NCBI RefSeq assembly: GCF_947241125.1
Contig: NZ_OX365700.1
Coordinates: 3,916,461 to 3,940,460, forward strand
From: Nitrospira tepida
GTDB lineage: Bacteria; Nitrospirota; Nitrospiria; Nitrospirales; Nitrospiraceae
Direction: 5' to 3'
Length of the DNA: 24,000 bases
The translations under genes were made by a program, and so were the position numbers. Numbering within the stretch: position 1 is the first letter of the stretch; each line of letters begins with the position of its first letter. Under the pieces are notes generated by a model, which saw nothing but the letters and a program-made list of their open reading frames with translations, had not been told where the DNA came from and searched no databases. Below are positions 1 through 24,000 of the stretch, one piece after another.

Positions 1-287
1 GTGATGGCCAGCACTTTGCCGTTCGCGATCTTGCCGCACACACCTTTCGGCAGAAACACATACGAATCAGGCTCGTTGTCTTTCTTGGCCATGCCGACGC
101 AGGAATGGAGGCTGGTCTTGATCGCGCAGTCGTTCATCCCGGCCTTGGCCACGCCGCCGCAGGCCTCCCAACCGTTGGGCAATTCCGGCATCTTGGCCGG
201 CTCGGCCAATGCCTGGGTCCCTGCCAGGCTCAATGCCGCGAGTAACGCGGAGTGCATCATGGCATTCTTCTTCGTATTGGCATTCAT
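1..287 (-). CDS. DUF2282 / BufA1-type bufferin precursor peptide (C-terminus runs off the left window edge)
   Basis: Absent from the ORF track because no stop lies in the window. Manual minus-strand translation from ATG at 287, with AGGAG at 298-294 six nt upstream, gives MNANTKKNAMMHSALLAALSLAGTQALAEPAKMPELPNGWEACGGVAKAGMNDCAIKTSLHSCVGMAKKDNEPDSYVFLPKGVCGKIANGKVLAI... This is a Sec-type signal peptide plus a 4-Cys core (C..AKAG.NDC...C...G.C), as in DUF2282. The plus-strand ORF 1..291 is its antisense shadow. Confidence 0.8.
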   Translation of the reverse strand, partial: MNANTKKNAMMHSALLAALSLAGTQALAEPAKMPELPNGWEACGGVAKAGMNDCAIKTSLHSCVGMAKKDNEPDSYVFLPKGVCGKIANGKVLAI

Positions 288-632
288 GTGAGACTCCTGT
301 GTGAAGGTGAAGGATCTTCGGAATATCGGTCGTGACTGACCGTCGGCGCTTCGGGACGGATTCAAGGTTCGATCATGCGGGCTCCTCCTTTCGCTGGTGC
401 GAGATATGTCGTAGGCTTCTCTGGTCGTGTTCCGGCCATTGGCTAGCGTCGTCGGATCTTACCGTTCCTACGGCCTGGTCGCTGTGAGGCAGCTTACAGT
501 CGCCTCTCGAAGTCCAGCCGTTGTTCCGGCTTCCCGAAAGCACGACGGATCCCGATGGTTCAGCCGTGATCTGGCATGCCTGATTAGGAGGACGCCCAGC
601 CATGGTTTCTTCGGTTTTCTTAAAAGGCCACA

Positions 633-661
633 TTGACACACTCTTGTATTTCTCAGACAAT
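633..661 (+). promoter_or_regulatory. Candidate sigma70-type promoter for the DUF1232 gene
   Basis: TTGACA (633-638), 17-nt spacer, GACAAT (656-661). It lies about 90 nt upstream of the ATG at 750. Confidence 0.35.
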
Positions 662-749
662 CCGGCAGGTTTTGCGCGTTTTGGGAGGGGAATCACTCGG
701 GATAGGCCGCCAGAAGGCGCGGCGTGTTGGCGGCTGACTTAATAGTTAG

Positions 750-1190
750 ATGTCACAGCAGCGCGCCGAGGCCATGCTGGAAAGCTTCAAGACCTGCGTG
801 CATCACCTCAAGCGGGAGACGTACGCCCTGTATTTGGCAGCTCGCCACCCACGCACGCCCTGGTACGCGAAGCTATTCGTTGCGGGCGTTGTCGCGTACG
901 CGTTCAGCCCGATCGACCTGATTCCGGATTTCGTGCCCGTGTTGGGGTATCTCGATGATCTGATCCTGATTCCTCTCGGGATTGTCGTCGCCATAAAGCT
1001 CGTTCCGCCCGAGGTGCTGGCCGAGTGTCACGCACGCGCACAAGAAACTGCGGCGAACGGCAAGCCCGTGAGCCGAGTCGCCGCAGTGGTAATCATTGGC
1101 ATTTGGGTGTTCCTGACGGCACTGTGCGCATTGTGGGCCTATGAGGCATTTGCGGTGGGCCATCATCGCGCAGAGTGGAAACGCCTGTGA
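750..1190 (+). CDS. DUF1232 (YkvA-like) membrane protein
   Basis: 146 aa with the hallmark PIDLIPDFVPVLGYLDDL motif followed by hydrophobic helices. Confidence 0.85.
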   Translation: MSQQRAEAMLESFKTCVHHLKRETYALYLAARHPRTPWYAKLFVAGVVAYAFSPIDLIPDFVPVLGYLDDLILIPLGIVVAIKLVPPEVLAECHARAQETAANGKPVSRVAAVVIIGIWVFLTALCALWAYEAFAVGHHRAEWKRL

Positions 1191-1248
1191 CATCTAACCA
1201 CGGCTTGCAGGCGAGACGCCAGAAGCGGCGCGCGCCTGAAGCCGAACG

Positions 1249-1659
1249 TCAGTCCGATAACTTCTTCATTGAAACGTACTTCCACACATCGACAATGTCG
1301 AACAGCAAGGATGCACCAATACCAAGGGAGAGCATGGTGAGATACGTCTGAAACTCGCCTTCGGCCCGGCGAAGGTGGACGAGGACATACGCCAATAATG
1401 GAATCCAGAACACATGACCCAATCCGAGTATCCGTTCGAACCCGAATTTGGCATACAGGCCCATCATCAGCAGGACCGACAGCAGAAACGTCACAAAGAT
1501 GACCTTCGCCAGCGGTTCGCTCCAGAACGCGAGGCTGGCCATATTCATGATCATCAGCGCGAGGACCCAGATCGGAATCCAGGCTGGCTGTTTCCTGAGG
1601 TCGCTGACAAACAGGAGAGGAATGCGCCACACATTCTGGTTCCATCGGGATTGGCTCAT
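1249..1659 (-). CDS. Small integral membrane protein, about 4 TM helices, function unknown
   Basis: 136 aa with four hydrophobic stretches (AWIPIWVLALMIMNMASLAF, VIFVTFLLSVLLMMGLY, LGLGHVFWIPLLAYVLV, LTMLSLGIGASLLFDIV). I recognise no family signature. Confidence 0.6.
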   Translation of the reverse strand: MSQSRWNQNVWRIPLLFVSDLRKQPAWIPIWVLALMIMNMASLAFWSEPLAKVIFVTFLLSVLLMMGLYAKFGFERILGLGHVFWIPLLAYVLVHLRRAEGEFQTYLTMLSLGIGASLLFDIVDVWKYVSMKKLSD

Positions 1660-1734
1660 ATCTGTTTACTCCGCTGAGAAGGTTTGCCGCGTTCGGAGGC
1701 GCGGCGGCATCCGTCACGAACAATAGCCCGGTAC

Positions 1735-1762
1735 AGTCCCACGCCGGTGCCGGCGTGGGACT
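1735..1762 (-). terminator. GC-rich hairpin downstream of the AhpD-like gene (possible intrinsic terminator)
   Basis: AGTCCCACGCCGG-TG-CCGGCGTGGGACT has perfect 13-bp arms. It starts 34 nt past the stop at 1796. No clean U-tract follows on the minus strand. Confidence 0.45.
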
Positions 1763-1795
1763 CCCTCTTACTCGTTCTTTCCCTCGCAAAGAGGT

Positions 1796-2371
1796 TCAGG
1801 CCGTCAGACAACCGGTGCAACTCTCCTTGGCGCGCCAGGCCTGTGACGCAAACTGCCGATCGAGCGGCGTCTGCGCGATGTGATTCAGATAGTTGCTCAA
1901 GGTCTTGAGCGCGACGATCGTGAGAACATCCAGGAGATGCCGCTCGCGGTATCCCTCTGCGACAAAGCGATCAAGATCATCCTCCGGCACCCAGCCGCGA
2001 TGGCGCATGATGGACAGCACCAACGTTCGGAGTGCATTGAGCTTCCGGTCGGAGAGCGGCCGTTGATCCCGCAGTGCTGCAAGCATGTCCTCGGGCATGC
2101 GGACCATTTGCGCCACCGTGGAGTGGGCGCCCACGCAGTAGGCGCAGTCGTTCGTGGTGCTGACCGTGAGGGCCACCACCTGCTGTTCGACCGGAGAGAG
2201 CGCACTCTGTTCAAGGGCCTTGTTGATCGACGCATAGGCTTGCACTGCCGTCGGGGACTCGGCGAGTACGCCGAACAAGTTGGGAAGAAAGCCGTATTTC
2301 TTCGCGGTGCCTTCGAGCGTTGCGCGCGACGCCTCTGGAGCCGTCTCCTTCGTATGGACCTGAAACTTCAT
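1796..2371 (-). CDS. Carboxymuconolactone decarboxylase / AhpD-like family protein
   Basis: MKFQVHTKETAPEASRATLEG...TNDCAYCVGAHS carries the CxxC-H motif typical of AhpD-like proteins. I chose the start at 2371 (GAAGGAGA RBS at 2385-2378) over the track's upstream ATG at 2422. Confidence 0.8.
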   Translation of the reverse strand: MKFQVHTKETAPEASRATLEGTAKKYGFLPNLFGVLAESPTAVQAYASINKALEQSALSPVEQQVVALTVSTTNDCAYCVGAHSTVAQMVRMPEDMLAALRDQRPLSDRKLNALRTLVLSIMRHRGWVPEDDLDRFVAEGYRERHLLDVLTIVALKTLSNYLNHIAQTPLDRQFASQAWRAKESCTGCLTA

Positions 2372-2423
2372 GGTGATTCTCCTTCTTCGACTGTGTGATC
2401 TTATGTTGTTCGATGAGCTCACG

Positions 2424-2644
2424 TTACCGGCCCTCCACGGCCATGTGCTTCAGCGCCTCGGTTGTGACGGGGGTCCCGCCGACGCCCCAGTCCCTTGAGG
2501 GGACCCCTTCGATGATGACCCAGGTCACGGGCCGCAACCCTTCTCCTTCAACCGACACGATCGCGTCCGTAACCTTGCGAATGAGTTCGGCCTTCTGCTC
2601 CGCGCTGAGATACCCACTGAGCCTTTCAATTGTGCGAGTGGCAT
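2424..2644 (-). pseudogene. 4-oxalocrotonate tautomerase family gene with a 1-nt deletion near codon 4
   Basis: ATG at 2644 (GGGAGGTG RBS) gives MPLAQLKGSVG..., which then runs into nonsense. The other frame, ending at TAA 2426-2424, reads TIERLSGYLSAEQKAELIRKVTDAIVSVEGEGLRPVTWVIIEGVPSRDWGVGGTPVTTEALKHMAVEGR. Joining MPL + x + TIERLSGYLSAEQK reproduces the spacing of the MPxxTxxxxxGxxxAEQK tautomerase N-terminus. The span is 221 nt (3n+2). Confidence 0.75.
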
Positions 2645-2716
2645 GCGCTCACCTCCCTTCTGAATTGAGATAGAAACCTGGTTCTGGGCTGATCGCTCCA
2701 CAACCGGCCGCAACAA

Positions 2717-3382
2717 TCACCTCCAGCCCCCGCGCGCAAAGAAGAGTCCCCGGTGGATGTCACCGATACTGACCATGCCGACGAGCGTGCCGCGATCCAC
2801 GACCGGAATCCGTCGCAAGTTCTTGAGCCCCATATACGACGCGGCCTCAAGGATGGGTGTCTCCGGCGAGACGGTCAGCGGGTTGCGGACCATGATCTCT
2901 TCGGCCTTCTTCGTCAGCACCTCGGGATCGTTCTGCTCCATCTCGAGAAAGTCCCGGCTGCGCACCGCATCATGAATGTAGTCGCCCAGGAGCCTGTCCG
3001 ATATTGCCGTTCGTGACGACGCAAAGGAGGTGCGGTCAGATGCGAGGCCGCAGGCCCGGCAAAACCGCAGGTGTATTCGCTGGAATCGGGACCCATTGCA
3101 ATCCCGGAGCAATGGGTGCCCCGGATTGTTTCGGGCTGAGAACGACGCAGATGGCCGCAGATCGTTCGCCGCAGTAGACAGGTCATGTCGGATAGGCTCC
3201 CAGTTGGGGTACATCGGCAGCATCACGTCGCGCAGAGTGACGACGCCGAGCAATTCGTGATTGGCGTTCACGATCGGAATCGCGCCGCAATGCCAGCACA
3301 ACATTTTGACGACGATGTCCCGCACGTGGTCCGCCGACGTCCCCGTCACCACTCCGGTGGACATCACTTCATGGATTCGCAT
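2717..3382 (-). CDS. CBS-domain pair protein carrying a 70-codon MITE-derived insertion in the inter-CBS linker
   Basis: N-terminal CBS domain: MRIHEVMSTGVVTGTSADHVRDIVVKMLCWHCGAIPIVNANHELLGVVTLRDVM. C-terminal CBS domain: AEEIMVRNPLTVSPETPILEAASYMGLKNLRRIPVVDRGTLVGMVSIGDIHRGLF. I chose the start at 3382 (GGAGG 5 nt upstream). The middle 70 residues are encoded by the repeat element at 2990-3199. Confidence 0.8.
   Translation of the reverse strand: MRIHEVMSTGVVTGTSADHVRDIVVKMLCWHCGAIPIVNANHELLGVVTLRDVMLPMYPNWEPIRHDLSTAANDLRPSASFSARNNPGHPLLRDCNGSRFQRIHLRFCRACGLASDRTSFASSRTAISDRLLGDYIHDAVRSRDFLEMEQNDPEVLTKKAEEIMVRNPLTVSPETPILEAASYMGLKNLRRIPVVDRGTLVGMVSIGDIHRGLFFARGGWR
2986..3203. mobile_element. 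MITE (210 bp, 2990-3199) sharing terminal inverted repeats with the IS at 3639-5252, flanked by CCAG/CCAG
   Basis: The left end GAGCCTGTCCGATATT (2990-3005) matches the reverse complement of the IS right end, GAGCCTGTCCGACATT. The right end ATGTCGGATAGGCTC (3185-3199) matches the reverse complement of the IS left end, AATGTCGGACAAGCTC. Similarity continues inward (GACATGACCTG vs GACATTGACCTG). The 4-bp direct repeat CCAG lies at 2986-2989 and 3200-3203. The element has no coding capacity of its own. Confidence 0.8.
3079..3122. repeat. Palindromic unit copy a (centre of the MITE)
   Basis: Stem ACCCATTGC (3091-3099), loop AATCCCGGA, stem GCAATGGGT (3109-3117). The whole 44-bp block GCTGG..GGGACCCATTGCAATCCCGGAGCAATGGGTGCCCC closely matches the reverse complement of 5571-5612. 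Confidence 0.8.
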
Positions 3383-3497
3383 GGGAGCCTCCATTCTCTC
3401 CGCTAAGCGTGTTCACTCGACGCCGGTCCTGCCGGCGCACCGGTTCGTGCAGGGTCCGGCCTAACCTGTATTATTCATGAACGCTTCTGCTGCTTAA

Positions 3498-3525
3498 GCC
3501 CATTGCAACGGACGAGCAATGGGTC
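3498..3525. repeat. Palindromic unit copy b
   Basis: CCCATTGC (3499-3506), loop AACGGACGA, GCAATGGG (3516-3523). Confidence 0.75.
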
Positions 3526-3543
3526 CAGCGCGTGGCGACTGCC

Positions 3544-3604
3544 GGGTACCCGTTGCCGGGGTACCCATCGCTCCTCTTGCAATGGGTCGATCTGCAACGG
3601 GTGC
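3544..3604. repeat. Nested pair of palindromic units (c-outer enclosing c-inner)
   Basis: Outer arms are ACCCGTTGC (3548-3556) and GCAACGGGT (3594-3602). Inside them, inner arms ACCCATCGC (3563-3571) and GCAATGGGT (3579-3587) have one C/A mismatch and a 7-nt loop. Each left arm is preceded by GGGTACCC. Confidence 0.7.
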
Positions 3605-3634
3605 AACGCGACGAACCGTCATGAGTAATGCAGG

Positions 3635-5256
3635 CTAGGAGCTTGTCCGACATTGACCTGAGCACAGCATGGGCATTCCGGTTAATCCCATCTACGCACA
3701 GCTACAGACGGATTGACCTGGCGACTTTCGACTACCCCTGGGTTTTCCGCTCCGCCTTCCGGCTTCTGCCCAAGGCCCGCAGCCCCTCGCCGGGGCGTTG
3801 GCGACGATGGCGCAGGGCAGTCCAGAGTTTGAGCACATTATGCGTGGTACAGATGAGCGCCCATTCCCCGCGCACCTGCCGCATCCCGCGCAACAAGAAC
3901 TGTCGATAGCCGCGGCCCTGCTTGATCTGGCCGAAGACCGGCTCGACGATCGCTTTGCGCCGGGCGTAGAGTCGTCGTCCGCGTGTGGTCCGGAGGGTGC
4001 GGCGCATCCGATCCGCCACCGACAGGCCCGCTGGCGGTCGGCCCCGGGGCGCGGCGGGTATCGCCTGGCTGTGGCGGTGGCGATCCGGCGGGATGAGTGG
4101 CCGACACCCCAGCGCCGTGAGGGCCGTGACGTTCGCCTCGCTGAAATAGCCCGCATCCATACTCACGGTCCGCGGGACCTGACCGGTCTGGGCCAGTACC
4201 TGGGTCAGCATCGGCTGCGCTTGCTGCTTGTCATTCGCTTCATCGGTGACGTCGGCCGCGACAATGATCTGCGTCCTCGCATCGACGGCCGCTTGGCAGT
4301 TGTACCCTTGGACGACGCTCCCCTTGGCGTTCGACGCCGGCATAATCCGGCTCTCGGGATCCGTGAAGTTGCGCTGCGCCTTCGGATGGGGCACCGGGCT
4401 GGGGGGCTGCGGCGGCCGTCCCCGGCGCGGTCTTTCTGCCTTGCGCCCCTCGTGTGCCGCCTATGTGAGGGCGGCCTCCGCCTGGGCCTCCTGCTCCAGC
4501 ACCGCCTTGGCCGCCCGAATGGTCTCCAGCCGTTGCTCCCGGCGCGCCAGTTCGGCGGGCAGTTCATCACCCCGCCGGTCAGGGCCATACGCCGCATCAT
4601 CCCGCGCATCCGCCGCCTCGGCCTGCGTCAACAGCCGCTGGACTTCCGCCGTGAGCCGCGCCTCTTCCGTCACCATCCGTCCATAGCTCATCGCCTTATG
4701 CTTCGACGCATTCGCCTTGATCTTCGTCCCATCCAGCGCGATATGCCCCAGCTTGACCAAGCCCGCCCGCTGGCAGAGTTTCAGGACCTGCACAAACAGA
4801 TCGGCCAGCGCCGTCAGATGCTGCTTCCGAAAATCACTGAGGGTCCGGAAATCCGGCCGCTGATTCGCCGCCAGCACTCGAAAGGCCACATCCTCCTCCA
4901 ACTTCCGCGCAATCTGCCGCGAGGCCGGAATCCCCACGGCATAGGCATAGAGCAGCACCTTCACCAGCAGCTGCGGGTGATACGGTGCCGTGCCGCGCGT
5001 CACCCCACCATAGGTCGCCAGGATGGGTTGGAGATTCAATTCCTCCACCAGATCAGCCAGGAAGTACGCCAGGTGGTCTTCCGGCAACCAGTCGCGGGGT
5101 GACGGCGGCAACAGCCACAGCTCATCGGGATCATAGGGACGAAAGGTCCGAGTCGTCATCACGCAGCCTCCTCGCTCATCACGATGCTGCATGGCTGATA
5201 CACGAGTCAGAGCCTGCACACAAGTGCGTTGGGGCTAATGTCGGACAGGCTCCTAG
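3635..5256 (-). mobile_element. IS element, IS1182/IS5-superfamily (1614 bp, 3639-5252) with CTAG/CTAG flanking repeats
   Basis: Terminal IRs are GAGCTTGTCCGACATT (3639-3654) and AATGTCGGACAGGCTC (5237-5252), 15 of 16 complementary. CTAG lies at 3635-3638 and 5253-5256. It has one transposase reading frame. The size fits the family. Confidence 0.85.
3732..5159 (-). pseudogene. IS1182-family DDE transposase interrupted by one in-frame TAG (codon 233 of 475)
   Basis: Track ORFs 4461..5219 and 3732..4394 are in the same frame (4461-3732=729). The only break is TAG at 4463-4461: ...EQEAQAEAALT*AAHEGRKAERPRRGRPPQPPSPVPHPKAQRNFTDPESRIM... N-terminal motifs are LPEDHLAYFLADLVEELNL, RQIARKLEEDVAFRVLA and LDGTKIKANASKHKAMSY. 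The C-terminal half (QGYNCQAAVD...DAGYFSE...) is the catalytic DDE part. Start is ATG 5159 with GAGGAGG 7 nt upstream. Confidence 0.85.
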
Positions 5257-5273
5257 CGGGCCCGCTCCGGCGC

Positions 5274-5447
5274 TCAAGCAAGATGGTATTGCGCCCGGCA
5301 CGTTTCACATCGCACCAGCCAGAGACAGCCGTCCGGGTAGTAATCGCATTGGAGCACCGGCACCAATTCATGATTGCCACACATCGGACAGGGCAGTTGG
5401 TGGAGTTGGAGACGAAGTGCGATTTCCGGTTCGTCTTGTAGTGCCAT
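5274..5447 (-). CDS. Small zinc-ribbon protein (57 aa), function unknown
   Basis: MALQDEPEIALRLQLHQLPCPMCGNHELVPVLQCDYYPDGCLWLVRCETCRAQYHLA has a CPxC ... CxxC pair. AGGAGA lies 6 nt upstream of ATG 5447. The IS is inserted 16 nt past its stop. Confidence 0.55.
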   Translation of the reverse strand: MALQDEPEIALRLQLHQLPCPMCGNHELVPVLQCDYYPDGCLWLVRCETCRAQYHLA

Positions 5448-5524
5448 GGGGCGTCTCCTACCTCGGGACATCCTCAATCAGCCGTGGGAAGAGGTGATCG
5501 TTTCGACCATGCTTCCCGCCTTAG

Positions 5525-5815
5525 CCCACATTATTCATGAACGCTTCTACTGCAACCGCCGATACACCGCGGGGCACCCGTTGCTCCCAGATTGCAACGG
5601 GTCCCTGGCCAGCATGCGAAGTCGAAGGTAACGTGCATCTCCGCCGCGAGATAATCGAACGCGGCGGTTCAAGCAAAGCTTGGTATGGCGGGCAGGCTCG
5701 CCCCTCAAGGCCTCAACATACTGTTTCAAGTATGCCTCCGTCCTTCGCAGCTCCGCTTGCCCGTCTCGCCTGGCGTCTTGTCGGTTTCGTCACGAACCGT
5801 CATCAATAATGTGGG
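5525..5815. mobile_element. Second-family MITE, copy X2 (291 bp) flanked by TTAG/TTAG
   Basis: TIRs: CCCACATTATTCATGAACG (5525-5543) versus the reverse complement of the right end, CCCACATTATTGATGACGG (5815-5797). The direct repeat TTAG lies at 5521-5524 and 5816-5819. The right copy contains the stop codon of the gene at 5816-6028. It contains palindromic unit d and a second hairpin, CCGCCGCG-N11-CGCGGCGG (5641-5667). Confidence 0.75.
5571..5608. repeat. Palindromic unit copy d
   Basis: ACCCGTTGC (5576-5584), loop TCCCAGATT, GCAACGGGT (5594-5602). It is inverted relative to copy a and carries a G:C pair where copy a has A:T. Confidence 0.8.
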
Positions 5816-6028
5816 TTAGGCGGCCACGAGCTTTGTCATCAGAGGGCTGGAGGCTGTGAGAGGCTCCGGCGCCTCGGTTGACCGCTTCCTGTTTTTGAGA
5901 ATCGTCGCATCAATGATATTGCCGCAGAGCAGGCAACGATACCCATTCGCGCAGATCTCGCCGTTCGTCTCTTGCAGATCACAAATCTGCTCGCCGACCA
6001 TCAGGCCATCGCATCGTTCGCAGGTCAT
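5816..6028 (-). CDS. Small zinc-ribbon protein (70 aa), function unknown
   Basis: MTCERCDGLMVGEQICDLQETNGEICANGYRCLLCGNIIDATILKNRK... has CxxC ... CxxC. AAGGAGG lies 6 nt upstream of ATG 6028. Confidence 0.65.
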   Translation of the reverse strand: MTCERCDGLMVGEQICDLQETNGEICANGYRCLLCGNIIDATILKNRKRSTEAPEPLTASSPLMTKLVAA

Positions 6029-6284
6029 GACGCGCCTCCTTGTAAGGAAGAGGTTTGTTCGTGTGCTGGCGCGATCCTACCTGTTGATGCGCCATCCATC
6101 TGTAAGGCACCTCACCGGTTGCGAAAGAGAATTGCCGCGTGCGTGTTTGTAAGCGAGACTACAGATGGATTGATGGGAGTCGCGGTAGCGTGCGGAGGTT
6201 CAGGATAGTCGTGCCGCCTCCGGTCAATGAGTGAGGCGGAGGCGCTCTCGTCATTCACCCACTGTTTTTCGAAAGGAGTGCATC

Positions 6285-6642
6285 ATGTCCAAAGTGGCGA
6301 TTGTTATTCTGGCCGATACGGACACCCATGAGGGGCTGGGCCGGGTGGTGAACGCGTTGGAGGCCGTCAAGGAATTCAAGGACGGCCACGACGACGTCCA
6401 ACTGATTTTCGACGGCGCAGGGCCCAATGTGGATCGTGGAATTGGAGAAGCCCGATCACAAGCTGCACGGGCTCTACAACGCGGTGAAGGATCGGATCGG
6501 CGGCGCGTGCGAGTTTTGTGCCGGAGCCTTCGGCGTGAAAGACAAAGTCGTCGCATGTGGAGTGAAGCTGGCGGGAGAATATGACGGCCATCCGAGCTTC
6601 AAGAAGCTGGTGTCGGCGGGCTATCAGGTCATCACGTTTTAG
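6285..6642 (+). pseudogene. DsrE-family (sulfur-relay-like) protein gene with a +1 frameshift near 6429
   Basis: ATG 6285 (GAAAGGAG RBS) gives MSKVAIVILADTDTHEGLGRVVNALEAVKEFKDGHDDVQLIFDGAGPN, then Arg-rich nonsense. The next frame from 6430 reads WIVELEKPDHKLHGLYNAVKDRIGGACEFCAGAFGVKDKVVACGVKLAGEYDGHPSFKKLVSAGYQVITF and ends at 6642. Skipping one nt (g6429) joins them into a 118-aa protein. The span is 358 nt (3n+1). Confidence 0.75.
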
Positions 6643-6655
6643 CCTGTCTGTCCAA

Positions 6656-6686
6656 GGTCGGGGTGGAGAGTATTCTATCCCCGACC
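6656..6686. terminator. Hairpin between convergent genes (possible bidirectional terminator)
   Basis: GGTCGGGG (6656-6663), 15-nt loop, CCCCGACC (6679-6686). It lies between the stops at 6642 (+) and 6705 (-). Confidence 0.35.
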
Positions 6687-6704
6687 CACCGACTCGATGA
6701 TCTC

Positions 6705-7247
6705 TCAATACACGATTATCCGGTCCGCTTCAGAGAAGAGCTGGACCATCCGATCGAGCGAAACGGGGGTAATGGAGGTCGCCACCCGATCAAGATCGAT
6801 CTTGTAGAGTAGCATCATGGTCCGGTTGCCGTAAATTTCGACTCCCAGCTTGCGCTTGAGGATCTCAAAGTACTCGCCGTAATTATGCGGGACCTGCTCC
6901 AAGGGTACGCCCATCTGTTCGGAGACGCTCTGCCGTTCTCGCTCCGGCAGCCCCGCTCGATCGAGCGCGGTACTCTCCGAACCGACCAGTCTGCGAAAAA
7001 AGCCAAACCCCTTGGTCACTGACGTCACCGCGCTGGCATCAACCAGAATTGTCACCCTATGGCCCGCCTTGACGGCCGCCCAAGCCACATTCGGCACGGC
7101 GCAGATTTGCGCGTCGTCCTCGGCCAGTGACGTCTTCATGTGGATGAGGATGCGGGACTGGTTCGTTTGTTGCGCCTCCACCGAAGCAGTCCCTATCAGC
7201 AGACTCACGGCCAAGGCACAGATGACGCTATAGCCTCTCGTCCTCAT
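6705..7247 (-). CDS. Secreted DsrE/DsrF-like family protein
   Basis: Signal peptide MRTRGYSVICALAVSLLIGTASVEA|QQ, then ILIHMKTSLAEDDAQICAVPNVAWAAVKAGHRVTILVDASAV (Rossmann-like DsrE fold pattern with a conserved Cys). A GGAGGTGA RBS sits inside the upstream gene and the two genes overlap by 20 nt, suggesting translational coupling. Confidence 0.6.
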   Translation of the reverse strand: MRTRGYSVICALAVSLLIGTASVEAQQTNQSRILIHMKTSLAEDDAQICAVPNVAWAAVKAGHRVTILVDASAVTSVTKGFGFFRRLVGSESTALDRAGLPERERQSVSEQMGVPLEQVPHNYGEYFEILKRKLGVEIYGNRTMMLLYKIDLDRVATSITPVSLDRMVQLFSEADRIIVY

Positions 7248-7641
7248 CCTTCACCTCCGTTTGTACCTCACCGCCGGGGTCATCGTGGACACAGCAGGTG
7301 ACAGACTGATCCGGTCGCCGCTCATTGATGGCTGCCTTGTACGCAGCGTAGGCCTTGAGTGCCCATTCCTCGCCAGGACAGCCTTGCATGGTCATCGCCA
7401 CGTTCAGAAATTCCAGGATTTCTGCTTGCGTTGCATCTCGTTCCACCGCCATGCGGACATAGGCCCGAATGCAGGGCTCGCAGCGAATCGCGATGGAGAT
7501 GGCCATGGCAGTGAGCAATTTATACTTGGCCGCGACCGCCGCATCACGATAGGTTTCCTGCCGCATGCGCAGGAGCCCGCCGGTCACGGTCGGGCTGACG
7601 CGACGCAACTCCTGAAACAGAGCCTCGTTTTCCCGATCCAT
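7228..7641 (-). CDS. AhpD-like / carboxymuconolactone decarboxylase family protein (peroxidase-like, CxxC)
   Basis: 137 aa: ...AKYKLLTAMAISIAIRCEPCIRAYVRMAVERDATQAEILEFLNVAMTMQG... This is the AhpD core with a CEPC motif. Confidence 0.75.
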   Translation of the reverse strand: MDRENEALFQELRRVSPTVTGGLLRMRQETYRDAAVAAKYKLLTAMAISIAIRCEPCIRAYVRMAVERDATQAEILEFLNVAMTMQGCPGEEWALKAYAAYKAAINERRPDQSVTCCVHDDPGGEVQTEVKDEDERL

Positions 7642-7689
7642 GCCTCACCTCACGCATAGAGGATGATTGGAGCGTTGTTCATCCGGTCT

Positions 7690-8115
7690 TCATGGCAGGC
7701 CCGACTGGCCTTTCCGTTCCTTCAAGCTCTTCAAGATCGCGCACTCCGCGGTGGGGCGACCGGCTCGGCACGCGCGGATTAAGCCGCCGAGCGCCCGCGC
7801 CAGAGCTTGGAGATCTCGAACCTTGACCTTCACGTGGGCTAATTTGGCTTCCGCTCTCCGTTGGACCTCGCCGCAGCGAGCGGTTGATCGCACTTCCAGG
7901 TCCAGCAATTCGACGATTTCCTTCAGCGTGAAACCCAAGGCTTGGGCATTCTTGATAAACCGAAGGCGCTGAAGCGCATCATTCGCGTACAACCGGTATC
8001 CGGACGGTCTGCGGTCTGTCGGTTGAAGCAGCCTGCGCCGCTCGTAATAGCGGAGGGTCTGGACATTCACCCCGGCCGCCTTGGCCAACTGTCCGATTGT
8101 CAGTCCGGAAGTCAT
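7690..8115 (-). CDS. MerR-family transcriptional regulator with an Hg-MerR-like three-cysteine pattern
   Basis: N-terminal HTH: LTIGQLAKAAGVNVQTLRYYERRRLL..YRLY. Cysteines by my count are C81, C116 and C125, giving spacings of 35 and 9. GAGGGAG RBS precedes the start. Confidence 0.9.
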   Translation of the reverse strand: MTSGLTIGQLAKAAGVNVQTLRYYERRRLLQPTDRRPSGYRLYANDALQRLRFIKNAQALGFTLKEIVELLDLEVRSTARCGEVQRRAEAKLAHVKVKVRDLQALARALGGLIRACRAGRPTAECAILKSLKERKGQSGLP

Positions 8116-8206
8116 AACAACTCCCTCAATCTGATGAAAGAACGATGCGCCTCACTCGGGGGTTGCAAGGCCTCATCTCCGGATCCCCACGTCAAACGAG
8201 CCTTAC

Positions 8207-8236
8207 GGGCGACCGGGGTCCGCACCCCGGTCGCCC
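8207..8236. other. Strong GC hairpin in the merR 5' region (terminator or attenuator-like)
   Basis: GGGCGACCGGGG (8207-8218), loop TCCGCA, CCCCGGTCGCCC (8225-8236), with perfect 12-bp arms. It lies 91 nt upstream of the merR ATG and 20 nt downstream of the candidate 28-codon ORF. Confidence 0.5.
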
Positions 8237-8255
8237 TCTTTCGCCTCTGTCCTGC

Positions 8256-8342
8256 CTACGCGAAGCAGCTCTGCACCCACTGCCAGGCCTTGGATGCCGC
8301 CTCAAACGGACAGAAGCCGAGTGTAGCGACCCATGGGCACAT
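8256..8342 (-). CDS. Candidate 28-codon ORF (MCPWVATLGFCPFEAASKAWQWVQSCFA); speculative
   Basis: ATG at 8342 is preceded by GGGAGGTGAGG (8356-8346). The stop TAG is at 8258-8256. 22 of 28 third positions are G/C. I recognise no homology. Confidence 0.2.
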   Translation of the reverse strand: MCPWVATLGFCPFEAASKAWQWVQSCFA

Positions 8343-8367
8343 CGGCCTCACCTCCCTTCAGAGCCCG

Positions 8368-8399
8368 ATGCTACACCCTGCACCATGGTACCGAGTCAA
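8368..8399 (-). promoter_or_regulatory. Candidate long-spacer (MerR-style) promoter reading toward the small ORF and merR
   Basis: On the minus strand: TTGACT (8399-8394), 20-nt spacer CGGTACCATGGTGCAGGGTG, TAGCAT (8373-8368). The spacer holds an imperfect dyad, ACTCGGTAC-CATG-GTGCAGGGT (6 of 9 positions). Confidence 0.25.
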
Positions 8400-8573
8400 G
8401 GGGTGCGATACATCTGAACAGAGAGGATCCTGTAAGAACGGCCGGCCAGAGCTGACTGAGGGTTTTGACGACCCGATCCTGCCGCGGGGTCGGAGGGCAC
8501 TGCTGTCCAAATCAATTGTGAGCCAGCTTACAGATGCGCGATGCCTCATCCGGTACGGTTTCTGGCCGGCACC

Positions 8574-8602
8574 TTGACGGAGCGGCAGGCGGTTGATACA
8601 TA
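8574..8602 (+). promoter_or_regulatory. Candidate sigma70-type promoter of the arsM operon
   Basis: TTGACG (8574-8579), 17-nt spacer, TACATA (8597-8602). It lies about 40 nt upstream of ATG 8641. Confidence 0.4.
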
Positions 8603-8640
8603 GACCCAGCTCGATGGACCGATTAACCGACGAGGAGGCT

Positions 8641-9828
8641 ATGCCGACAGACGAGATCACCCAACAGGTCAGTGCGCGATACGCGCGGGCGGCGGCGGCG
8701 GGCGAGCCGATGTGCTGCCCCACCGGGTACGATTTTGCCGATCTGAAGACCTTCATCCCGGAAGAAGTGCTGAACATCTCTTATGGTTGCGGAACTCCCG
8801 CCGGCCTCAAGACGGTGGCTCCCGGGGAAACCGTGTTGGACATCGGCTCCGGCGGCGGGATCGATTGTTTCGAAGCCTCTCGGCTGGTCGGCCCTTCCGG
8901 GCGTGTGATCGGTCTCGACATGACGGACACCATGCTGGACATCGCCCGGCGCAATGCGCCCATCGTCGCCGCCAATCTGGGCTACCCTGCTCCCAACGTC
9001 GAGTTTCGTAAAGGCCTGGCCGACGCGATGCCGGTCGGGGACGACACGATCGATCTGGTCATTTCGAACTGCGTGATCAACCTCACGCCGGATAAGCGAA
9101 AGGTGTTCGGGGAAATGTTCCGGGTGGTCAGGCCCGGCGGGCGGTTTACGATTTCCGATATCGTGTCGGATCAAGCCGTGCCGCAATACCTCATCCACGA
9201 CCGCGAGAAATGGGGGGACTGCCTGTCCGGCGCCCTCACGGTCGCCGATTACTTCAATGGGCTTACCGAAGCGGGTTTCGTGGGCGTGCACCAGCTCACG
9301 TTCACACCCTGGCAGGTCATCGACGGCATTCATTTCCTTTCGCTGACCTTAACGGGGTACAAGATTGGTCCGGGTTCACGCTCAGACGTTCCTCGCTACG
9401 CTACACTTCGAGGTCCGTTCAAGCAGGTGATCGACGAGAACGGCCGGACGTTCAGGCGCGGAGTTTCGCAGGCCATCGACGAGACGACCGCTTTGGTGCT
9501 TCGCACCGCTCCTTTCGAATCGTGCTTTTTGCTCTCAGAGGAGCCGCTCCCTCTTGTCCCGCCGGACCCGAGGCTGACGGGAATCGTGCCTGAGCCGTCA
9601 CCCTGCGTTTGGAAGGGACACTTCGCCCTGTTGACCGGGCCGTTTCAGGAGGGGTGCGACGATGACCACCATGTGTACCGGCGAGGAGTGCCTTTGGAGA
9701 TTTGCTCCAAGACGCTCGCGGTATTGGACAGCCCCGCCTATCGACCCCACTTCGCGATCATCAATCGGGCCGGCCATGCCGTGTCGGGTACGGCTGTGTC
9801 CTGCGACCCGAACGGCGCCTGCTGTTGA
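8641..9828 (+). CDS. arsM: Arsenite S-adenosylmethionine methyltransferase (ArsM-type) with a Cys-rich C-terminal domain
   Basis: The SAM-binding motif is VLDIGSGGGIDCF. ArsM-type cysteines are present: PMCCPTGYDF, ISYGCGTP, SNCVINL and GDCLSGAL. The roughly 150-aa C-terminal domain ends in CDPNGACC. I chose ATG 8641 (GAGGAGG just upstream) because the track's TTG at 8593 lies inside the predicted promoter. The start remains uncertain. Confidence 0.85.
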   Translation: MPTDEITQQVSARYARAAAAGEPMCCPTGYDFADLKTFIPEEVLNISYGCGTPAGLKTVAPGETVLDIGSGGGIDCFEASRLVGPSGRVIGLDMTDTMLDIARRNAPIVAANLGYPAPNVEFRKGLADAMPVGDDTIDLVISNCVINLTPDKRKVFGEMFRVVRPGGRFTISDIVSDQAVPQYLIHDREKWGDCLSGALTVADYFNGLTEAGFVGVHQLTFTPWQVIDGIHFLSLTLTGYKIGPGSRSDVPRYATLRGPFKQVIDENGRTFRRGVSQAIDETTALVLRTAPFESCFLLSEEPLPLVPPDPRLTGIVPEPSPCVWKGHFALLTGPFQEGCDDDHHVYRRGVPLEICSKTLAVLDSPAYRPHFAIINRAGHAVSGTAVSCDPNGACC

Positions 9829-9831
9829 GCC

Positions 9832-10881
9832 ATGGCCCCTCTCGCTTCAACCTTAGCGGCCCGTTCCAGCCCCTTGGCCTCGACAGGCCGGCAGCTCCAG
9901 ATGCTCGCCCAGACAACCGCCTGCTCGGCCTTTGACAAACAGCTTGAACAAGCGGGCCTCCATCCCTTGCATGCCACCGGCATCACAGTTTTCCAGATCA
10001 ACGTCGGCAAGCTGTGTAACCAAACCTGCCGCCATTGCCATGTGGATGCCGGTCCGGACCGCACCGAATCGATGTCCCGAGGGACCGCGGAACTCTGTAT
10101 CGCGGCCTTGGCGAAGACCGACATTCCGACAGTCGATATCACGGGCGGGGCGCCGGAGCTGAATCCGAACTTTCGCTGGCTGGTCGAGCAAGCCCGTGCG
10201 CTCGGCCGGCACGTCATGGATCGCTGCAATCTGACGGTCCTGCTGCTCCCCTCGCAAGCGGATCTCGGCTCGTTTCTCGCCCATCACCGCGTGGAGGTGG
10301 TCGCCTCGCTTCCCTATTACCGAGCCGGCCAGACGGATGCGCAACGCGGCGAGGGCGTGTTCGACAAATCCATCCGGGGCCTTCGTCTGCTGAATGAGTT
10401 GGGATACGGCCGCGAAGGCAGCGGGTTGGTCCTCAACCTCATCTACAATCCCGTCGGGGCCTTCCTGCCTCCGAAGCAAGAGGCAATCGAATCCCAATTT
10501 CGCAAGGAGCTGGCGCAACGTTATGGGGTGACGTTCACGCATCTCTACACCATCGCCAACATGCCGATCAGCCGGTTCTTGGAGTTTCTGGTGGAGAGCG
10601 GCAACTATGACGGCTACATGGAGCGGCTCGCTACTGCGTTCAACCCGGCGGCTGCGGCCGGGGTCATGTGTCGCTATACCCTCTCGGTCGGCTGGGACGG
10701 CACGCTCTACGATTGCGACTTCAACCAGATGCTCGACCTGCCGGTTGACGGCCGTGTCCCGCAACATATTCGCGATTTCGACCCCGCTCGACTTGATCAC
10801 CGCCAGATCGTCACCCGCAACCATTGTTACGGCTGCACGGCCGGCTCCGGCTCCTCCTGTGGCGGCGCCGTGACCGGCTAA
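9832..10881 (+). CDS. arsS: Radical SAM / Cys-rich domain protein of the ArsS (arsenosugar biosynthesis) type
   Basis: CNQTCRHCHV is the CxxxCxxC radical SAM cluster motif. Also present are ITGGAPELNP and the C-terminal CYGCTAGSGSSCGGA motif. The start is 3 nt after the arsM stop; an alternative ATG lies at 9901. Confidence 0.85.
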   Translation: MAPLASTLAARSSPLASTGRQLQMLAQTTACSAFDKQLEQAGLHPLHATGITVFQINVGKLCNQTCRHCHVDAGPDRTESMSRGTAELCIAALAKTDIPTVDITGGAPELNPNFRWLVEQARALGRHVMDRCNLTVLLLPSQADLGSFLAHHRVEVVASLPYYRAGQTDAQRGEGVFDKSIRGLRLLNELGYGREGSGLVLNLIYNPVGAFLPPKQEAIESQFRKELAQRYGVTFTHLYTIANMPISRFLEFLVESGNYDGYMERLATAFNPAAAAGVMCRYTLSVGWDGTLYDCDFNQMLDLPVDGRVPQHIRDFDPARLDHRQIVTRNHCYGCTAGSGSSCGGAVTG

Positions 10882-10886
10882 GCCCC

Positions 10887-12026
10887 ATGGACATCCCAGC
10901 GCTCACCCTGTTCCTCATCTTGGCCCTGGCCTTTGCCAACGGAGCCAACGACGTGTCGAAATCCATCGCCACGTTGGTCGGCGGGGGTATCACCGACTAT
11001 CGGACGGCCATCCTCTGGGGAAGCCTCTGGACTACCGTCGGCGCCGGGGCCTCCGCCTTCCTCACCGGCGCCATGATCCACACGTTCAGTCACGGCCTCA
11101 TTCACCCGGGCGTGATCGTGCCGCCGACCATGGCGCTGGCCGTCCTGCTCGGCTCAATGGCCTGGGTCCTGTTCGCCTCGCGGACTGGCCTTCCGGTTTC
11201 CACCACCCATGCCTTAACCGGCTCGATCGTCGGAACCGGGCTCACAGCCTTCGGCGGCGAGGGATTGGTCTGGTCCGCAATCGGGCAAAAGATCGTCCTT
11301 CCGTTGCTGCTCAGTCCGTTACTTGCCTTCACAGCCTCTTTTGTCCTCCACTCTCTGGTGCGCCTGCTCGCCGCACGTTGGGAAGGCGCCTGCCTGTGCG
11401 TGATGCCCGCCTCCCGTGCCCTGGTTGCCATCGATGCACATGGCGGAACCCGCACGCTGTTTCAATCGTCTCGATTCGGACAGCCGGTGATGGCCGTGCC
11501 GGCTCAGTGCGACCAGGCCGGCTTACAGGGGTTGGTGGTCGGCCTCGACACCATCCATTGGATCTCCAGCGGCCTCACATCGTTTGCTCGAGGCACCAAC
11601 GATGCGCCGAAGATCGTGGCGATGCTGCTCTTAGGCAGCGCCGTGACGTCTTGGTCAAGTATAGCGATGCAAGTCCTGGCCTATGCCGGCGTCGCCGCTG
11701 CAATGGGATGGGGCAGCTACCTCGGCGGGGCTCGGGTGACGGAACTGCTCGCCGAAAAGGTCACAAGGATGAACCATACGGAAGGGCTGTCCGCCAATCT
11801 CACGACCTCGTCGCTCGTCCTCCTCTCCGGGACGCTGGGACTACCGGTTTCGACGACCCACGTCAGCAGCTCAGCCATCATCGGTATCGGCCTCCTCAAG
11901 GGTTTGGCCTGCGTCCGGTGGACAACCGTCCGCGACATGCTGCTTGCCTGGATCGTGACCCTGCCGGTCTCCGCCCTCCTCTCCATGCTCGCCTTCCTTT
12001 TGCTCCACCGGATGTCAGGGGCCTGA
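10887..12026 (+). CDS. PiT-family inorganic phosphate (possibly arsenate) transporter
   Basis: Two PHO4 signature repeats are present: FANGANDVSKSIATLVG and FARGTNDAPKIVAML. There are about 10 hydrophobic helices. ATG 10887 lies 5 nt after the arsS stop; the upstream part of track ORF 10824.. overlaps arsS. Confidence 0.85.
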   Translation: MDIPALTLFLILALAFANGANDVSKSIATLVGGGITDYRTAILWGSLWTTVGAGASAFLTGAMIHTFSHGLIHPGVIVPPTMALAVLLGSMAWVLFASRTGLPVSTTHALTGSIVGTGLTAFGGEGLVWSAIGQKIVLPLLLSPLLAFTASFVLHSLVRLLAARWEGACLCVMPASRALVAIDAHGGTRTLFQSSRFGQPVMAVPAQCDQAGLQGLVVGLDTIHWISSGLTSFARGTNDAPKIVAMLLLGSAVTSWSSIAMQVLAYAGVAAAMGWGSYLGGARVTELLAEKVTRMNHTEGLSANLTTSSLVLLSGTLGLPVSTTHVSSSAIIGIGLLKGLACVRWTTVRDMLLAWIVTLPVSALLSMLAFLLLHRMSGA

Positions 12027-12112
12027 CAGTTTTGAAGGGTGGGTATCGTACACAAGATGATGCCGTGGACTCATACGGCATGACTCCGCAACGCAAGGAG
12101 AAGCGTGAATAA

Positions 12113-13213
12113 ATGTGTCCCTCTCCCCGCCAATCCCGGTATAGGCCATTGAGAAATCCTCTGGCAAGGCCGCTCTCTTCCTGCGTCATGGGCATCCTGT
12201 TTCTGACATTCGGTCTGGAAACCACATCTGGGCCGGTTGGGTATGCGTGGGATTGGGTGCCGACCGAGGAAGAGATTCGCCGATATCGGCAGAGTTGGAA
12301 CCCGCTCTCCAACGGTCCGATCTTTATCAGCGGCGTCGATATTCATCCCCGGGGACAGTTCACCTTTCATCCGTTTTTGTTTTCCCAGGTGAGCGAGAAA
12401 CGATTTGGAAACGATCTGACCGTCAACAGCCAACCCTCGCCGATCCATACGTACCAGATCGCCCCGGTCGTCACGATGGCTTATGGGCTGACCAATCACC
12501 TCGAGCTGAACGTGGGACTCTCCGGTTCGTTCTGGTGGGCACGATCGACCACGCAGCTTAACCAAGGACAAGGCGGACCCTGGACCACCGATTCCGGAGT
12601 GGGAGACACGCAGATTTATCTTAAATACCGCCCCATCGTGCAGGATCCGAACGGCTGGCGTCCTTCGGTCACGACCTTCAATATGATCGTGCTCCCTACC
12701 AGTCGCTGGATCACGGGCAGCGAAAGCCCGCCCGGCGGATTCGCTCCGTTGGGTCGGTTGCCTGCTTCGCGATTCGGATCGCTGACGTGGACCGAGGGCG
12801 TCATGTTCCGCAAGAACCTCCGCCCCTTTCGTCTCAGCGGCGGCGTGTTCTACTCCTATCATTTACCGGGAAGCGATGCCGGCCAAAGCACGTATCCCGC
12901 CGACATCATCAATACCAGACTGATCATCGAACACCTGCTCAATGATGACCGTGGATTCGGGTACAACCTGGAGTTTGTCGGATTTCACGGGCTCCCGTGG
13001 CGGGCGGACGGACATCCGATCAATGTCGGCCAGCGGAACGGGTTCAATTCGCTGGGCGTGCAACCAACTATTCAATATCGGCTTGGCGATCATTGGGTCG
13101 GCGCCGCGGGCGTGCTCTTCACCGTAGCCGGACAGAATGTTCAGGATGCGATCTTCCCGAATTTCTCCATTTATTACTACTGGGGCAAGGGAGGAAGAGT
13201 AATCATGCGGTAG
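12113..13213 (+). CDS. Outer-membrane beta-barrel channel (MetA-pathway/transporter-like family)
   Basis: The sequence shows an alternating amphipathic strand pattern. An internal GVGDTQIYLKYRP motif resembles the G.GD....KY motif of this family. The terminus is aromatic-rich (FPNFSIYYYWGKGG). The N-terminal signal is atypical: an Arg-rich 25 aa precedes the hydrophobic segment. Confidence 0.5.
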   Translation: MCPSPRQSRYRPLRNPLARPLSSCVMGILFLTFGLETTSGPVGYAWDWVPTEEEIRRYRQSWNPLSNGPIFISGVDIHPRGQFTFHPFLFSQVSEKRFGNDLTVNSQPSPIHTYQIAPVVTMAYGLTNHLELNVGLSGSFWWARSTTQLNQGQGGPWTTDSGVGDTQIYLKYRPIVQDPNGWRPSVTTFNMIVLPTSRWITGSESPPGGFAPLGRLPASRFGSLTWTEGVMFRKNLRPFRLSGGVFYSYHLPGSDAGQSTYPADIINTRLIIEHLLNDDRGFGYNLEFVGFHGLPWRADGHPINVGQRNGFNSLGVQPTIQYRLGDHWVGAAGVLFTVAGQNVQDAIFPNFSIYYYWGKGGRVIMR

Positions 13214-13304
13214 ACCTGCGACCGGAATGTCTTGCCCAGCCCGTATGAACCTGTTAAGGTGAGTTCCAGCTACTCTGAACAGCTTTCCTACGCGACACTA
13301 CTGA

Positions 13305-14354
13305 ATGGTCTGGAATCCCAAAGATCCCTGGAGCAGAAACGACCCGGGAGTGGATGAAGCGCTTCGCAAGGCTTCGGCCCAACTCCGGGAGATGATGCCT
13401 CGACGGGGGGCGCGCTCGATAGTCCTCGTCATTCTCGCCATTGTTCTCGCGTTCCAAAGCGCTTTTATCGTCGCTCCGGACGAAGAGGGCGTCGTTAAAC
13501 GGTTCGGCGACGTCGTCCGCACGGTCGGGCCTGGTCCTCACCTCAAGCTGCCGTTCATCGAATCGGTGCTGCACCCCAAGGTGGCCAAGTTGCACCGGCT
13601 GGAGGTCGGGTTCCGAAAGGACGCCCGCGGGCAGTCTGTGATGATTCCCCGCGAAGCCCTCATGCTGACCGGCGACGAAAACATCATCGCTGTGGAATTC
13701 ATCGTCCAGTACAAGATCAAGAACGCGCGGCACTATCTATTCGAGGTGGATGATGTGGAGGATACCGTCGCCGAAGCGGCGGAGGCCTCCATGCGCGAGG
13801 TGATCGGCAAAACGAAGATCGACGACGCCTTAACGACCGGCAAGGCTCAGATCCAGCAAGGCACGCAGGACCTGCTACAGAGCATTCTCGACCGCTACAA
13901 CGCCGGCGTCCATATTGCAGCCGTGCAGCTCCAAGACGTCGATCCTCCCGAAGCCGTCGTCGCCGCGTTCAAGGATGTCGCCAGCGCCAAGGAAGACCGG
14001 GAGCGTCTGATCAACCAGGCGCAAGGTTATCGCAACGACATCATCCCGCGGGCGAAAGGACAAGCGGCCCAAGTGGTCAATGAGGCCAAGGGGCAAGCTC
14101 AGGCGCGGGTCGCCAGAGCCGAGGGGGAGGCGGCTCGTTTCGTCAAGACGTTGAAAGAATACCAACAGGCCAAGGACGTCATTGCGAAACGCATTTACAT
14201 CGAGACGATGGAACAGGTGCTGTCCGGCGTGGAGAAGATAATCCTGGATAGTAAGACTGGCGACCGCGTGCTGCCCTATTTACCGCTCGATCGGCTCCAG
14301 AAGAGACCCCGTCAGACCGGTTCGGAAAGCGGCGCCGAACGAGGAGGCCCCTGA
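13305..14354 (+). CDS. hflK: FtsH protease modulator HflK
   Basis: 349 aa with an N-terminal TM helix and an SPFH/band-7 domain (FIVAPDEEGVVKRFG...), followed immediately by hflC. Confidence 0.9.
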   Translation: MVWNPKDPWSRNDPGVDEALRKASAQLREMMPRRGARSIVLVILAIVLAFQSAFIVAPDEEGVVKRFGDVVRTVGPGPHLKLPFIESVLHPKVAKLHRLEVGFRKDARGQSVMIPREALMLTGDENIIAVEFIVQYKIKNARHYLFEVDDVEDTVAEAAEASMREVIGKTKIDDALTTGKAQIQQGTQDLLQSILDRYNAGVHIAAVQLQDVDPPEAVVAAFKDVASAKEDRERLINQAQGYRNDIIPRAKGQAAQVVNEAKGQAQARVARAEGEAARFVKTLKEYQQAKDVIAKRIYIETMEQVLSGVEKIILDSKTGDRVLPYLPLDRLQKRPRQTGSESGAERGGP

Positions 14355-14356
14355 AC

Positions 14357-15211
14357 ATGAAGAACCTGATCGTGGGCATCCTGGCGGTACTGGTTCTGTT
14401 GTTTGTATTCGGCGCCTCCCCGCTGTACGTGGTGGACGTGACACAAAGCGCGATCGTCGTCGAGTTGGGCAAGCCCGTCCGAACCGTCACCGTGCCTGGC
14501 CTCTACGTCAAGACTCCGTTCATCCAGGACGTCACGTACTTCGACAAACGCCTGCTCGATTACGACTCGGCCCCACAGGACGTGATTACCCAGGACAAGA
14601 AGACTCTGGTAATCGACAACTTCGCCAAGTGGCGGATTACCGACCCCCTCAAGGTGTATCAGGCCTTTCAGTCCCAGGCTGGCGCGCTCCGGCGTCTGGA
14701 CGACATCATTTACTCGGAACTGCGGGTGGAAGTGGGCCGCCACGATCTTTCGGAGATTGTTTCCCAGACACGGTCCGACATCATGCACATCGTCACCGAG
14801 CGCGCCAATGAAAAGGCATCGGCCTACGGCATCGCGATCGACGACGTGCGGATCAAGCGCGCGGACCTGCCGGAACAGAACGAGAAAAACGTGTTTGCAC
14901 GCATGCAGGCGGAACGCGAACGGCAGGCCAAACAGTACCGTGCGGAAGGAGACGAGGAAGCCCAAAAAATACGCTCCGAAGCCGAGCGTGACCGAGAAAT
15001 CATCCTGGCAGAGGCCTACAAGGCTGCCGAACAACTACGCGGAGGTGGAGATGCGGAGGCCTTCCGCATCTATGCCAATGCGTACCGGCAGGACCCGAAA
15101 TTTTTTGAGCTGACCCGTTATATGGAGGCGTACAAGAAGAGTCTGGCCAAGGATACGTCGGTCATCCTCAGTCTGGACTCCGAATTTCTCCGGCTTTTCA
15201 AACAGCCCTAA
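14357..15211 (+). CDS. hflC: FtsH protease modulator HflC
   Basis: 284 aa with an N-terminal TM helix and an SPFH domain (PLYVVDVTQSAIVVELGKP...). The start is 2 nt after the hflK stop. Confidence 0.9.
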   Translation: MKNLIVGILAVLVLLFVFGASPLYVVDVTQSAIVVELGKPVRTVTVPGLYVKTPFIQDVTYFDKRLLDYDSAPQDVITQDKKTLVIDNFAKWRITDPLKVYQAFQSQAGALRRLDDIIYSELRVEVGRHDLSEIVSQTRSDIMHIVTERANEKASAYGIAIDDVRIKRADLPEQNEKNVFARMQAERERQAKQYRAEGDEEAQKIRSEAERDREIILAEAYKAAEQLRGGGDAEAFRIYANAYRQDPKFFELTRYMEAYKKSLAKDTSVILSLDSEFLRLFKQP

Positions 15212-15217
15212 CCAGGT

Positions 15218-16891
15218 TCACCTCAGGCCGCGGATCTCTCCTGTTTCATGGTCCAGGCTGATTCCTTCACCAGCCGGCACCTTCGGCAACCCCGGCATCA
15301 GTTGCATGCCCGAACAGACCGCGGTCAGAAAGCCCGCGCCGGAAAGAATGCGCACTTCTTTGATGGGAATCGTAAACCCCGTAGGTCGACCTTTCAGCAA
15401 TGGGTCGTGAGACAGCGAAAGCGGCGTCTTGGCCATACAAATGGGCAGATGGCTGAACCCCAACTGTGTCGCACGCTCGATATCCCGCTCCGCCTGCGGG
15501 TCGTAGGCGACCTGTCCTGCTCCGTACATGCTCGTGGCAATCGCATGAATCTTGCCCTTGATCGTGTCCGTGTCCTTGTAGAGGGGTGTATAGCGGACCG
15601 GTTGATCAGCCACTCTGATGACGGTCTGTGCGAGATCCGATGCGCCTTTCCCGCCTTCCTGGAAGTGAGTTGACACGGATGCACCGGCCGCGCCCAGGTC
15701 GAGCGCGCGTGTCCTTACCCACTCCAACTCGTCCCCGGAATCTTCCGGAAAGGCATTCACAGCCACCACGACGGGGACCCCGTACGTCCGGATGTTGGCG
15801 ATGTGTTGAGCGAGATTGTCCAGCCCTTTTTCTAGGGCTTGCCGGTTGGGGTCTGTGAGACTCGCCGGTAACGGGCGACCGGGCTTCACTGTCCCTCCCC
15901 CTCCGTGGAGCTTCAACGCTCGCAAGGTTGCAACCACCACCGCGGCATTGGGGACCAATCCTGAAACTCTGCATTTGATATTGAAAAACTTTTCTGCTCC
16001 CAGGTCGCTCCCAAAGCCTGCTTCGGTCACCACATAATCCGCATGGCGCAACGCGATTTCATCGGCCAGCACGGAACAATTTCCATGTGCGATATTCCCA
16101 AACGGCCCCGCATGAACCAGCGCGGGAGTTCCTTCCGAAGTTTGAACAAGATTCGGGAGAAGCGCCTCTTGAAGGAGCACTTCCATGGCGCCCGCACAAC
16201 GAAGGTCTTCCGCAAACACGGGCTTCCCACTCGTCGTCATACCAACGAAGATACGGCCCAGCCGTTGGCGAAGGTCCGATCGATCTCTGGCAAGAGCCAG
16301 GATGGCCATGACCTCTGATGCTTCTGTAATGACAAACTGCGCTTCCCGTCCTTTGACCTGATTATGTCCAGGAACAGTGACATGTCGAAGAGCTCGATCG
16401 CTGATCGCCATCGCCCTCGGCCACGTGATCGACCGAGGATCGAGCGACAGCTCATTCCCATGAAACAAATGATTGTCGGTAAACGCGGCGAGGAGATTGT
16501 GGCTGGCGGCAACCGCATAGGCATCGCCCGTCAGGTGGAGATTGATATCGTGCATGGGCTCAAGTTGGGCCTTTCCTCCGCCGGTACCGCCTCCCTTGAT
16601 CCCAAAGACCGGTCCAAGCGAAGGCTGTCGAAGCGTCACCACAGCTCTTTGACCCATGTCACAAAGTCCCATCGCCAATCCGATCGCCGTGGTCGTCTTC
16701 CCTTCGCCCAACGGGGTCGGATTGATGGCTGTTACCAACACATATCGAGCACCAGACGAACGCGGCTTCTGCTGCGCGACCTCTAGCCGAACTTTGGCTT
16801 TTCCGATTCCATAAGGGATCCAATCTCCCTGTTGGAGTCCCATCTCGTGAGCAACTTCAGAGATCTCCTTGGAAATATGAGACATCGTCAT
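15218..16891 (-). CDS. fhs: Formate--tetrahydrofolate ligase
   Basis: 557 aa containing INPTPLGEGKTTTAIGL (P-loop) and the PALVHAGPFGNIAHG motif. Confidence 0.95.
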   Translation of the reverse strand: MTMSHISKEISEVAHEMGLQQGDWIPYGIGKAKVRLEVAQQKPRSSGARYVLVTAINPTPLGEGKTTTAIGLAMGLCDMGQRAVVTLRQPSLGPVFGIKGGGTGGGKAQLEPMHDINLHLTGDAYAVAASHNLLAAFTDNHLFHGNELSLDPRSITWPRAMAISDRALRHVTVPGHNQVKGREAQFVITEASEVMAILALARDRSDLRQRLGRIFVGMTTSGKPVFAEDLRCAGAMEVLLQEALLPNLVQTSEGTPALVHAGPFGNIAHGNCSVLADEIALRHADYVVTEAGFGSDLGAEKFFNIKCRVSGLVPNAAVVVATLRALKLHGGGGTVKPGRPLPASLTDPNRQALEKGLDNLAQHIANIRTYGVPVVVAVNAFPEDSGDELEWVRTRALDLGAAGASVSTHFQEGGKGASDLAQTVIRVADQPVRYTPLYKDTDTIKGKIHAIATSMYGAGQVAYDPQAERDIERATQLGFSHLPICMAKTPLSLSHDPLLKGRPTGFTIPIKEVRILSGAGFLTAVCSGMQLMPGLPKVPAGEGISLDHETGEIRGLR

Positions 16892-17129
16892 TTCCTCACC
16901 GGTCTTATGAGCTATCGTTTCAAGCGGGTACGGGTTGTATGAGTTGTATAAGAGGAATGCACCAAGGATTTCTGTGAATCAGTCTCGCTGACAGCAGACA
17001 AACCGTGTTTATGCGAAATCCTGACCGCACATGCATGCTCTACAAGTGGGCAGTTCCGAAGAAGGGAAACCAGGAAATCCTTGAGTTCTTGCACTGGCCA
17101 GAGAGAGGAGGGAACCAGAGAAGAGTAAA

Positions 17130-18236
17130 CTAATCCAGAATATACTTGTTAGGGTCAATGGCCTGACCATTGACCTTGACCATGTAATGCAGATGAGGTC
17201 CCGTTGATAACCCTGTGCTGCCGACAAGCGCGATCACATCTCCCCGTTTTACACGCTGTCCCTCTTTAACCAAGGCTTTCGCCAGATGCCCGTAGACCGT
17301 TTCGACTCCATATCCATGATCAAGGCGAACCAAATTCCCCATCTTCGCATCGTGCCCGGTCATGGTGACACGACCGGCAGCCGGAGCCTGTATCGGAGCA
17401 TTGGGGGCCGCACCGATATCAAGCCCGTCGTGCCATCCTGGCTTCTCGGTGAACGGGGAGATTCGCGGTCCAAACCCGGATGTCACCCACCCACGGACCG
17501 GCCAGATAGAAGGAGTCGAGGCCCACCGGAAAGACCGCTGCTCCGCCGCCTGTGAAAGTTCCTGGAGAGTCCGCTCTTGAACGGATGCCTCCGCGGCAAG
17601 ACGCTCAATCTCTTGTTTCACGCGGTTTACTAACTGTTCTTGGGGGGTATCGTCGGAAATTGCAGAGGACCGAACTATACTCGACTCCGCTTTGCCGCTA
17701 TCGAGCACGGAATTGGAGAGAGCCCTCTCTCCTAATGCGGAATTTGAATCCTCAATCTCACCATCTGAAGATTCACCCATTGGTTCGGCATCACCACCCT
17801 GGCCGTTCATGAGATCTCCCGGCTTCACCTCCTCAATTCCTAGCATTACACGAAGCCGTTGATTGATCTCCCTCATCGCCGTCAGTCGACGCTTGAGGTC
17901 GTCCACGGCAGTGGAAAAAGCGGCGGTTTGGGCTCGAGCGCTCAGCGCCTCGGACCGAAAGGCGGCTAGCTCCCAGACCTCTCCGGTTCTGACAATGTAG
18001 TGGGAGATAACCAGGAGATCGGCTACCAAGAGGATCAAGCCGACAATCAAGGCCTTCTGGACGAATTTTCGGGGGAAATTAAAGCGAAGCGGCTTTGCCG
18101 TGGACCCTCGAAAAATAACCACCGTATAAGAGTCGCTCTGATCGCTACTGTGGCCCATGTGATGAATCCATAAGTTCTTGCCAGAAAACTCTTCACATTC
18201 TTTGAGGAGTCTAGCTAACCAATCCCAACCGGTCAA
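17130..18236 (-). CDS. M23-family peptidoglycan metalloendopeptidase
   Basis: TM helix, then a coiled-coil region, then a C-terminal LytM domain (HDGLDI...GYGVETVYGHL...STGPHLHYMVKVNG). The true start may be the internal MGHSSD at 18158. Confidence 0.85.
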   Translation of the reverse strand: MTGWDWLARLLKECEEFSGKNLWIHHMGHSSDQSDSYTVVIFRGSTAKPLRFNFPRKFVQKALIVGLILLVADLLVISHYIVRTGEVWELAAFRSEALSARAQTAAFSTAVDDLKRRLTAMREINQRLRVMLGIEEVKPGDLMNGQGGDAEPMGESSDGEIEDSNSALGERALSNSVLDSGKAESSIVRSSAISDDTPQEQLVNRVKQEIERLAAEASVQERTLQELSQAAEQRSFRWASTPSIWPVRGWVTSGFGPRISPFTEKPGWHDGLDIGAAPNAPIQAPAAGRVTMTGHDAKMGNLVRLDHGYGVETVYGHLAKALVKEGQRVKRGDVIALVGSTGLSTGPHLHYMVKVNGQAIDPNKYILD

Positions 18237-18273
18237 TGTAAAAGTTCGCGCAATTTTTCGTCTTTAAAACCGG

Positions 18274-18588
18274 CTACTTACGAACTGAGCTTCTGACCCA
18301 ATCAAGATAGTCGGGAAGGCCCTTCGTGATGGATACTGCCACTATCTCTGGGACAGCATAGCTATGGAGTCCCTTAATTCTCTTCTGCAACCTTTCATAA
18401 CAGCGGGCGGTGGTCTTGATCATCATCAATGACTCCGCGCTTTCCTGTATTTTCCCATTCCATCGATAGAGCGACTGACATGTGCCGAGGATCGTGACAC
18501 AAGCGGCCAGTTGCTCACTGATCACCGCTTTTCCGATCCTCTTTGCCACCCAGGCCGATTTAGTTGTAACAAAAACAATGACTTCCAT
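18274..18588 (-). CDS. cutA: Divalent-cation tolerance protein CutA
   Basis: MEVIVFVTTKSAWVAKRIGKAVISEQLAACVTILGTCQSLYRWNGKIQESAESLMMIKT..., about 104 aa. I chose the start at 18588 rather than the track's 18690. Confidence 0.8.
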   Translation of the reverse strand: MEVIVFVTTKSAWVAKRIGKAVISEQLAACVTILGTCQSLYRWNGKIQESAESLMMIKTTARCYERLQKRIKGLHSYAVPEIVAVSITKGLPDYLDWVRSSVRK

Positions 18589-18654
18589 ACTCTGTCTCAC
18601 AACGGCCTCCCCAGGCCCGATACCAATCGAAGTACTGTCCGCAAATTCCGGGAG

Positions 18655-18684
18655 TTGACACGATCTGCCACACCTCCCTATTGT
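18655..18684 (+). promoter_or_regulatory. Candidate sigma70-type promoter for the rhodanese gene
   Basis: TTGACA (18655-18660), 18-nt spacer, TATTGT (18679-18684). Confidence 0.4.
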
Positions 18685-18738
18685 TAACAAAAAACCACGG
18701 CCTATGTCTCTAAGCTTTTGCCAACCGGAGGAGATGTT

Positions 18739-19062
18739 ATGGGCTTTACGATTACGCCGCGAGAACTAAAGGAGCAGCTCGATAAAGGGAACAAGCCGGT
18801 CTTGTTGGATGTGCGGGAACCCTGGGAATATTCCTTGGCCAAGCTTGAGGGGTCCCTCCTCATTCCGCTTGGGACACTGCCGCATTCGTTGGATCAACTA
18901 GATCGGAATGCCGAGATCATCGCCTACTGTCATCACGGCATGAGAAGCGCCGACGCGACGAGTTTCCTGCTCCAGCAGGGGTTTGCCAACGTAAAGAATC
19001 TCATCGGGGGAATCGATGCGTGGAGTGTTCAGGTGGACGCCTCTGTTCCGCGCTATCGATAA
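18739..19062 (+). CDS. Single-domain rhodanese (sulfurtransferase)
   Basis: VLLDVREPWEY...IIAYCHHGMRSADAT has the active-site loop CHHGMRS. GGAGGAG RBS precedes ATG 18739. Confidence 0.85.
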   Translation: MGFTITPRELKEQLDKGNKPVLLDVREPWEYSLAKLEGSLLIPLGTLPHSLDQLDRNAEIIAYCHHGMRSADATSFLLQQGFANVKNLIGGIDAWSVQVDASVPRYR

Positions 19063-19097
19063 TGGCACCTGAACGGCGAGGATTGTTCCGGAGTTCG

Positions 19098-20021
19098 CTA
19101 CCTCAATCGCCCGCTGAAATACTCGACAGTCTTGCGCAGGCCATCGGACAGGCCGACTTTAGGTTCCCATCCTAATTGCTGGCGGAGCTTGGTTGCGTCG
19201 ATGGTGCTCCGCAACTGTTCACCCTTTTTCGCGGGGCCATGTACCTCCTTGCAGTCCGATTTCGTCAGTTCTTTGAGGATGGCAAAGAGTTCATTCACCG
19301 TCGTTTCCGAAGACGTGCCCACATTGAACACGCCTTCGATTCCCTGGCCCATGACCAATAGATTGGCCTCGACGACGTCCTCCACAAAAACGAAATCCCG
19401 CGTTTGCCGTCCGTTTCCATTGATCACCGGCTGCTCTCCTGTCAACATCTTCTGAATAAAAATCGCGACGACTCCCGCTTCGCCCTCAGGATCTTGCCGA
19501 GGCCCGTATACATTGGCAAAGCGCAGGCTGACGGCCTGGATGCCGCTGGCGCGCTGGTAGTACGACAGATAATGCTCGCCGCTGAGCTTGCTGATTCCGT
19601 ACGGCGACAAGGGCCGGGTGGGATGCGATTCAGGAGCGGGGAAAATGTCCTGTTCGCCATAAATGGCCCCTCCGGATGAGGCGAACACCACTTTCCTTGC
19701 GCCGTGTCGGGCGGCCTGTTCTATCACGTTCAAGGTGCCTAGAATATTGACGCTCGCATCGAACATCGGATCGTCGACGGAACGCCGCACGTTCATCTGA
19801 GCCGCGAGATGCATGATGACCGATGGACGTTCATTGCGAAACACCCGCTCCAATCGGGAACTTTGGATGTCCGCTTTATAGAAGGTTGCCGCACGATTCA
19901 CGTTCTTTCGCTTCCCCGTCGACAAGTTGTCCACAACCACGACATCATGGCCTTCTTGAACCAGCCGATCGACGAGATGAGACCCGATAAACCCCGCCCC
20001 CCCTGTCACCAAAACCTTCAT
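19098..20021 (-). CDS. NAD-dependent epimerase/dehydratase (UDP-glucose 4-epimerase-like SDR)
   Basis: MKVLVTGGAGFIGSHLV (GxxGxxG motif) and the YGISK catalytic YxxxK motif. Confidence 0.85.
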   Translation of the reverse strand: MKVLVTGGAGFIGSHLVDRLVQEGHDVVVVDNLSTGKRKNVNRAATFYKADIQSSRLERVFRNERPSVIMHLAAQMNVRRSVDDPMFDASVNILGTLNVIEQAARHGARKVVFASSGGAIYGEQDIFPAPESHPTRPLSPYGISKLSGEHYLSYYQRASGIQAVSLRFANVYGPRQDPEGEAGVVAIFIQKMLTGEQPVINGNGRQTRDFVFVEDVVEANLLVMGQGIEGVFNVGTSSETTVNELFAILKELTKSDCKEVHGPAKKGEQLRSTIDATKLRQQLGWEPKVGLSDGLRKTVEYFSGRLR

Positions 20022-20022
20022 G

Positions 20023-20871
20023 TCAACCTCTCACCTCATGCCCCGATGATCCAAGTCGCCCGGACCCATCTCGACCTTCCATAACCGATTGGTCACATCT
20101 ACCTCCACCCCATCTCCAGCCAACCAAGAATTCTCTGTTCCCCTTCTGGCCGGCAATGGGAGAATCGAGGCTTGACACATAGGTTAGACCACAGCCCTGT
20201 GCAAATGTCACGATCTTTTCGAGAACGGCCTGACGCTGGCCCTCTTGACGAACAATCCCACCCCGGCCGACCTGCCCTTTCCCCACCTCGAACTGGGGCT
20301 TGACCAGCGCAACCAGCCAGGCACCGCCAGCGAGGTAGTGGACGACAACCGGGAGGACGAGTGTCAACGAAATAAACGAGACATCGACCACGGCAATGTG
20401 GATTGGCTCCGGGATACGATCAGGAGAGAGATACCGAATGTTTTGACGATCGATGACGACAACACGATGGTCCTGGCGAAGCGACCAAGCCAGTTGCCCG
20501 TATCCGACATCTACCGCATAAACACGCGCGACGCCTCGACGCAGCAGACAATCCGTAAACCCTCCCGTTGACGCACCGACGTCCATGGCGATCCAGCCCG
20601 TCGGGATGATTCCAAACGCATCGAGCGCCACCGCCAATTTCTCTCCGCTTCGGCTGACATAGCAGGTTTCTCGCTTCGTCAACTCGATGGACTCATCTGC
20701 GCGAACAAGGGTCGCCGGCTTGTCGATCACTTTTCCTGCGATACGAACCGTTCCCGCCATGATCAACCGAACCGCCTGTTCTCGGCTCCGTGCGAGACCG
20801 CTTCGGACCAACACCAAGTCCAACCGCTCGCGAGGCAACTCTCGGGGCGAATTCTTACCGATCGATGGCAC
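20023..20871 (-). CDS. tlyA: TlyA-family rRNA 2'-O-methyltransferase
   Basis: S4 domain (RLDLVLVRSGLARSREQAVRLIMAG) plus an FtsJ-like methyltransferase domain (MDVGASTGGFTDCLL). It has a roughly 25-aa Gly/Arg-rich C-terminal tail. Confidence 0.85.
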   Translation of the reverse strand: MPSIGKNSPRELPRERLDLVLVRSGLARSREQAVRLIMAGTVRIAGKVIDKPATLVRADESIELTKRETCYVSRSGEKLAVALDAFGIIPTGWIAMDVGASTGGFTDCLLRRGVARVYAVDVGYGQLAWSLRQDHRVVVIDRQNIRYLSPDRIPEPIHIAVVDVSFISLTLVLPVVVHYLAGGAWLVALVKPQFEVGKGQVGRGGIVRQEGQRQAVLEKIVTFAQGCGLTYVSSLDSPIAGQKGNREFLVGWRWGGGRCDQSVMEGRDGSGRLGSSGHEVRG

Positions 20872-20901
20872 GGTGGGGACGGGCGAGGTCGATTGAAAAT
20901 C

Positions 20902-21159
20902 TTAGGAAAGTGACGATGGCTGATCGCCATCCATGTCGTCTAATGTTACGGCACGCAAGCTCCGTTTTCCGTCTCGATCCTGCACAAGGATTTCCACTTT
21001 CCGCTCGGCCTCATTGAGCATCTTCAGACAGGTTTTCGACAAGCGGATGCCTTCCTCGAAGATCTTCAGAGATTCATCAAGCGGGAGTTCGCCCCGCTCC
21101 AGTTCTTCGACGATGGTTTCAAGCCGAGCCATCGCTTGCTCAAATTTCACAGCCGCCAC
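20902..21159 (-). CDS. xseB: Exodeoxyribonuclease VII small subunit
   Basis: FEQAMARLETIVEELERGELPLDESLKIFEEGIRLSKTC is the typical XseB sequence. It lies downstream of xseA. Confidence 0.9.
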   Translation of the reverse strand: MAAVKFEQAMARLETIVEELERGELPLDESLKIFEEGIRLSKTCLKMLNEAERKVEILVQDRDGKRSLRAVTLDDMDGDQPSSLS

Positions 21160-21213
21160 AATGTTCCTCCTGAAGCAACTCTCGCGTCATTATTGCGCCC
21201 GGCCTGACGGAGG

Positions 21214-22611
21214 TCAAGCCGAGTCAGGGCCGCCATGAATTTCGCGAACTTGACACAGGAGATGGCCGACGGCGACCCTAGCCTTGATTATCTGCCCCAC
21301 TCGAACCTGATCGGCGCGCCACACCACCTGCCCCTGCGGCAGAGTTTGCAACACGCTGAAACCTCGCTGCAAAGTGGCCAACGGACTGAGGCTGTGAAGT
21401 TGCCCCAGAAGACGCGCCAGTGGGTGCCGCCGCTTCGACAGGAACACGTTCACATGATCCCTGAGCCGGACTTGCAAATGGGTCACCTTCAGGACCGAGG
21501 CGCGGACAGTCTGGTGCGGACCATAAGCCAATATCCCATAGGAAAGCTTCTGGAGTCGGTGCCGTCGATCGGACTGATCACGAACCACCTTCGACTGCAA
21601 GCGAGACCAGGCATCATCAAGCCGCTGGGCGTGACGATAGACGGGGAACGCCCGTTCCCGCAGGCGCCCTTCGATGACCAGGCAGGACCGCCGAGCCAAG
21701 TCGATGCGATGCCGCATGGCCCTGCGCAGCCTGACCGAACGGTCCCCGATCTGCGTCAGCAACTCATCCAGGACCGGCACGACTGCTTCCGCCGCTGCAG
21801 ACGGGGTCGGGGCGCGACAGTCCGCAGCAAAATCCGCCAATGTCACGTCCGTTTCATGCCCGACGGCCGACACCACCGGCACGGAAGAAGCGACAATGGC
21901 TCGCACGACCCGCTCGTCATTAAAGCACCACAGGTCTTCGAGCGACCCCCCGCCGCGCCCCACAATCATCACGTCGATCAATTGAGAGGCACCTAACGCC
22001 GCAATGGCCTCCGCGATCAATGGGGCCGCGTCCGCTCCTTGAACCGGCACCGGCGCCACGACGATATGCGCAATAGGACAGCGCCGCTCCATCACCACGA
22101 GCATGTCATGGAGCGCGGCCCCCGCCAGCGAGGACACGATGCCGACACGCTTTGGCAGAAACGGGAGCGGACGTTTCTTGGTCGAGTCGAACAGGCCTTC
22201 ACCGGCCAATCGCTCTTTCAGTTGTTCAAAGGCAAGCTGGAGCGCCCCGATGCCTTTCGGCTCCGCATACTCCACCACCACCTGATAGTCGCCCCGCGGT
22301 TCGTAGACCGACAGCCGTCCGCGCACGATCACATGCAGCCCTTCGCGCAGGTCGAACCGAAGCTGTTGCGCAGCCAGGCGGAAGAGAATCGCCCGAATCT
22401 GGCTGGCCTCATCCTTGAGGGTAAAGTACACATGGCCCGAGGCCGGCATCCGCACGTTGGACACCTCCCCTTCAAGCCAAATGTCTCGGAAGGGTTCTTC
22501 CAGGTGGGAACGAATCAACGCCGTGAGCGCGGAGACCGTCAGAATGCGGGCGCGCGTCTCGGGCTGAAACAACGATGGTTGGTGAGATGATGGCGACAGT
22601 CGCGTGCTCAT
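21214..22611 (-). CDS. xseA: Exodeoxyribonuclease VII large subunit
   Basis: 465 aa with an N-terminal OB fold (WLEGEVSNVRMPASGHVYFTLKD) and the catalytic region GRGGGSLEDLWCFN. Confidence 0.9.
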   Translation of the reverse strand: MSTRLSPSSHQPSLFQPETRARILTVSALTALIRSHLEEPFRDIWLEGEVSNVRMPASGHVYFTLKDEASQIRAILFRLAAQQLRFDLREGLHVIVRGRLSVYEPRGDYQVVVEYAEPKGIGALQLAFEQLKERLAGEGLFDSTKKRPLPFLPKRVGIVSSLAGAALHDMLVVMERRCPIAHIVVAPVPVQGADAAPLIAEAIAALGASQLIDVMIVGRGGGSLEDLWCFNDERVVRAIVASSVPVVSAVGHETDVTLADFAADCRAPTPSAAAEAVVPVLDELLTQIGDRSVRLRRAMRHRIDLARRSCLVIEGRLRERAFPVYRHAQRLDDAWSRLQSKVVRDQSDRRHRLQKLSYGILAYGPHQTVRASVLKVTHLQVRLRDHVNVFLSKRRHPLARLLGQLHSLSPLATLQRGFSVLQTLPQGQVVWRADQVRVGQIIKARVAVGHLLCQVREIHGGPDSA

Positions 22612-23387
22612 TCGCTGAGCCGGAAGCGTTCGATCCGAAGGGCTTTCCCCAGACGGCCGTCCAACTCGACCAAGACTGCACAGAAAATGGCCGGACCGCC
22701 GGCCACTTCAAAGCGCCTTGGCATCTGCGTCAGGAACTTCTCGATCGCCATTTCCTTCTTGATGCCGATGACCGAATGGATCGGCCCCGTCATCCCGATG
22801 TCCGTAATATAGGCCGTTCCCTTGGGCAAGATCTGCTCATCCGCCGTCTGAACGTGGGTATGAGTCCCCACCACCGCGGTCACGCTCCCGTCTAGATAAT
22901 ATCCCATGGCCATTTTTTCAGATGTGGCCTCGGCATGCATATCGACCAACACCGCGGGAGTCTCCTGCTTGAGCCGAGCGACCTCGCGCTGACCGACCTG
23001 AAAGGGACAATCGATCGTCGGGAGAAACGTTCGCCCCATCAGATGAAGAATCGCCACCTTCTCGCCACCCGGGGTCTCGACGATCACGGCCCCTGAGCCC
23101 GGAACGCCAGGCGGGTAATTGGCCGGGCGGAGGAGCCGCCGCTCGGTCTTAAAATAGTCCAGGATTTCCTTCTTGTCCCAGGCGTGGTTCCCGGTCGTGA
23201 TCACGGAGACGCCGACTTCAAACAATTCGTCGGCCAAGTCCGGCGTGATGCCGAACCCGCCGGCCGCATTCTCCGCGTTCGCCACCACCAGGTCGATCCC
23301 CTGTTGCCCGATAAGCTTGGGCAGGCAGCGGAGCACGGCCCGCCGGCCCGGCTCTCCCATGATGTCTCCGATGAGAAGAACTTTCAT
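22608..23387 (-). CDS. ymdB: YmdB-type metallophosphoesterase (2',3'-cyclic-nucleotide phosphodiesterase family)
   Basis: MKVLLIGDIMGEPGR...VVANAENAAGGFGIT...TTGNHAWDKKE. I chose the start at 23387. It lies downstream of rny, a common arrangement in bacteria. Confidence 0.85.
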   Translation of the reverse strand: MKVLLIGDIMGEPGRRAVLRCLPKLIGQQGIDLVVANAENAAGGFGITPDLADELFEVGVSVITTGNHAWDKKEILDYFKTERRLLRPANYPPGVPGSGAVIVETPGGEKVAILHLMGRTFLPTIDCPFQVGQREVARLKQETPAVLVDMHAEATSEKMAMGYYLDGSVTAVVGTHTHVQTADEQILPKGTAYITDIGMTGPIHSVIGIKKEMAIEKFLTQMPRRFEVAGGPAIFCAVLVELDGRLGKALRIERFRLSE

Positions 23388-23486
23388 GCTGCACAGTCCT
23401 CTCCGCGAACGGGAACTCTTGTGCGCCGGCCACATGCTATGGATTGTGGCCGGCGCGCAGACAGACGCCACAACAGGAAGACGGCG

Positions 23487-24000
23487 CTATTTGGCATATT
23501 CGACATACCGGCTTTCCCGGATCACCGTCACCTTGATCTGGCCCGGATAGGTCAGTTCCTGCTCGATCTTCTTCGCCAGCTCCCGTGAGAGCTGGAAGGC
23601 CTCGCTGTCCGACAGATCTTCCTGCTTGACGATCACGCGAATCTCGCGACCGGCCTGGATGGCATAGGCCTTTTGGACGCCGCGCTGCCCCACCGCCAAG
23701 GATTCCAGCTTCTCCAGCCGCTTCACATAGGATTCCAGCGCCTCCCGCCGGGCCCCGGGCCTGGCGGCGGACAGCGCCTCCGCCGACGCCACCAGCACGG
23801 TTTCCGGACAAATCGGCTCCACCTGCTCGTGATGGGCCGCGATGGCGTTGACCACTTTTTCGCTTTCGCCGTATCGCTTGGCGATCTCGGCCCCCAGCAT
23901 CGCGTGCGGCCCCTCCTCCTCATGGCTGACCGCCTTTCCGATGTCATGAAGCAAGGCGCCGCGCTTGGCCAACTTTACGTCCAGCCCCAATTCGGAAGCC
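23487..24000 (-). CDS. rny: Ribonuclease Y, C-terminal part (N-terminus beyond the right window edge)
   Basis: HD domain ([28 protein letters not shown]) and C-terminal ...[20 protein letters not shown]. The frame stays open to position 24000. Confidence 0.9.

Follow-up and report, generated by a model that had tools for sequence, protein, structure and literature searches.

A MITE with IS1182-type ends in the linker of a Nitrospira CBS-pair gene: more likely a plain gene disruption than a new segment of protein

Intragenic MITEs have been described in several bacteria and include ERIC, BOX, QMITE1 and QMITE2 of Coxiella, the MITEs of Anabaena and the Correia elements of Neisseria (PMC10969869, PMC3184786, PMC5896051). 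Both in-frame fusions of MITEs to genes and disruptions that depend on the strain are established (PMC10969869, PMC5896051, PMC3184786). The RPE of Rickettsia are, according to a summary, recurrently inserted in frame into many unrelated genes, where they encode a conserved peptide (Ogata et al. 2000, 2002, per PMC10969869).

Here we describe a MITE in Nitrospira tepida, found in a window of 24,000 nucleotides (the whole stretch of DNA that was analysed, to which all coordinates refer unless a contig is named). It lies in a gene for a CBS-pair protein whose reading frame remains open across it, and the original prediction, made from the sequence alone, had raised selection to keep the protein as one possible reading. 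We find that the MITE has, most likely, simply disrupted the gene and has not given it a new protein segment.

The CBS ORF occupies 2717-3394 on the minus strand, encodes 225 aa and is open across the MITE, with two stretches that match the CBS motif (Pfam PF00571, E 5e-22). The ATG at 3394, from which it is listed, lies upstream of the Met at 3382 with which orthologues begin. The 5' part of the gene (3203-3382, minus strand) encodes CBS1, Met1-Asn60 in orthologue numbering, and the 3' part (2717-2986, minus strand) encodes the linker helix and CBS2, ending in WR and a stop instead of CEAAS and a stop. The segment at 2990-3199, bounded by the inverted repeats GGAGCCTGTCCGATAT and ATGTCGGATAGGCTCC, corresponds exactly to residues E66-L135; this correspondence, the open frame and the two CBS matches had all been predicted correctly. 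A protein search gave 1288 relatives, and the best 120 of these were considered: they are Nitrospira/Nitrospiraceae CBS proteins of ~146-180 aa, mostly 153 aa, with the exception of the 224-aa insert-bearing protein P0001, in agreement with the expected insertion into the linker of a protein of roughly 150 aa. None of 11 aligned orthologues, which read ...LPMYPNY/GDYIHD... (the slash marks the insertion site), contains the MITE segment, and 80 orthologous metagenome loci show a continuous match with no break at this site. In all, the segment is missing from about 100 orthologues. Since they lack it, it was inserted; that the linker is ancestral, an alternative which the original prediction had raised against itself, is ruled out.

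The limits of the MITE (GGAGCC...GGCTCC) were set by comparison with 14 other copies at 2989-3200 on the minus strand, a length of 212 bp that makes up codons 65-136 of the CBS ORF by read-through. An insertion had been correctly recognised in the predicted 210-bp element of 70 codons at 2990-3199; the limits and the net gain, which is 71 codons, had not. The left terminal inverted repeat, GGAGCCTGTCCGATATT (2989-3005, plus strand), was identified by its match to IS ends. The right one, GGAGCCTATCCGACATG (3184-3200, minus strand), is one base short, with a gap at 3184/3185: alignment with the family copies shows CATGAC here against an otherwise invariant CATTGAC, and this loss of one T removes a TGA from the CBS frame. 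At 15-16 of 16 bases the MITE ends are identical to those of a nearby insertion sequence of the IS1182 family (3638-5253), and five IS-end matches were observed in the window against 0.35 expected by chance, so that the predicted sharing of terminal repeats is borne out. The label "IS-derived" holds for these ends and fails for the interior, since the similarity between MITE and IS covers the terminal 16-18 nt only and the MITE interior is unrelated to the IS. The element is shorter than about 300 bp and has no transposase coding capacity, and only read-through frames cross it. At the RNA level it forms a long hairpin (-88.9 kcal/mol, z = -3.9), a property to be expected of MITEs. A scan of 2600-3700 found no promoters or terminators and gives no sign that the MITE brings either. 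The view that it is a non-autonomous element which could be mobilised by an IS of the neighbouring type is supported.

The terminal-repeat pattern was scanned in one genome per species (GTDB representatives, the source genome not being among them), and 14 further copies of 211-220 bp were found. Half of them belong to four Nitrospiraceae MAGs and have a homologous interior and lengths of 211-214 bp; the other seven come from one Elusimicrobia MAG and combine the same ends with a different interior, which suggests that related IS1182-type transposases may mobilise unrelated cargo in a distant phylum. The Elusimicrobia copies (MAG MGVA01; L004, L006, L009, L010, L012, L013 and L016) are 211-220 bp long and have the same 16-nt ends and TA/CTAG flanks. 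Family copies L007, L015 and L017 are situated between genes or just upstream of genes. The literature searched contained no specific description of Nitrospira MITEs or of IS1182-derived MITEs, and the one match was on Pseudonocardia contigs. We could not find this family described, and it would be a previously undescribed IS1182-type family of Nitrospiraceae with a TA duplication and a preference for CTAG.

Orthologues without the insertion, proposed in the original prediction as the way to define the true duplication, were found. In a 98%-identical relative (P0002; contigs L001 and L002) the empty site is AAC TAC GGC; L001 reads ccccaacTACggcgac, which can also be written ccccaacTACggcgactac, and the window counterpart is ccccaacTG[GGAGCC...GGCTCC]TGggcgactac. 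The window has thus grown by a net 213 nt (71 codons) over the empty site of L001, and the protein changes from Tyr to Trp and acquires 70 residues plus one extra Leu. The sequence obtained by removing the element, PNW/LGDY, had been taken for a normal linker; it is not the ancestral one, because the empty site accounts for the Tyr to Trp change and the extra Leu, and both L001 and the orthologues have PNY/GDY.

As the flanks of the family copies show, insertion duplicates a TA dinucleotide, in many cases one that lies within CTAG. The TA is kept on both sides in 7 of 15 copies and on at least one side in 11 of 15, and decayed forms among the copies are CA, TG or AA. Both copies of the duplication have decayed in the window. 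At 2987-2988 the plus strand has CA in place of the family TA and the adjoining base of the old Tyr codon is gone (empty AACTACGGC versus filled ...GGCTCC TG GGC); at 3201-3202 it has CA, which is TG on the gene strand, and the expected junction TAG has become TGG (Trp). CCAG is indeed present on both sides, at 2986-2989 and 3200-3203, as had been noted, and its possible role as the target duplication is refuted by the TA rule of the family. Judging by these flanks, the CCAG pair is decayed TA with adjacent bases and not a 4-bp duplication, and the MITE would have entered the TA of the Tyr codon TAC, TA being the true duplication at the L001/L002 empty site. A VSP-repair-type change of CTAGG to CCAGG was considered for the TA to TG step and rejected: it fits one junction only, after an assumed prior deletion, and the other junction does not fit.

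The original insertion was rebuilt from the family consensus (213 bp plus TA). This rebuilt allele, ...MYPN-stop-EPVRH-stop..., adds 215 nt and is out of frame, with a TAG at the junction and a TGA five codons (15 nt) further on. The stop codon TAG of a tatC-like ORF on L007 (ORF 3966-4748, stop 4746-4748 of that contig) consists of the TA duplication and the first G of the MITE, an example of the kind of junction stop that the original CBS insertion is predicted to have had. The present allele differs from the rebuilt one by TAG to TGG at the junction, by the T lost in the terminal repeat and, at the other junction, by a C missing from the old Tyr codon, the last accompanied by a silent A to G change. 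Together the three changes give +213 nt without stops, which resolves the puzzle of the 214-bp offset between the CCAG copies and confirms the suspicion that later indels had altered the frame. The junction peptides of the read-through ORF are …MYPNWEPIR… and, at the other junction, …AISDRLLGDYIHDAVR… (TAISDRLLGDYIHDAVR). No unmutated intermediate allele (TAG junction, TAC kept) was found among the cluster members and the 80 metagenome loci, and we infer, rather than observe, the order of the three reopening mutations.

Structure prediction, which had been suggested as a check on whether the insert loops out of the fold, was carried out with AlphaFold (103 sequences). Both CBS halves reach a pLDDT of ~90 and residues 61-136 fall below 50, so that the insert is predicted to form a disordered external loop outside the CBS pair. 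A search of 5.8 billion proteins with the insert peptide returned only nine short ORFs without Pfam domains. The proposed role for a Cys-containing segment finds no backing here, the insert being predicted as disordered and its peptide not being found inside other real proteins. Translation of the window ORF, if it occurs, would yield a CBS pair from which 76 disordered residues loop out, and nothing indicates a function for this loop. The parallel with the RPE of Rickettsia, drawn in the original prediction, holds as a single case and does not extend to recurrence in unrelated genes, because the insert peptide is absent from other real proteins.

All filled alleles have identical junctions and the same T loss, and the identical junctions occur in nine independent contigs (Logan and ENA assemblies, different samples). 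In the 90% cluster of the insert-bearing protein, in-frame 224-aa forms are present in three other assemblies (L003, L023 and L024); with the window, the in-frame allele is found in four independent assemblies. Frame-broken alleles that encode 105 aa plus 77 aa are found in L018-L022, five contigs from five samples. The two states differ in a palindromic unit of 36 nt nested in the MITE (3087-3122, delimited by alignment of alleles and family copies), which encodes GHPLLRDCNGSR. It is replaced by 7 nt in L018-L022, a net loss of 29 nt that breaks the frame, and the presence or absence of the unit decides whether the CBS ORF is open. The 7-nt version is also seen in family copies L008 and L015, and so represents a genuine variant, not a collapsed assembly. 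In family copy L017 (567-780 of that contig) a similar unit lies 12 nt away, in place of six other bases. The unit recurs in the window at 3499-3523, 3564-3586 and 5577-5601 with the core CCCRTTGC-N-GCAAYGGG. It is a G+C-rich imperfect hairpin with several copies, always in non-coding repeat contexts, and is nested inside two unrelated MITE families. This double occurrence, together with the present and replaced alleles and the offset in L017, points to an independently mobile or convertible module, which may move or convert between MITEs.

The second of these families is represented by an unrelated MITE-like repeat at 3456-3639 (ends CCTAACC..ATTATTCATGA), which holds two palindromic units and has the IS inserted at its end; a further copy lies at 5516-5820. 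The ends of this repeat can be written CCTAACCygyATTAYTCATGA, and the termini of the copies are 82-83% identical while their lengths differ. Contig L001 breaks inside this repeat. The IS1182-family element has entered the 3456-3639 copy of the repeat at a CTAG in its end; the IS is 1616 bp long, lies on the minus strand at 3638-5253 and has TA flanks within CTAG. Its transposase frame (3732-5219, minus strand), with DUF772 and DDE domains, is interrupted by a single in-frame TAG at 4461-4463. The two halves score 194.5 and 169.6 bits against NF033551 (profile positions 1-230 and 243-346 plus a further stretch), each below the 270-bit cut-off only because the TAG splits the frame. Unless its transposase frame is read through at this stop, this copy of the IS has probably lost its activity.

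The CBS gene carries a second lesion, which the original prediction had missed. Relative to L001, L003, L018 and L024, the window has a 152-nt deletion at the 3' end of the gene, with its junction near 2725/2726; the last five CBS codons and the native stop are gone along with most of the intergenic region, and CEAAS has become WR. Directly downstream of the CBS gene lies a frameshifted gene of the 4-oxalocrotonate-tautomerase family (2424-2644, minus strand). One base has been lost between 2621 and 2622, in codon 10, which converts AAAGGACTC to AAAGGCTC, and the window copy is evidently a pseudogene. The frameshift is common to the window and L018/L021, and the latter have in addition a change to Ser of Pro1, the N-terminal proline that is catalytic in this enzyme family. 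The tautomerase is intact in L001, L002 and L024. Lesions in close relatives, together with a lack of expression, had been named at the outset as what would speak against a kept protein, and such lesions were found: L018-L022 are frame-broken, the window has its 3' deletion and the tautomerase is a pseudogene.

Among 19 empty-site orthologues the median dN/dS is 0.07. Changes on the MITE-bearing alleles were polarised with L001 and outgroups and amount to ~14 non-synonymous versus 4 synonymous ones, a pN/pS of ~1. An omega of 0.07 is rejected for these alleles (P = 5e-8), with P = 8e-5 for 0.15 and P = 0.01 for 0.3; omega 1 is compatible, and the 95% interval is 0.35-4.7 on small counts. Comparisons of very close strains are known to inflate pN/pS. 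Three genes that neighbour the CBS gene on the same contigs have 15 non-synonymous versus 22 synonymous changes, and comparison of the MITE-bearing CBS alleles with these genes gives a Fisher P of 0.01 for all alleles and a marginal 0.06 for the same five haplotypes. Six replacements affect residues that are invariant in 19/19 outgroup sequences: R30W and Y81D in the window lineage, V24D, L45R and T104A in the in-frame L023, and V130A in L018/L021. At 3297-3302 (CBS codons 29-30) AGCCGG has become TGCTGG, Ser-Arg to Cys-Trp within the conserved SRHCG motif, in the window, L003 and L024 only. Since the insertion the CBS gene appears to have been under no detectable purifying selection. In a simulation of neutral evolution that started from the rebuilt insertion and applied as much change as was observed (10 substitutions, two one-base indels), an open in-frame read-through arose in only 0.8-3.3% of trials, which makes the reopening somewhat unlikely by chance.

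The original prediction held that restoration of the frame implied selection to keep the protein. In its full form this reading has a needed gene in which three junction changes were fixed for restoring the full-length CBS-pair protein, the 71 MITE-encoded residues looping out of the Bateman fold as in the RPE insertions of Rickettsia, so that the window strain and the strains nearest to it would have a working protein; the surplus of amino-acid replacements would be compensatory or slightly deleterious polymorphism. The low frequency of neutral reopening speaks for it, as do the three reopening changes common to every filled allele, which must have arisen early, the in-frame allele in four assemblies, the well-predicted CBS domains with an external loop at the linker position and the intact tautomerase of L024. 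However, all intermediates would be null, and selection could not have guided three steps through them. The sister strains re-broke the frame and persist in five samples, invariant residues have changed in in-frame alleles too, and the window copy has neither its native C-terminus nor an intact operon partner. The change of TA to TG is not unusual, given that the duplication has decayed in about half of the family copies, and the window was picked out precisely for its open frame. With pN/pS near 1, changed invariant residues and frame-broken sister alleles, the evidence that the protein was kept by selection is weak, and we regard such a rescue as unlikely. A bolder version, in which a free-living nitrifier took up the MITE into a protein, three early compensatory mutations were fixed for rescue of the CBS gene and the 36-nt unit (net 29 nt) served as a recombinational on/off toggle, seems to us quite doubtful.

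The low constraint would also fit a CBS gene that was dead before the MITE arrived. A -1 frameshift at the Tyr codon (AACTGGGCGAC) would have made it a pseudogene, and a 214-nt insertion would have restored the frame by accident; CCAG/CCAG (or CA/CA) would then be a true duplication, and no other scenario makes the two flanking copies an exact duplication. Yet it postulates a pre-insertion allele without TA for a family that inserts at TA (the 11 and 7 copies of 15 given above), and the ancestral site is C-TA-C. No frameshifted empty allele was seen among ~120 protein matches (the best of 1288) and the 80 metagenome loci, and the T loss in the terminal repeat is still needed to remove the TGA. 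We consider this history very improbable. An assembly chimera, or an original linker of a protein subfamily, has nothing in its favour beyond the uninterrupted ORF; the identical junctions in nine independent contigs, the absence of the segment from all 11 aligned orthologues, and ends and an interior that belong to a repeat family otherwise located between genes exclude both, and the probability left to them is negligible.

The explanation we prefer, and judge to be reasonably probable, is that a MITE knocked out a dispensable CBS gene in the ordinary way, that the frame was fortuitously reopened in some haplotypes and that the two-gene unit is decaying. A non-autonomous IS1182-type MITE would have landed in the linker between CBS1 and CBS2 of a Nitrospira gene for a 153-aa CBS-pair protein, at the TA of the Tyr codon TAC. 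The event would date to a recent ancestor that a set of closely related strains have in common. With a TAG junction stop, a TGA 15 nt further on and a frameshift, the clean insertion must have knocked out the gene. Three small later changes (TAG to TGG, one T lost and one C lost) would then happen to reopen a 71-codon read-through, a reopening that we infer was not driven by selection. The CBS gene would be in the course of being lost together with the downstream tautomerase: some strains would have re-broken the frame through the swap of the inner palindromic unit, and the window strain would have had its CBS 3' end deleted and its tautomerase frameshifted. The data themselves show the insertion and its empty site, the TA rule for the duplication, the series of alleles, an apparent relaxation of constraint and the lesions nearby. 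Several points stand against the knock-out explanation, namely the 0.8-3.3% frequency of neutral reopening, the four assemblies with the in-frame allele, the intact tautomerase of L024, the inflation of pN/pS in close strains, the small counts and the marginal P = 0.06.

Should the read-through protein be functional, the locus would document something rare outside obligate intracellular bacteria, the conversion of a mobile repeat into part of a protein, with intermediate alleles still in nature. As the evidence stands, it serves mainly as a clean, dated example of a MITE knock-out followed by decay of the gene and its operon partner. It also provides a caution: an uninterrupted ORF across a repeat does not show that the gene is functional.

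The locus resembles the RPE in that a short palindromic mobile repeat lies in a coding gene, the frame is kept and the peptide is predicted outside the fold (PMC10969869). It differs from them in being one case, with an insert peptide not found inside other real proteins and with the other copies examined being intergenic; moreover, the rebuilt CBS insertion was out of frame with stop codons, and constraint on the host gene appears relaxed. Likenesses are also seen with described intragenic MITEs: a TIR-bounded, non-autonomous element of ~200 bp that matches an IS in the same genome, a short target duplication, presence that depends on the strain, and fusion or truncation of an ORF. As in the enhC/QMITE2 case of Coxiella, whether the product is full-length or truncated depends on an indel within the element. 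What sets the Nitrospira element apart from described intragenic MITEs is its host, its IS1182-type ends with a TA duplication (neither this host nor such ends were found described in the searchable literature) and the nested second palindromic module. With the IS1182 family (NF033551) it shares, through the neighbouring IS, 16-18 nt termini and the TA/CTAG target; unlike that IS it has no transposase and no internal similarity. The 36-nt unit, finally, is like REP/BIME palindromes in being a G+C-rich imperfect hairpin with several copies in non-coding repeat contexts, and differs from them in being nested in two different MITE families and in replacing 6-7 nt at its site.
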